Positions 1-64,000 of a DNA stretch of 64,000 nucleotides are shown here, in pieces; position 1 is the stretch's first letter, and the number at the start of each line of letters is the position of its first letter. A program made the position numbers and the translations under genes. The notes under the pieces are model-generated. The model searched no databases. It was given only the letters and a program-made list of their open reading frames with translations, and had not been told where the DNA came from. Source of the stretch: a virus; the IMG/VR virus record IMGVR_UViG_3300045974_000429, positions 19,745 through 83,744 of that record; one strand, given 5' to 3'.

Positions 1-1665
1 GTCGCTGATCCGCGCCAGCGTCTCCTCGTCGGTCGCCGGCCGCCCGGAGTCCGTGAGCTGCGGGCAGGGGATCTTGAGCTTCTCGTAGAAGAGGGCGGCG
101 ACCTGGATCGTGGAAGACCAGTTGAAGCCGGGCTCGACGTAGGCCGCGAGCCGCGCGTCCACCTCCGCCAGCTTGCCGGTCAGGTGCGCGCGCACGAGAT
201 CCACGGCCGAGCGGTCGATGGGGACGCCCCACGCCTCCACGCGCTGCACCGCCGGGAGCGCGTGCCGCACGACCCTGTCCCAGATGCGCGCCGGGCCGGC
301 GTTCTCCTCTCGGGCGAGCCGCTCCGAGCACCAACAGTAGAGCCGCGCCGTGGCGAGGGCGTCGCGAGCGTTGTACCGGGCGCCAAGCTCCCGCGGGAGG
401 AGCCCGAGGGCGTAGGCGCGGACCTCCGTGCCGGACTGTGCCGCGAGCGTGAAGGCCAAGACCTCGACCCGCTCCGGGACGTGCGGGAACAGCCTGGGCA
501 GGCAATAGTCCGAGATGTGTTGGTTGAGGAGCGTGCCCACGGCGTACATCTTGGCGCGAGCGCGGAGTTCCTTCTTGACCGCCTTCCCGATCCGCTCGAC
601 CTCCGCGTCGGCCTCCTCCTTGTGGCCCCCCATCCCGACGAGTTCGGCCATCGTGGCGATGTCGCCGTCCGCGTCGGCCTCCAAGAGCTTGCGCTGGAGG
701 CGGACGTCCGCGTGCTGGCCGCGAACCGGGACGCCCAGGCCGCGCTCCACGGCGTGAACGTCCACAGGCAGGTTCGCGCCGACCTTGAGCACCCGACCGG
801 ATCGCATCAGGCGCTTGAGCGGCTCCGCTCTGCCATCTTGGAGGGACTCCAAAGGCCAGACCCAGACGTGCTCCGGCCCGTCGCGGTCGCAGGGGGCGCA
901 GGCAATGTTCGTGAGGTGGAACCCCTCGCGGCCGTAGGGGCGCCCGATCCACTCGCAGTCGTAGGCGAAAATGCTCGCGTCTGCGAGGTCGAGGGCGGCC
1001 TCCTGCGCGTCGGCCTCCGTCTCCACGAGAGAGAAGGTCGCGGCCTCCGGCCCGGCAGGCACCTTGACGGAGAGCGCCCAGGCCAAGTCCTCCTGGAGCG
1101 CGAGCTGGAGGTGGCGGTTGCCGGCCGCTTGTGCCGGCGAGAGCACAACGAATACTGGGATGCCCTTCGCGGTACGCGCGAAGCTCTTGCGCGCCGAGAG
1201 CGGGGAAACCCTGCGCCCGAGAACCGCCTCCGCTGCCGCGGCACCCAGGCAGACGATCCTGTCCGGCAGCTCGTCGTCCACGACCCAGGCGAGGTAGCCG
1301 CGGCAGGCGTCCAGGTGCTTCTCGGACACCTCCGCGGAGCCCGGAGCGCAGCGCACGGCGGAGGTGATCACCGAGCGCCCGGCGCCAAGCGGCAGCACCC
1401 GCTTGAGCAGGTCGAACGCGGCGCCGTGCCCGAGTGCCCCGACGCGATCCTCCTCCCGACTCGGGCGCTCTGCGACGAACAGCGCGCCGCCGGTTCCGGG
1501 AGCCGTCTCGATGGGCGGCAGGCAGCAGCTCCTCGCGCCCTCCCGCAGCGAGCACCGGAAACACCCCTCGTCTCGCGGGAGGCGCGGCGCAACGTCGATG
1601 GCGGCGGCCGAGCCCCCTTCCGCGAGGGGCTTTCCGGCGAGGTAGAGCGGGAGGCGCGAGGTCAT
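1..1665 (-). CDS. polA: Family A DNA polymerase with N-terminal uracil-DNA-glycosylase-like (Fe-S) domain and 3'-5' exonuclease; 3' part runs off the window
   Basis: Not in the ORF track (no stop in window). Manual translation from ATG 1665: CFRC..CC..VRC..DACR (UDG family-4-like Cys pattern), ExoI YDCEW, ExoII GANLPVD, ExoIII YNARDA, then PolA thumb VEAWGVPID...FNWSSTIQVAALFYEKL...TDSGRPATDEETL. Confidence 0.9.
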   Translation of the reverse strand, partial: MTSRLPLYLAGKPLAEGGSAAAIDVAPRLPRDEGCFRCSLREGARSCCLPPIETAPGTGGALFVAERPSREEDRVGALGHGAAFDLLKRVLPLGAGRSVITSAVRCAPGSAEVSEKHLDACRGYLAWVVDDELPDRIVCLGAAAAEAVLGRRVSPLSARKSFARTAKGIPVFVVLSPAQAAGNRHLQLALQEDLAWALSVKVPAGPEAATFSLVETEADAQEAALDLADASIFAYDCEWIGRPYGREGFHLTNIACAPCDRDGPEHVWVWPLESLQDGRAEPLKRLMRSGRVLKVGANLPVDVHAVERGLGVPVRGQHADVRLQRKLLEADADGDIATMAELVGMGGHKEEADAEVERIGKAVKKELRARAKMYAVGTLLNQHISDYCLPRLFPHVPERVEVLAFTLAAQSGTEVRAYALGLLPRELGARYNARDALATARLYCWCSERLAREENAGPARIWDRVVRHALPAVQRVEAWGVPIDRSAVDLVRAHLTGKLAEVDARLAAYVEPGFNWSSTIQVAALFYEKLKIPCPQLTDSGRPATDEETLARISD

Positions 1666-1668
1666 CGG

Positions 1669-2445
1669 CTAGGCTCCCACGACCTTGGAGTCGGCCTCGG
1701 AGCCCAGGATCTCCAGCATCCGTGTGACGCGGTCCTCCATGCGCGGGATCTTGGCGAGCTTCGGAACGTCCGCCCGGAGCGCCTCGCAGACGGCGGTGAG
1801 CATCCGCGGCGCCTTCACGCCCTGGTCCTGGAGGAACACGATGATCTCCTTGATCGTCGCCTCGACGAGCTTCGCCGCCGGGATCAGCTCCTTCACCGCC
1901 TGGACGCAGGCCGCGACGTCCACGTCCGCCGGCTCACCCTCCCTCGCGAGCCGCTCACCCTCGGTCGGCTCCGCGGCGGCGGCCATCTGCGGGGCGGGGG
2001 CGGCCTGCTGCGCGACGACGGGCTCCGGGTGGGCCTCCGGGGCGGGCGCCGCCGGAACCTCCGCAGACGCGACCAAGGGCGGCTCCTTGGGCTTGTTCTT
2101 GGATCCGGGCGGGCGGCCGGGTCCGCGCTTCACCGGCTGCTCCTGGGCGGGCGCGGGGGCGGCCGCCTCCGGCTGGGGCGCCGCGATGGCGGGCTCCGGG
2201 TGGGCCTCGGGAACCTTGGGCACCGACACCTTCACCTCGACGCCGCTCATCATCGCGGCGCGAGCGCCCTCCACCGTCCGCAGGATGAACTCCGCCTCCA
2301 CGTGGTTCTGGACGAAGAACGTCAGCGTGACCGGGAACTCGTCATCGTCATCGTTGCCCAGCACCTCCGCGCGCCGGCACTGCACGTCGGCGCCCAACTT
2401 CTCCCAATCGATCTCGAACTCTGCTTCCAGCACCCGCATTTTCAT
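1669..2445 (-). CDS. Hypothetical DNA-binding protein with AT-hook
   Basis: 258 aa; KRGPGRPPGSKNK AT-hook core inside a Pro/Ala-rich linker; tightly packed in the replication operon. Confidence 0.7.
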   Translation of the reverse strand: MKMRVLEAEFEIDWEKLGADVQCRRAEVLGNDDDDEFPVTLTFFVQNHVEAEFILRTVEGARAAMMSGVEVKVSVPKVPEAHPEPAIAAPQPEAAAPAPAQEQPVKRGPGRPPGSKNKPKEPPLVASAEVPAAPAPEAHPEPVVAQQAAPAPQMAAAAEPTEGERLAREGEPADVDVAACVQAVKELIPAAKLVEATIKEIIVFLQDQGVKAPRMLTAVCEALRADVPKLAKIPRMEDRVTRMLEILGSEADSKVVGA

Positions 2446-2485
2446 CTACGCTCCTGGTTGATTGCCTGAAATGATCCTTGCGCGG

Positions 2486-3340
2486 TCAGTCGGAAATTAC
2501 CCGCCGCGCCTCCTCGAAAAGCCAATTTCGATCCACTTGGTCGGGGTCTTTCTTCGGCGGCAGCCTCACGGAGCCGGCCCGGATCCCGTCGAGCCGCAAC
2601 TTCATCGCCAGCGCCCACCCCTCCTCGTGCGCATCGCCGTCCAGAACCACGGCCACGGGTCGGCGGGCGGTCGTCTTGATGATCCAGAGCTGCTCCTCGG
2701 TTGGCTTCCCGAGCACCGCCACGGCGTCGCCGACGAACGGGAGCGCATCGAACACCCCCTCGGTGATCATGACCGGGGTTTCCGTCTCCCGGCGCAGGGC
2801 ATCCGCACCGAAGAGAACGTCGCCGCGCCAGTTGCCTCGCGCGTTCAGGTATTTTTTCTCGGCCTTGCCGGTGAAGTCGCGCGCGACCCAACCGCGCCAG
2901 TTGCCGTCCACCAGCACGGGAACGACCACTCGGCCGGCGTGGCGCCCGCTGCCGAGTACGCACCCGATCTGGAGCTTCCTGGCCGTCTCCGGGCTCACGC
3001 CGCGCTTCTGGAGGTACGCTCTCGCCGGCTTGGCCGAGAACGCTCGCAGCCCGTCACCTTCACCCAGCGGCAGGAAACCATCCGGCGGCCGGCGCGCCTC
3101 CGAGTCGTCGGGGGGCGGAGTCTTGACGGCCTCCTGGAGCGCGTCGTCGTCAGCCTCCAGGCTCCCGCCGGTGTGACACCTGAAACAGTGCCAGTGGCCG
3201 GTGCTCGGCTGAATCGAGAACGTCGGATCTGGGCGAGCGGGAACGCAGAACGGGCAGGCGCCGCGCCACCACCCGGAGGCCCGAGGCTTAGCCTCCCTGG
3301 CCGCCGCGCGGGCTAGATCCAGCTTCTCCTCCAACCTCAC
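2486..3340 (-). CDS. DNA primase (Zn finger + TOPRIM)
   Basis: CPFC...WHCFRC zinc finger; KYLN, ITEGVFDAL and LDGDA TOPRIM motifs; GTG start at 3340 overlaps the upstream stop (GTGA). Confidence 0.9.
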   Translation of the reverse strand: MRLEEKLDLARAAAREAKPRASGWWRGACPFCVPARPDPTFSIQPSTGHWHCFRCHTGGSLEADDDALQEAVKTPPPDDSEARRPPDGFLPLGEGDGLRAFSAKPARAYLQKRGVSPETARKLQIGCVLGSGRHAGRVVVPVLVDGNWRGWVARDFTGKAEKKYLNARGNWRGDVLFGADALRRETETPVMITEGVFDALPFVGDAVAVLGKPTEEQLWIIKTTARRPVAVVLDGDAHEEGWALAMKLRLDGIRAGSVRLPPKKDPDQVDRNWLFEEARRVISD

Positions 3341-3927
3341 CGATGCAGCTCCGGCCAGAGCTGCGCGAACGCTCGCGCGAACTCCGCCCGAGCCTGCTTC
3401 CAGGGTAGCGGCCGCACGTCGAACCGCACCGGGTCCAAGACCGCACCGAGCACGTGCCACGGCGCCGGCCGAGTCACCTCCGGGAAAAATTGCGCCGCCT
3501 CGGAGACGAGCAGGTCCAGGTCGGCCTGCTTCACGTCCGGCGGCTCCTCGCCGACGAGTCCGAACCTCTCCGCCACGGCCCGCATGATTTTTTCCTCGCA
3601 GCGCCGGAACTCGACCATCTCGGGCTGGCTCTTGAGCGGCTTCGGCATGTCGCCGATGTACGCCTCCGCCGCATCGTGGAGCAGGCCCCAGCGGGCGACG
3701 TTGATCCGCTCCGCTTCGAGCATCCCGGCGGAGAGGCTATACGCCCGTCTGGAGACGAGCACGCTGTGCTGTGCGACCGAGTAGGGCTCGGGGGCGTGGC
3801 CGTTGTAGCGGTTCACGCAGGCGAGCGCGTGGGCGATGTCGGGGAGCTTGATGTCTTCCGGCCGCGGGTCGAGCGGCCAGAACATGAAGCCGCGGTAGGT
3901 CTGGGTCCAGCTTCCTTTTCGCGTCAC
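3337..3927 (-). CDS. HD-domain phosphohydrolase (YfbR/5'-deoxynucleotidase-like)
   Basis: DIAHAL..RYNGH..YSVAQHS..LLHDAAEAYIGD..VKQAD motifs; GTGA coupling to the helicase stop. Confidence 0.9.
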   Translation of the reverse strand: MTRKGSWTQTYRGFMFWPLDPRPEDIKLPDIAHALACVNRYNGHAPEPYSVAQHSVLVSRRAYSLSAGMLEAERINVARWGLLHDAAEAYIGDMPKPLKSQPEMVEFRRCEEKIMRAVAERFGLVGEEPPDVKQADLDLLVSEAAQFFPEVTRPAPWHVLGAVLDPVRFDVRPLPWKQARAEFARAFAQLWPELHR

Positions 3928-5303
3928 GTCGTTCCTCCCGAGGCCGCCGGAGCGGCGGGTCCGAACCTCACGATGGGGCCGATGGCGGCGCAGGCGAGAT
4001 CGAGCGGGATCGGCCCGCTCGATCCGCACGCCTTGCCGGTGCGATTCTTCGGCAGAAAAAACTCGATGCTCATCTGGTCCTCGGCGATCTCCGCCACGAG
4101 GAGCTTGTCACAGACGCGCGCCTTGCCCATTCCGTCCGCGAGATCATCCGTCCCGATCCGCTTGCGCTTCGCGCCTGTGCTGGACACGCCCTTGGGCTGG
4201 CTCACCGTCCAGCCCCAGCACTGCAGCTCGTCGTGGACGAGCCGGCGCAGCTCCGTGAACACCCGCTTCACCCGCTCGTGGCCGGGCACCTCCTGGCGCG
4301 TCTGCGGAATGGTCAAGTCGTCGGCCGAGTCCACGACGAGCAGGTCCACGTCCCGCCCCTGATCGCGGGAGAGGTCGCGACACCAGCGCCCGATCTCGCC
4401 GACGGTCGTCGCACCAGGCGTGAAGTAACGCACCGCCACGCCGCCCCCCGTCGCCGCCTGCCGCGCCTTCAGCAGCTTCGCGGCCCGGTCCCGCCCGTCG
4501 CCGGGCTTCAGCAGCGCGTCGATGGGGATGCCCGTCATGTTCGCGACGACCCGCGCGTGCCAGATCGCCACGCTGACCTCCGTCGTCGCCACGGCCACGA
4601 ACCGCCCGTCGTAGGCCGCCTGCCCCGCGAAGTGCGCCAGGGTCATGCTCTTGCCTCTCCCGGTCGCGAGGGAGACGAGTCCCAGCTCGCGCTTCGGGAG
4701 GCCGCCGCCGAGCAGGTCGTCCAACTCCATCACGCCCGTGAAGAGCAGCGCCTGATGCGCCTCCTCGTCGGCCTCCGCCCAGGCTGCCGCGTCGCCCAGG
4801 AGCACACCCGATGACTCCTCCGCGCTGCCCAAGCGCTCCGCCTTCTCCAGCAGCTCCGCGACGACCGCGAGCGGCTTCCTGTTCGCGTAGGCGTCCATCC
4901 CGGCCTTCAGGGCCGCCGACTCCTGGCGGCGCCGCAGCTCCTTCGCGAGCTGCGCCACGACGGACTCCACGTCCGGGGGCGGGAACATCTCGTCGAAGGC
5001 GTCGAAGTAGGCGCCGGCCGCGGCGAGCTGCTCGTGCGTCGCCTTGCCCTCGTTCATCCTCCGGCGGAGATGCTGAAGAACGTAGGTCGGCGAGCCGGGA
5101 ACGCCGCGCTCCGCGGCGACCTCGTGCGCCGCCTGCGCGACGGTCTTCGCATCCGCGGAACCGAGGCAGGCCGGGTCGATGGCGTGGCCGACTCGGCGAT
5201 AGAAGCCCGCATCCGAGCAGGCGAGCCCGACCGCCTCGCGCTCGAACTTCGGGTCCAGGTTGTAGGGGTCAGCTTTCGGGGCCTTCACGAGCGCGAGCGC
5301 CAT
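3924..5303 (-). CDS. DnaB-like replicative helicase
   Basis: TGVMELDDLLGGGL, Walker A ATGRGKS, Walker B LLVVD, SQ and KNR motifs. Confidence 0.88.
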   Translation of the reverse strand: MALALVKAPKADPYNLDPKFEREAVGLACSDAGFYRRVGHAIDPACLGSADAKTVAQAAHEVAAERGVPGSPTYVLQHLRRRMNEGKATHEQLAAAGAYFDAFDEMFPPPDVESVVAQLAKELRRRQESAALKAGMDAYANRKPLAVVAELLEKAERLGSAEESSGVLLGDAAAWAEADEEAHQALLFTGVMELDDLLGGGLPKRELGLVSLATGRGKSMTLAHFAGQAAYDGRFVAVATTEVSVAIWHARVVANMTGIPIDALLKPGDGRDRAAKLLKARQAATGGGVAVRYFTPGATTVGEIGRWCRDLSRDQGRDVDLLVVDSADDLTIPQTRQEVPGHERVKRVFTELRRLVHDELQCWGWTVSQPKGVSSTGAKRKRIGTDDLADGMGKARVCDKLLVAEIAEDQMSIEFFLPKNRTGKACGSSGPIPLDLACAAIGPIVRFGPAAPAASGGTT

Positions 5304-5309
5304 ACCTCA

Positions 5310-7088
5310 TCACCTCCCAGCGGCACGATGTGCCGAGTCCCAGACGAATACGCCCTCTTCGACCTGCCGGCGAAGGGCCTGCTCGGATCCTTGCGCGGCC
5401 GCACCGATTTTCTTTCGCGCCGCCTCCAGGCTCGCGCACCCGTTGCGGAACTCCGCCGCGACCGCGGCGCGCTGCGCATCCAGGTCGCCCTCGGCGCAGG
5501 CGGACACCCCGGACGCCATCCGCCGCCAGCGGGCGTAGAGGGCCTTCGCCTCCTCCGTGCTCGGCAGCGGGGTGCCCCCCTCGCAGCGGTCGCGGTGCTC
5601 CAGCATCTCGTCGAGCCCGCGGCCCTCCATCCAGCGAACCATGAAAACGTTCTCCAGGCGCGGCGCGGTATTCGGGCCATTCTTTTCGCGGTGCTCGTTG
5701 AACCGCCAGTTGACCCAGGAAATTGGAGCCACCTCGCGATCTCGCAGGAGCTTGCCAGCCTGGAGCAGGACTGTCCTGGAGCTGGGGCGGAGCTTCAACC
5801 AGCATTTCCCGAGCCGATGCTGGTGGACGCACTGGTAGGCGGCGAAGAGTTTTTTGACGACCTGCTCGTCGGAATCCGTCGCCAGGAGCCTCGGAGCCGG
5901 CGGGAGTTTGGCTCGCGCCGGGAATGGAAACTCCGGCGGCATGCTGAGACGAGCCAGCCGGGTGGGCAGCGGGGTGACGGGAATAACTGGCCGGGTGGGG
6001 GTCGGGCCGGAGATGCTCGGCGTGCTTTTAGCCCTAGCGACGGGCGCCGGATTTTTCGGCGCCTGGGATCTGAGCGTAGCGAAGATCTCTAGCTTCTTTT
6101 CTTTACTCGGGTCGCGGTTTTGATTCTCGATCAAGCTGGGCGCGGGTTTGCGCGCCCCCCCTTCCGGCGCGGATTCGGGGGGGATCGCCGGCACCGGAGC
6201 TTCCGGCCTTGTCGTCTTTGATTCCGGCCCTATCGCTTTTGATTGCAGATCCTCGGAAGCACGCAGCTTCCCGGGAAATGCCCCTATCGCTTTTGATTCT
6301 CGCGGGGGCGGCGCGGCCGAGCCGCGAGAAATATTCCAAGAATTGTTTTCCGCCTCTCGAACCTTTGATTCAGGCCCTATCGCTTTTGATTGCACCTCGC
6401 TGGAAGCAGGCGCTTTTTCTGAGTCGGGGCCTGTCGCTTTTGATTTCCTGCCAGCACCCTTCCTGGCGCCGCCGGAGAAGCCGACCCCGGCGAGCAGCGC
6501 GGCTTGAGCTTTCGGGGGGAGGCGGACCCGGTCGTAGGGGAGCCGCTCGCCCATGGCCTCGACGCGGCGAACCCACATCATGCGGTGGCCGTCCGGGTGG
6601 TTCCGATCTGGCATGTCGAGGTAGGCGAGCCCGCGACCGGACGGCGCGTCGAGGTCCTGCGGCAGCTTGAAGTCCTTCGGGGGCGGCCAGAGATCCTTGT
6701 CCTTTGGAAGCTGTGGGCGGTACTCCAGCCAGCCGAGGCGGTAGAGCCGGGCATAGGCGCGGTGGACGGACGTCACGCTCATCCCGAGGATGCGCGCCAC
6801 GGCCTCGTGGGTCTGCGTGCTGTAGGGCATGGAGAAGGTCTTGCGCCGCTGGAGGTGATCCCACACCCTCCAGGCCATCCTCTGCCACTTCTTGACGCCT
6901 GCTTCGGACAACTCCGAGCCGGCTTCCACTAGATACGGTGCTGGTGCGCCCACACGGCCCCTCCTTGAATGAGGACCGGACCGGATGGAACCCTTTGGGG
7001 CGGCAGGGCGGGCTAGAGTGGGTGTCGGCTGGCACCCTCTGGACCCTGACGCCTTGTGGACGATGGGTCCGACCCGGCCCTCATTCAA
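5310..7088 (-). CDS. Putative replication initiator (N-terminal HTH, iteron-containing linker); start uncertain
   Basis: HTH-like THEAVARILGMSVTSVHRAYARLYRLGWLE; internal repeats encoding SKAIG; directly upstream of DnaB, as in lambda O/P-type modules. Confidence 0.65.
   Translation of the reverse strand: MNEGRVGPIVHKASGSRGCQPTPTLARPAAPKGSIRSGPHSRRGRVGAPAPYLVEAGSELSEAGVKKWQRMAWRVWDHLQRRKTFSMPYSTQTHEAVARILGMSVTSVHRAYARLYRLGWLEYRPQLPKDKDLWPPPKDFKLPQDLDAPSGRGLAYLDMPDRNHPDGHRMMWVRRVEAMGERLPYDRVRLPPKAQAALLAGVGFSGGARKGAGRKSKATGPDSEKAPASSEVQSKAIGPESKVREAENNSWNISRGSAAPPPRESKAIGAFPGKLRASEDLQSKAIGPESKTTRPEAPVPAIPPESAPEGGARKPAPSLIENQNRDPSKEKKLEIFATLRSQAPKNPAPVARAKSTPSISGPTPTRPVIPVTPLPTRLARLSMPPEFPFPARAKLPPAPRLLATDSDEQVVKKLFAAYQCVHQHRLGKCWLKLRPSSRTVLLQAGKLLRDREVAPISWVNWRFNEHREKNGPNTAPRLENVFMVRWMEGRGLDEMLEHRDRCEGGTPLPSTEEAKALYARWRRMASGVSACAEGDLDAQRAAVAAEFRNGCASLEAARKKIGAAAQGSEQALRRQVEEGVFVWDSAHRAAGR
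6111..6446. repeat. Iteron-like direct repeats (CCTATCGCTTTTGATT), putative replication origin
   Basis: Copies at ~6229, ~6283, ~6376 and ~6430 (one mismatch), plus partial TTTGATT copies at ~6119, ~6217 and ~6364, in a locally AT-richer patch. Confidence 0.75.
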
Positions 7089-7202
7089 GGAGGGACGGAA
7101 GCTACTCTAGTCCACCTCGACTCGCCGCGCAAGGGTTCCAATCCTGCGCCCGATCCGAAGATGTCTTTCGACCCTATAGCACCTCGCCAGAAAGATCTAC
7201 CC

Positions 7203-8651
7203 CTACGCCGCCCCCTCCTCCGCCCGGAGGCGCGCAGCCTCGTCGGCCTTCGCGCGCGCCATCAGGGAGAGCTGCTCGGCGGGGAGCACGACGACCTCGT
7301 GTTTCTCGCGCCCGTAGGCCGCGAACCGCGCGAGGGCGTGCCGGTCGAGCCAGCGGTGCGTTTTGCGGTCGAGGACGTCCCAGACCTCGAAGGTGGTCTT
7401 GCCGGCGGCGACGCGCATCCCGCGCCCGATGCGCTGGAGGGCGGCGATGACGCTCTTCCCGGCCGTCCCGATGACGACCGAGGCTAGGGTGGGGATGTCG
7501 ATGCCCTCTTGGAAAACACCCGAGCAGACGAGCACGTCCAGATCGCCGCGGACGAGGGCGCTGATCTTGTCCTGGCGTCGCCGCACGCTGTCGGTCCCGT
7601 GCGTGAAGCCTGTGCGGAGCCCGGTCCGCCCGACGAGCCTCTCCAGCTCCCGCCCGTGGGCGACGTGCTGCACGAAGAGGAGCGCAGGCTTCTCGGCCGC
7701 CTGGGCCATCTCGACCAGGAGGGCGTTGCGCTTGCCGGACTCGGCGACCAGCTCCCGGTACATTTCCTGATGCGTGGCGAGCTTGCGCCCGGCGACGGAG
7801 GGCTGTTCGCAGGGGATCATGCGGATCGTGGGCTTGGAGAGCACGCCAGCAGCGATCAGCTCCGCGGCCCGCACGCGCGCCACGACCTTGCCCGTCGCAG
7901 CCGTCACGAGGAGGCTGCGCTTGTCCGTGCGGTCGAGCGGGGTTCCCGACATCGCGATGCGGTAGTAGGCGCCGGTGAGCGCCATCACGGTTGCCCAGTA
8001 CGTCTGGCTCGCGACGACGTGGCCCTCGTCGGCGATGAACCCGCCCACCGAGGCGGCGAGCGCTTTCGCTCGCGCGTGGTGGGGGTGGGAGTCGTTCACG
8101 AGCGCGTCTCGGAAACTTTGGAACGTGGTGCAGGTCAGCACGGCGCCCTCCGACCACGTTCCGCCGCCGATGCGCCCGGCGATGCCGCTCGTGCGCTTCT
8201 CGTAGCGGTCCGCGACGTCGAGCACGAGCTGCTCCCGATGGACGAGGAAAAGCCACTTGCAGTAAGGCGCGCGGCGCACGAGACCGACCGCGACTTCCCC
8301 TTTACCTCCTCCTGTGGAAATCCATATAATTCCCTGGCCTTCGGTGAGGGCGGAGTCCACGGCTCCGCGCTGGTAGTCGCGGAGCCATGCGAGGTCCGCG
8401 TTGATGTCGAGCGGCGGCCGCTTGCGGCGGTCGATGACCTCGACCTTCATCCGCTCGTCGACCGCTCCGCGCTCCACGAGGTGGAGGAACCCGCGCGGGA
8501 ACGTCCCGCGCCACTTCTGGAACATGCGGATCTTGCGCCCGCCCCCCATGTAACTCCGGTCCTCGAACGCGAGGAACTCGGACAGCCATGCCGTCTCCGC
8601 CTCGCTGGCGGCGGCCACTCGGCAGCGCGCGTTCTCGACCTCGATCAGCAC
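7203..8651 (-). CDS. Superfamily 2 DExH helicase (UvsW/D10-like)
   Basis: Q motif LRDYQ, STGGGKG, DEGH, SGT, FQEGIDIP, QRIGRGMR. Confidence 0.92.
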   Translation of the reverse strand: MLIEVENARCRVAAASEAETAWLSEFLAFEDRSYMGGGRKIRMFQKWRGTFPRGFLHLVERGAVDERMKVEVIDRRKRPPLDINADLAWLRDYQRGAVDSALTEGQGIIWISTGGGKGEVAVGLVRRAPYCKWLFLVHREQLVLDVADRYEKRTSGIAGRIGGGTWSEGAVLTCTTFQSFRDALVNDSHPHHARAKALAASVGGFIADEGHVVASQTYWATVMALTGAYYRIAMSGTPLDRTDKRSLLVTAATGKVVARVRAAELIAAGVLSKPTIRMIPCEQPSVAGRKLATHQEMYRELVAESGKRNALLVEMAQAAEKPALLFVQHVAHGRELERLVGRTGLRTGFTHGTDSVRRRQDKISALVRGDLDVLVCSGVFQEGIDIPTLASVVIGTAGKSVIAALQRIGRGMRVAAGKTTFEVWDVLDRKTHRWLDRHALARFAAYGREKHEVVVLPAEQLSLMARAKADEAARLRAEEGAA

Positions 8652-8653
8652 CG

Positions 8654-8980
8654 TCAGCTCGCCTTCAGGCCCAGGAGCTTCGCGGCGGCCTGCCCGACGA
8701 GTTTCCCGAGGGAGGATTCCCGGACGTAGAACATGTGGCCGACCCGGACCACGTCCACGCTCGGCTTGCCCGTGTCGTCTCCGAGCGCGAGGGCGCCGGT
8801 CTTGATCGCGCGGTGAATGTAGAGGACCGACTTCCCGATCTTGCTCGCGGAGATGCTGATCTTGTGGAACCCCTTCGCCTTGAGCAGCAGCTCCAGCGCG
8901 CTCACCTTCCTGGGGCGCCTACGCGCCTTGTCGGGTCTGCGCTCGTCCACTCGCCTCTTCGTCTGCATCTGCGCCGTCAT
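8654..8980 (-). CDS. Small basic protein, possibly DNA-binding
   Basis: 108 aa, Lys/Arg-rich, GGAG RBS, 2-nt gap to the helicase gene. Confidence 0.6.
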   Translation of the reverse strand: MTAQMQTKRRVDERRPDKARRRPRKVSALELLLKAKGFHKISISASKIGKSVLYIHRAIKTGALALGDDTGKPSVDVVRVGHMFYVRESSLGKLVGQAAAKLLGLKAS

Positions 8981-9019
8981 GTTCTCTCCGATCTGGGGGT
9001 TCTGTGGTTGGTGGTGCGA

Positions 9020-9649
9020 TCAGTCCTCGGCCAGCGCCTTGAGGAGCCCCGCCTCCAGCGGGGCGCCCTTGCCGGCGAGTTTCTTGAGCCGGCGCTTCAC
9101 GCGGTTCAGCTCCTCGCGGGAGGAGAACTCCAGCTCCAGCGCCCAGCGCGGCGCGGACTCGTCCCGCACGTCCGGCTCGGAGAAGCTGTTCGGCAGCTCG
9201 TCCTCGGCGTCCCGATCTTGCCCAGCGCCGGCGCGCAGGAGCGCGTCCACCTCGTCGGACGAGAAGCCCGTCGCCGCGAGTTGCCCCACGTCCCAGCCGG
9301 CCTCCGCGAGCGCCTGGAACTCCCTGGCGACCACCGTCAGGTCGAGTTCGCCCCGGAGCCGGTTCATCGAGATCCGCAGCGCCCGCGCCTGCTCCGGCCC
9401 CACGTCGAGGACGATTGCTGGGATGTCGGTGAGCCCGGCGGCCTGGGCTGCCCGCTTCCGGTGCGAGCCGTCGATGATTTCGACGCGGTTCCCGCCCAGG
9501 TTCCGCACGAGCACGGGCTGAACGAACCCGTCTCGCCGGATGGTTCCGACGAGGTGCTCGAAATCCTCGGGCCGCATCACGTTCGGGTTTTCCTCCGCGG
9601 GGTCGGAGATGCTCCTGATGGGAATGATCACGCCGCCGTTCGTCGTCAC
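9020..9649 (-). CDS. ParB/Srx N-terminal domain protein
   Basis: NPNVM..L..TIRRDGFVQPVLV...IIDGSHRKRAA; N.LRGE. Confidence 0.88.
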   Translation of the reverse strand: MTTNGGVIIPIRSISDPAEENPNVMRPEDFEHLVGTIRRDGFVQPVLVRNLGGNRVEIIDGSHRKRAAQAAGLTDIPAIVLDVGPEQARALRISMNRLRGELDLTVVAREFQALAEAGWDVGQLAATGFSSDEVDALLRAGAGQDRDAEDELPNSFSEPDVRDESAPRWALELEFSSREELNRVKRRLKKLAGKGAPLEAGLLKALAED

Positions 9650-10260
9650 GCCGCCTCCTGGTATGCCTGCCTGAGAATCCGATTGCGCCGCAGCAGCGCC
9701 TTCGCCTTCGCCGTCGCGGCGTAGACCTGCTGGACGGGCACCCGCCGGTCCTTAGACACGGAGGCCGGCTTCTGGCCAGCCAGGAGCACTTGAGCGGCGA
9801 GTCCGGCCGGGTCTGCTGCCTGGAGCGCGGCAGGCACCTCGCGGCGCGCAGCGGCCCGTCCTCGGGCCTCGCAGAGCAGCTCCTCCGGCGTCCGCGCGTC
9901 CACGAGCGCCGGCGGGAGGAGCGCCAGGGCCATCGCGGCCTCCGCGCTCTCGGTTTCGCGCGGCAGCTCGGCGCGCCGCGGAATGGGGCCGCTGCCCGCT
10001 CGGCGGAGCCGCGCCGGGCTGGAGGTCTGGCGGACCCACTCCCGGAGGTGGTGGTCCACCGCGCACTGGACCCACGTCGAGCGCGACACCCGGCCGACCG
10101 CGGGGTCGTAGGAGGCATCGGCCTCCAGGGCCGCCACCCACGCCTCGCCCTGGAGATCGCGGAGGTCCGCCCACCACGCGATTCGCGCGGCCTTGCGCGC
10201 GTGGCAGGAGACGATGGAGGCGAGGAGTTGGTCGTCGCGCATAGTTGTATTGTGTAGCAT
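9646..10260 (-). CDS. Sigma-70-like factor (region 2 + C-terminal HTH)
   Basis: DLQGEAWVAALEA..YDP..GR..STW...V...LREWVR resembles region 2; TPEE and a C-terminal helix pair. Confidence 0.7.
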   Translation of the reverse strand: MLHNTTMRDDQLLASIVSCHARKAARIAWWADLRDLQGEAWVAALEADASYDPAVGRVSRSTWVQCAVDHHLREWVRQTSSPARLRRAGSGPIPRRAELPRETESAEAAMALALLPPALVDARTPEELLCEARGRAAARREVPAALQAADPAGLAAQVLLAGQKPASVSKDRRVPVQQVYAATAKAKALLRRNRILRQAYQEAA

Positions 10261-10296
10261 CTTTTTTCTCGGGTGTGAAGGGTTGAGAAGGGGGAT

Positions 10297-10320
10297 GGGC
10301 GCCCCCGCGAAGGGGCGCCC
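10297..10320 (-). terminator. GC-rich hairpin after the 416-aa gene, possible terminator or processing site
   Basis: GGGCGCCCC-TTCGCG-GGGGCGCCC on the minus strand; poor U tract. Confidence 0.4.
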
Positions 10321-10338
10321 GAACGACCTCGCCGCGCG

Positions 10339-11589
10339 CTACTTCTTGGCGGCCTCGGCGGCGTCCTTCTCGGCCTGGGCGACGAGCGCCGCCGCCGCGA
10401 TGGTCGCCTTGAGCTGCTCCAGGCGCGCGACGAGAGCAGGCATCGCCGCCCCGAGCGTCCTCCCGTACCGCTCGACCTTGGCGAGCATCGCCTCCGCCTT
10501 CTCGGCGCGGCCGGAGAGTTTGCGGGGCGACATCCCGCCGGCCATCACCTCGGCCTCCAGCTCCGCCGCCTCGCCGCCGGCCTCCTGCTCCAGCGCGTCG
10601 AGCACCGCGGAGACGGCGTCCTCGGTCCGCATCGCGGGAACCGTGGCGAAAACGTGCGAGGAGATGCCCTTGAGGACCGCCGTCCGCTGCGCCCAAGCGG
10701 CCGTGACGTCGCGCGGGAGGAAGTAGACGCCGCCGGACTCCCGGAGGCCGACCGCGCCCAAGCGCCGCGCCTGAACCGCGAGCCACGCCCCGAACGTCCC
10801 GGAGGCGTGCGCCTGGAGGGCGGCGGCGTAGTCTGTCGCGATCTGCTCGGCGGCCGGGTGGTCGGCCGGCTCGAACCGGAGCGCGTCCGCCTCGTCGCGG
10901 AGCACCTTCAGGCCGGTCGCCCAGGCGAGGTCGTTGGCGGCGGCGTCCGCGCTCTCCCGGACGATGGCCCAGCCGTCGCCGGTCGGGAGCGGGCGCGCCA
11001 GGACGTGCCGGGCGCGCTGGCCGTTCACCGCGGCCCGGAGCGCGTCCGCGCCCGAGGGCGGGGAGAGCAGCTCGTCCTCGTCGAGCCCGGCGGCCACCCA
11101 GGCCGCCTTCAGGATCTCGTGGTTGACCGTGCCCGAGAGGCGCCACCAGACGATGGCGCCCGCGGCGTCGCCCGCATCGGGGACGACCACCAACCCGCCC
11201 GAGCCCGCGACCGGGGACGGGGACGGCTTGGCCGGGGACGCGTTCGGGACCATCGGGGCCTCCGCGGCCTGGAGGACGGCCTCGTGCTCCTGCGCGCGCT
11301 CGACTTCGGCCTGGAGCGCGATGGCGGCGGCCTCCTCCGGCGACTCCGGGATCTGGACGACCGGGTTCGGATCCTGCGGCCCGAAGAACTCGGCCGGCGG
11401 CTCGCCGTCCGGCTCCAGCTCGTCCTGGAGGGCCTTGCGGGCCTCCGCCTCGGAGTAGCAGGGGCGCTCGCGGGCGCCATCGATGGCGAACACGAACCCC
11501 TCGGGCGCGAGCACGAGGTGGGTGAGGCCGAGGGAGCGGAGGGAGGCGTCTTCGATCTTCGTGAGGGAGGGGGCGGGGGTCGGGTTCAT
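10339..11589 (-). CDS. Hypothetical protein (DUF6744/DUF3150-like) linked to the MoxR-vWA module
   Basis: 416 aa; GAIVWWRLSG and LRESGGVYFLP motifs; AAGGAG RBS; upstream promoter. Confidence 0.6.
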   Translation of the reverse strand: MNPTPAPSLTKIEDASLRSLGLTHLVLAPEGFVFAIDGARERPCYSEAEARKALQDELEPDGEPPAEFFGPQDPNPVVQIPESPEEAAAIALQAEVERAQEHEAVLQAAEAPMVPNASPAKPSPSPVAGSGGLVVVPDAGDAAGAIVWWRLSGTVNHEILKAAWVAAGLDEDELLSPPSGADALRAAVNGQRARHVLARPLPTGDGWAIVRESADAAANDLAWATGLKVLRDEADALRFEPADHPAAEQIATDYAAALQAHASGTFGAWLAVQARRLGAVGLRESGGVYFLPRDVTAAWAQRTAVLKGISSHVFATVPAMRTEDAVSAVLDALEQEAGGEAAELEAEVMAGGMSPRKLSGRAEKAEAMLAKVERYGRTLGAAMPALVARLEQLKATIAAAALVAQAEKDAAEAAKK

Positions 11590-11636
11590 CGGGTTTCTCC
11601 TTGGTCGATGCCGCGATGCGCAGCGGTGACAGAAGC

Positions 11637-11665
11637 AAGATAGGCTTTCTTCTCTTTTGCGTCAA
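11637..11665 (-). promoter_or_regulatory. Sigma70-like promoter TTGACG-N17-TATCTT
   Basis: 17-nt purine-rich spacer similar to three other promoters in this region. Confidence 0.7.
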
Positions 11666-12114
11666 GCTTTCTTTTCGCTCTGCGCCGCTTCCCGCGCGAG
11701 GCGGGAAATTGCGGCGGGTTCCGCTCCGAGCTTGTGGAGCGCGAGGCATGCCTGAAACGCATCCGGGTGCGACAGGCGGAGAGCGAGGACGCGGCGCCTG
11801 GTCTCCGGGGTGAGGGAGGTGTCGCCGGCTAGCCTGACGACATCGCGGTGCTGCGCCGCCGCCCAGTGGCCCCAGAGCAGCTTGGCGCGCCTGCCCCGCA
11901 TGCCCAGCTGGTAGCCGGTCACGTCGCGGACCAGATCGACGCCGGCGGCCTGGAGGTGCTCGCCCCAGGGAGTCGGCACGATGACCTCGCCGGCCGCGAA
12001 CCGCGCGCGGCGGGTGGTCAGCGCCTGACACCGATCGCCGGCTCGGTGCTGGGCGAGCCGCGAGGTGGCAATCTCGGCGGTGCAGCCAGGGCAGATCGTT
12101 ATTGGGTCGGTCAC
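11662..12114 (-). CDS. Hypothetical protein with CxxC motif
   Basis: VTDPITICPGC...; GTGA coupling to the vWA gene stop (3' part of ORF 11662..13542). Confidence 0.6.
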   Translation of the reverse strand: MTDPITICPGCTAEIATSRLAQHRAGDRCQALTTRRARFAAGEVIVPTPWGEHLQAAGVDLVRDVTGYQLGMRGRRAKLLWGHWAAAQHRDVVRLAGDTSLTPETRRRVLALRLSHPDAFQACLALHKLGAEPAAISRLAREAAQSEKKA

Positions 12115-13529
12115 GGCGTCGGCTCCCGGTCCACGAGGACCACCTCGCCGAACCTCTTGACGTCGTTGGTGTAGGTGCTCCCAATGAGCGCCCAGATGAC
12201 CTTGGCGCCCTTGGGCTCCGGGCCGGGGTCGCCGATCATGCCGTCCGTCAGGACGATGATCACGCTGGGCGGCGTCCTGGATTCCATGAGGAGCTTGAGG
12301 GCCGGCTTCATGTCGGTGCCGCCGCCGCCCTTGAGCTTGGAGGCCGCCTCCTTGGCGGACCTGACCTTGAGGAGCCCATCCGTGCCCGCGTCGATGGCGC
12401 AGAAGGTGACGTCGCCGCCGACCGCCCGGAGGATGCCGTCCACCTCGCCGAGGGCCTGCGCGAGCTGCGCGCCGCTCATGCTGCCGGAGGTGTCCACGAC
12501 GACCGCGACGTTGGGCTTGTGGCCGTGGAAGCTCGGCATCAGCGGGCGGCCCGGCCCGTAACCCAGGCCCGCCTGCCGGCGGCTCGGCTTGGAGAAGCCC
12601 ATGTCGGTGGCGCCGGAGGCCCGCATGAGCGTGCGCCGCACGAGGCGCTGGAGCTTGTCCTGCCACCGGACCTTGGGCGGCTTGATCTTCTCCTCCGCCC
12701 ACCGCGCGAGCCCGCCGGGGACGCTGCCGCGCCCCTTCTGCGCAACGTGGGAGGCGACCTCGCGCGCGACCTGCGCCCGGATGCGCTCCGCCTCCGCCTC
12801 GCCGACGCCCAGCGGGTCGCCCTGGGCGGCCTCGCCCGAGCCCTTGCCCGGCTGTCCCTGACCGGCGCCGTCGCCGTCGCCGGGCTGCGGCTTGTCCAAG
12901 CCCAACTTCTTCTCGATGTCGTGCGCGTTGCCGGCGCAGGAGCCGCACTGGCCGTTGCCAGGGCCGCCCTTGCCCGGCTGCCCCTGGCCCTTGTTGCCCT
13001 GCTTCTTCTGGGACTGCTTCTTCCGCAGCTCCTCCAGGTAGACCTGGGCGGGCTGCCCCTCCGGCATCCCGATGCTGCTCGGCAGCCAGAAGATGTTCTC
13101 CACCTGGGCCTGGGCGGCGTACTCCGCCTTCGTGAGCGGGCGACCGGGCAGTTTCCAGCCTCCGGCGACGAGGTCGTCGTTGTTCGCCATGTCGCTGGCG
13201 AGGTTCGCGTTGTGGTGCTGGCTCGGGTCCGCCTTGCAGAGCGCCTCGAACCGCTTGACGTCCTGCCGGATGAAGTGGAGCAGCTCGTGGACGAGCGCGC
13301 CGGCCAGCTCGTCCGTCGGCAGGCCCGAGACGAATGCGGCCGAGTAGTAGCAGACGTTTTGGTCGGTCATCCCGAGCGTCGAGAACCCGCCCGGCCGGAC
13401 CGGCTCGCACTCGGCGGCCGGCACCTCCAGGAACACGGTCCGCGAGAGCGCCGCCCAGAAATAGGGAGCCTTCGTGCGGACCGCTCGCCGAGCGATCTGG
13501 ATGCACTGCATCGCGGTCAACTTGGCCAC
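12111..13529 (-). CDS. DUF2201-like metallopeptidase + vWA domain protein
   Basis: HELLH (HExxH), N.ASD..NN, Gly/Gln-rich linker, MIDAS DTSGSMS, GGGGTD, LTDG. Confidence 0.9.
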   Translation of the reverse strand: MAKLTAMQCIQIARRAVRTKAPYFWAALSRTVFLEVPAAECEPVRPGGFSTLGMTDQNVCYYSAAFVSGLPTDELAGALVHELLHFIRQDVKRFEALCKADPSQHHNANLASDMANNDDLVAGGWKLPGRPLTKAEYAAQAQVENIFWLPSSIGMPEGQPAQVYLEELRKKQSQKKQGNKGQGQPGKGGPGNGQCGSCAGNAHDIEKKLGLDKPQPGDGDGAGQGQPGKGSGEAAQGDPLGVGEAEAERIRAQVAREVASHVAQKGRGSVPGGLARWAEEKIKPPKVRWQDKLQRLVRRTLMRASGATDMGFSKPSRRQAGLGYGPGRPLMPSFHGHKPNVAVVVDTSGSMSGAQLAQALGEVDGILRAVGGDVTFCAIDAGTDGLLKVRSAKEAASKLKGGGGTDMKPALKLLMESRTPPSVIIVLTDGMIGDPGPEPKGAKVIWALIGSTYTNDVKRFGEVVLVDREPTP

Positions 13530-13531
13530 GG

Positions 13532-13846
13532 CTACCACCCACCGCTGTAGCGGCCGGAGGTGCTCCCGCGCCCGTCGCACTCGTCGCAGTGCGACGGGTG
13601 GCAGCCGGGGTAGCCGCAGGGGCGCCAGTTGCGCGGCGCGGAGCGCGGCCGCTGGGGGAACTGCTCCGCCGCCATGATCTCCGCCCCAGATTGCGGCGCG
13701 GCCGCCAGCGGCGCGGGGCAGGCCAAGTGCGCCGCCTGCGCGCCCGGCGCCCAGAGGATCTGCGTTCCGGCCGGGAACCGCGCCCCGCACTTCGCGCAGG
13801 TTCCCGGAAACTTCGCCGCCATCTGCCTCGTGCCCGTCGTCGCCAT
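13532..13846 (-). CDS. Small Cys-rich (Zn-binding) hypothetical protein
   Basis: AKFPGTCAKCG...HLAC; CGYPGC..HCDEC; GAGGAG RBS. Confidence 0.7.
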   Translation of the reverse strand: MATTGTRQMAAKFPGTCAKCGARFPAGTQILWAPGAQAAHLACPAPLAAAPQSGAEIMAAEQFPQRPRSAPRNWRPCGYPGCHPSHCDECDGRGSTSGRYSGGW

Positions 13847-13898
13847 CTTCGTCTCCTCGTGAGAGGGGGCGGCCGCGGAGGCCGCCCTCTTGAGTCTC

Positions 13899-13927
13899 TT
13901 TGTACGCTTCCTTTTCTTTCTTGTCTA
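13899..13927 (-). promoter_or_regulatory. Sigma70-like promoter TAGACA-N17-TACAAA
   Basis: Spacer AGAAAGAAAAGGAAGCG nearly identical to that at 16925-16953. Confidence 0.6.
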
Positions 13928-13931
13928 GCTT

Positions 13932-16307
13932 TTATTTCACGGCGACCAGGATCGGGTTGAGTTTGGCCAGTGTCTTCATCGACGCGGCGCCGAGCAGCCG
14001 GGCGCCGGCGAGCGCCCTGGCGGGCGCCTCGACCAGATCCGCGGCGTCATCCATCAGCGTCTCCAGGAGCGCCCACATCTTCGCGGCGCGCACCTTCTGG
14101 GAGGCGCCGGCGTCGCCGGTCACGAGCGCGGTGCAGGAGGAGAGGACCGCGTCCGAGATATCGAGGCGGTGAGGGTTGTGCTTCCACTTCGCCTTCCCGT
14201 CCAGGATCTCCGCCGGGTCCGGCAGGTCCATGTTCGTGGCGTAGGTCAGGAACTCGCCGGCGGGGCCGTCGCCGACGAAGGCTGCGACGAGCGTGTCCCG
14301 GTCGCCGGCCGAGAGGCCGTGGATCTTGGAGGCGGCGAAGGCCCGCGTGGCAGCCTCCCAGCTCCGGGGGGAGGGCCACGCCTGGGAGGCGGCCGGGCTG
14401 TTCGCCTCGGGCACCTTGAGGAGCAGGTCCGACTTGCGCTTGACGAACCCGGCGACGAGGCCCCGAGCGGTCGCCCACGGCGTGCCCCAGGCGGCGAGCA
14501 CCCGCGCCTCCTCGGCCGCCGGGTCGATGGGCGCGGCGGCGGCGCTCTCGCCACCGCCCAGGAGCCAGTTCGTCCACTCCTCGGCGGTCGGGGCCTCCCA
14601 GTTGATGTGGCCGAGTCGGTTGGCGACCGGCATCGCGAGGTCCCACCCGCCGGCCGCTTGGTCGGTCGGGTTCGCCGTGGCGAGCACCCGGACGCCCGAG
14701 GCGAGCGGCTGTCCGCCGATCATGCGCTCCTGGATGAGCCCGAGGAGCGGCGGCTGGAGCGCGGGCGGGGCGCAGTTGTGCACCAAGGTGCCGCCTGCCC
14801 CTGCGAAGAAATTGTGGTCGCGTTCGACGGTCAGGTCGTAGACGATGCAGGAAACGGCGTTGCGCTGGATTCGGTGCACGCGCACGAACGCAGGAAGTTG
14901 CGGATCAGCGCCTCCAGTGCGTCCGGAGTCCGGAGAAGCTGCGCACGAACCCGCAAGGTCCGCCAGCCCGCCGCGCGATAGTCTTGTGCTTCCAGCAGAG
15001 GCTCCGAGGGCGTTAAGCGGTCTAGCAGAATCGCCGCGCGCAGCGGCAGATCCGCAAAGTCCGGCACCCGCCAGTTTCTGCGCCCCCCCGGCGGGATCGG
15101 TACCCGCAAGCTTCCATCCCCCGTGTACGGCAGCGCGATCTTGCGCGCAGTGAGAAACGTGATCATCTCCCGTTCTGTTGGCGTCGGTTTCGCCATGCGG
15201 AACACGCACGGGATCCGCCCGGAGATCGTGTGCGCGCGGTTCTTCGCTGCTATCGAGTCCATCTGCCCGTGCTTCCAGGCCGCCAGGAACTTGGTTGACG
15301 CCATCTCGCGCCCCGCAGCACTGCGCCAGAACGCTCCCGCAGCCCGCCCGCCCATCTGCGATAGATTTGGATGGATCTTCCGAGCCGCTGCAGCTGCACG
15401 CGATGCCGCTGCGGCCCGCTCCGCCGCGGTCGTCCTCGCGAGGAACGTTGCCGTGCTCTTGCGCTGAATTATTGCATTCACTTCGAGCGAAAGCGTTGCA
15501 CGCATCTCGGCCAGCCTCGTTCCGTGCGCACGCTTCTCCGCAGCAAACGCTGGATCCGCCATCCGTGCGCGCTGCGTTACCGCCGCAGCCGCCCCGCGCC
15601 TTGCTGACATCTGCGGGTCCGCCAGCAGTGCTGCAGGGAACCGCGTGCGAAACTCCGCTACCGTCATCCCATGCCGCTTCTGAAGATGCGTCGCTGTGAG
15701 GACCCACATCGGCAGCAAGCAGATCGCGCAGCGCAACGAGGGTGCTTCCAGCGCGGAGCTGCTCTGCTGGGATCCAGCGTCCTTCGCTGTAGATGGGGTG
15801 GTCAGGGGTGCAGCGGATCGTCGTGCCATCGGTCAGCTCCAGGGTGAGCAGCGCCGTGACGCGGCGCTGCATGACTCCAGAAACCAGATTAGCGCGGCGC
15901 ATCCCACGTTGCAAGGCGCAGGACCAGACGGCGTCACCGACCCGCAGCTGCTCGATTGGCCGCTGGCCTTGTGGCGTGTGGACCGGCGTGCCTGCGGGGA
16001 AACAGGAAATCTCGTCGATGATGACCAGCCCCCTCTCCGCCATCCCGAGCGTCCACTCGGGCGCGGGGTAGGAGAGGAGGGTGCGCCCGTTGATCGTGGT
16101 CGGGACCGGGACGACGCCGAAGGCGCCCTCGCCGCGCTCGCCGGGGGAGAGGATCTCGACCTTGAGGCCGCCAGCCTTTCCGGCCGCCTCGCAGCTCTGT
16201 GTTTTGGCGACACCCGGAGGGCCGCGGAACAGGAGGGGCAGGCCCCAGCGGTTCCGGCTGATGGGGGTGAAGAGGGCTGCGTGGAGGATCTTGGCCTTGT
16301 TCGTCAT
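13932..16307 (-). CDS. MoxR-family AAA+ ATPase interrupted by an intein
   Basis: Walker A GPPGVAKT, Walker B VIIDE, sensor ATANP, NR, WPSPRSWE; 381 aa after removing the 410-aa intein. Confidence 0.9.
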   Translation of the reverse strand: MTNKAKILHAALFTPISRNRWGLPLLFRGPPGVAKTQSCEAAGKAGGLKVEILSPGERGEGAFGVVPVPTTINGRTLLSYPAPEWTLGMAERGLVIIDEISCFPAGTPVHTPQGQRPIEQLRVGDAVWSCALQRGMRRANLVSGVMQRRVTALLTLELTDGTTIRCTPDHPIYSEGRWIPAEQLRAGSTLVALRDLLAADVGPHSDASSEAAWDDGSGVSHAVPCSTAGGPADVSKARGGCGGNAARTDGGSSVCCGEACARNEAGRDACNAFARSECNNSAQEHGNVPREDDRGGAGRSGIACSCSGSEDPSKSIADGRAGCGSVLAQCCGARDGVNQVPGGLEARADGLDSSEEPRAHDLRADPVRVPHGETDANRTGDDHVSHCAQDRAAVHGGWKLAGTDPAGGAQKLAGAGLCGSAAARGDSARPLNALGASAGSTRLSRGGLADLAGSCAASPDSGRTGGADPQLPAFVRVHRIQRNAVSCIVYDLTVERDHNFFAGAGGTLVHNCAPPALQPPLLGLIQERMIGGQPLASGVRVLATANPTDQAAGGWDLAMPVANRLGHINWEAPTAEEWTNWLLGGGESAAAAPIDPAAEEARVLAAWGTPWATARGLVAGFVKRKSDLLLKVPEANSPAASQAWPSPRSWEAATRAFAASKIHGLSAGDRDTLVAAFVGDGPAGEFLTYATNMDLPDPAEILDGKAKWKHNPHRLDISDAVLSSCTALVTGDAGASQKVRAAKMWALLETLMDDAADLVEAPARALAGARLLGAASMKTLAKLNPILVAVK
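14775..16004 (-). mobile_element. Intein (410 aa) inserted just after Walker B
   Basis: Block A CFPAGTPV, block B CTPDHPI, block F VYDLTVERDHNFFA, terminal VHN followed by extein Cys. Confidence 0.95.
14831..15829 (-). CDS. Nested alternate-frame endonuclease-like gene (Ros/MucR-type Zn finger + Vsr/DUF559-like domain) inside the intein; probable start TTG 15736
   Basis: CAIC..THLQKRHGMTVAEFRTRFP; PTPTE..YTGDG..PDF..DYRAAGWRTLRV; +1 frame relative to the intein. Confidence 0.75.
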   Translation of the reverse strand: MARRSAAPLTTPSTAKDAGSQQSSSALEAPSLRCAICLLPMWVLTATHLQKRHGMTVAEFRTRFPAALLADPQMSARRGAAAAVTQRARMADPAFAAEKRAHGTRLAEMRATLSLEVNAIIQRKSTATFLARTTAAERAAAASRAAAAARKIHPNLSQMGGRAAGAFWRSAAGREMASTKFLAAWKHGQMDSIAAKNRAHTISGRIPCVFRMAKPTPTEREMITFLTARKIALPYTGDGSLRVPIPPGGRRNWRVPDFADLPLRAAILLDRLTPSEPLLEAQDYRAAGWRTLRVRAQLLRTPDALEALIRNFLRSCACTESSATPFPASSTT

Positions 16308-16340
16308 GGGTTTCTCCGTCGAGTGCGGCGAGGTGAAGGT

Positions 16341-16369
16341 AAAGTAAGCTTTCTTCTCTTTCTTGTCAA
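16341..16369 (-). promoter_or_regulatory. Sigma70-like promoter TTGACA-N17-TACTTT
   Basis: Consensus -35, shared purine-rich spacer, upstream of the AAA gene. Confidence 0.75.
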
Positions 16370-16539
16370 GCGTCGATCTGCTCGACCTGGAAGCGCCGAG
16401 CGGCGCGAACGAAGTCGCGCGCCAGGGCGCGGTGCTCCTCGGCCAGCTCCGCCGTCTCGGCGTGGCGAGCGGCGTCCACCTCGCAGCGGGCTTGGAGGCG
16501 GAGCCAGTTGAGCATCTGCTGCGGGGTCGAGAGTTTCAT
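16366..16539 (-). CDS. Small hypothetical protein (57 aa, MKLSTPQQMLNW...)
   Basis: GAGGAG RBS + ATG; too short for the ORF track. Confidence 0.6.
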   Translation of the reverse strand: MKLSTPQQMLNWLRLQARCEVDAARHAETAELAEEHRALARDFVRAARRFQVEQIDA

Positions 16540-16636
16540 CGGGTTCTCCTCTGCCCTCTCGGGCGGCCATCGTCAGGGGCAGCATCACCGCCCGACCGCG
16601 GCGCCCGGAGGCGCTGGCGGTTTCGGCCTGCGCGAG

Positions 16637-16879
16637 CTAGTCGAAGTGGAGGGCATATACGCGGCCGTCGATTTCCGCCCAGCGGTACGAGCCCCCGTCA
16701 TCGATCTCCACCCCGCGCTCCGCGGCGGCGGCAAGGAGCTTGGTGATCATCATCGCTCCGGCCTTGGTCTCAGCGTCGTAGTACTTGCCGCGGCAGCCGC
16801 AGGCGCATCCCGGCTTCCCGCTGTAGGCGCGGACCGGACTCCTCGGCGCCGCGTTCGTCTGTTCCGTCGTCGTCGGCAT
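16637..16879 (-). CDS. Small hypothetical protein
   Basis: 80 aa, YSGKPGCACGCRGKY; GAGGAG RBS downstream of a promoter. Confidence 0.75.
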   Translation of the reverse strand: MPTTTEQTNAAPRSPVRAYSGKPGCACGCRGKYYDAETKAGAMMITKLLAAAAERGVEIDDGGSYRWAEIDGRVYALHFD

Positions 16880-16924
16880 CTTCGTCTCCTCTGCGGGGGT
16901 GCCCCCCGCGCGGTTGATGAAAGA

Positions 16925-16953
16925 ACCTTACTCTTCCTTTTCTTTCTTGTCTA
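16925..16953 (-). promoter_or_regulatory. Sigma70-like promoter TAGACA-N17-TAAGGT
   Basis: Shared purine-rich spacer; the 14-mer CTCTTCCTTTTCTT recurs at 16959-16972. Confidence 0.7.
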
Positions 16954-17025
16954 GTCCTCTCTTCCTTTTCTTCTATTGCCTCGACGCCGCTGGTCTTTTT
17001 TTCCTTCCCGCGCTAGCCTCGCCGG

Positions 17026-17460
17026 ATGTCCTCCCCCACCTCTCGATCTCTGGACGAACTCCGCGGGCGAGGCTGGACCGCGCAGGTAGTCGAACGCTGG
17101 AACCAATACGCGCGGGTCCGGGTGGACCTGTTCGGCTGCATCGATCTGGTGGCGGCCGCGCCGCCGACCGCGCTGTGCGCCTGCCGACCGACCTGTCCGG
17201 GAGCGCGCTGCCGCAACGCCGGCGTCTGGGGGATTCAAGCCTGCGCGGGAGCCTCCCACGCCGCGCGGCGCACGAAGTCGTTGGCGGAGCCTCGGCTGCG
17301 GGCGTGGCTTGAGGCCGGAGGCCGGTTCGCGATCTGGTCCTGGGCACAGCGCCGCACCGACGCCGTGCTGCGGGACGGTCGGCGGAGCCGCAGGAAGGTC
17401 TGGACGCTGCGGGAGGAGGAGCTGACCTTGGCGGACATCCTCGCAGAGGCCGCCGCCTAG
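17026..17460 (+). CDS. PD-(D/E)XK nuclease, Holliday-junction-resolvase-like
   Basis: SPT.RSL..LR..GW...VVERWN...DLFGCIDLVA...GIQA...W..AGG; only convincing plus-strand gene. Confidence 0.7.
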   Translation: MSSPTSRSLDELRGRGWTAQVVERWNQYARVRVDLFGCIDLVAAAPPTALCACRPTCPGARCRNAGVWGIQACAGASHAARRTKSLAEPRLRAWLEAGGRFAIWSWAQRRTDAVLRDGRRSRRKVWTLREEELTLADILAEAAA

Positions 17461-17678
17461 CCTCGGGCGAGCCCCAGGCTCGCCAGGATGTCCGCCCCCT
17501 GGAGGCACTCGCCGGACCTACACCGCCGGTCGGCAGGCGTCTCCGCCCGCCCGGTCTTCCAGCCGCGCGATGTCTTGAGGGGGGCCAACTGGCGGTCCGC
17601 ACACGCCGCGGGCGTGAGCCGGCACCGGAGGTGCCAGCACAGGAACGTCCGGTCTGCGAGGAATCCGGTGGCGTCCAC
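17457..17678 (-). CDS. Small Cys-rich hypothetical protein
   Basis: 73 aa; convergent 4-nt stop overlap with the nuclease gene. Confidence 0.55.
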   Translation of the reverse strand: MDATGFLADRTFLCWHLRCRLTPAACADRQLAPLKTSRGWKTGRAETPADRRCRSGECLQGADILASLGLARG

Positions 17679-17689
17679 CTAGTCCGAGG

Positions 17690-26963: not shown

Positions 26964-27697
26964 GGCAGCACCACGTTCTGGTCGAGGTAGGTGGCGGCCG
27001 AACCCTCGAACGTGCCGAGCGCCTGTGCGGCGGCCGTCGCGGCGGAGGCTTGGTTCGTGGCGGCAGTAGCCGCCGCCGTGAAGTTGGCTGCGAGCGGCGT
27101 GAGCGGAGGCGCCGAGCAAGCCGCGCCGAGCGCCGTCATGGCGGTGGCGAGCGCGGTGGACGCGGTGGCGAGCGCGGCGAGCTGCTGCTGGAGGGTCTGG
27201 TTCATCTTCGCCTCGCCCTTGCGGTAGTCCGTCCCGCGGACGAGCGCCTGCGTGCCGCCGGCAGCCTCCAGCTCGATCTTGTCCGCCACCAGCCGCAGGG
27301 TGGTTCCCGGCTGCGCCTGGAGGAGCGGGTCGTTGGTCGTCTTGGCCGCAGCCGCGATGGCCGGAGGTGGGTCGGCCGCGGCCCAGAGGCGCGCGACCAC
27401 CACGGCTCCGTGGGTGCAGTCGCCATCCGGGATCACGACGACCACCTCGTCGTCCACGGCCAGCGGGGCGTGCAGACCCCAGCCGGAACCGGCGTAGGGC
27501 GACCCCACCCGCGCGGTGATCGACATCCCGGAGGGAAGCAGGGTCGCGTCGATGAACGGGCCGTTGGCCGCGTCCACGTGCACGGCATCCACGCAGGCGG
27601 TGGACACCCACAGCCGCGGATCGATGCCGGGGAAGGATAGCGCCTGCCCGAAGCGGCGCGTGTCGAGAGAGGCGCCTGGCCTGCGGATTCGGCTCAT
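26960..27697 (-). CDS. Baseplate central spike (gpV/gp45-like)
   Basis: OB-fold-like ARV...YAG.GWG...P...DDEVVVV.PDGD; ATGA coupling to the hub gene. Confidence 0.8.
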   Translation of the reverse strand: MSRIRRPGASLDTRRFGQALSFPGIDPRLWVSTACVDAVHVDAANGPFIDATLLPSGMSITARVGSPYAGSGWGLHAPLAVDDEVVVVIPDGDCTHGAVVVARLWAAADPPPAIAAAAKTTNDPLLQAQPGTTLRLVADKIELEAAGGTQALVRGTDYRKGEAKMNQTLQQQLAALATASTALATAMTALGAACSAPPLTPLAANFTAAATAATNQASAATAAAQALGTFEGSAATYLDQNVVLP

Positions 27698-29499
27698 CGG
27701 TTGCCGCCCGCGGAGGTGAGCGGCGTGGTCTGAACCTTCGCACCGCCGCCCTTCCGCTTGAACACCGCCTTCTCGGCGGCGATGGCCGCGGCCGAGTTTC
27801 CATCCCTGGACTCGATGTAGTTCTGGAAGTCGAAGTCCACGCCGATGCCGCTGTTCTTGTCCCAGGCGAATCGCACGTTGGAGACGCGGTAGATGCTCTG
27901 CCGCTCCCGGATGCGCCCGAGGAGGGAATAGGCCACCACGCGGCCCAGATCGGCGTCGGAGAACCGCTGGCCGAGGATCATGGCGAGGGTCTGCGGGTCG
28001 GTCCTGAAGATGTCGCTCACGTCCGTGATGGGGGGCGGGTAGCTGTGCATCGCCCGGTCGTCCACCGTGAACTGCACCGGGTCGCCGGGGCGGAGGCGGA
28101 GGAGATCGGCGTCTTCCGTGCCCTCGGCCAACGAGGACAGGTCCTTGGTGGAGCAGGAGCCGGTCAGCTCTCCGCGTCCGATCTCCTCCCGGATGTCGTG
28201 GGCGATCTCCTCCAGGCGCTTCTTGTCCCGGATGCCGGGGATGGAGATGTAGATTTGCTCGTTCTGCACGACCGAGCCGTCGGGGCTGACCGTGGTCGCC
28301 TTGCTCGCTCCGCCGCCCTGGCCAGGCTGGCCCGTGGGCGGGGCCTTCGGCGGCCACTGTGCCTCGACGTGCTTGCCCTTCTTCCCGCGCACCTTGGAGT
28401 CGGTGTCCACGGACACGCAGACCACGGTCGGCACCTTCGCGCCGCCGAGCTTCCGCTCCCGCTTGAGGGAGGAGATGTTCCTGCCCCAGGTCATGATTCG
28501 GATCTGGGTGGCGTAGACATTGCCGTCCGCGCCGCGGACGATGCGCGGCGTGCCGCCGGCGAACGGTGTTGGAAAGTTGGGGTCGAAGCCTGCCATCTTT
28601 GCCGGATCGTAGAGAGCGCGCGCCGGCCGGACGCGGAGCCCGGTGCCGACGAAATACGGGACGGCGCCCACGAGCTGGCAGAGGTTCGAGATCAAGTCCC
28701 ACAGCTTGATCTTCTGCGGAGGCGCAGCGGGCATCATCGGGCCGATCGAGCCGGAGCCCGGAGCGGCCTGTGCGCCGCCGGCGGCCTTCTGGTTGACTCT
28801 CGTCATCAGGGCCGGCGCGTTGGGGTGCGGCACCGTGCCGGAAGGCCAATCGTCCGCGCGAACATCGATGTGGACGCCGAGCGTCCTGAGGACCGGGGCG
28901 TTGTCCACAATATCCTGGATCACCTTGTCGATGGGCTGGTCCACGTTGAGCCGCTTGAGGACGTCGTGCTTGCAGACCAGATCGATCAGGATGCCGCGGA
29001 GGTCGCGCCCCTCGATGGAGACGGTGCCCCCCTTCTCGGAGTGCTCCACCCGGATCACGTCGGCGACCCCGACGAGCATTTCGTTCTGCGGACTAGGAAC
29101 GAGCGAGTTTCTAGTGGCCTTGCCAGCCACGGCGAACGCGGTGTTGTTCTTCGCCCAATCCGCCCCGTCCACGAGGTCGCCGTAGATGCGGACTGCGCAG
29201 GCCCGGATGATGTCCGGCTCGAACGGCATGTCCGTGAACGGGATCTCCAGCGTGAACTTCCCGGCCTGCCGGAAGCCCGGCATGTCCACCGAGCAGCGCG
29301 TGGGCGTGACCAGCGTCTGGAAGGAGAGTCCATCCGACGCCGCCGGCTTGCTCTGCTGGAGCTGGACGAGCGTGGCCGGGATGGTGAAGTCGCCCGTCTC
29401 CGCGCTGACGGCCTGCGGGAGCGTGACGCCGTGGAGTTCCTCGTCGAACCGGAGCCCCAGCTCGACCGCGAACATCGGGTAGTAGATCGGCGCCGGCAT
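27694..29499 (-). CDS. Baseplate hub (late control D/gp27-like)
   Basis: 601 aa; G..D......V.IEGRDL.GILID, WD.I..LC, LRPGD.V; position between tube initiator and spike. Confidence 0.75.
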   Translation of the reverse strand: MPAPIYYPMFAVELGLRFDEELHGVTLPQAVSAETGDFTIPATLVQLQQSKPAASDGLSFQTLVTPTRCSVDMPGFRQAGKFTLEIPFTDMPFEPDIIRACAVRIYGDLVDGADWAKNNTAFAVAGKATRNSLVPSPQNEMLVGVADVIRVEHSEKGGTVSIEGRDLRGILIDLVCKHDVLKRLNVDQPIDKVIQDIVDNAPVLRTLGVHIDVRADDWPSGTVPHPNAPALMTRVNQKAAGGAQAAPGSGSIGPMMPAAPPQKIKLWDLISNLCQLVGAVPYFVGTGLRVRPARALYDPAKMAGFDPNFPTPFAGGTPRIVRGADGNVYATQIRIMTWGRNISSLKRERKLGGAKVPTVVCVSVDTDSKVRGKKGKHVEAQWPPKAPPTGQPGQGGGASKATTVSPDGSVVQNEQIYISIPGIRDKKRLEEIAHDIREEIGRGELTGSCSTKDLSSLAEGTEDADLLRLRPGDPVQFTVDDRAMHSYPPPITDVSDIFRTDPQTLAMILGQRFSDADLGRVVAYSLLGRIRERQSIYRVSNVRFAWDKNSGIGVDFDFQNYIESRDGNSAAAIAAEKAVFKRKGGGAKVQTTPLTSAGGNR

Positions 29500-29502
29500 T
29501 TC

Positions 29503-30840
29503 CTACCTCGCCGCCGGGATGCCGAAATCGGGGGGCGCGGGGAGCACGCGCGGGACGAGGATGAGCTTGCCGGGCGCGGGCTGGCTCGTGGTGACCTTGT
29601 TGTACTGCGCGAGTCCGCTCCATGAGTTCTGCGAGCCGTAGTAGAGCGAGGCGGTGCGCCGGAGGTCCGTCGTGCTCTTGGACACGAACACCGCCAGCAT
29701 CTCCGCGGGTTGAACCTGGGTGGCGAGCGCCGCCGCCTGCGTGACCGCGGTGCGCTTGAGGTCGCGCGCCGTCCGGCGCAGCTCCAGGTTGCGGGTGTCC
29801 GCGGCGAGGAGTTGCCCCATCGTAATGCCCGCAACCTGCGGGGCGCCCGCCGGCCCGAAGTCGGTCAGGTCGTCCGGCGTGAACAGGAGCGAGCGGGTGT
29901 TGAAGTAGTCGGTGGAGACGAGCGAGCCGAGGAGGTCGAGGAGCGCCTGGGCTTGGTCCGCGATGTACTGGAAGATGCCCAGCACGCGCTGGATGGCCTG
30001 AACGACGCCGTTCACAGAATTGACGATGCTCTGGACCGCGTCGCGCACGTCGTTGATGGCCGAGTAGATCGAGTTCACGATGCTCGCGAGACCGCCCACG
30101 ACGCCGGAGACGATCTCGATGCCGGAGGAAATCAGGGACAGCGCGTCCGAGAAAATCGACAAGAGCCGGAAGAGCCCACCTGCCGCGGAGAGCAGCGAGT
30201 CGAACAGGCCGATCTTGCGAGCCGAGATCGAGAACGTGTCCACGGCGCCGCCGAGCGCGTCGGCAGCTGATTGGATGGAGGGTGGCGGGATGGCGAATGG
30301 GCCTGGGTCTTCACCCTGGCTGGCCCAGACGAACGTGATCTTCCACTCCACGTCCGTCTGCCGGAGCCAGTTGAACTCCGTCTCGGAGATGAGCCCGTGG
30401 CGGATGACCTGTCCCCACGTCATGCGCAGCGGCTGCGCCCGTCGGCGCATCTTGTCCACCTCGTCCACGAGATCCCAGACGGACAGCGCGTTCGCCGCGA
30501 TGGTGCCGGGCGAGTCGGTGATCATCTGCGCGGGCGAGATGCCGCCAGGGTTGTTCCCGGCGGCGACGAACCGATCCTTCCAGATACCGTTGATCGTCGT
30601 GTCGCCTTCCTCCGAGCCGATGACTTGCTGCGTGGCGACCGGGTTGCCGGGGTAGTAGATGCTCTCGATCTTCATCTTCCCGACGACCTTAAGGCCCTGG
30701 TACGGCAGCGCCCGCCCGGTGAGGATGAGCTTCCGATACGGCGCCGTCAGCGTCTCCAGGGAGAAGCTCGGAGCGGTGGTGTCCGAAGCTCCGCCCTCGC
30801 CAGGAAAGGTGATGCCTGAACCTGTCGGAACGCCGGCCAT
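29503..30840 (-). CDS. Tail tube initiator-like protein with C-terminal LysM-like domain
   Basis: YPG....QQVIG; C-terminal DLRR.A..YYGS...W..LA.YN...PG..I.VP; follows the tape measure. Confidence 0.7.
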   Translation of the reverse strand: MAGVPTGSGITFPGEGGASDTTAPSFSLETLTAPYRKLILTGRALPYQGLKVVGKMKIESIYYPGNPVATQQVIGSEEGDTTINGIWKDRFVAAGNNPGGISPAQMITDSPGTIAANALSVWDLVDEVDKMRRRAQPLRMTWGQVIRHGLISETEFNWLRQTDVEWKITFVWASQGEDPGPFAIPPPSIQSAADALGGAVDTFSISARKIGLFDSLLSAAGGLFRLLSIFSDALSLISSGIEIVSGVVGGLASIVNSIYSAINDVRDAVQSIVNSVNGVVQAIQRVLGIFQYIADQAQALLDLLGSLVSTDYFNTRSLLFTPDDLTDFGPAGAPQVAGITMGQLLAADTRNLELRRTARDLKRTAVTQAAALATQVQPAEMLAVFVSKSTTDLRRTASLYYGSQNSWSGLAQYNKVTTSQPAPGKLILVPRVLPAPPDFGIPAAR

Positions 30841-30845
30841 CGCGG

Positions 30846-32588
30846 CTACCCCTTGCTCGTCGCGCCTGCGAAGGCGGGCTGGAAGCCTGACATGGTGCCG
30901 CGCTCGCCTAGCGCCGCGAGGTCGTTCGTGAAGGCTGTAAGCACGCGGTCCGGGTCGAAGCCCTCCTCGAACTTCTGCGTGATGTCGAACCGCGAGCCGT
31001 AGAAGTTCTGGTTGAAGTCACCCTTCTTGGCCTTGGCGTTGTCGCCGGCGACCCGCGTGTGCGTCGTGCGCTCTTTCTTCCGGTTCTCGTTCTCGACGCG
31101 CACCTGATCTGCGATGGCCATGAAGCTCGTGGCCTGGGCGGCAGCCTCGTTCTCGTACTGGAAGCCGTTCCCAACGCTCTTGATGATGCCGCCGATCCAC
31201 CGGCCGATGATCGTGATCATGTCCACGACGCCCTTGATGATCTGCGTGATCGCGAGCAGCGCCGCTGGAAGCACGAGCTGCATGAAGGAGGAGATCGCGC
31301 TGCCGCCTCCGAGCATGTCCGTGAGCGGCGAGAACATGGTCTCGACGGAGTCGATGATGTCCGACACGGAGTCGATCAACTCGTCCAACCCTCCTCCCAC
31401 GTTGTTCCAGAGTCCCTGCACACCGGCGATGACGATGGGCAGCAGGAGAGCGATGGGGCCGAGGACGCCCGCGAACCCGCGCAGGAGGTTCAAGGCCAGC
31501 GACACGGCGCCGCCGCCCGAAGCCCCCGTGGCCATCGCGGCCGCACCGACCACGTTGGTCGCGACGCCCTTGGCGTAGCCATATCCGGCCTGCGCCACGC
31601 CGCCGATGCCCATGCCGGAAGCCTTCTGGAGCGCCGCGTTCGCCAGCAGGATCTTGCCGAGCGTGGTCGCGAGTCCGACGGCCTGCGTCAAGTGCATGTT
31701 CAGGAACTCCCCGAACCGCTTCGCCGGCTCGACCCACTTTTTGGCGCCGTCCGCGACGTGCTGGAGCAACTTGGCGACCACCGGCAGCATCTCGCGGCCG
31801 ACGAGGAAGGAAATGTCCTCCCAGGCGCGGCCGACGTCGATCTGCGCCTGCTTCATCGCCTTGAAGGCCGCGATGTCGGAATCCACGACGCCGCCGGTGT
31901 CCTTCATCGACTCCCGGATGGCGTCCGGCCCGGTCTTCAAGACCTTCATCAGCTTATCGGCCTCGTCGTAGGAGAGCCGCATCCCGCGAGCGAGGCCCGC
32001 CGTTTCGAGCTTGCCGTCTTGCACCCGCTTGGACATCGCGAGCATGGACTGCACCGGCCCCCTGCGAATATCCACACCGAGCATGGCGTAGCTCTGCCGC
32101 GCGCCCGACGGGAACATTTTCATGCGCTCTGCACTCAACACCATGCGCTGGAGGATGCTACCGGATACGTCCGCGCCGACGCCCACCGCTTCGAATGTTT
32201 CGTTGAGGGCGGAGGCTTCCTCGGTCGCGAGGCCGGTGAGCTTCTTGAGCCGGATGGTGTCGCCGATCTTTTCGTTCACGACCTCGAACATCTTGTGGAA
32301 GCCCAGCGCGGCCCCCAACCCGGCACCGACCCCGATCAGGTTCGAGAGGCCCGCGGAGAGCCCGTCGAACTTGTTGGAGAGCGTCTGAAGGCCACCAGCG
32401 AGGCGCCCGACGCCCGTGGAGGCCGCGGCGGCGACGGGAGAGCCCGGAGCCCCCACGGCTCCGGCGACGTGCTTCTCGGCGTTCTCCGCGGCGGCGGCGA
32501 GCTTCTCCGCCGTCTTGATGACGCTCTCCATCGCGGAGGACGCCATGTCCTCCACGGTGAACTCCAGGCTGACGCCTTGAGATGCCAT
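30846..32588 (-). CDS. Tape measure protein
   Basis: 580 aa, Ala/Gly-rich helical with hydrophobic segments; follows the tail chaperones. Confidence 0.85.
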   Translation of the reverse strand: MASQGVSLEFTVEDMASSAMESVIKTAEKLAAAAENAEKHVAGAVGAPGSPVAAAASTGVGRLAGGLQTLSNKFDGLSAGLSNLIGVGAGLGAALGFHKMFEVVNEKIGDTIRLKKLTGLATEEASALNETFEAVGVGADVSGSILQRMVLSAERMKMFPSGARQSYAMLGVDIRRGPVQSMLAMSKRVQDGKLETAGLARGMRLSYDEADKLMKVLKTGPDAIRESMKDTGGVVDSDIAAFKAMKQAQIDVGRAWEDISFLVGREMLPVVAKLLQHVADGAKKWVEPAKRFGEFLNMHLTQAVGLATTLGKILLANAALQKASGMGIGGVAQAGYGYAKGVATNVVGAAAMATGASGGGAVSLALNLLRGFAGVLGPIALLLPIVIAGVQGLWNNVGGGLDELIDSVSDIIDSVETMFSPLTDMLGGGSAISSFMQLVLPAALLAITQIIKGVVDMITIIGRWIGGIIKSVGNGFQYENEAAAQATSFMAIADQVRVENENRKKERTTHTRVAGDNAKAKKGDFNQNFYGSRFDITQKFEEGFDPDRVLTAFTNDLAALGERGTMSGFQPAFAGATSKG

Positions 32589-32893
32589 CAGCTCCCTCCC
32601 GAGGAACGCTGCGCGCGCTCGATGGCGTCGGACTCAGCCTGGAGCAATTTCCCAACCGATGCGGCGAGCCGGTAGAGCCACCGCACGCTGCGATGGCGGG
32701 CGAGAGAGTCCGCACTCTGGTATCCGGCCCTGCCCAGGAATGCCAACAGGTCCATGACCGCCTCCTCTCGACTCTCCGTCCACGACCGCCCTTCGACATG
32801 CGCCGCGTGCAGGCTGCCGAGGACCATCTCGGCGGACCCCGCACTCTGCCGGGGAGCGACTACACGCTCGTCGTCTCCCCTTCCAGAAAACCC
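32588..32893 (-). CDS. Tail assembly chaperone -1 frameshift extension (gpGT-like)
   Basis: The -1 frame from slippery GGGTTTT (32893-32887) is open and continuous with ORF 32588..32827. Confidence 0.7.
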   Translation of the reverse strand, partial: GFSGRGDDERVVAPRQSAGSAEMVLGSLHAAHVEGRSWTESREEAVMDLLAFLGRAGYQSADSLARHRSVRWLYRLAASVGKLLQAESDAIERAQRSSGGS

Positions 32894-33279
32894 GCCTCCA
32901 TCTCCGGCGGAGGGTTGTGCAGCTTCTGGAACGCTCGGAGGAGGAGCGCCCGCGCCTTCGGGCGCATCGCCACCCAGGCGACCTCCAGGGATTCGTCGGC
33001 CGAGGAGACGGCCTTGCCGTCCACTTGGACAACGCTCGCCTTCGCGAGATCGTACTGCGCCTTGATGCCGGAGGCGACCGAGGCGGTCTGCATTCGGCGC
33101 ATCACGGCCATTTCTTCGTCGGCGGTCAGCTCCACGAGTCCGATGCTCGCGAGCCCGACCTCCTGCCGGTGCTCCTGCGGGACCGTGAAGGTGTGGACGG
33201 GGCGGCCCGAGCGGGAGGGCAGCCGCATCCCGACCGGGATCTTGGCGCGCAGGTCTTCGATGTCATCGACTTCGTTCAT
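32860..33279 (-). CDS. Tail assembly chaperone (gpG-like)
   Basis: 139 aa between tube and tape measure; ELT..EE..; G GGT TTT near the end. Confidence 0.8.
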   Translation of the reverse strand: MNEVDDIEDLRAKIPVGMRLPSRSGRPVHTFTVPQEHRQEVGLASIGLVELTADEEMAVMRRMQTASVASGIKAQYDLAKASVVQVDGKAVSSADESLEVAWVAMRPKARALLLRAFQKLHNPPPEMEAGFLEGETTSV

Positions 33280-33318
33280 GGATCACTCCTGTGGTTGGCG
33301 AGGGCTGGTGCTGCGGTG

Positions 33319-33753
33319 CTAGCTCTTCACGATCCTGGCGTTCGAGCCCGCGAAGTCGAGTTTCAGCGAGCCGTACTGCTCCCGGCCGCCGAACGACAGC
33401 GGAATGGCGCCGAAAAAGCAGTCGTTGCCGAAGAACTTCGGCCGGTCCCCGTTGGGGAACGCGAGGGTCGCCTGGATGTTGATCTTGATGTTCGTGTTCC
33501 GGCGGGAGGCCCGGTCCAGGATCGTCTGCATGAACCCGACGAAATCCTGATTCTCCAGGTGCAGCTCCATCGAGCCCTTGAAGCCTTTCGCGAGTTCGTC
33601 GAACCGCGGAGCCGTCTCGCCGAGGTAGCCCTCCTCCTGGCGGTCGAACTCCAGTGACACCTCGAACGACTTCACGTCGTTCATGGTCGTCAACGGCTGC
33701 CCGTTGGCGACGATGGTAATCGTCACCTCCTGACCCCTGATCCTGGAACTCAC
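33319..33753 (-). CDS. Tail tube protein
   Basis: RIRGQEV..I...EGYLGE..RFDE..G..G..E; likely GTG start 33753; downstream of the sheath. Confidence 0.8.
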   Translation of the reverse strand: MSSRIRGQEVTITIVANGQPLTTMNDVKSFEVSLEFDRQEEGYLGETAPRFDELAKGFKGSMELHLENQDFVGFMQTILDRASRRNTNIKINIQATLAFPNGDRPKFFGNDCFFGAIPLSFGGREQYGSLKLDFAGSNARIVKS

Positions 33754-33793
33754 AAAGGCCAACCTTTCTCGGCACTTAGCCGATGTTCGAGTC

Positions 33794-33882
33794 AAAAGCA
33801 AGAGGCGCGAGGCCCCGTCTCCGGGAACCCCGCGCCCCTATCCCCGTTGCCGGGTGTAGCCGCGTCGAGCCGTCGGGCTCGT
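33794..33882 (-). terminator. Hairpin cluster ending in an intrinsic-terminator-like stem
   Basis: CGAGCC-CGAC-GGCTCG; CCCG-GCAA-CGGG; AGGGGCGCGGGGTTCCCG-GAGA-CGGGGCCTCGCGCCTCT followed by TGCTTTT. Confidence 0.6.
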
Positions 33883-34185
33883 TCAGGCGGCGATGGTGCC
33901 ACCGCCCGAGCCAGCCGTCAAGGGGGGCGGAGGCGGCGGGAGGTTCTTCTCCCCGGCGCGGAACATCATGGCGATGCCGGCCACGATGACGCCCGCCAGC
34001 TTGATCTTGGCAGCGTGTTCGGGGGTCTGCATGAGCGCGGCGATCTGCTCGCTGAAAGCGACCGAGGAGAGTCCAGCCGCCATGAGGGCGGCCCGGATGT
34101 TCGCGACCGCCGCTCCGCCCATCTTCTCGAACTGCTGCTCGTCGAAGAGGAACGCCTTCAGCTTGTTGTAGATCCACTTGAACAT
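33883..34185 (-). CDS. Small membrane protein (holin-like) between sheath and tube
   Basis: MFKWIYNK... 100 aa, two hydrophobic segments, GAGGAGG RBS. Confidence 0.65.
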   Translation of the reverse strand: MFKWIYNKLKAFLFDEQQFEKMGGAAVANIRAALMAAGLSSVAFSEQIAALMQTPEHAAKIKLAGVIVAGIAMMFRAGEKNLPPPPPPLTAGSGGGTIAA

Positions 34186-34196
34186 GACGCGCCTCC

Positions 34197-36230
34197 TCAG
34201 ACCTGCTTGATGGTCACGCCCGGCCCGACGTCGGCCTGGAGGACGATGAAGTCTGCGGTGGCGAGCATCTGGACGGCGACCTTGATCACGAAGATGCCGA
34301 GCGCGAGCTGGGAGCGGGTGTTCCCGCTCTTGGCGTCCACGGAGTAGTCCGAGATGCGCTGCGCCGCCGGGTTGTTGGACGACTTCATGTCGTTCAAGAA
34401 GTTGTCGATCTCGCCCGTCGCCGCGTCGATGAGGGCGTTCGTCACCGGCAGCTTCACGAAGGGCTGGAGCGCCTGCGCCAAGCTGTCCTCGATGAAGTCC
34501 GCGAACCGCCGCCGGTTGATGTTCGTCTGCCCGGACACGAGGCTGGTCGTGATGCCGCTGAGGATCTCCGGCCCGAGGATCTGGTCGAAGTGCAGCGCCG
34601 CCACGCCCTGGCTCCGCAGGTAGGAGTAGCTGTCGATGGTCAGGCCGGAGACGCCGCGCTGGAAGCCCGAGAGCACCGAGAGCACGCCGCCCGTTCCGCC
34701 GACCGGCGGAGCCGTCTGGCCGGGGTTGCGCTCCGGCGCCAGGACGGAGAGGACGGAGGCCACGAAGCCATCCATGCGGACGTCCAGGAGGCCGTCCGAG
34801 GTGAGCTTGCCGGAGGTCGCAGTCTGGACCGCGATGTTCGACGCCTCGCTGACGAGCATCTGCGCGCCCGGCCAGGAGTAGACCACCCGCTCGCTGCGGT
34901 TCGCCGCCACGCCCGGATCGGCCGATGCCGTAACCGCCGCCACGCTCTGCTGCGCGAGGTCTGGAGCCGCGACGAACATCCGGCCGCGCCCGCGCGAGCT
35001 GGCCGTGGCGACGTGCGCCGCGCCCGCCGAGCGGTTGTAGCTGGAGGTCCGAGCGCACCAGACGATGTTCACGCTGCGCGCCGGGAGGTCGTCGGAGAGG
35101 AGCGCGTCGAAACAGGCTTGGTAGAACGGATCCCACGCGGCCGAGTAGGCCGCGTTGGGCGCCTGGATGGCCGCCGTATAGGTGATGGCGTTGGTGGCGT
35201 TCGTGAGGAACGTCAGGCCGGAGAGCGCCGCCCAGCCCGTGGCCGTGGGAGCCGCCGCTGGCGTCGTCGGAGCGACCACCGAGGAGACGGCGATGCCGCC
35301 CGTGTCCAGGGGCCGCGCCGGGACGGTGTAGGCCGCCAGGGTCGAGAAGGCCGCGCCCGGAGTGCTCGCCTGCCCGCCGGCCGCCGAGTCGTAGGTGGAC
35401 GCGCAGTGGAGGCGCCACGGGATCGTGGTCTGGGTCGGGATCGCGAAGGTCGTCCCGTCGAGCTGCTGGATGGTGATGGTCGTCCCGGAGGCCGGGGCGG
35501 TGAGCACCCGGTAGCAGCCGTAGTAGCTGTTCAGGATGGTGGCGACGCCGTAGGTGGCGTCGCCGATCACGCCGAGGACGATGATGTCGCCCACGTTGAT
35601 CTTCTTCGCCAGGAGCAGCGCGTTCAGGCTGGCGGAGGTGAACGTCTGGGACACGGCGGTGGTGGCCGAGGCGAGCGCGCCGTCCACGCCCGAGGCGTAG
35701 GCCGGCGTGTCCGTGAAGTTGACCATTCCGGCCGTGCGGACCCGCACGCCGCCCGAGGTCGTGAACTCGGTGCCCGCCGGGACGGCGCCGGCCTGCATGG
35801 CGACCGCGGGAGCCGGGTTGGTGGCGGAGGTGTTCGTCGGCAGCACGCGGACGAGCCGCCCGGCCTTCGCGGAGGCGATGTTCACCGCGCAGAGGACCAG
35901 CGCGGAGAACTGCTTGTTCTTGAGGGCGTCCACGTAGCCGTTGCCGCCTGAGATGCCGAAGTCGCCGATGGTCGGGTCGAAGCCGCCGACCTCGTTGACG
36001 GCGTCGGCCGCGGAGAACACCTGGGTCGGGACGATCTTCTGCGTGAAGCCGCCCGCGCCGTCCGGGAGGAGGCTGTTCGAACAGTCGGCGAACTCGCCGA
36101 TGCAGCAAGCGACGCCCGTGCCCACACCCAGGATGCCGCCGGGCTGGGGCATGTCCGCGATGATGACACCCTCAATTTGCCCAATAACCTGCTGAGTCGG
36201 AAAGAAATTGTACCTGCGAACGAAGCCCAA
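34197..36230 (-). CDS. Tail sheath protein
   Basis: 677 aa; G...IGEF near the N terminus; C-terminal INRRRFADFIEDSL...N.....ALG.F...V.V......DFIVL. Confidence 0.92.
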   Translation of the reverse strand: MGFVRRYNFFPTQQVIGQIEGVIIADMPQPGGILGVGTGVACCIGEFADCSNSLLPDGAGGFTQKIVPTQVFSAADAVNEVGGFDPTIGDFGISGGNGYVDALKNKQFSALVLCAVNIASAKAGRLVRVLPTNTSATNPAPAVAMQAGAVPAGTEFTTSGGVRVRTAGMVNFTDTPAYASGVDGALASATTAVSQTFTSASLNALLLAKKINVGDIIVLGVIGDATYGVATILNSYYGCYRVLTAPASGTTITIQQLDGTTFAIPTQTTIPWRLHCASTYDSAAGGQASTPGAAFSTLAAYTVPARPLDTGGIAVSSVVAPTTPAAAPTATGWAALSGLTFLTNATNAITYTAAIQAPNAAYSAAWDPFYQACFDALLSDDLPARSVNIVWCARTSSYNRSAGAAHVATASSRGRGRMFVAAPDLAQQSVAAVTASADPGVAANRSERVVYSWPGAQMLVSEASNIAVQTATSGKLTSDGLLDVRMDGFVASVLSVLAPERNPGQTAPPVGGTGGVLSVLSGFQRGVSGLTIDSYSYLRSQGVAALHFDQILGPEILSGITTSLVSGQTNINRRRFADFIEDSLAQALQPFVKLPVTNALIDAATGEIDNFLNDMKSSNNPAAQRISDYSVDAKSGNTRSQLALGIFVIKVAVQMLATADFIVLQADVGPGVTIKQV

Positions 36231-36290
36231 ATGGAACCTCCAGGTCTGTGCGCCGCGGCGCTAGATTCGGAACCTACACGAGCACAAGCA

Positions 36291-36998
36291 CTACGTCGAT
36301 GGGGCGAGAGGATCTACCACCGGAACTTCCACCGTCACGCCGGCGTCCAGCTCGACCCGGGGAATCATGGTCGGGAAGTCGTAGAGCTTCACCACCGCGA
36401 TGTTCGCGTGGACCTTGAACACCGTGACCCGGAGCCGCTCCATCACGGACTCGGCCGTGTCCGGGTAGCCGGTGGACATGAGCTGGAAGTCGGCGTGCTG
36501 GCCGTAGTAGTGCGGCAGCGCGAGCCGGAACCCGAACATCCAATCCACCGGGTTCATCGCGTCCTCGATGAGCGCCACGAGCCCCTCCCGCTCCGCGGGG
36601 TCGTTGCAGTGAAGCTCCGCCCGGATGTCCTGGGCGAGTTCCGCCCACTCGAACGTCCAGCGCCCGTCGGGCTGCTTGAGCCGGTCGGCCGGGGCGAACA
36701 CGGGCGTGAGGTTCTTGGCCTCGTACTCCCCGTCGCCCTCCGGGATGCAGGCGAGCGCCGGGTAGATCGCGTCCTGCTCCGCCTCCGGCCACTGCCAGAA
36801 GCAGTTGTCCAGGCTGACGCGCCGCCCGCCGGGAAGGTCGAGGCTCAAGCCCTGGAGATATTCAGCCAGCCCGCGGCACAGCGCGGTCCGGGCATCCACC
36901 TCCCGGTGGCCGGTCGGAACGGGCCGCGTGGACGAGTCCGTGATGAGCTTGGTGCCGGTCTGGGCCGGCTTGCTGCCGGGAACCGTGTCGTAGCTCAT
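36291..36998 (-). CDS. Tail terminator/completion protein
   Basis: 235 aa from ATG 36998; position before the sheath. Confidence 0.6.
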   Translation of the reverse strand: MSYDTVPGSKPAQTGTKLITDSSTRPVPTGHREVDARTALCRGLAEYLQGLSLDLPGGRRVSLDNCFWQWPEAEQDAIYPALACIPEGDGEYEAKNLTPVFAPADRLKQPDGRWTFEWAELAQDIRAELHCNDPAEREGLVALIEDAMNPVDWMFGFRLALPHYYGQHADFQLMSTGYPDTAESVMERLRVTVFKVHANIAVVKLYDFPTMIPRVELDAGVTVEVPVVDPLAPST

Positions 36999-37486
36999 GG
37001 GCCACCAGCCAGTAGGCGGTTGATCTCGCGGAGCACCTCTTCCTCCACGACGGCCGTCAGCGGGCCGACCATGTTGCCGAGGACGTGCTTGGCCGGAATG
37101 CCGCGCTTCCCGATGGCGCGCGCGATGAGGAATCCGATGCCGGCGGCCTGCTTCTTCGGGACGTGGAGCTTGCGCTGCGCCCAGCGGGCGATGACGGCTG
37201 ACGGGGGCTGGCGCGCGCCGGGGCGGCGTCCTTCCTCGATGACGGGCGCGTGCGGGGCGTCGTTGAACACGCGCGCACCCTTCGCGGTGGGCTCCGCCTT
37301 CCAGCGCATCCGGTAGGTGCCGCGGTCGAATATTTTCAGCTCCGCGGTCTTGTTCTGCATGACGACGCGGCAGCGCATCGCGCCGGAGATCATGCCGCGC
37401 TTCAGGGCCACGGGAGCCTTCTTCCCGAGCTGCCGGAGGAGGCCGGGCAGCTTGCCGGGCAATATCTTGGCGCCGAAGATGGCCAT
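36995..37486 (-). CDS. Neck/tail completion protein (HK97 gp10-like)
   Basis: DRGTYR..W; N.APHAPVIEEGRRPG..PP...I..WA.RKL; IARAI..RG. Confidence 0.75.
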   Translation of the reverse strand: MAIFGAKILPGKLPGLLRQLGKKAPVALKRGMISGAMRCRVVMQNKTAELKIFDRGTYRMRWKAEPTAKGARVFNDAPHAPVIEEGRRPGARQPPSAVIARWAQRKLHVPKKQAAGIGFLIARAIGKRGIPAKHVLGNMVGPLTAVVEEEVLREINRLLAGGP

Positions 37487-38016
37487 CAGCGCCGCACGTC
37501 CCCGCCGCGCTGGCGCTCTGCGTTCTGCTTGCGGAGCTGCACCTGCCACTGGAGCCCGCCGGCGTTGTAGTAGGGCGCGGAGGTCGGGAAGAACCGCCGC
37601 CGCTCGCCCGGAGAGCCGTCGCGCCGCGGGAAGTGGATCTCGTAGAAGAACTGCTCATCGGCGTCGATGGCCGTGCCGTCAGGGGCGATGCCGCGAAGCT
37701 GCTCCTCGGTCATGGTGCCGCTGATCTTGGACAGCAATATCTCGCCCTGCTCCGCGAGGCCCGCCGGAGAGGCGATGGCAGCTACGCCGGTCATGTCCGC
37801 GATGGCCGGAGTCGGACGCAGGAGCGTCTCCTCCACCACGACCTCCTCGCCGACGCCGCGCCGCCCACCCGTCCAGCGCGTGCGGACGAGCGAGACGGTG
37901 TAGGGCCGGAGCCCGAATTCCGTCAGGAGCGCCCGCAGCCTGTCCGCGACGGGAACGAGCCGCTGCCCCAGGCTGCGCCGCATATCCGGCGGGGATAGCG
38001 GGTCGTAGCGAGGCAC
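37486..38016 (-). CDS. Head closure/neck protein
   Basis: 176 aa; position in the neck block; W.GG.RG.G. Confidence 0.6.
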   Translation of the reverse strand: MPRYDPLSPPDMRRSLGQRLVPVADRLRALLTEFGLRPYTVSLVRTRWTGGRRGVGEEVVVEETLLRPTPAIADMTGVAAIASPAGLAEQGEILLSKISGTMTEEQLRGIAPDGTAIDADEQFFYEIHFPRRDGSPGERRRFFPTSAPYYNAGGLQWQVQLRKQNAERQRGGDVRR

Positions 38017-38020
38017 GCGC

Positions 38021-38437
38021 CTAGTTCCTCTTGATCATGGAAACGCCGCTGCCTCGGGAGTCCCCGGAGCCGCCGCGCAGCTTGTTGGAGAACCCGTAGA
38101 ACGGGACGCCGAACACGTCCGCGAGCCGGGAGGCCCAGCGGCGATATTCCTCCTCCAGCCGCTGCGTGGCATCTTCCCGAAGCGACAGCTCCTCCAGCTT
38201 TTCGGCGATGAGGTAGCTGCGCGCCTCGGACATCGCGGCCTCGCAGGCGTCCAACTCTCCCAAGATGCGCTGGACGCGCGGGACCGCGATCTCCATGAGC
38301 TGGTTCATCGCCGTCTCCAGCAGGTAGCTGGTGGCGAGCGGGCGCGGGATGCCGAATTGAACCGACGCGAGAGCGGACACCGCCGGGTAGCCCAGCGCGT
38401 ATCGGCATTTTTCGCGTTCCGTGTCAGTCAACGGCAT
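38021..38437 (-). CDS. Head-tail adaptor protein
   Basis: 138 aa; LT..E..K.RY.LGYP; downstream of the capsid. Confidence 0.65.
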   Translation of the reverse strand: MPLTDTEREKCRYALGYPAVSALASVQFGIPRPLATSYLLETAMNQLMEIAVPRVQRILGELDACEAAMSEARSYLIAEKLEELSLREDATQRLEEEYRRWASRLADVFGVPFYGFSNKLRGGSGDSRGSGVSMIKRN

Positions 38438-38469
38438 GGGTCACCCATTCGCCATTCGCGAACCGCGAA

Positions 38470-38754
38470 CTACTCGAACTCTTCCGGCGGATCGACCGGC
38501 AGCAGGTTGAGCCCCGCCTTGCGGAGATCGTGGATGCCGCGGTGCGAGTAGTGCGCCGCGTCGAGAACCTGTCCCTCGTGGAACTGGATGACGACACCGC
38601 CCACGCTCACCTTCTTGCTGGTGCCCACCTTCCAGTGGCGGTGCGGGGGCGGAGCCGCGGGAGCCGGGGCGGCCTTGGCGGCGGGCGCGGCCTTGGCGGC
38701 CGGCTTCTTCGGGTCGAACGGAGAGGGCTGGATCGCGTCCACGGGGTCGGGCAT
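38470..38754 (-). CDS. Small hypothetical protein downstream of the capsid gene
   Basis: MPDPVDAI..., AGGAG RBS. Confidence 0.6.
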   Translation of the reverse strand: MPDPVDAIQPSPFDPKKPAAKAAPAAKAAPAPAAPPPHRHWKVGTSKKVSVGGVVIQFHEGQVLDAAHYSHRGIHDLRKAGLNLLPVDPPEEFE

Positions 38755-38820
38755 CGTGTGTCTCCTGGCGAGAGGATGAAGTTTCATCCTGCTCCGCCGG
38801 CGTCCGAGCGTCAAGGACCA

Positions 38821-38860
38821 GAAAGTCACGAGGCCGGGAGGCTTTCGCCCGCCGGCCTCG
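38821..38860 (-). terminator. Putative intrinsic terminator after the major capsid gene
   Basis: CGAGGCCGG..GGC-GAAA-GCC..CCGGCCTCG followed by TGACTTTC. Confidence 0.6.
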
Positions 38861-38905
38861 CTTCCCTTCAGCCCTCGCCGGCCTCAGACCGAGAGGTGCA
38901 ATTGG

Positions 38906-40324
38906 CTAGGTGTGTTCGACGCAAACCGCGCGCTTGTGGCGGGCCGAGTCGCCGGTGGTCGCGTCCGTGCGGAAGGTCCAGCTGCCCATCCAGAGCCACG
39001 TCGAGGACACCACGTCCTGGGTGCGGTTCTGCGGGGCGCGGAGGATCAGCTTCACGCCGTCCGAGTTGATCTCGATGCCGTTGTTCGAGATGTCGAAGTC
39101 GCCGACCTTCCCGTTCAGGCCCGCCATCGTGATCATCTCGTCCTGGTTCTGGCCGAACTCCTGGAGGCCCCCCTGGCCGAGGAAGATCGGGCGGTGGACC
39201 ACGAGGCCCGAGGTCGCGCCGTTCGTGTACAGCTCGCCCGCGAACGGGTCCGCCGGCGTGTAGGTGATGCCGTCCGACGCCACCGTGAGGACGGTGGAGG
39301 GGAGCGGGTTCTCGGTGTCGGTGAAGAATACCGTGCCCTGCATCGTCCCGAGCGCCAACTCCTTGTAGAGAACGTAGTCCGGGATGGACGCGTTGAGCCG
39401 CTGGAACTCCTGGTCGGCGTACAGCTGCGTCTCCGAGGTCGGGTCCAGGTGGCAGTGGTAGTAGCCCGAGCCCGAGAACGTGGGGACGTTCATCGTGCGG
39501 AGCCGAGCCACCGCGGCGCGGATGAGGCTGGGCGTGAAGATGGAGGCCGAGCCCAGCGCGTCGAGGGTGTTGCCGGCGGCCGCCCGGACGATGGCCGAGC
39601 GGTCGGACGCGATGACGTAGGACCGCGAGGCAAACGTCACCGCGGAGTCCACCGTCAGGGTGCCGGGACCGGTTTCGTCGCCGGGGTTGTCCGCGACGAA
39701 GCCGGTCACGTTCACGCTCTGCGGCGTGCCCGTGTTGTCGATGACGACCGCCAGCGGGTTCGTGGTGCTGACCGGGTTGAACGCCACGGCGGAGCCGCCG
39801 GACGCCGCGAGGTCGGGCCGGCGAGCGCGGGTGAAGCCGTTCAGGCTCTTGACCGGAACCGAGGTCACGCCCGAGCCCGAGGAGCCCGTCTTGACCACCG
39901 TCCAGCCGGAGAGGGCGGCGTTGTACGCCTGATCGCGGGCGCCGGTGTTCAGCGAGAGCGCCGCCTGGAGGCCGAGCTGCTTGGTGTTCTCGAGGAAGAG
40001 CTTCACGATGGACGCGATGTCGGTCGGCATGTCCGTGTCGATGGTGCCGGCGTACTTCTGGATCTGCGTGGACCACTGCTCGACCGGGTAGGTCTGCGGC
40101 AGCGGGTCCGTGCCGGGAACCAGCGGCGCGACGTTGCGCGGGAGCAGGCCCTTGCCGGTGAAGTACAGCGTGTCGCCGACGTGGGTGGGGAACTCGGCCG
40201 GGATGGCCTCCCCGCGGTAGAGGAGACGCGGGAACAGCGCGTCCTTGAACTCGCGGGTGAGAAGGCCGCTCTGGACGACGGCGCGGACCGCCGGGGTCTG
40301 CACAATACTGCTGAAGGAAGGCAA
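38906..40324 (-). CDS. Major capsid protein
   Basis: 472 aa, TTG start with AAGGA RBS; GDTL.F, Q.Y.GTIDT, LG.QA..SLN, A.LR..NVP, Y.CH.DP; follows the scaffold. Confidence 0.85.
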   Translation of the reverse strand: MPSFSSIVQTPAVRAVVQSGLLTREFKDALFPRLLYRGEAIPAEFPTHVGDTLYFTGKGLLPRNVAPLVPGTDPLPQTYPVEQWSTQIQKYAGTIDTDMPTDIASIVKLFLENTKQLGLQAALSLNTGARDQAYNAALSGWTVVKTGSSGSGVTSVPVKSLNGFTRARRPDLAASGGSAVAFNPVSTTNPLAVVIDNTGTPQSVNVTGFVADNPGDETGPGTLTVDSAVTFASRSYVIASDRSAIVRAAAGNTLDALGSASIFTPSLIRAAVARLRTMNVPTFSGSGYYHCHLDPTSETQLYADQEFQRLNASIPDYVLYKELALGTMQGTVFFTDTENPLPSTVLTVASDGITYTPADPFAGELYTNGATSGLVVHRPIFLGQGGLQEFGQNQDEMITMAGLNGKVGDFDISNNGIEINSDGVKLILRAPQNRTQDVVSSTWLWMGSWTFRTDATTGDSARHKRAVCVEHT

Positions 40325-40339
40325 GGGAATATCCTTTCG

Positions 40340-41005
40340 TTAGGCCGCGCCGCGGCCGCAGGTTGAAACTACGTGAAGAAGCCGATCCACGTCAACCCCG
40401 CGCTTCGCGCCCCACGTTCGCGCATCTCGCGCGTGCTTGGATGCGTTGCAGGGATTGCACGCCGGCAAGAGGTTGCCGATCTCGTGCTTCCCGCCATTGG
40501 AAATTGGCTGGACGTGGTCGAGCGTCTTAGCTGGTGCGGCCTTGCAATAGGCGCAGAGGCCGTCGAATGCGGCAAACAAGGCGTCGAGGTAAGATTGCGG
40601 GACCTCGATCTCGCGCAGCGCGGCATTGCGGCGCCGCATCTTGGCGGCGTGCTTGTCCTTGACCGCCGCGCGCCCTCGATAGAGCGCGCGCCAAGCGTGA
40701 AGCGCGGCAGCGTGAGACTTCTGGTACTTGGCTACCTTCGCGCAGCGAGCCGCAGCGTTTCGATGATAGGCGGCGCGGGCGTAGGCCCGGACCTTCTCCG
40801 GGTTCTTTGCCTGCCAGCGCCGAGAGGCCGCATTACAAGCTTCCGGCTTTTCCGACCGGCGCAGTGCTGACGCAACAACGTCGCACGCCTTGCAGCGCGC
40901 CCGAGGCTTCCCGATGCGCCCGCGGCTCTGGTGGAGCGAATACTCGGAACGCGCCTTCGCGGCGCCGCACCCGGTACACGTTCGCATGTCGGGTGCGGCG
41001 TCCAT
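40340..41005 (-). CDS. HNH homing endonuclease (free-standing, between scaffold and capsid)
   Basis: CTGC...CKAC; CAYC...TLDHVQPISNGGKH..GNLLPACNPCNASK; AGGAG RBS. Confidence 0.9.
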   Translation of the reverse strand: MDAAPDMRTCTGCGAAKARSEYSLHQSRGRIGKPRARCKACDVVASALRRSEKPEACNAASRRWQAKNPEKVRAYARAAYHRNAAARCAKVAKYQKSHAAALHAWRALYRGRAAVKDKHAAKMRRRNAALREIEVPQSYLDALFAAFDGLCAYCKAAPAKTLDHVQPISNGGKHEIGNLLPACNPCNASKHARDARTWGAKRGVDVDRLLHVVSTCGRGAA

Positions 41006-41016
41006 CGCAGCGGCTC

Positions 41017-41952
41017 CTAGTTCTTGGGAAGCACCGGGCCACCCTGGCCGGCGCTCCGCAGGATCTCCTGGAGCGCGGCGTGCTTCTCGCGCTCGCTCAT
41101 CATGTACTTGCCCGTCTTCGGATCCACGGTCAGCGCGTTCCGCGCCGCCGGATCCTTGCCCGCGCCGGGCTGCTGGTCGGGCGGGAGCGCGGAGGCCGTG
41201 CCCGCGCGGCCAGCCGGAGTGGATTCCTGGCCGCCGGTCGTGTCCACCGCGGCGATCCGCTCGCCGAACAGGTAGGGGCGGTCGATCCGCAGCTTGGCGA
41301 GCCACGCATTCTCGTCGAACGCCTCCGCCTGCTCCGGGGTCATCCCGGCCGTCTCGCGCTCCAGGAGGCTGACCGCGTAGTCCAGGTCGCGGACGCCGCC
41401 GTTCACGAACACGCGCTCGATCTGGGCGCGAGCCTCGCGAGCCGCGATCTGCGCCTCGAACTCCCTGGCGCGCCGCTCGGCCTTCTGCCGCATCTTGCGT
41501 TCCTCCTCGACCTGCCGCGACAGCTCCCGGTCCTTCCGGGTCAGCGGCTTGGTGGGGTCGGTCGCGGGAGTCGCGGGCTCGGTCGCGGCGTCAGCCCCGG
41601 CCTTCTTCGCGGCGGCAGGAGCCTTCTCCAACCACTCCTCGTAAGTCTTGTAGCCCTTCGCCTGTGCCTTCTTGTTCAGCTCGCTCACGAACTCGTCGCG
41701 GCCGCGCCGGCGCTCCGCTTCCTTGAGCGCCTTCATCGCGCCGTTCGGGATGTAGTGGCCCGCCTTGGTCAGGTCGGGCGCCGGGTCGGTGCGGGACTGG
41801 GCTGCCGCCGAGGCCGCGTCTGCTGCGGGCTCCGCGGGCTTGGCCGCGGGAGCCGCCTGGGGCGCCGCGGGCTGGGATTGCTGCGATGTCGGGGCGGCTC
41901 CGCCGCTTCCTGCCTCCACTTCGGGGGACATCTGGATCTGGTTCTTGAGCAC
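41017..41952 (-). CDS. Capsid scaffolding protein
   Basis: 311 aa, coiled-coil, GVRDLDYA...RPYLF; upstream of the capsid gene. Confidence 0.75.
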   Translation of the reverse strand: MLKNQIQMSPEVEAGSGGAAPTSQQSQPAAPQAAPAAKPAEPAADAASAAAQSRTDPAPDLTKAGHYIPNGAMKALKEAERRRGRDEFVSELNKKAQAKGYKTYEEWLEKAPAAAKKAGADAATEPATPATDPTKPLTRKDRELSRQVEEERKMRQKAERRAREFEAQIAAREARAQIERVFVNGGVRDLDYAVSLLERETAGMTPEQAEAFDENAWLAKLRIDRPYLFGERIAAVDTTGGQESTPAGRAGTASALPPDQQPGAGKDPAARNALTVDPKTGKYMMSEREKHAALQEILRSAGQGGPVLPKN

Positions 41953-42103
41953 GGGTTCCTCGCTGTGGCCCTTGGATCGATTCCGGCCGTTTCACCGCCG
42001 CCGTCGCGTGGTGATCTTCCGGGTTTCGCTTGGGGTCCGTGGTTGGGTGATTCGGCGGGGCGCCAATTTCGGCGCCCGCCTACGGTTGAACGGCGTGAGA
42101 AGA

Positions 42104-42619
42104 CTACTCCGCGCCCATGCCGTCCTGGGTGCCCGCGAAAAGCTGGGTATCGATGTCGATGCCCTTCCAGACGCCGCCGGAAAGGTAGCTGCCCGGCTTG
42201 GCGAAGTACTCGATCACGAAGCCGGTGACCGCCGCCTGGAAGGTCAGGGTCTTGTCGTCGGTGCCGAGGAGGACGCCGTGCGCCGTGCCCGCGCCGATGG
42301 CGGTCGCGGTGCCGCCCGCGTCGATGATGATCGCCGGGCCGGCAGCCAGGGTGCCGGCGGTGACGCGGAGCGAGCGGACGAGGCCGATGGGCGGGAGGAT
42401 GCCGCTGGCGCGCACGCCGGCCGGGCCTTCGTTGATCGTGATCTTGGCCGCCGGAATCGCCGTGATGTCCGGGGTCGCCGAGGAAGTCGCCGCGGCGATG
42501 GTGGCGCGGATCTTCCGCATCGACGTGCCGATGTCGAGTTGGTTGATCGCGTTGTCGATGCGCGACGGATGCGCGTCGTCGAGCGCCTGACGGAGGGTGT
42601 ATGCGGCGGACGTGGTCAT
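42104..42619 (-). CDS. Putative head decoration/structural protein
   Basis: 171 aa, Ala/Thr/Gly-rich beta protein; AAGGAG RBS. Confidence 0.55.
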   Translation of the reverse strand: MTTSAAYTLRQALDDAHPSRIDNAINQLDIGTSMRKIRATIAAATSSATPDITAIPAAKITINEGPAGVRASGILPPIGLVRSLRVTAGTLAAGPAIIIDAGGTATAIGAGTAHGVLLGTDDKTLTFQAAVTGFVIEYFAKPGSYLSGGVWKGIDIDTQLFAGTQDGMGAE

Positions 42620-42646
42620 TTCGTGCTCCTTGCAGAAATTGCCGGG

Positions 42647-43051
42647 CTAGATTTGCCCGAGGAAGAGGTGAACGAACGTGTCATTTCCGGGCGTGCGGGT
42701 CAACGTCAGGGCCGTGATCGGGCTGACCGTGGTCGTGTGCAGCACGAACAGCGGGTCTACCGGGACGATTTGAGAAGCCCCGTCCGCCGTCGTGATGGCC
42801 GCCTTCACGCGCGGGCCGACCACCTTGATGACCACCACGTTCGCCAGCGGCGCGGACGGGTTGGTCGAGGTCGGGCCGGGAAGCTGGACGGTGGCGGCCG
42901 CGTCCGAGATCAACTCGACCACCTGGGACGACTTGACCGAGAGCGTCAGAGCCTCATTCAGCGGAACGTCGAGCGCGGCGATGCCCGACGAGAAGCCGCC
43001 CGAGATCGGGGCGACCGTGGCGTCTGCGATGAACGTGTAGGCGTCGGCCAC
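42647..43051 (-). CDS. Putative virion structural protein
   Basis: 134 aa, beta-rich; GGAG RBS. Confidence 0.55.
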   Translation of the reverse strand: MADAYTFIADATVAPISGGFSSGIAALDVPLNEALTLSVKSSQVVELISDAAATVQLPGPTSTNPSAPLANVVVIKVVGPRVKAAITTADGASQIVPVDPLFVLHTTTVSPITALTLTRTPGNDTFVHLFLGQI

Positions 43052-43076
43052 GGGTGCTCCAGGTCAGGGAGAGGAA

Positions 43077-43268
43077 CTACTCGCCCTGCCCGTTGCCGCG
43101 CAGGTTCTTGAAGGGCGTCTTCGGCTCGGCCAGCGTGGTCGCGTTGACCGCCGTGTCCGTGACCGGGATCGGCGTGCCGCGGTAGACGCCGTGCTTCTGG
43201 TCGTACGCCTTGGTCGGGTGCTCCGGGTTCTCCCGGGCCAGATCCTCGTTGCTCACGCTCTCGGGCAT
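43077..43268 (-). CDS. Small protein with C-terminal PFKNLRG motif
   Basis: 63 aa; GGAG RBS. Confidence 0.7.
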   Translation of the reverse strand: MPESVSNEDLARENPEHPTKAYDQKHGVYRGTPIPVTDTAVNATTLAEPKTPFKNLRGNGQGE

Positions 43269-43292
43269 CGTCGTTCTCCGTGTTCAGCGCGG

Positions 43293-43535
43293 CTAGCTGC
43301 CGCGCAGGTTCTTGAAGGGGTTCTCGGTCGGGCGGTGCAGGGGCGCCGCGTTGGGAAGATGGCCGGGAGTCGCCTTGTAGGTTCCGCCCGAGACGGCGAC
43401 CGGCATCGAGCCGCCGCCGATGGCGCCCTCGATGGGCGGGCTCTCGGTGAAGTTGGCTGGGTCGGTGCCCTTTTCCACGGCGAGGCTGCGGACGGTGCGG
43501 TGCGAGACGTTCACGCCCTTGTAGTTCGCGGCCAT
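43293..43535 (-). CDS. Small protein with C-terminal PFKNLRG motif
   Basis: 80 aa; start overlaps the upstream stop. Confidence 0.7.
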   Translation of the reverse strand: MAANYKGVNVSHRTVRSLAVEKGTDPANFTESPPIEGAIGGGSMPVAVSGGTYKATPGHLPNAAPLHRPTENPFKNLRGS

Positions 43536-43777
43536 CAGCGGCCCCCCTTCATGTTCTTGCCGACCTTGATGTCGGCCACGCGACCCATCGAGTCGTAGTT
43601 CTGGATCTCTCCGCCGCGGGCGGAGGCATCGGCCGGGCTGGGAACCGAGAAGCGCCCGTTGCCGGGAAAGTCCCGCTGCGCGTACCGCACGCCGGGCCGG
43701 ATCTGAGCGACCCGGTCGAACGGGAATCCGCTCGCCAGGGTCGAAACCGGCATCCCGATGTTCTTGTTCTCTGCCAC
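43535..43777 (-). CDS. Small protein (C-terminal GKNMKGG)
   Basis: 80 aa; GGAGG RBS; candidate promoter TTGACC-N18-TAGTTT at ~43798-43827. Confidence 0.7.
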   Translation of the reverse strand: MAENKNIGMPVSTLASGFPFDRVAQIRPGVRYAQRDFPGNGRFSVPSPADASARGGEIQNYDSMGRVADIKVGKNMKGGR

Positions 43778-43830
43778 GGCGAACCTCCAGGAAACTTAAA
43801 CTACAGGCGCGGAGCGCCCGCGGTCAACTA

Positions 43831-44256
43831 CTACGGCCACGCCACAAGCTTGAACTTCTTGCCGGAGGTCACCGTCACGATGGCGTTGGTGGCGTCGTGG
43901 GTGCCCTCCGTGACCGTGAACACGCCGGCGGTGGCCGGGCTAGTATCGGTTGGGATGCAGGTCACGCGGGTCGGAATGATACCCATGCCGTGGGCGATGC
44001 TCTGCGGCGAGCCCGTGCCTGTCTGCTCGGTGGAGATGAACTCGTCCAGGTTGGAGCCGCGCGAGCGGGCGGAGGACTGCCCGTCCGGGGCGACCGAGAT
44101 CGAGATGCCGTCTCCGGGAACCGCGGAGAGCAGCGCGGCGACGTTCGCGACGGTGTCGTTGATCACCACGCCCGAAGAGTTCTTGACGTTGCCGCCCCCG
44201 TAGATGCCTGGAATGGGCAGCGGGCCCCCGGAGTTGTTCCAGACCAGGGTCGCCAT
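43831..44256 (-). CDS. Putative virion structural protein
   Basis: 141 aa; QSIAHG.G..P motif seen in fiber/decoration domains. Confidence 0.6.
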   Translation of the reverse strand: MATLVWNNSGGPLPIPGIYGGGNVKNSSGVVINDTVANVAALLSAVPGDGISISVAPDGQSSARSRGSNLDEFISTEQTGTGSPQSIAHGMGIIPTRVTCIPTDTSPATAGVFTVTEGTHDATNAIVTVTSGKKFKLVAWP

Positions 44257-44259
44257 GAG

Positions 44260-44490
44260 CTAGCCCTTCCCGGCATGGCGGCAGCCGCTCGGGGTGCAGT
44301 TCAGGCAGCCCTTCGCCCCGATCTGCACACCGCGCGGAGCGTGTCCGGCCGCCTGCCGATCTTTCTCCGCGTGGAGGGCGGAGGCTGGGGCGGGCGTGCC
44401 GTGGGAGTTGTGCAGCTTCTCGTTGTGCGAAGCCTGAGCCTCGCCGTGGTTCCCGCCGAAAGCCTGCGGATGGTCGTGCGCGCCGATCAT
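44260..44490 (-). CDS. His-rich small protein
   Basis: 76 aa, tightly packed with neighbours. Confidence 0.55.
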   Translation of the reverse strand: MIGAHDHPQAFGGNHGEAQASHNEKLHNSHGTPAPASALHAEKDRQAAGHAPRGVQIGAKGCLNCTPSGCRHAGKG

Positions 44491-44493
44491 GTC

Positions 44494-45066
44494 CTACTCC
44501 TCCGCGCCGGAGTGCGGGAAGGCAGGCTCGTTGCCATCCTCGTCCTCGTCGCCGTCCGGCTCGGCGTGGTCGCCGGGGATGGCGTCCTCGTCCTCGTCGC
44601 CTTCCTCGCCGTCCTCCTCGTCCATGTCGTCATCCTGCTCGGCGCCCTTGGAGGCGTCCACCTTGCCGCCGAGGGCTTGGTAGGTGGCGGCGACGACCAG
44701 CCACGGATCGGGCAGGCCCTTGCCGGCGGCGTGCGGCTCGACCGCGGACTCCGCCTGCTCCCAGGTTGGCTCGTCCACGGCCCAGGCCGGATAGCCGTCC
44801 GTCTCCGCGTCGAACTTCTTCATCAGCATCACAATCTGGTGGTCCACCTTGCCGGCGCGGACGCGAGCGGCGCACTGGGCCGCCACCTTCTTCGGATCTT
44901 GCTCCTCCTCGCCGTCCTCCTCGCCGGGCTTGGCCGCCTCGGCCTCCTCGTGCTCGGCCGGGTCGTTGTGGGGCGACATCCCGTCCGGCTGGGCGTGCGG
45001 GTCGTCGAGCTGCGGCTTGGCGGCCAGCTTCTTCTTGCTGGCGGCTGCGAAGTTGGCGATGTTCAC
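44494..45066 (-). CDS. Acidic hypothetical protein (possible internal head protein)
   Basis: 190 aa; PAWAVDEPTWEQA...W.VV..TY..LGG core with Asp/Glu tail; AGGAG RBS. Confidence 0.65.
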   Translation of the reverse strand: MNIANFAAASKKKLAAKPQLDDPHAQPDGMSPHNDPAEHEEAEAAKPGEEDGEEEQDPKKVAAQCAARVRAGKVDHQIVMLMKKFDAETDGYPAWAVDEPTWEQAESAVEPHAAGKGLPDPWLVVAATYQALGGKVDASKGAEQDDDMDEEDGEEGDEDEDAIPGDHAEPDGDEDEDGNEPAFPHSGAEE

Positions 45067-45361
45067 GAGAAGCTCCTGAGCGTGGCAGGCGGAAACCCTG
45101 GCGAGGTCCTCGCACCTTGCTACGCTCGGGCCGCGCCGTCAATAGGTTGGAGGCGGCTCCAACTCCAGCAGATCGCCCGCCGGACTCGGGCGGGTTCGCT
45201 TCGCCCACCACCCGCGCAGCCGCCAGCCGAAGATAATTCCGGCGGCGAACGCGGGCAGGAGGAGCCCGAAGAACTCCCGGTTGGTGGCGTTCACGCCTTA
45301 TCCTTGATCAGCATGCATCCGAAGGCAATGATCAGCATGGCGCACATGAGCACGAAGTCGA

Positions 45362-45727
45362 TCATCTGGAAGCTCCACGGATCTTGTCCACGAACTCTCT
45401 GAAAGGCGCCCGCCAGCTCTCTGGAAGTTCCCGCGCGAGGCGCGCCCACCAGCGAAGTACAACCGGCGGCATGGGTTCGCGGGGCGGACGCACCCGGTAG
45501 TAATATTTCCCCTTCCAGATCACGCGCAGCCGGAGGCCGGAAATGCTTTCGCCCCACTCCGGCTCCAGGTCGAGGGAGAGCGCGACGCGAGCTAGGTCCG
45601 CCTCGGTGTCGCAGGCGTAGGCCAGCGTGGTGATCTCCGCGGCGAGCAGCCGCTCATCCACGGAGGCCGTCTGGAGCCACGCGGAGGTCGCGCGAGCGTG
45701 CGGAGACAACCAGGGTTGCCGGATCAT
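45362..45727 (-). CDS. Hypothetical protein
   Basis: MIRQPWL...; ATGA coupling; followed by coupled membrane mini-ORFs at 45291-45365 and ~45139-45294. Confidence 0.55.
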   Translation of the reverse strand: MIRQPWLSPHARATSAWLQTASVDERLLAAEITTLAYACDTEADLARVALSLDLEPEWGESISGLRLRVIWKGKYYYRVRPPREPMPPVVLRWWARLARELPESWRAPFREFVDKIRGASR

Positions 45728-46368
45728 GCCGATGCGAACTTCCCGTCCTCGTCCCGCTTGATGTCGTCCGGGTGCCGCGGGCCGGCGTCGGCGCCTTTCT
45801 GCGCCGCGTGGACCGCGGCTGTGGCCTTCCGAGCAGCCTTCATGTCGGCCATTCGAGCCTTCCCTTCTCCGGCCCGGCTGGCGATGGCCGCGTGGACCGC
45901 GGCAGCGGCTTGGTGCGCCGCGACGACGTCCGGGTGCCCGCCGGCCTTCGCGGCGGAGTCGTGCATCTCGGCCATCTTGGAGTGCTGCACCTGAAGAGAT
46001 TTCTGGACGCCGCTCTTGTCCGGTAGCTTCTGCTTGGTCTGCGCCTGGATCTTGGCGACATCGACGTTGATGCCGAGGTGCTTCTTCGCATGCTCCGCCC
46101 ACTTCTCCAGCGGCATGTCGTGCCGCGCGGAGTTGCACCCGTGGCAGGCTGGGACGAGGTTGCGCGCGTTGTCCTTCCCGCCGGCGGACTCCGGCTTGAT
46201 GTGGTCGAGATGCATGTGGCGGCCGGCTGCCGCCTCCTTGATGGCAGAGGCGCCGCAGTGCGCGCACTCGTGCCCTCCTCGCGCGTGAATCGCCGTGCCG
46301 GTCATGCCGAGGCGCTTGGAGAGGCTCTCCCGATTTTTTCGGGCTGCGTGCTGGGCTCGCGTGACCAT
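45724..46368 (-). CDS. HNH-domain protein with C-terminal RDEDGKF motif
   Basis: CAHC...LDHIKP...GG.D...NLVPACHGCN; Ala/His-rich tail. Confidence 0.85.
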   Translation of the reverse strand: MVTRAQHAARKNRESLSKRLGMTGTAIHARGGHECAHCGASAIKEAAAGRHMHLDHIKPESAGGKDNARNLVPACHGCNSARHDMPLEKWAEHAKKHLGINVDVAKIQAQTKQKLPDKSGVQKSLQVQHSKMAEMHDSAAKAGGHPDVVAAHQAAAAVHAAIASRAGEGKARMADMKAARKATAAVHAAQKGADAGPRHPDDIKRDEDGKFASA

Positions 46369-46574
46369 TAGGGCACCATCGTGTCGTCGGGCGCGTCCGA
46401 GCCGTTCTCGGGGTCGTCGATGGCGTCCTCGTCCACTTCCTGCGTGTGCTCTTCGCAGAGGTGGAACACGGTGCCGCCGAACGCGCGGTCGTGGGCGGCC
46501 GGCTTGCCGCAGAGGTCGCCGTTGCCATCAGGAGCCATGCATTTCGTTCCGGGGCGCATCGTTGGGGCAGCCAT
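46368..46574 (-). CDS. Small Zn-finger-like protein
   Basis: C....CGKPA.H......LC.EH; GGAGG RBS. Confidence 0.6.
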   Translation of the reverse strand: MAAPTMRPGTKCMAPDGNGDLCGKPAAHDRAFGGTVFHLCEEHTQEVDEDAIDDPENGSDAPDDTMVP

Positions 46575-46617
46575 TGATCCTCCGAGGATATTTAATTCTT
46601 GCGCGGGCGAGGCCATT

Positions 46618-47697
46618 TTACTCCGCGGGGGCGCCGTCGCCAAAATCCGTGATCGTGAACGGCGCGGAAGGCTGCGGCGCGCCGCCATTCTGGGAGCGCT
46701 TGATCTTCCGCGGTGGCAGCATTTCCAGCGTGAACGGGACTCGGGCGCCGCCGGACAAGATCCAGCCGGGGATGCCCCACTCCGGGCGCCACGCCTGGAG
46801 GACGGACCTGTCGTTGGGGCGGTTGGGCGGGTAGGGCCAGCTCTTCCCGATCAAGGAGGCCGGGACGACCATCTTGCCCTTGTGGTCCGGGACCGGAGCG
46901 GTCGCAGGCATCGTGAACGCGCCGCCGGGAGCGGCTACCTGCCCGTGCATGGCGATGGAGTCCACGCCCACCCGGTCGTCCAGTGGCGCGCCGCTCTCGT
47001 CGTCGCACAGCTCCGACCAGCGTTGGTAGATGTCGCCCAACTCGTCCGCCGCGGCGTCGATGCCGTCCGAGGTCGCGGCGGAGAACGCCCAGGACGTTTC
47101 GGTGCGGACGATGCGCTCCGCCTTCCAGAACTCGCCGTGCGTGACCTGCTGGATGCGGTCGATGGCGTCATCGGTCGTCTCGCCGGTGGCTAGGGACAGC
47201 GCCATCCCTTCCTGCACGGAGTCGATGGTGCCGCGGCCCCAGGCGCTCATGGAAGAGGCGTGCTGTTCGAGGAGCGATTGGCGGCGGCCCTGGATCACGC
47301 CGGCGAACACGGACGCCTCCTCGGTCGGGAGGCTGATCTCGGCACCCGTGAACGCCTGCTCCAGCCGTCCGATGTCCTGGGATAGCCCGTCGAGGGCTTC
47401 CGCCTGCGCCTGCCAGGAGAGGTTCCCGAGCTGGCCCGCCATCATCTGGCTGATCTGGGCCTGCCCCTCTCGAACCTGAACGAGGAGCTGCCGGTGCTGG
47501 AGGGCGGAGAAGGTATCCCCGCGGGCGCGCCCCACCGCTCGCCGGAGCTTCGCTTCAAGCTCCGCCTGGGCAGCGGTGTAGAGCTTCTTGAGCCGCTTGA
47601 GGTTGCCGCCGCCGGCCACCCGCTCCAGCCGGGCGCGGTGGCTCGCGGTGACCTCCGCGAACGCCGCCGACACCTTGGGCTTCTTCTTGGGCGCCAC
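46618..47697 (-). CDS. Head morphogenesis protein (MuF/SPP1 gp7-like)
   Basis: AERIVRTE, DDR...DS..MHGQ, PPNRPNDRS. Confidence 0.9.
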   Translation of the reverse strand: MAPKKKPKVSAAFAEVTASHRARLERVAGGGNLKRLKKLYTAAQAELEAKLRRAVGRARGDTFSALQHRQLLVQVREGQAQISQMMAGQLGNLSWQAQAEALDGLSQDIGRLEQAFTGAEISLPTEEASVFAGVIQGRRQSLLEQHASSMSAWGRGTIDSVQEGMALSLATGETTDDAIDRIQQVTHGEFWKAERIVRTETSWAFSAATSDGIDAAADELGDIYQRWSELCDDESGAPLDDRVGVDSIAMHGQVAAPGGAFTMPATAPVPDHKGKMVVPASLIGKSWPYPPNRPNDRSVLQAWRPEWGIPGWILSGGARVPFTLEMLPPRKIKRSQNGGAPQPSAPFTITDFGDGAPAE

Positions 47698-47706
47698 GGT
47701 GCTCGG

Positions 47707-48114
47707 TTACCCGACCACCTGGATTGTGGGCTTCATCAACTCCGGGCCTTTTCTCACTTCGACAAGCGCCCAGCTCGGGTGATGGGCCGCCGCCTTCTCC
47801 GCGGCAGGAGCGCACTGATTACAAGCGGCAATTTCCGCGGTGAAAACGAACTCACCGAAAATAGTGGGATATATCGGGAGCTTACCCTCGAACTTGGCGG
47901 CGTGGAGGAGCGCCTGACCGGGGCCGAAGATGCGGAGGAAGTCCTGCATCGGGTAGTAGGTGCGGATCCAGATCGCGCAGCCCTTCTTCCCGCAGCCGGT
48001 ACAGGTGAGGTGGGGCGGGATCGTCCCGCGCCTCCACGCCTCCACGTTCGTCTCGGAACCCTTGAAGTGCGCCTTCCTGATGTGATGCACGGGCGGCTTG
48101 GCTGGCGAGGTCAT
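47707..48114 (-). CDS. Hypothetical protein with two CxxC pairs
   Basis: ATGA-coupled; CTGC...CNQC. Confidence 0.6.
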   Translation of the reverse strand: MTSPAKPPVHHIRKAHFKGSETNVEAWRRGTIPPHLTCTGCGKKGCAIWIRTYYPMQDFLRIFGPGQALLHAAKFEGKLPIYPTIFGEFVFTAEIAACNQCAPAAEKAAAHHPSWALVEVRKGPELMKPTIQVVG

Positions 48115-48410
48115 TCGGGCAAAGTAGCCCGGCCGGAGTCCGCCTTCAAGTCGCCAGATGCCGGGAGGTCGCCTGCCATCTCCGCGACGTGGCGCGCCAG
48201 GGCCTGCAATTCCCGAAACGCCTCCGGGGTGGCGAAGCGAGCGCGCTGCATGACGACGTCGTGGATCTCGCCGAGAGTCGCGTACCGGGTGCGCCGCTGA
48301 ACCTCCGGCACGATCGGATTCTTCTCGCAGACGGGGCCGTGCTGGATGGCGTGGGGGCGATCCAGCAAAATCCGGCCGCACCAAGTACAAGAAAATCCCA
48401 CGCCGCTCAT
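48111..48410 (-). CDS. Hypothetical protein (Zn-finger-like)
   Basis: CTWC...H...C.KNP; ATGA-coupled. Confidence 0.55.
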   Translation of the reverse strand: MSGVGFSCTWCGRILLDRPHAIQHGPVCEKNPIVPEVQRRTRYATLGEIHDVVMQRARFATPEAFRELQALARHVAEMAGDLPASGDLKADSGRATLPE

Positions 48411-48856
48411 CGCTGGCCTCCGTAGACGCCTGCGATCTCGTCCCAGCTCCAGCCGTCTCCGGCCGAGCCGAACCGCAGGCAGCGGTCGTCGATGAACAGA
48501 TCCACGATGGGCTTGCCGCCGTGTCCCTCGTCCACGGCTTCGAACACGCCGGGAAGCTCGCGGGCGACGAACTCCAGCATCCGCTCGTAGCGAGCTTGGT
48601 GGAGTGGCCGCGCCGCCTGCCAGCGGCTCATGGAGGCCGAGGAGAGGCCGCCGCGGGCGCGCACGAACGGGTCGAAACTCGGGTCTTCGCGCAGGGCCTT
48701 GGAGGCTCGCGCGGACCACAGGAGGAGGCGGTGCCCGGCGGCCTTCAGGGCGAGCAGCCCCTCGCGGGCGTAGGGCACGAGAACGAGCGGAGAGGTCACG
48801 CTGTAGACGGCAGAGTGCTGGGCGATCACGCCGTCGAAGTCCACGGCGATCTTCAC
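48407..48856 (-). CDS. HAD-superfamily hydrolase
   Basis: IAVDFDGVI, LWSAR, KP..DLFIDDR. Confidence 0.85.
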   Translation of the reverse strand: MKIAVDFDGVIAQHSAVYSVTSPLVLVPYAREGLLALKAAGHRLLLWSARASKALREDPSFDPFVRARGGLSSASMSRWQAARPLHQARYERMLEFVARELPGVFEAVDEGHGGKPIVDLFIDDRCLRFGSAGDGWSWDEIAGVYGGQR

Positions 48857-49278
48857 CTCAGCACCGTGCCCGGTAGGAGTCCCTTGCTGCCGGCCTTGCG
48901 CGCGTCCACCTCGAACGGGTTGCGCTGGTAGCCGAAGACGAGCAGGCAGAGCAGGTAGGCGGGGATCATGAAGACGCCCCAGCACCGCGCCTGGAAGGCG
49001 TGCTGCCGCTCGTGGTAGGTCACGACCAGATATTCGTCCTCGCCCGGCATGTAGACGATCACCCATCCGGCGGTGAAGCCCGCCCAGCCGGTGAAGAACT
49101 TGTGCATCAGCGAGTAGGGGACGACCTGCCACGCCCAACAGCGATGCCCGTCCCAGCGCAGGGGGCGGACCTGCCCGATCAGCCAGCCGGGGAGGAGGAC
49201 CAGCAGCATGAGGATGACGAGCGGACTCGCCCAGACGTACCCGAGGACGAACGCGATGCTGCGGAGGGCGTCTAGCAT
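48853..49278 (-). CDS. Membrane HExxH protein (zincin/DUF4157-like)
   Basis: Hydrophobic N terminus; HERQH..Q...Y..NPFE.DAR. Confidence 0.75.
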   Translation of the reverse strand: MLDALRSIAFVLGYVWASPLVILMLLVLLPGWLIGQVRPLRWDGHRCWAWQVVPYSLMHKFFTGWAGFTAGWVIVYMPGEDEYLVVTYHERQHAFQARCWGVFMIPAYLLCLLVFGYQRNPFEVDARKAGSKGLLPGTVLR

Positions 49279-49347
49279 GAGCGGCTCCAGAGGCGAGTGG
49301 CGTGCGGCGCAGCCTACCTCCGCACGCCTGCCGGCACAACTACCCGA

Positions 49348-49581
49348 CTACTCTTCCTCTTCGGCATCCTCGTCCTGCTCCTCGTCCTCGCAGTCGAGGC
49401 AGAATGCGCCCTCGGCCATCTTCGCGGCGTCGAGGATGAGGTCCAGCTCCTCGACGGTAAAGGCGACCTCGGCCGCCTCGCCGGCGTGGGAGGCCGCCGC
49501 GGAGATCAGGCCGCCGCGGCAGATGAACTCCGTCTCGTACCCGTTCTCTTCCGTGATCGTGATCGTGATCTTCTTGCCCAT
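49348..49581 (-). CDS. Small acidic hypothetical protein
   Basis: GGAGG RBS, 77 aa. Confidence 0.6.
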   Translation of the reverse strand: MGKKITITITEENGYETEFICRGGLISAAASHAGEAAEVAFTVEELDLILDAAKMAEGAFCLDCEDEEQDEDAEEEE

Positions 49582-49622
49582 GTGCCACCTCCGTGTTCGC
49601 CCGGCGGGGTGCCGGAACGGCC

Positions 49623-50681
49623 TCAAGGCCAGGAGCCACCATACGGGATCCAGATCGGGGTTCGACCGCCGTCCAGGACGACTCCGATCCCGTTCACCGC
49701 TCGCCAAGTGGCATTCCGGCCATATTCAAAGGCAATCTGATCTCGGTCGATCAAGCTCCCCACACACATGCCCCACACCCGTTGCCCGAGCGTTTCGACG
49801 TGGACGACGCCGGGCTGCGCGTGGGCGTGCCCCCAGACCGTGTTCACGCCGTTGAGGGCCGGGCGCTGCCGCATGGCGCTGACCGACTGCGGGCCTGCGT
49901 GGCCGTGCTCGACCAGGAACGGCTGGCGCGAAGCTTTGACTCTCCACATTTCTGCCCATTCCCACCCGGAAGGGGCGTCGAGTATTTCTCGGTGAGCGCG
50001 GATGAGCTGCTCCGGGATTTGCGCCTCCGCCGCCCGCTTCAAGATCCTGCCGCCGTGGTTGGAGAAGCAGACCTTCACGAACGGGAAGGCCGCGTACCAG
50101 CGGCGGAGCTTGTCGCGGAGCGCCTCCAGTTCCTGTTCGGGCGTGTGTGGTGCGGTCGGGAGTCGCGGGAATCGGCTCCAGTGATAGAAGTCCACCTCGT
50201 CGCCCACGCACAGCACCCGGCCCGGCTCGCGGACCTCCACGCGAAACTCGCGAGCCGCCGCCGCGACGAACTCAAGTGCCGCTTTCGCTTCGTACGGAAC
50301 TTGGAGATCGCTGACGACCAAATAGCTCTCGCCGCGCGTCTTGCTCGTGTGGATCGCCGGGCCGTCCCGCAGCGGCGTCTCGCCGGTCAAGATCGCTGCG
50401 TCGCTTGAATCTCGCCGACGCTGGGTGCAGGGATCTTGCGCCTGCGGATCTCCGTCCTCAAGCCGCACGGGCTCGCTCTCCTGGGTGTCGGCCAGCGAGT
50501 CGTGCGGCGCGGCGTCGTCGCCGAAGTCGAAAATGTCGATGATCTCTACGTTGGGTTGCCACTCTTTGCGGCGCTCATCCCGATACCGCTTGGACTCCAA
50601 CCTGACACACTCTCTGCAGCGCGTCGTCCCGTCAGCCCTTTGGACCCTCATCGTTGCCGGGTGGCCCGCCTTGCAGGTCAT
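49623..50681 (-). CDS. Calcineurin-like metallophosphoesterase with N-terminal Zn-finger-like segment
   Basis: SDLQ, GDEVD, SNH, HGH, GHAH motifs; N-terminal CKAGH...CREC. Confidence 0.88.
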   Translation of the reverse strand: MTCKAGHPATMRVQRADGTTRCRECVRLESKRYRDERRKEWQPNVEIIDIFDFGDDAAPHDSLADTQESEPVRLEDGDPQAQDPCTQRRRDSSDAAILTGETPLRDGPAIHTSKTRGESYLVVSDLQVPYEAKAALEFVAAAAREFRVEVREPGRVLCVGDEVDFYHWSRFPRLPTAPHTPEQELEALRDKLRRWYAAFPFVKVCFSNHGGRILKRAAEAQIPEQLIRAHREILDAPSGWEWAEMWRVKASRQPFLVEHGHAGPQSVSAMRQRPALNGVNTVWGHAHAQPGVVHVETLGQRVWGMCVGSLIDRDQIAFEYGRNATWRAVNGIGVVLDGGRTPIWIPYGGSWP

Positions 50682-50741
50682 CCAAACCTCTTCGAGAGTG
50701 ACGACGCACCCTCGTCGAGATCCTTGCCGGCGTCAAGCGCA

Positions 50742-51320
50742 CTACTTCACGCTAGACAGTTCGGTCGAGGACGCCAGTTTCTTGATCGACGGCGAGGACC
50801 CCGCCTTGAGGTACTCGGCGATGTCGATGATCTGCGAGTTCTGGTTGCGCTGGTACGTCAGCTCGGATTTGATGGCCGTGATGCCCTCGCTGAACTCGTG
50901 CTTCATCGTCATGAGGGTGAGCTTCTCATCCGCAATGTGCTCCTTGAGGGCGGCCGCCTGCTCCTTCCCGGCTGCGGTGATGGCCTCCTGAACGGCGGAG
51001 CGCGTGCGCTGGGCCGCCTCCTTGGAGTGGTCTTCCAGCGCGCCCTTGACCTCGCCGCGAGCCGTCCGCTGGATGGCCTCCTGCGTCTCCTTGGCCGCGA
51101 AGTGGTTGGCCGCCTCCTCCTTGGCGGTCCGCTTCATCCAGTTGTGGACCCAGAGGTAGCCGGTGATGACCGTCCCGATACCGACTCCGATGGCGGCGAG
51201 TCCGGCCAGGACCATCGCGATCTGTCCGGGCGTCGTGACCGGCAGGGCTTGGGAGATCATCGCCAAGCCGGAGGATGCGAAGGCGCCGCCGACGAGGAGA
51301 ACCTTGGGGTGGGCGATCAT
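50742..51320 (-). CDS. Membrane protein (2 TM + coiled coil), lysis-cassette associated
   Basis: Two N-terminal hydrophobic segments; AGGAG RBS. Confidence 0.65.
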   Translation of the reverse strand: MIAHPKVLLVGGAFASSGLAMISQALPVTTPGQIAMVLAGLAAIGVGIGTVITGYLWVHNWMKRTAKEEAANHFAAKETQEAIQRTARGEVKGALEDHSKEAAQRTRSAVQEAITAAGKEQAAALKEHIADEKLTLMTMKHEFSEGITAIKSELTYQRNQNSQIIDIAEYLKAGSSPSIKKLASSTELSSVK

Positions 51321-51330
51321 CGCATGGCTC

Positions 51331-51945
51331 CTAGAAGGTCACCCGAAAGCCGGCGGTGGCCTCCGGCTTGGTCGGGGTGACGGTCGCCTCCACCCATACA
51401 GGACCGAGCAGGCGCACACCAAGCCCAGCGACCGGCCGCGGCTGCAGCTCGGTCCCGACATGGACTCCACCAGCCAGCGACCAGCGCGGCAGGGGCGCAG
51501 GAGGCTGCGGGATGACGATGCGCTCAGCCTGGGCCTCGTGGCGCTCGGTGCTGCTCGCGCTGGCGGTCGTGTCGGATGACGAGCCGGAGTTGATGCTGTC
51601 GATGACGCTCGTCCACGTCTCCCGCTCGGCTTGCAGGATGCTGGAGCAGTCAAGAGCCCCTGGCGCGGGGCTAGGGGTCGAGGTCGGAGCCGGGGTGGAG
51701 ATCGTACGCCACCGCTCGATGACGTGGGTAGGGCCGGTGACGACATGCGTCGGACCCTCCACCGTCACGGTGCGGATAAGCGCCGCGCGCTCCGTCTCCG
51801 TAAGATCGCGGGTGCGGTACTCAGTCTTGACAATGGGAGCGGGGGTGGGCTTGAGGCGCCACGCCGCTGCGCCTCCAGCGGCGAGGCCCAGGACGAGCGC
51901 AGCGAGAAGCGCCCACTTCAGGTGTACACGCAGGAGGTCGATCAC
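51331..51945 (-). CDS. Spanin-like protein: N-terminal TM, C-terminal amphipathic beta-strands ending in Phe
   Basis: WALLAALVLGLAAGGAAAW; C terminus RWSLAGGVHVG...AGLGVRLLGPVWVEATV...TAGFRVTF. Confidence 0.55.
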   Translation of the reverse strand: MIDLLRVHLKWALLAALVLGLAAGGAAAWRLKPTPAPIVKTEYRTRDLTETERAALIRTVTVEGPTHVVTGPTHVIERWRTISTPAPTSTPSPAPGALDCSSILQAERETWTSVIDSINSGSSSDTTASASSTERHEAQAERIVIPQPPAPLPRWSLAGGVHVGTELQPRPVAGLGVRLLGPVWVEATVTPTKPEATAGFRVTF

Positions 51946-52184
51946 GGCAGCACCGCCAGCAACCCCAGCGAGACGACGACGCCAATCCCAACGCCCACGA
52001 GGTCCGCCACGAGGTCCCAGGTGTCGGGGTCACCCTGGTGCAGCCAGCGATCCCAGACAACCTCTTTCGCCACGCCGATGCCGACCACCAGGGAGATGAC
52101 GACCCACGCTGGCATGTGGACGAGGCCGAAGACGACGAGCAGGGCCGAGATGCCGATGTGCTGGAGCTTGTCGGGGGCGATCAC
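51942..52184 (-). CDS. Small membrane protein (VanZ/YfiM-like)
   Basis: DKLQH...KE..WD......DLVAD..G. Confidence 0.7.
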   Translation of the reverse strand: MIAPDKLQHIGISALLVVFGLVHMPAWVVISLVVGIGVAKEVVWDRWLHQGDPDTWDLVADLVGVGIGVVVSLGLLAVLP

Positions 52185-52450
52185 GGCTTGGCCTCGGGCG
52201 CGGGGTCGCCGGGCTTCGCGTCCGACATCAGCACGCGCTTGACGCCCGGGAGGCCCGTGCCGTTCGCCAGGGCCTGGAGTGTGCTCGCCCCGGCCTGACC
52301 CAGCGAGCAGAGCCAGGACAAGAAGCAAAACGCTTCGTAGGCGCGTGCCGTCATGTCGGTCCACCCGTGGCGGGTGCCGACCACGAACGCGGTGAGTTGC
52401 ATCCCGACGACGCCGAGAGCGGTCAGGACGGTGCGGTAGGCGGGGATCAT
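52181..52450 (-). CDS. Putative holin
   Basis: 89 aa, two TM segments, charged C terminus. Confidence 0.55.
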   Translation of the reverse strand: MIPAYRTVLTALGVVGMQLTAFVVGTRHGWTDMTARAYEAFCFLSWLCSLGQAGASTLQALANGTGLPGVKRVLMSDAKPGDPAPEAKP

Positions 52451-52460
52451 GATGGTAGTC

Positions 52461-54044
52461 TCAGTTCTGGACGTCGTCACTGGAGGAGATCTGTTTCCAG
52501 TACCCGCCGTCATTTAAGAACGTGATTGACCTGGCGTAGCCGTTGGTCGGGTTGGCATAGCTCCCCGAGATGATGACGTGCGAATCGAATGAGACTGCCC
52601 CCATCACCCCGAAGAAATTACGGATACGAACCGTGATGATCTGGCCGTTAACTCCGTTGGATGGCGGCCCGATTGTGAACGCAGTTCCATTGTACACATC
52701 GAGGTAGAACACAGACCCGAGCGAAGCATTAATCGTAACCGTCCCGCCGGTAGGGAAAGTGCGCGGAGCGATGGTCACCGCACTGGGGCCGGACACCGCA
52801 AGGCTCGCCACATTGGCAGAACCAAAGCTGCTGGTCTGGTGTCCGGCCCCGTCGTTGTAGAACATCGGTGCCGGATAGGCAGATATGTCGCCTCCCTGCC
52901 ATACCGGTGGTGTGTTTCCAACGTCGGCACCGATCACGGGAATCCTAGCCCCGGTGGCAAACCACAACGAAGTGCCAGTGGCGGTATATGTGCTGTCGTT
53001 GCCGTCCCACTTTCCCCCGATGATGGCGCCTCCCCTCACAAGGCCGTCGAATCGGCCAGCGATAGAAGTCGGCTGTCTATAGCTGTTGCTGCCGTAGATG
53101 ATCGGATTCACAACGGTGATCCACGTCGGAGTAGCATCGCCGGCCTGAATGCCGTTCCCGCCATTGTTCTCGATATACGGATGCGAAACAGATACGGTGC
53201 CCCCGTGGACTATAAGCCCGTGTCCAGCAGCGTGCGTGACCGATCCGTTGTTCTCGAAAATGCAGTCCTCAAACACGGTCTGCGAGCCGAGAGACATGAC
53301 CTCTGCGCCGGGACCGTCAGTGGTGGAATCAAAGTAGACTCTACGAAACGTGACCGTGGTGAAACCGGTAACACCGTCCCCGATGCGCGCCCCGGCGCTC
53401 TTGCTGATGCGGAACCGGCTATTGGTGATGGCGACCTCCTGGCCGCCCACAAGGTAAAGCCCGTAGCGTCCGGCGCCCTCGGTGATCACGTTGTCGAGGG
53501 CGACCGGCCCCCAATGGTTCGCGGGGTACGAAATCAAGTCGCGAGACTGCGTTGCTGACGAAATTACGGCCATGTTCCGGATGCCAGAGTTTGCCCACCC
53601 GGTCCCGTTCGGCTGGGCAAAGCTCAGGGCGTCGGTCGAGGTGGTGCCGATGAGGCGTATCGCCGTTGTCCTGATTCCGTCCCCGGACAGAGTGACCCCG
53701 GGTTTCAAATAGATAGTACGCGTGATCCTGTATACTCCTCGCGGCAGGAAAACGCTCCGACCCGGCCCGTAGTCGCCCAGGATGGCCGTGTTGGAGTAGG
53801 CAGCGTCAATGGCATTTTGGATGCTATCGGAGTCGTCTGTCCCCCCATCGCCGACGGCCCCGAAGTCCTTCACGGACACGGTGTCCCGCGCCCTGTCCTC
53901 AATCGTGCGGAGCACCGCCCCCGTCCCCGCCTGGAGGACCGTGCCCTGCTGGCTGATGCCGCGGCCTCCGGTTGGGACGGCAAGGGCGATGCCGGAGGCG
54001 AGGAGGACCAGAGCGGCGAGGGTGATCTTGAAGCCTGTGGACAT
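52461..54044 (-). CDS. Second tailspike-like beta-helix protein with N-terminal signal peptide
   Basis: MSTGFKITLAALVLLASGIALA; TVSVKDFGAVGDGGTDDSDSIQNAID..VFLPRGVY; lower-GC body; AAGGAG RBS. Confidence 0.85.
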   Translation of the reverse strand: MSTGFKITLAALVLLASGIALAVPTGGRGISQQGTVLQAGTGAVLRTIEDRARDTVSVKDFGAVGDGGTDDSDSIQNAIDAAYSNTAILGDYGPGRSVFLPRGVYRITRTIYLKPGVTLSGDGIRTTAIRLIGTTSTDALSFAQPNGTGWANSGIRNMAVISSATQSRDLISYPANHWGPVALDNVITEGAGRYGLYLVGGQEVAITNSRFRISKSAGARIGDGVTGFTTVTFRRVYFDSTTDGPGAEVMSLGSQTVFEDCIFENNGSVTHAAGHGLIVHGGTVSVSHPYIENNGGNGIQAGDATPTWITVVNPIIYGSNSYRQPTSIAGRFDGLVRGGAIIGGKWDGNDSTYTATGTSLWFATGARIPVIGADVGNTPPVWQGGDISAYPAPMFYNDGAGHQTSSFGSANVASLAVSGPSAVTIAPRTFPTGGTVTINASLGSVFYLDVYNGTAFTIGPPSNGVNGQIITVRIRNFFGVMGAVSFDSHVIISGSYANPTNGYARSITFLNDGGYWKQISSSDDVQN

Positions 54045-54083
54045 TCTTTTCTCCTTGGCCGCGCGAGCATACATGAACGGCGG

Positions 54084-56684
54084 CTACGGAACCAATGCGT
54101 TGAGCGCGGCCACCAGCGGCGCGAGAGTCGCGGGTTTCAGGTCCAGGAGCGCAAGCCAGATGACCTTGCCCGGATCTACCAGCCGCGCCCGGACCGCGCC
54201 GGCGAGCAGCCCGAGGTATAGCGCGCCAGGGCGGAGCGCGAGAGAGTTGGCGCGCAAGGCTGCGTAGAAGTCGCCCTCGTACCAGAACAAGCTGTAGCCC
54301 AGGCCGGGACGGTTCGGGTCGAGTGGCGCCGGGCCTTCCACGAGCGTCCACGGCGAAGTCAGCACATCGCCTAGACCGCCGCAGGCCGCGATGACGCGGG
54401 TCTGCGCCGAGGCGCCGAGGGAGTTCATCAGGACCGGAGCCCAACCCGGAGTCGCCGCGGGCGCATAGAGCCCGAGCCCGGCGCGAACCTGGACGTAGAC
54501 GCCCGCCGGGTCGGTCCAGGGTGCGCGCCCCTCCGGCAGCGGCGTGAGTGGGCCGGAGAGCCCGTCTGCAAGCGCGTTCGCATCCCGTACGAGCGCGGCT
54601 ACCGTAGCCGCGGAGAGGTCCGGGAGCGCGAGCCACGCTGTCGGACCGGGGTCCACGAGGCGAGCCTTGACGCGCCCGGACAAGATCGCGAGGTAGAGGG
54701 CGCCGGGGCGGAACAGGATGCCGGCGGAGTAGCAGGCGCGGTAGAGGTCGCCCTCGTAGGTCCAGGCGGCGAGCACGCTCGGGTTCCGCGGGTCGAGCGG
54801 CGCAGGCCCGGAGGTGAGCGAGATCGGGTTGGTGGCGATGCGCGCCGGACCGCCGCAGGCGTCCACCACCGCCTGTTTGCCGCGCGTGCCCAGGCTGGAC
54901 ATGAGCGTCGGCGTCCAGGTCGGGATGGTGGTCGGAGCGTAGCGCCCTCGGACCGGAGGCCGCGGGGCGTAGTCTGCGCTCTGAAGTTCGCCGGGCTGGG
55001 CCGCCTCCGCCTGGGTGGCGTAGACGGGGTGACCGGGGTAGCCACCGTCGATCTGGTCGCGCGGGCTGGCGGTTTCCGCAAGGGTGGCAGAATAGATCGC
55101 GCGAACGGCCTGGGCGTCGGCGGGAGAGGCGCCCTCGGAAAGCTGCCCGGAGACGACGAGCCGCGCCGCCTGGGCGTCCGAGGGCTGGGCCACCTCGGCT
55201 TGGGTGCCGGCGACCGCGAGCCCGCCCGCGAGCTGGTCCGCCGGGGCTGCGGACTCCTGCTCCTGCGCGGAGAAACGCGCGGCGGCCGCGAACTGATCTA
55301 CGACTTGCGCGGTTTCGGTCTGGGTGCCCGCGGTGCTGTAGAACGCAGCCTGCGATTCCGCAGGAGCTGCGACCTCCAGGACGACACCTACAGCTCCGAG
55401 CTTGCTCGCGTCCTGCGCGTCACTCGGAGCAGCCGACTCGGCCTGAATGCCCGAGAAGGTGATCGCCGCCTGGAAGGCATCTGCCGGAGAGGCGGACTCG
55501 GCCTGGGAGGTGCGAACCGTGAACGCCGCCGCCTGGGAGTCCGCCGGAGAGGCGCTCTCGGAAAGCTGCCCGTTGAGGCCGGCGGCGACGCGGGTGGCGT
55601 CCTGGGACTCGGCCGGGGCGGCGGACTCAACCTCGGTGATGGCGAAGATGGCGAAGATGGCGGAGGCGTCGGCCGGAGCACCCGACTCGGAGACGTTGCT
55701 GGCGGCGACCAGCGAGGCGCTTCCGGCGTCCGCCGGGGAAGCGCTCTCGATCTGCGTGGCGGAGAATGCCGCAGCGGCGGCCTGAATATCCGCAGGCTGC
55801 ACCGCCTCCTGCTCCTGGACCGGGAAGGTGGCTCGGGTGGCCTGTGCGTCGGCAGGAGAGGCGCTCTCGGAAATATTGCCTGAAGCTGCGAGAGCCGCCG
55901 CCTGAATATCCGAGGGAGCCGCGGACTCGACCTGGGAAGCCTGGGGAATGAATGCGGCTTGGGAGGCATCCGCAGGAGCCGCGGACTCGATCTGGGAGGC
56001 GCTGGTGCCGCCCTTGTTCCCGTCCTGGGAATCTGCCGGAGCGGCCGACTCGACCTGGGATGCTTGGAATATTGCCGTGGGTTGTCCAACCGCATCGGAC
56101 GGGGCGGAGGACTCGGACAGGGTTCCCGAGAAAATGGCCGTGGCCTGGAATGCGTCGGCCGGAGAGGCGCTGTCGGTTTCCTGAACGGCGAAGGTGACGC
56201 GCGCCGCCTGGGCGTCCGTGGGAGAGGCGGACTCGGAGAGGGCGCCGCCAACCACGAGGGCGGCCTGGAATGCGTCGGCCGGGCTGGCGGAATCGACCTG
56301 GGCGCCGCTGGCGCCGCTCGTTGCTCCCGCGTAGGCGTCCGCGAGGGCGCCCGACTCGACCTGCGTGCTGCTGGAGTAGGTGACGCTGGAGGCTTGTGCG
56401 TCGGAAGGCTGCGCGCTCTCGGCGAGGGCACCGCGAGCGATCAGGTCTACGTCGTTGGCTTCCGCCGGAGAGGCGCTCTCGGAGAGGGCGCCTGCGTAGA
56501 TGACCCGTGCGGCCTGGGAGTCGGCCGGAGAGGCGCTCTCGGAGATGGCCCCGGTCGCGACGAGGTCTACGGCGTTGGCTTCTGCGGGCGCAGCAGATTC
56601 CGACAACGCGCCAGTGGGCGGAGTCGTACCGCTGGCGAGGCCGAGCTGGAAGGCGTCGTTCTGAAATGCGCCCGATTGGAACAT
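54084..56684 (-). CDS. Long repeat (fiber/filament-like) protein with duplicated C-terminal domain
   Basis: ~27 repeats of ~20 aa (ESA[SA]P[AS]D..AA); two ~115-aa C-terminal copies containing YEGD.Y and RPGALYL. Confidence 0.75.
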   Translation of the reverse strand: MFQSGAFQNDAFQLGLASGTTPPTGALSESAAPAEANAVDLVATGAISESASPADSQAARVIYAGALSESASPAEANDVDLIARGALAESAQPSDAQASSVTYSSSTQVESGALADAYAGATSGASGAQVDSASPADAFQAALVVGGALSESASPTDAQAARVTFAVQETDSASPADAFQATAIFSGTLSESSAPSDAVGQPTAIFQASQVESAAPADSQDGNKGGTSASQIESAAPADASQAAFIPQASQVESAAPSDIQAAALAASGNISESASPADAQATRATFPVQEQEAVQPADIQAAAAAFSATQIESASPADAGSASLVAASNVSESGAPADASAIFAIFAITEVESAAPAESQDATRVAAGLNGQLSESASPADSQAAAFTVRTSQAESASPADAFQAAITFSGIQAESAAPSDAQDASKLGAVGVVLEVAAPAESQAAFYSTAGTQTETAQVVDQFAAAARFSAQEQESAAPADQLAGGLAVAGTQAEVAQPSDAQAARLVVSGQLSEGASPADAQAVRAIYSATLAETASPRDQIDGGYPGHPVYATQAEAAQPGELQSADYAPRPPVRGRYAPTTIPTWTPTLMSSLGTRGKQAVVDACGGPARIATNPISLTSGPAPLDPRNPSVLAAWTYEGDLYRACYSAGILFRPGALYLAILSGRVKARLVDPGPTAWLALPDLSAATVAALVRDANALADGLSGPLTPLPEGRAPWTDPAGVYVQVRAGLGLYAPAATPGWAPVLMNSLGASAQTRVIAACGGLGDVLTSPWTLVEGPAPLDPNRPGLGYSLFWYEGDFYAALRANSLALRPGALYLGLLAGAVRARLVDPGKVIWLALLDLKPATLAPLVAALNALVP

Positions 56685-56687
56685 GGC

Positions 56688-56897
56688 TTAGGCCGCCTTC
56701 CGGGCGGGCGGCCCCGTCTCGTAGGTGCTGGACGTGAACAGCCGCCGCCGTGGGGCGAGCACGCGCGGCGGCCGAGGCTTCCGCGGGACGGCCGGAAGGA
56801 TCTTGACGACGACCTGGACGACGGGAGGCGAGCCGTCCGAAGGGGCGGCGACCTCGACTTGCTCGGCCCCGTAGATCACGCTGGCGTCACACGTCAC
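56688..56897 (-). CDS. Small hypothetical protein
   Basis: GGGAGG RBS + GTG. Confidence 0.5.
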   Translation of the reverse strand: MTCDASVIYGAEQVEVAAPSDGSPPVVQVVVKILPAVPRKPRPPRVLAPRRRLFTSSTYETGPPARKAA

Positions 56898-56914
56898 AGG
56901 GCCTCCCAGGCGGA

Positions 56915-57616
56915 CTACTTCTTCTTGACCGTAGCGATCATGTCCTGCGCCGCCTCCTTGTACATCTGAAGGGCGTTCTGCTTCCACTCGTCGTTCCGGT
57001 TCGCCATCCAGGGCGCGAGCGTGTAGCCCCACTGCGTCTCGAAGTCACAGGTGTAGACCTCGTGCTCCGCCGCGTCCGGGCAGGCCGGGCCATGGAGGTG
57101 CGGGCAGTTCACCTCCCGCCACTTCGGGTCGAGGTAGAACCAGAACATCTCGGAGACAGCCGGCCACTCGTGGGTCACGTCCCCGTAGGCGCGGTTCGAG
57201 TTCCAGTGAGGCGTGGTGATCTGGGCGGTCGCGCCCTTCTTGAGCACCCGGTGCAGCTCGTTGAAGAACCCGATTCGCTTCCGCGCCGGGATGTGCTCCA
57301 GGACGTGGGAACAATTGACGGCGTCCACGGAGTCGTCCTCCCACGGCCACGGAAAGGAGCAGAGGTCGTGGACCACGTCCACGGTCTTCTTCCCCTCCTT
57401 GTCGAGCCGCTGGCTGCGGTCCACGCCAAGGAAGCCTGGCTGCTTGTTGCTGGAGCATCCGAGGTCGAGCTTCAGGCCCTTCCCGTCCGGCGCGGGCGGC
57501 GACTCCAGGTCGGCCAACTCCTTGTTGATGCGCGCCTGCTCCGCGCGGAGCTTGGCCGCTCGGACTCCGGCCGGGACGATGGGGATGATGTTCTTGGCGA
57601 GCTTACGGTTTGACAC
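56915..57616 (-). CDS. Class I SAM-dependent methyltransferase
   Basis: LKLDLGC...GFLGVD...HDL..FPWPW.DDSVD...CSHVLEH...NE..RVLK.G. Confidence 0.9.
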   Translation of the reverse strand: MSNRKLAKNIIPIVPAGVRAAKLRAEQARINKELADLESPPAPDGKGLKLDLGCSSNKQPGFLGVDRSQRLDKEGKKTVDVVHDLCSFPWPWEDDSVDAVNCSHVLEHIPARKRIGFFNELHRVLKKGATAQITTPHWNSNRAYGDVTHEWPAVSEMFWFYLDPKWREVNCPHLHGPACPDAAEHEVYTCDFETQWGYTLAPWMANRNDEWKQNALQMYKEAAQDMIATVKKK

Positions 57617-57654
57617 GGGTGAGGCTCCTTTCGGGTTGGCGAGGGCTGGTGCGG

Positions 57655-58446
57655 CTACCACATCGTCTTCTGGCCCTGGTCCCAATGCCCGACGAGAACG
57701 TCGCAGGCGACCGCGCAGCGGTAGCCGTGCTGGCGGGCTTGGTTCCAGAAGAACAGGTCTTGGGTGCCGACTCCTTCTTCCTTGGAGCAGACCGTCTTGA
57801 AGAACGGCCTGGAGAGGCGCGGGTCCTTGAACATCTCCGTCCGCCAGAGGACGAAACCCATGCCGGTCCCGTAGCACTCCACGAGGCCGCCGTTGATGTC
57901 AGGGGGCTGCGGGCGGTAATTCACGAGCGGGTCTTTGATGTCGCCCCAGATTTGGGGCACGCCCGTGAGTCCCTTCGTCCAATAGAGGCCGGAGATGGCG
58001 CTGAACTCCGGGTGCGCGTCCATGTGCTTGCAGAGCTTGAGCACGCCGTCCGGGGGCGGGGCGTTGTCGTGCTCAATGGTCAGGATGTAGGGGAACTTGG
58101 AGAGCTGCGGGTGAGCCAGGACGCCCTCCAGCGCGTCGGAGTACGCCTTCCCGACCTCCTCGCCGACGATGGCTTGCCGGAACACGCCGTTATTGGGCGG
58201 GTAGATCAGGTTCATCCAGGCCATCACGCAGCGGAGCGGCACCATGTCGGCGGCCGGAAGCAGGACCACGATGTCCTGCTTCTTCCAGGAGCCGCCCTCC
58301 ACGATTCGACCTCGGGCCATTTCCATGTCGAGGTTGTGGACTCCGGCGTCGGGGTGGCTGGTGGGCTTCTTCCGGGTGCGGGCGGCTGCGGGCAAGGTGA
58401 GGCTCCTTCGCGGGCGAGGCGTGGAGGAATGCATCGTGGATCCCAC
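57655..58446 (-). CDS. GT-A fold (GT2-like) glycosyltransferase
   Basis: YILTIEHD (DxD-like), AISGLYW.K, GTGMGFVL...MF, PFF, TQDLFF, V..DV.VGH. Confidence 0.8.
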   Translation of the reverse strand: MGSTMHSSTPRPRRSLTLPAAARTRKKPTSHPDAGVHNLDMEMARGRIVEGGSWKKQDIVVLLPAADMVPLRCVMAWMNLIYPPNNGVFRQAIVGEEVGKAYSDALEGVLAHPQLSKFPYILTIEHDNAPPPDGVLKLCKHMDAHPEFSAISGLYWTKGLTGVPQIWGDIKDPLVNYRPQPPDINGGLVECYGTGMGFVLWRTEMFKDPRLSRPFFKTVCSKEEGVGTQDLFFWNQARQHGYRCAVACDVLVGHWDQGQKTMW

Positions 58447-58461
58447 GCCGCGCCGGCTTCG

Positions 58462-58698
58462 TCAAGTAGCTGGCGCTTGCGCGGCATGCATCGGGCAGTA
58501 GCAGCGCATTTCTTCCGCGCCGGAGGCCGGGAGTAGCACCCACCCATCCGGCACCTGGAGGCCGGGCGGGATACTCGCGGCGTCGCTAGGGGCCACGGGC
58601 GGCAATAAAATGCCGTTGGTGAATCCGAGCACCTGAACCACCATCGGCGCGTTGTTGGCGCAGAACTCACACCAGCAAGTAAATGGGACGGTGACCAC
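58462..58698 (-). CDS. Small Cys-containing hypothetical protein
   Basis: CEFC...P.GW...YCP.H; coupled to the upstream gene. Confidence 0.55.
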   Translation of the reverse strand: MVTVPFTCWCEFCANNAPMVVQVLGFTNGILLPPVAPSDAASIPPGLQVPDGWVLLPASGAEEMRCYCPMHAAQAPAT

Positions 58699-59642
58699 TA
58701 GACGGCTCCCAGCTTCACGAGCGGTACGAGGTTGTTCACCTGGATGATGTCGGAGAAGGCAAAGTTAGCAGGCATGGCGCCGGAGGTCGCGCTGTAGCTG
58801 CCGGCGTCCACGATGCCGATGCTCGCGTTGGTCGCGCCGCCGAAGCCGAGGCCGAACGCGCTGAGAGGCTGCGCGTCCACGATCGGCAGGTAGGAGCGGA
58901 ACGCTGCCGAGTTGCCCACGCTGGAGGTCGAGATCACGAACCCGTAGGCGTAGAGGCCCGGCTGGAGGACCGAGGAGAGGCTGAAGGTGAGCAGGCGCAG
59001 ACCGCTGATCTGGGAGAGCAGGTTGCTGTTCGCGCTGGCGGTCGTCAGATTCTGCCCGGAGACTCCGCCGTTGATGGTGAACGCCGCGCTGTTGCTGCTG
59101 CTGATGTAGCCCGTCATCGAGATCGCGGTGGTGAAGAACGAGTCGAACCTGGAGAGGTTCGTCGTCTGGCTCACGCTGTAGAACCCGAACTGGTGCGTGA
59201 TGCCGACCGAGCCTGTGTTGCTGCTGGACGCGCCGGCGAGGCTCATCGGATTGACCACCGTCACGGCGCTGACCGGAGCCGCGAGGCGCATCGGGACGAG
59301 CCACACCACGTTCTGCCCGCTGGTCGTCTGCGTCAGCGCGGGCTGACGGTTCATGTAGGTCAACGCCGTGTAACCGGTGGGTCCGTTGATGCTGATCGTG
59401 CTCCCGGCGACCGAGAGCGTGATGCCCGTACCTCCGGCCCACACGACATCGGTGCCGGACGCCTGAGACGTACCCGCCGTGTTCCCGGCGAGGTTGTAGA
59501 CAAGCTGGTGCGCCGAGTTCCAATCGCTCGGGCGCACGAGGTTCGTCGCAGCCGCGGAAACCTGCCCACCCGTCGAGTTCAGCACGGTCACGGTGCCGAT
59601 GAAGTCGGCGACCGTGTTGCTTTTCAGGTGCGTGATGGGCAC
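58698..59642 (-). CDS. Putative virion structural (appendage) protein
   Basis: 314 aa, Ser/Thr/Gly-rich; LVRPSDWNSAH; GTGITLS..G.TI.I fiber-like motif. Confidence 0.65.
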   Translation of the reverse strand: MPITHLKSNTVADFIGTVTVLNSTGGQVSAAATNLVRPSDWNSAHQLVYNLAGNTAGTSQASGTDVVWAGGTGITLSVAGSTISINGPTGYTALTYMNRQPALTQTTSGQNVVWLVPMRLAAPVSAVTVVNPMSLAGASSSNTGSVGITHQFGFYSVSQTTNLSRFDSFFTTAISMTGYISSSNSAAFTINGGVSGQNLTTASANSNLLSQISGLRLLTFSLSSVLQPGLYAYGFVISTSSVGNSAAFRSYLPIVDAQPLSAFGLGFGGATNASIGIVDAGSYSATSGAMPANFAFSDIIQVNNLVPLVKLGAV

Positions 59643-59664
59643 TGGATCTCCCGGCCGCCCGAAA

Positions 59665-60258
59665 TTACGTCATGCTGAGCGTGAAGGTACAGTTGAGGAT
59701 GTCGCCGTTCGCGACGGGCTTGGAGCCGCCGGCGAAGGTGCCCAGCGAGTAGATCACGCCGTCCGTGCCGCGGGTGAGCGAGGCCGTGGTGCCGGTCGTG
59801 TTCATGGCGATGAGGAGCCCGGCCGCGGTCTGGGCGGTCTGGGTGAAGGAGAAGCTCGCCGAGGCGGTCCAGGAAGCGGGGCTGCTCGTCGCGAGGGTGG
59901 TCACGCCGGCGATGGAGAACCGCTGGCCGGTGGCGCCGGCGTACTGGTAGCCGCCGATCTCCGCGCTGCTCACGTCCGAGAGCCTGGAGGCGGTCGAGGC
60001 GGTCGCGTCCGTGCGGTTGTGGACGCCAACCCAGACCGTGTTCCAGGCGCCGCCCGTCCCGCCGAAGTAGCGGTTCATCAGGTCCACCTTGCCGCCCTGC
60101 TGGACCGCGTTGTGCCACTTGTCCTTCCAGAGCGTCTCGCCCCCGCGAACGAGTTCCACGTCCGCGGCGAAGAAGGGAGCGCCGAACGCGGCGCCGTCGT
60201 GGCCGCCGAAGCACATGGCGGCCTTCATCTTGTCTCCCGGAAAAACCTTGTCGCTCAT
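59665..60258 (-). CDS. Putative virion structural protein (filament/fiber subunit-like)
   Basis: W.D..HN.V...G...L...F; C-terminal G.IYS.G.F....V.NGD.LN.T.T; AAGGAG RBS. Confidence 0.65.
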   Translation of the reverse strand: MSDKVFPGDKMKAAMCFGGHDGAAFGAPFFAADVELVRGGETLWKDKWHNAVQQGGKVDLMNRYFGGTGGAWNTVWVGVHNRTDATASTASRLSDVSSAEIGGYQYAGATGQRFSIAGVTTLATSSPASWTASASFSFTQTAQTAAGLLIAMNTTGTTASLTRGTDGVIYSLGTFAGGSKPVANGDILNCTFTLSMT

Positions 60259-60269
60259 GTCCGTCTCCT

Positions 60270-61967
60270 TCAACCGGCCTCGGCCGGAATCTGCGTGCCC
60301 TTGATGAACCCGCCCGGAGGCGCCGGTGTACCCTTACCCGAGCTTCCAGGGTTGTTCAAGGCGGAGAGGCTCTGCGCGGCCACGTCGTCCTGCGCGCCTT
60401 CCTGCTCCACCTTCGCCATCATGGCCGCCGGGTCTTCGACGTGGAAGTAGCTGGCGACGAACTTGGTGGCGTGCTCCGCGTCAATGAGGCCGCCGGCCTT
60501 CGCGGTGACGGCGGCGGTGACAGCCTGGGCGACGTCAGCCACGCCCGGCTCCAGGAACTCCGGCCAGGAGAGGCTGACATCCGGGTCGTCCGGGAGGTTG
60601 GGCGGGATGAGAGCGAGGCCGTTCTGCACCTTCGGGCCGTCCCAGCCGGAAAGCCGGATGCCGCCGCGAACGATGGCGCCGTCGAGCGCCTTGGCGGTGC
60701 CGAGTGCCTTGGCGGCCTTGAGCATCATGCCGAGGAGTGGAAGGATGCCCTTCTGGCCGTACTGCTCGCGGAGCATCCCCCCCTTCGCCAACATGGAGGA
60801 GTAGCTGCGCTCGATCTCCGTTGCGGTCGTTCCGCTGCCGGTCTGGTTGGCGTCGAGGACGCACTGAGAAACTTCCAGCGCGATGCGGCGCAGCTCCGTC
60901 GCCATCGTCAGGCCGGTGGTGATGCTGGACCCGGACAGCTCCAGGTAGTGGACGTCCCCGGAGGAGGGCAGCTTGATGGCGTTGTCCGAGCCGGTCGTGA
61001 TTTCCTTCCCGACCTCGCCGTCGGCCTTGATGACCAGGGTCGGGTCCGCGTTCGCGTTCACGCCCTTGTGCGTCTGGGAGAGCGTCTGGTCCAGGGCGTC
61101 GAGAACGTCCAAGCAACCCTCGCAGTCCGGGGCGCCGTCAATGTCATCGTCCACCGGGAGATTCTGGACCCAGACGATGGGGCAGAAGCCGAGCTTGTGC
61201 TCGAACGTCGCGTTGGGGTCCGGCTCCCAGAGCGGTTCGCGCTCGGTGACCTCGCAGGGCTTGAAGGTCACGTCCCAGCGGTCGTCGATGACGCGCCGGT
61301 ACCACATCTGGACCGTCTCGTAGCCACGAGGCGTGGCCTTCTCCTGCGGATATTGCATCCGCTTCTCGATCTTCCGGACCGTCAAGCCGAAGCGGTCCGA
61401 GAACTCCGGGAAGAGCCAGCGCGGGTCGTGGACCTCGATGGTGGGCTTGCCCTTGATGAACTGGAAGCCGAGCGCCACGCTGCCCTGCGCGCCCCCGTAG
61501 GCGCGGGCCTTCATCATGGCCGACCAGCCGCGGGCGGTGTCCCAGAGGGCGCGGATGAACTTCTCCGTCTCCTCGTCCCCCTCGACGTGAAGTTGCGGGT
61601 GGCGCCGCTCGTTGAACAGGAGGCTCGTGAATCGGTCCACAATCACGCGGAACAAGTGGTACGGGGCGGACGGCTTCCTGAACCGGATCGGGAGAGTCGC
61701 TCCGGAGGAGTCCACGAAGCCGGGCGGCAGGAAACCCTCGGAGGCAACCTGCTCCGTCTCGTCGGAGGAACTCGCCCTGGTGCCGTCCCAAGCGACCTTC
61801 CGCCCCTCGTACTGGAGGGTGCGGTAGCGACTCCACAGGGAATTGAGCGCCCGCTGGCGGGAGGTCAGCCCGAACTGCTTGCCGATGTCGAGCATCCGCG
61901 TATCGACCGCGGCGCTGACCACGGCATCGAACGCGGACTGAGGATCGTAGGGGGTGGCGCTGCTCAC
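60270..61967 (-). CDS. Portal protein (SPP1 gp6-like)
   Basis: IVDRFTSLLF, G...GS, HDP, H.LGFCPIVWVQN.P.....DG..D, N.DPTLV, YLE..G. Confidence 0.88.
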   Translation of the reverse strand: MSSATPYDPQSAFDAVVSAAVDTRMLDIGKQFGLTSRQRALNSLWSRYRTLQYEGRKVAWDGTRASSSDETEQVASEGFLPPGFVDSSGATLPIRFRKPSAPYHLFRVIVDRFTSLLFNERRHPQLHVEGDEETEKFIRALWDTARGWSAMMKARAYGGAQGSVALGFQFIKGKPTIEVHDPRWLFPEFSDRFGLTVRKIEKRMQYPQEKATPRGYETVQMWYRRVIDDRWDVTFKPCEVTEREPLWEPDPNATFEHKLGFCPIVWVQNLPVDDDIDGAPDCEGCLDVLDALDQTLSQTHKGVNANADPTLVIKADGEVGKEITTGSDNAIKLPSSGDVHYLELSGSSITTGLTMATELRRIALEVSQCVLDANQTGSGTTATEIERSYSSMLAKGGMLREQYGQKGILPLLGMMLKAAKALGTAKALDGAIVRGGIRLSGWDGPKVQNGLALIPPNLPDDPDVSLSWPEFLEPGVADVAQAVTAAVTAKAGGLIDAEHATKFVASYFHVEDPAAMMAKVEQEGAQDDVAAQSLSALNNPGSSGKGTPAPPGGFIKGTQIPAEAG

Positions 61968-62003
61968 GGGAGCAGCCTACACGTCAAGGGCTTCCGAGAG
62001 CAA

Positions 62004-62333
62004 CTATCTCGCTAGGTACGGGCTGCGGTCGAGCTTCTCCAGGGTCTCCGCGGCCTGGAGGACGGCCCCGAACGCGGCGGCGTCGCGCGGCATCAGGAAC
62101 ATGACCTGCCCGTCCGAGATGCTGTCCAGGTCGCCCCAGCAGGAGACGAAGAACTCATCGACCGTTTTGTAGGCCGCCGGATGGCGCACGAGAACCAGCC
62201 CCGACTTCGCGAGCTGCACGAGTGCGCGCTGCCGAGTATCTCGGGAGAGCGGGGGAGAAACCTGAAATCCCGTGGAGAACAGGGTTCGGAAACCCCACCA
62301 GTGACCGGATTCCGGTGACGCTTGGATATTCAA
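62004..62333 (-). CDS. Hypothetical protein
   Basis: 109 aa, coupled to the upstream ORF. Confidence 0.55.
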   Translation of the reverse strand: MNIQASPESGHWWGFRTLFSTGFQVSPPLSRDTRQRALVQLAKSGLVLVRHPAAYKTVDEFFVSCWGDLDSISDGQVMFLMPRDAAAFGAVLQAAETLEKLDRSPYLAR

Positions 62334-62491
62334 GGCTTGCTCTCCACCTTCTCCTCATTCGGCGTGAGCTCGTCACGGTGCGGCTTGGACGGTGGGTGAA
62401 CGTGGTCACAGTGGACGCAAGACACCATGCAGCAGACGCAGTACTTCGCCTTGTGCATCTCGATGCACTGCTTGTGGATGGGCGCGGTCAT
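62330..62491 (-). CDS. Small Cys/His-rich protein
   Basis: YCVCCMVSCVHCDH; ATGA-coupled. Confidence 0.5.
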   Translation of the reverse strand: MTAPIHKQCIEMHKAKYCVCCMVSCVHCDHVHPPSKPHRDELTPNEEKVESKP

Positions 62492-62805
62492 CGCCCATCC
62501 ACCTTCGACAGCGCCGCCCGCGCACGGTCCATCACCCCCGTCGGCTCGCTGCTCCAGTCGTTGCACTGGCGCAGGCTCTCGATGACAGACACGAGGTCGC
62601 GGAGGGCAGCGGCGAGGTCTGGCGCGGCGGCGATGAGGCGGGCGTTGGCGTGTGCCTCGTCCGCCGATATCGAGTAGCTGCCGTCGACCCCGAACACGCC
62701 GGCGCACCCGCACCACGCCACGGAAATACCTAGCGGGCCTTCGACGCTACAGCCGTGGCTTTGCGCCCTCTGCGCCTCCCACTTCCCCGGCGTGTGCCCA
62801 CTCAC
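62488..62805 (-). CDS. Common phage hypothetical protein (HTPG.W...ANARLIAAAPDL type)
   Basis: Both recurrent phage motifs present; GTGA coupling. Confidence 0.75.
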   Translation of the reverse strand: MSGHTPGKWEAQRAQSHGCSVEGPLGISVAWCGCAGVFGVDGSYSISADEAHANARLIAAAPDLAAALRDLVSVIESLRQCNDWSSEPTGVMDRARAALSKVDGR

Positions 62806-62869
62806 CGCCGCCTCATGTGGCGCAGGCGCAGAAAAACCCACAGTCCCACGAGACACAGTGTGAGGGTGC

Positions 62870-63391
62870 TCATCGCCCACCTCCCCGGTGCGCCGGGCCG
62901 AGTCCGTCGCAGCGCCAGCCAGGACACAGCCATTCGGGCCGTGGAGGGCCGACTGTGTGCACCAACGACGGGTGCTGGCATGTCCCCGTGCACCGCTCGT
63001 CGCACGCAGAGCGCCCCGATCCCTCCGACCTCGGGGCCACGGTCCCGCCGCTACCAGAGCCCGTCTGCGGTCGGTCCTCCGGCACGGTGGCGCTGCCGCA
63101 GGCAGCGGGGGACTCCTCTCCGCGCAGGGCGACGCGGGCCATCGCCCGGATGCTGGCAAGGATCGTCTCGGGATCCTCGCCAGCCAACTCGGCCTCTCTG
63201 TAGAGGGCCTCCAGCGCCGCCTCCAGCGCGGAGGCACGGGCGGCTAGAGCATCCTTGACCAGCGCCATTTCCGTAGCGCGAGCATCAGCGTGCTTGCTAC
63301 GCGCCTCCGCTGCCTCGGCCCTGGCCTTCTGGCTCTCTACCTCGGACTCTAGTGTGGACAACTCATTAATCTGTTCGCGTGTGTAAGTCAT
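62870..63391 (-). CDS. Coiled-coil hypothetical protein
   Basis: 173 aa; AAGGAG RBS. Confidence 0.6.
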   Translation of the reverse strand: MTYTREQINELSTLESEVESQKARAEAAEARSKHADARATEMALVKDALAARASALEAALEALYREAELAGEDPETILASIRAMARVALRGEESPAACGSATVPEDRPQTGSGSGGTVAPRSEGSGRSACDERCTGTCQHPSLVHTVGPPRPEWLCPGWRCDGLGPAHRGGGR

Positions 63392-63445
63392 GGCTTCTCC
63401 TTTCCATGTGAACCTTTTGCTATGTTGTGCCCCGGAAGGCGAGGA

Positions 63446-63715
63446 CTACTGTTCGAGGAAGGCTGCCACAGGATTGTGACCGCTGCCGCACTGGTACATT
63501 AAAAACTTCCTGATGAAATCCTGATCGTCAGTCAAGATAGTCAAAGTCTTGTCGTCGATGTAGGCATTGATGTCGGAGTGCTTACCCAGGACTTCCCCAA
63601 GGTAGACACTATCGTCAAAGACCTTCGCGACATCCTTATCGTCAGCCACGAAGGTGCCCGAGAGATAACCCATCCGCCCAAAGTCCTCATGATAGCGATA
63701 CAGTTTCAGTGTCAT
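63446..63715 (-). CDS. Phage hypothetical protein (low GC)
   Basis: DFGRMG.L.G.FVA...VYLGEVLGKHS; GGAG RBS. Confidence 0.7.
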   Translation of the reverse strand: MTLKLYRYHEDFGRMGYLSGTFVADDKDVAKVFDDSVYLGEVLGKHSDINAYIDDKTLTILTDDQDFIRKFLMYQCGSGHNPVAAFLEQ

Positions 63716-63717
63716 TG

Positions 63718-63945
63718 TTATTTCTCCCCTTCTCCGCTCAGGGCGGCGTCGAACCCACAATTGCAACGCCCACCAGCCTCGTAGTACAGTTCGCAGCTGA
63801 CTTTGTGGCTGCCGTACTTCAGCAACGCCGCCTCCAGCCGGGAGGCGCGCGCCTCCCACCAGCCGCGCGCGAACCAGCCCGCGTACCAGCCGCAGGTGAG
63901 CAGCGGTAGGTACACCATGAAGAAGTCGCGATTGAGCGGGTTCAT
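63718..63945 (-). CDS. Small membrane-anchored hypothetical protein
   Basis: 75 aa; N-terminal hydrophobic segment; C.CG.D motif. Confidence 0.55.
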   Translation of the reverse strand: MNPLNRDFFMVYLPLLTCGWYAGWFARGWWEARASRLEAALLKYGSHKVSCELYYEAGGRCNCGFDAALSGEGEK

Positions 63946-64000
63946 GTCAGGGCTCCGTGGCAGATGCAGTCGCAGGCTTCTGCCTGCTTGATGGAGATGC

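Follow-up and report, generated by a model that had tools for sequence, protein, structure and literature searches.

A putative homing endonuclease gene with a zinc finger and a Vsr-type fold, encoded in the +1 frame of a class 1 intein in a phage MoxR-like ATPase

The window analyzed was a stretch of 64,000 nucleotides from the IMG/VR virus record IMGVR_UViG_3300045974_000429, and all the features described here lie on its minus strand. The host gene (13932..16307) is an open reading frame (ORF) of 791 aa, intein included, for the precursor of a phage MoxR-like AAA+ ATPase. It contains the Walker A motif GPPGVAKT and the Walker B motif VIIDE, and aa 511-724 matched phrog_1297 "ATPase" with an E value of 4.4e-23. 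Alignment with six intein-less homologues (P0041-P0046), in which PF07728 AAA_5 is present, placed the N-extein at aa 1-101 (16005..16307), ending in ...VIIDEIS. The same alignment and the ORF itself gave the C-extein, which runs from CAPPALQ... to the stop codon (13932..14774). All six homologues aligned across the insertion point with a gap that corresponded exactly to the whole intein, and the flanks of the gap read DE(V/I/A/L)-x-(S/T)... A repeated promoter-like leader of repeat family D1 (16334..16370) immediately precedes the host gene. Promoter-like and terminator-like sites each numbered 0 in 14700-16500, and none lies separately inside the intein.

The intein is of class 1 and has 410 aa (14775..16004), from Cys1 to a His-Asn pair followed by Cys+1, as seen in the translation, the domain matches and the homologue gap. 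It is inserted just after Walker B of the ATPase (DEIS|C...HN|CAPP). Pfam Intein_splicing matched aa 118-511 of the host ORF (E 1.5e-11), and the Hint-type Pfam families Hint_2 and PT-HINT matched from aa 102. Furthermore, TIGR01443 for the intein C-terminus gave an E value of 7e-8 (32.5 bits against a cut-off of 15.6 bits), and TIGR01445 for the intein N-terminus gave 7e-4, under its cut-off. The splicing blocks read CFPAGT (A), TPDH (B), VYDLTVERDHNFF (F) and TLVHN|C (G). Cys1 of CFPAGT is the nucleophile expected in block A of class 1 inteins, and the terminal His-Asn with Cys+1 is that expected of blocks F and G. TPDH occupies intein aa 66-69 (15798-15809), and the TxxH columns were invariant in alignment A6. 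The N-terminal splicing domain, supported by the Hint-type matches, comprises intein aa 1 to about 93 with blocks A and B (15726..16004), and had a pLDDT of 62-80 in the host-frame model. The C-terminal splicing domain, supported by TIGR01443, comprises FVRVHRIQ...VYDLTVERDHNFF...TLVHN with blocks F and G (14775..14888). A related mini-intein without a central insert (L002) shared 39% identity with the N-terminal splicing domain and 67% (16/24 residues) with the C-terminal half. The preliminary description had reported a 410-aa intein with intact blocks at 14775-16004, and its coordinates were exact. With these blocks intact and its frame open, the intein is predicted to be capable of protein splicing.

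Between the two splicing domains lies a central segment of about 279 codons (14889..15725), which is open in the intein frame and rich in G, A, S, D and R. The segment (host-frame aa ~195-473) matched no entry in Pfam, NCBIfam or PHROG. The intein-frame model had an overall pLDDT of 43.2, with about 30-40 in the centre; this low value was partly due to a shallow alignment of 7 sequences with nothing aligned centrally. The earlier statement that this segment has no recognizable domain was thus borne out, by the lack of both a family match and a confident fold. The segment may be a disordered linker, with a sequence imposed by an overlapping gene.

In the +1 frame, the same region carries a nested ORF of 332 aa (P0002, 14831..15829), for which homologues and a structure model were obtained and which is a putative homing endonuclease gene. 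Its stop codon TGA (14831-14833) sits within the block F codons CTG-ACC. The homologue search gave 37 library proteins with E<=0.001 and 22 with E<=1e-10, the latter including the window's own call P0003, so that 21 were non-self. These 21 metagenomic proteins are 214-349 aa long, share 32-44% identity with P0002, and were each called as a separate protein. Across the central segment, the GC peak shifts to the third positions of the +1-frame codons. The AlphaFold2 model of P0002 had a mean pLDDT of 88.4, with 263 of 332 residues at 90 or above; it is ordered from about residue 31, and values below 50 occur only at residues 1-4, 9-27 and 325-332. Modelling of both frames, as the preliminary description had proposed, gave a confident +1-frame protein against 43.2 for the intein frame. 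In an alignment of 24 family members, all 14 invariant columns are kept in P0002, as are 6 of 7 near-invariant residues; it has a Val where at least 90% of the members have Asn255. Moreover, 18 phage proteins in BFVD matched with E<=0.001, with names that included "Endonuclease", "DUF559", "ROS/MUCR" and "Homing endonuclease". The coherent +1-frame protein claimed before is therefore upheld by its homologues and its model.

Three regions were recognized in P0002. The first is a Ros/MucR-like C2H2 zinc finger at aa 32-76 (15602..15736), with C34, C37, H48 and H53. PF05443 matched P0002 itself with an E value of 0.0017 (18.8 bits, against a cut-off of 25.4 bits), ROS_MUCR was matched by 10 of the 24 family members (best 4.3e-7), and the family profile matched Ros 2jsp_A (E 0.0062). 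The middle region (aa 72-203, 15221..15616) is all-helical, with seven helices and a pLDDT above 90; no specific match to it was found, and it presumably binds DNA. The third is a nuclease domain with a Vsr/DUF559 fold at aa 208-322 (14864..15208), assigned from VIA-align, Foldseek and the invariant columns. VIA-align gave Z 10.2 for 3hrl (NGO0050, 90 residues aligned), Z 10.2 for 3r3p_A (I-Bth0305I, rmsd 2.3, 90/97 residues aligned) and Z 8.2 for 1cw0 (Vsr), and the best Foldseek match was 3r3p_B (E 2.9e-3). Of the 24 members, three matched Pfam DUF559 (best E 0.0036) and two matched Vsr (best 0.031), whereas P0002 itself matched neither. Both the Ros/MucR finger and the Vsr/DUF559-like fold had been proposed from the letters, and the Pfam tallies, the Ros match and the structural alignments agree with them. 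The motifs listed at that time (CAIC..H..H, PT..E, YTGDG, PDF and DY..AGW..LRV) were all found, in family-conserved columns. A Pfam scan of the 24 members gave no NUMOD match, the ROS_MUCR finger being present instead. In the Viral Atlas, clusters pair ROS_MUCR with DUF559/Vsr, which are leads only.

In the nuclease domain, E219, D257 (of PDF), L268, D270 (of LLD), E280, Y284 and R293 are invariant in 24/24 members. The preliminary description had regarded the ILLDRLT segment as degenerate and the nuclease as possibly inactive. This was contradicted by the alignment: E219, D257 and E280 are kept throughout the family together with L268 and D270, and therefore the LLD segment is not evidence of decay but a version of the active site that belongs to this family. 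The 24 aligned members have no invariant or near-invariant His in this domain, and because the family is without the His that is conserved in EDxHD and Vsr active sites, its catalytic chemistry is uncertain.

Two candidate starts were found for the nested gene. The first is ATG 15827-15829, preceded by GGAG at 15837-15840 with a 7-nt spacer (15827..15840). No other start lies between it and the upstream +1-frame TGA, and it is made from the intein Asp-Gly codons GAT-GGC; in the homologues P0009 and P0010, Met is the first residue at the aligned position. The second is TTG 15734-15736, preceded by GGAAG at 15745-15749 with an 8-nt spacer (15734..15749). It lies two codons ahead of Cys34, close to the point where the model becomes ordered. 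The TTG had been proposed before as the start; it is one of two candidates, the ATG being the other. RNA structure around the candidate starts was not notable (z -0.72). From one of the two starts, the +1-frame endonuclease would be translated separately.

Relatives of the nuclease were seen as DNA in two cases (L010 and L009), and the other homologues were judged from decoded protein tails. L010 comes from another metagenome. There, frame 1 encodes the nuclease homologue and the intein is open in frame 3, again a -1 relation as in the window. Its intein frame continues into ...VYDLTVEGTHCYYAGGVLVHN|CSTP... of a homologous ATPase, at the same insertion site; the contig ends inside the nuclease gene, and the C-terminal junction is the only one visible. 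Seven homologues have N-terminal tails of at least 25 aa. Five of these carry "TT" 23-24 residues before the CxxC (22-23 in one), which is the +1 reading of the block B Asp-His. A sixth has "SI", compatible with Glu-His in block B, and all seven carry a Gly compatible with the downstream Trp. At the other end, 5 of 23 homologue C-tails end in strings fitting (V/I)(Y/F)D(L/I), a shadow of block F. Such decoded tails are compatible with the overlap layout rather than proof of it. The L009 homologue begins at an ATG four codons past a stop in its own frame, and therefore at least one member starts independently; L009, a short contig, may be a fractured version of the family. Contig X1 was identical to this locus throughout. 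The X2 contigs, which come from a second pond sample, were identical over 15118-15620 and 15812-16033, with both frame junctions outside. Intein-less alleles of the phage were seen in neither X1 nor X2.

The openness of the intein frame was compared with chance. Shuffling of the +1-frame codons left the intein frame open in 0.3% of 5000 trials, and synonymous resampling in 2.0% of 5000. In addition, 4.96 stops were expected in the intein frame (34 T-ending codons and 41 risk codons) and 0 observed. The probability of such openness against about five expected stops was thus about 0.003-0.02, in tests that treat neighbouring codons as independent. It had been cautioned that this frame pairing opens easily in GC-rich DNA, which holds for the phage's own genes (GC3 ~0.95) but not for the P0002 ORF with its T-ending codons. 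Over the same aligned DNA, the window and L010 shared 39/101 residues in the +1 frame and 18/100 in the intein frame, a comparison with one distant relative. Nucleotide identity by +1 codon position was 0.45, 0.55 and 0.40, the third being lowest. At the level of sequence, conservation tracks the nuclease frame, as under purifying selection there and not in the intein frame, and the family alignment agrees; the intein frame itself is kept stop-free.

We are fairly confident that the locus is a mobile "non-canonical" class 1 intein that carries a complete homing endonuclease gene on the same strand in its +1 frame. The homing role is suggested by the position inside the intein and by the fold. 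The gene sits at the usual endonuclease insertion point, where no in-frame domain is present. The host mRNA would be translated twice, in frame 0 into the ATPase precursor and from an internal start, at ATG 15829 or TTG 15736, into the free endonuclease. The two splicing halves, joined by a disordered linker of about 280 residues, would dock, excise the intein and restore the ATPase. During co-infection, the endonuclease would cut or nick intein-less ATPase alleles near the DE(I/V)(S/T)|(S/T)(A/T)PPAL-coding site, and repair would copy the intein into them. As to its origin, a free-standing phage endonuclease gene may have invaded a mini-intein, and copies with an open intein frame would have survived.

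Other readings of the locus were weighed. Programmed +1 ribosomal frameshifting in place of internal initiation would yield a fusion of extein, N-terminal intein half and nuclease. The 31 codons that precede the zinc finger in the +1 frame are indeed open, back into block B, seven homologues have long open N-tails, and a dedicated promoter for the nested gene was not found in 14700-16500. However, 30 open codons are expected by chance in GC-rich DNA, and 15730-15830 contains no in-frame stop, slippery site or hungry-codon site that could be recognized. The N-terminal tail is modelled as disordered, no notable RNA structure is present, and L009 has its stop four codons ahead of the ATG. We regard frameshifting as very unlikely. 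It is also unlikely that the nested gene is a relic in a fixed intein, with the endonuclease inactive or unexpressed and the intein frame alone maintained. The homing-cycle model predicts endonuclease decay after fixation, and the absent Vsr/EDxHD His, the Val in place of Asn255 and the lack of an intein-less allele in X1 and X2 would fit such decay. Against it, the ORF is of full length with 14/14 family-invariant and 6/7 near-invariant residues, the model is confident (pLDDT 88.4), and conservation against L010 tracks the nuclease frame, not the intein frame. Moreover, the missing His is a family-wide trait, not a lesion of this copy.

The preliminary description had also named two compensating indel errors as what would overturn it. 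An in-frame endonuclease might have been shifted in this way, in the assembly or as a real recent accident: one-base shifts near 15740 and 14895 would fuse the three parts into one frame, and the comparison was made on assembled contigs, not raw reads. However, L010 has the identical offset at the C-terminal junction despite only 39% protein identity, and block B shadows occur in 6 of the 7 long N-tails and block F shadows in 5 C-tails; sequencing error is therefore unlikely. In addition, all 21 homologues were called separately at 214-349 aa, X1 is identical throughout and X2 where it covers, and, as weak evidence, a search for fused forms of 612-2000 aa gave none. This explanation is extremely improbable and largely refuted. 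Beyond the mobile intein itself, we tentatively consider that the locus is no transient stage of an invasion but a stable, co-evolved dual-coding unit, with the endonuclease family mostly in the +1 frame of one phage-intein clade. The family may then be defined by the Ros/MucR finger, the helical region and the His-less Vsr-fold nuclease, with its translation signals written into the splicing motifs. The conserved Asp-Gly ahead of block B may supply the ATG and the block F Leu-Thr the TGA, so that splicing blocks and nuclease gene might constrain each other. In AT-rich hosts, such a unit might collapse to a fractured split-intein gene, of which L009 may be an example.

The locus adds a well-supported phage case to the small set of inteins with a separate overlapping endonuclease gene. 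It supports the view that splicing came first and the endonuclease invaded later. If the intein splices, an unstructured linker of about 280 residues is tolerated between the splicing halves, which bears on intein engineering. Furthermore, in the gene calls of the source the nested gene is represented by a piece of only 243 aa (P0003), and the 791-aa precursor was absent among the hits of its own homologue search; metagenome annotation is therefore wrong for such inteins and for the genes that host them.

Related systems are compared here as far as the available portions of the cited reports describe them. A cyanobacterial DnaX intein has an out-of-frame LAGLIDADG endonuclease (Phillips, DeSimone, Gogarten, bioRxiv 10.64898/2026.09.14.751524), and the same report credits the out-of-frame idea to Gorbalenya 1998. 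Like the present intein, it has intact splicing domains around a region disordered in the intein frame. Its overlapping ORF likewise lies on the same strand, encodes a confident endonuclease fold and is preceded by SD-like motifs. Selection there also tracks the overlapping frame, and a secondary invasion of a mini-intein was proposed as the origin. It differs in its LAGLIDADG nuclease and bacterial dnaX host, against a Ros/MucR finger with a Vsr/DUF559 fold and a phage AAA+ ATPase here, and its selection analysis used 123 close sequences, against one distant DNA relative here. Non-canonical inteins of actinobacteriophages (Gosselin, Arsenault, Gogarten, bioRxiv 10.1101/2025.01.02.630785) are likewise phage inteins with the endonuclease outside the intein frame, in DNA polymerase, minor capsid, terminase and thymidylate synthase genes. 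Their VSR-like nucleases are antisense, whereas the same-strand case given is endonuclease VII-like and in frame 3. By tblastn, P0002 had no match in 50,697 GenBank phage records, and it is therefore not detectably of the actinobacteriophage-intein nuclease family.

Dassa et al. 2009 (PMC2677866) described fractured genes, in which the two halves of a split intein are separated by a free-standing Vsr-like endonuclease gene. There too, a phage-associated Vsr-fold gene that has a start of its own and the same strand as the intein occupies the endonuclease insertion point, and the model was invasion of the intein by a free-standing endonuclease gene. Those inteins are split by stop and start signals, whereas here a single 791-codon frame runs through the nested gene, which makes the locus their contiguous counterpart. 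The I-Bth0305I/EDxHD homing endonuclease family (Taylor et al. 2011, PMC3239194; PDB 3R3P) shares the catalytic-domain fold and is likewise built of two parts, the N-terminal one for DNA binding and the C-terminal one being the nuclease. In the text available, its members keep the Vsr-type general-base His and NUMOD/HTH N-terminal regions, whereas the P0002 family has no conserved nuclease-domain His; its conserved acids are E219, D257, D270 and E280, and it has a zinc finger instead of those regions. The ShiLan insertion in a phage methylase (Arsenault et al. 2025, PMC11855218) hides an HNH endonuclease out of frame, and there too the gene lies in another frame of an insertion that is open in the host-gene frame. 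That insertion is without splicing domains and stays in the protein, whereas intact intein blocks flank the segment here. The out-of-frame layout is thus rare and already described, for the dnaX intein and the actinophage non-canonical inteins. In the available portions of these reports, VSR-like nucleases of full inteins are described only as antisense and otherwise in split inteins. What is new here is the type of nuclease in such a position and the extein, together with the combination of the same strand, the +1 frame and a zinc-finger, Vsr-fold protein.

The ATPase gene lies in an IMG/VR virus record of 83.7 kb with about 69% GC, and it forms a single open frame of 791 codons (13932-16307, minus strand). 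The ends of the precursor (P0001) were those of a phage MoxR-like AAA+ ATPase, with a match to phrog_1297 'ATPase' in PHROGs (E 4.4e-23, aa 511-724). Six ATPase homologues (P0041-P0046) of 436-449 aa and 38-47% identity, PF07728 AAA_5 being found in three of them, all showed a gap over aa 102-511 of the precursor, flanked in the alignment by DE(V/I/A/L)x on one side and (S/T)(T/A)PPAL on the other. The insertion point was located between Walker B and sensor 1, which is a typical conserved-site location for an intein. The 410-aa insert corresponded exactly to the segment 14775-16004 delimited as an intein in the preliminary description; it started with CFPAGT, contained TPDH and VYDLTVERDHNFF, and ended with TLVHN, followed by the Cys+1. 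The matches to Pfam Intein_splicing (E 1.5e-11) and TIGR01443 (E 7e-8) confirmed its identity as an intein. Read in the intein frame, precursor aa ~195-473 had no match in Pfam, NCBIfam, and PHROGs. In the AlphaFold2 model of the intein, the pLDDT averaged 43.2, lying at 62-80 in the N-terminal splicing domain and at about 30-40 in the centre; the low central values were partly technical, because the alignment held only seven sequences, none of which aligned across the centre. Open-access text yielded, judged by titles and abstracts, no report of a MoxR gene that carries an intein.

The gene downstream of the ATPase (12111-13790, minus strand) encoded a DUF2201_N metallopeptidase and DUF2201/VWA protein (E 1.2e-23 and 2.9e-18, respectively). 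A DUF2201 metallopeptidase and VWA protein is the usual partner of a MoxR ATPase, and the two genes make up a phage-borne MoxR-VWA pair. Two spurious ORFs, 11662-13542 (minus strand, 626 codons) and 12102-13550 (plus strand, 482 codons), overlapped the real VWA gene and showed how easily off-frame openness arises in the GC3-rich genes of this phage. In addition, intergenic leader repeats were observed at 13892-13928, 16334-16370, and 16918-16954, and also at 13835-13877 and 16868-16910. On the minus strand they consisted of a TTGACA-type box and then a purine-rich run, and one copy was directly upstream of the ATPase gene start. The leader repeat was also met as a backward-going joint when the contigs of two pond samples, X1 (probably the source sample) and X2, were compared with the window.

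The +1 frame contained an ORF of 332 codons (14831-15829, minus strand), encoding the putative homing endonuclease P0002. When 1.84 billion representative proteins were scanned in full with HMMER, 37 matched at E<=0.001 and 22 at E<=1e-10, the latter including P0003, the window's own partial call of this gene. The 21 non-self homologues were 214-349 aa long and 32-44% identical. Together with P0002, P0028, and P0030 they made up a family alignment of 24 rows, from which P0003 and 13 partial or finger-only matches were omitted; 14 columns were invariant (W185, P215, E219, Y235, G237, R251, P256, D257, F258, L268, D270, E280, Y284, and R293). The AlphaFold2 model built on the family alignment had a mean pLDDT of 88.4, with 263 of 332 residues at 90 or above. 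The pLDDT was below 50 in residues 1-4, 9-27, and 325-332 alone, the parts that overlap the splicing domains.

Other searches with P0002 returned little. The sole match of a word-based protein search was P0003, tblastn against GenBank phages and phmmer against PDB sequences gave no match, and there was none in NCBIfam, the best PHROGs value being E 0.065. A search for longer proteins with the parts fused in frame found none, a weak form of evidence according to the search tool itself. All ten proteins queried in a cluster look-up were singletons, from ENA, Logan, and JGI assemblies with contigs of at most 8.2 kb. Five opposite-strand (plus) ORFs over the region had no Pfam match at E<=0.01, with DUF3659 sub-threshold at E 0.011. 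The source gene call P0003 (14831-15562) covered just 243 aa of the nested gene, from Met90 onwards, and the 791-aa precursor was absent among the matches of its own search. Automatic annotation seems to break the dual-coded locus (14831-15562 and 13932-16307).

The nuclease domain of P0002 (aa 208-322) was compared with known structures using VIA-align. It matched the DUF559 protein NGO0050 (3hrl) with Z 10.2, rmsd 2.4, and 90/94 aligned, the catalytic domain of I-Bth0305I (3r3p_A) with Z 10.2, rmsd 2.3, and 90/97 aligned, and Vsr (1cw0) with Z 8.2. The best PDB match by Foldseek was 3r3p_B (E 2.9e-3), and none reached 0.001. The N-terminal zinc finger was C34-x2-C37...H48-x4-H53. Over the family, Pfam assigned ROS_MUCR to 10 of 24 members (best 4.3e-7), DUF559 to three, and Vsr to two, and the family profile matched Ros (2jsp) at E 0.0062. 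Seven confident helices between the finger and the nuclease had no specific match. Furthermore, 18 phage proteins in BFVD matched at E<=0.001, under names including Endonuclease, ROS/MUCR, DUF559, NUMOD3, TnsA-N, and 'Homing endonuclease', and the ESM Atlas gave, as leads only, viral clusters of 280-341 aa with DUF559/Vsr and ROS_MUCR together. From these relatives, P0002 looks like one of a broad, normally free-standing set of phage zinc-finger-plus-nuclease proteins. The segment ILLDRLT had been regarded as degenerate, suggesting an inactive nuclease; its L268 and D270 were invariant, it is the normal sequence of the family and no mark of decay, and the suggested inactivity was not supported. 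Membership of the EDxHD group was rejected, since the 24 members had neither a conserved His in the nuclease domain nor a NUMOD, which sets them apart from the motif as given in PMC3239194. No open-access paper was found to describe a homing endonuclease with a Ros/MucR finger.

Both frames were intact, and the +1 ORF had a nuclease fold and ROS_MUCR family matches, in agreement with the preliminary description. The core of its interpretation was also upheld: judged from four lines of sequence evidence, the out-of-frame layout is real and maintained. Related loci were searched with the sub-alignments A2 and A4, the full alignment A1 being too variable. The viral contigs (35 and 11 pattern matches) and the genome contigs (17 and 35) yielded no relative, and the 32 pattern matches in metagenome contigs included two relatives, L009 and L010. 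The latter, a 1297-bp contig from another metagenome, carried in frame 1 the last 101 codons of the homologue P0014. Frame 3 of this contig was open from the contig start into VAVYDLTVEGTHCYYAGGVLVHN, directly followed by CSTPTQQ, and then a homologous ATPase C-extein. L010 had the same extein and insertion site as the window, and its intein frame likewise stood at -1 relative to the nuclease frame.

The tails of the other homologues were decoded, from protein only, for the intein-frame residues that they permit. Seven homologues had at least 25 residues before the CxxC. The pair 'TT', which is the +1-frame reading of GAC-CAC (block B Asp-His), stood at -24/-23 in four and at -23/-22 in one; the sixth had 'SI', compatible with Glu-His, and the seventh (P0007) gave no clear fit. 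A Gly compatible with the Trp after block B was present in all seven. Moreover, 5 of 23 C-tails ended in strings compatible with block F (V/I)(Y/F)D(L/I), and the +1-frame TGA of the window was made by the block F CTG-ACC. Because these tails were disordered in the model, coding in the other frame is the best explanation of their conservation.

The preliminary description had cautioned that such a frame pairing stays open fairly easily in GC-rich DNA. This was fair for the phage's own genes in general, which have few T-ending codons and often keep the -1 frame open, but it did not hold for the nested gene. Of 281 codons in it, 34 ended in T and 41 started with AA, AG, or GA; this composition predicts 4.96 intein-frame stops, and 0 were seen (P about 0.005). 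When the codons were shuffled 5000 times, the intein frame remained free of stops in 0.3% of cases; with synonymous resampling, also repeated 5000 times, it did so in 2.0%. The GC of the host-frame third codon position was 0.85-0.97 in the exteins, and in the intein centre the GC-richest was host position 1, that is, the +1-frame third position (about 0.7-0.85). Over the same aligned DNA, the identity between the window and L010, the one DNA relative compared (about 39% protein identity), was 39/101 in the +1 frame and 18/100 in the intein frame. Nucleotide identity by +1 codon position was 0.45/0.55/0.40; the third position appeared freest because identity was lowest there. As read from this alignment, conservation follows the nuclease frame and not the intein frame.

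The pond samples were compared at the level of assembled contigs. Contigs of X2 were identical to the window over 15118-15620 and 15812-16033 and covered neither junction, leaving out 14721-15053 and the greater part of 15609-15830. At 85% likeness, one joint in X2 connected 16172 to 14470 across 24 intervening letters and was not interpretable, and the X1 and X2 contigs showed no allele of this phage that lacks the intein. In both samples, contig depth peaked over the most conserved extein segments (16053-16163, 14499-14609, and 13944-14054), and loose contig ends diverged at 16143-16155. Both ponds therefore also contain related phages whose ATPase genes have diverged.

Two candidate starts of the nested gene were found on the minus strand. 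The ATG at 15829 came directly after a +1-frame TGA, with GGAG 7 nt upstream, inside the Asp-Gly codons GAT-GGC; P0009 and P0010 had a Met start at the aligned position. The TTG at 15736 had GGAAG 8 nt upstream and preceded the finger by two codons. A promoter and terminator scan of 14700-16500 gave 0 and 0, and RNA folding near the candidate starts showed nothing notable (z -0.72). Translation in frame 0 would give the ATPase precursor, whose two splicing halves would dock across a disordered linker and then splice. By a second class of initiations, free nuclease would probably be made, and it would target intein-less alleles. Programmed frameshifting is considered a minor alternative to such initiation.

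The closest intein in the viral contigs, L002, was a 140-aa mini-intein whose two halves directly adjoin each other; its identity to the window intein was 39% over the N-terminal half and 16/24 at the C-terminus. L002 and the free-standing phage look-alikes fit an origin in which a free-standing endonuclease gene would have invaded a mini-intein. The same model was proposed in Dassa 2009 (PMC2677866) and the Gogarten-lab preprints (10.64898/2026.09.14.751524 and 10.1101/2025.01.02.630785). The metagenome contig L009 (1-1009, 44% GC) carried the nuclease homologue P0011 at 31-930, whose starting ATG lay four codons downstream of an in-frame stop. In the -1 frame, an upstream ORF, AGGVVLSMLHET and then a stop, ended at 39-41, 8 nt past the nuclease ATG, and all other frames were full of stops. 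L009 may be an AT-rich outcome, a fractured, split-intein form of this element, the contig being too short to reach any flanking intein halves. Past the nuclease stop, it had TTGACA, a 17-nt spacer, and TAACAT (945-973).

An SNF2-type helicase (P0047, 810 aa) and a terminase-like protein (P0048, 931 aa) also carried inteins, with splicing blocks related to those of the window intein and, in each, a central low-complexity, out-of-frame-looking stretch of ~200-250 aa. Their inteins may hide overlapping endonuclease genes too. An origin from the same DNA as a P0002-family member was rejected, the longest compatible run being 10, compared with 332 for the positive control P0001/P0002. The loci L003-L007, retrieved from viral contigs with P0001, were rejected as unrelated, since the match there was to a Hint domain at the C-terminus of a tail-like protein. 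At L006:2380-3507, and alike in L003, L004, and L007, a phage structural-looking protein had a nine-Gly run and then, near the C-terminus, a Hint domain (CFVADTQ...TPDHPIY...GVLVHN, followed by Lys and a short tail). By its sequence this is a C-terminal autoprocessing domain, not an intein.

The layout itself is already known, and it is rare. The uniqueness implied at first was not borne out, since two preprints describe out-of-frame intein endonucleases. The cyanobacterial dnaX intein contains a same-strand out-of-frame LAGLIDADG gene (Phillips, bioRxiv 10.64898/2026.09.14.751524), and that preprint credits the first proposal to Gorbalenya 1998. In addition, 63 actinophage inteins with non-canonical endonucleases were reported, including antisense VSR-like and frame-3 endonuclease VII-like types (Gosselin, bioRxiv 10.1101/2025.01.02.630785); according to the same preprint, VSR-like endonucleases are otherwise known with split inteins alone. 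A hidden out-of-frame HNH was also described in a non-intein insertion (Arsenault 2025, PMC11855218). Compared with the dnaX intein, as described there, the present nested gene encodes a Vsr-fold nuclease with a Ros/MucR finger instead of LAGLIDADG, and it lies in the same-strand +1 frame, whereas the actinophage VSR-like types described are antisense. The combination is new: a MoxR-like extein whose intein hides a Vsr-fold nuclease, equipped with a Ros/MucR finger and encoded on the same strand in the +1 frame. Also new is the evidence, drawn from sequence comparison, that a family with 32-44% identity has retained the frame offset.
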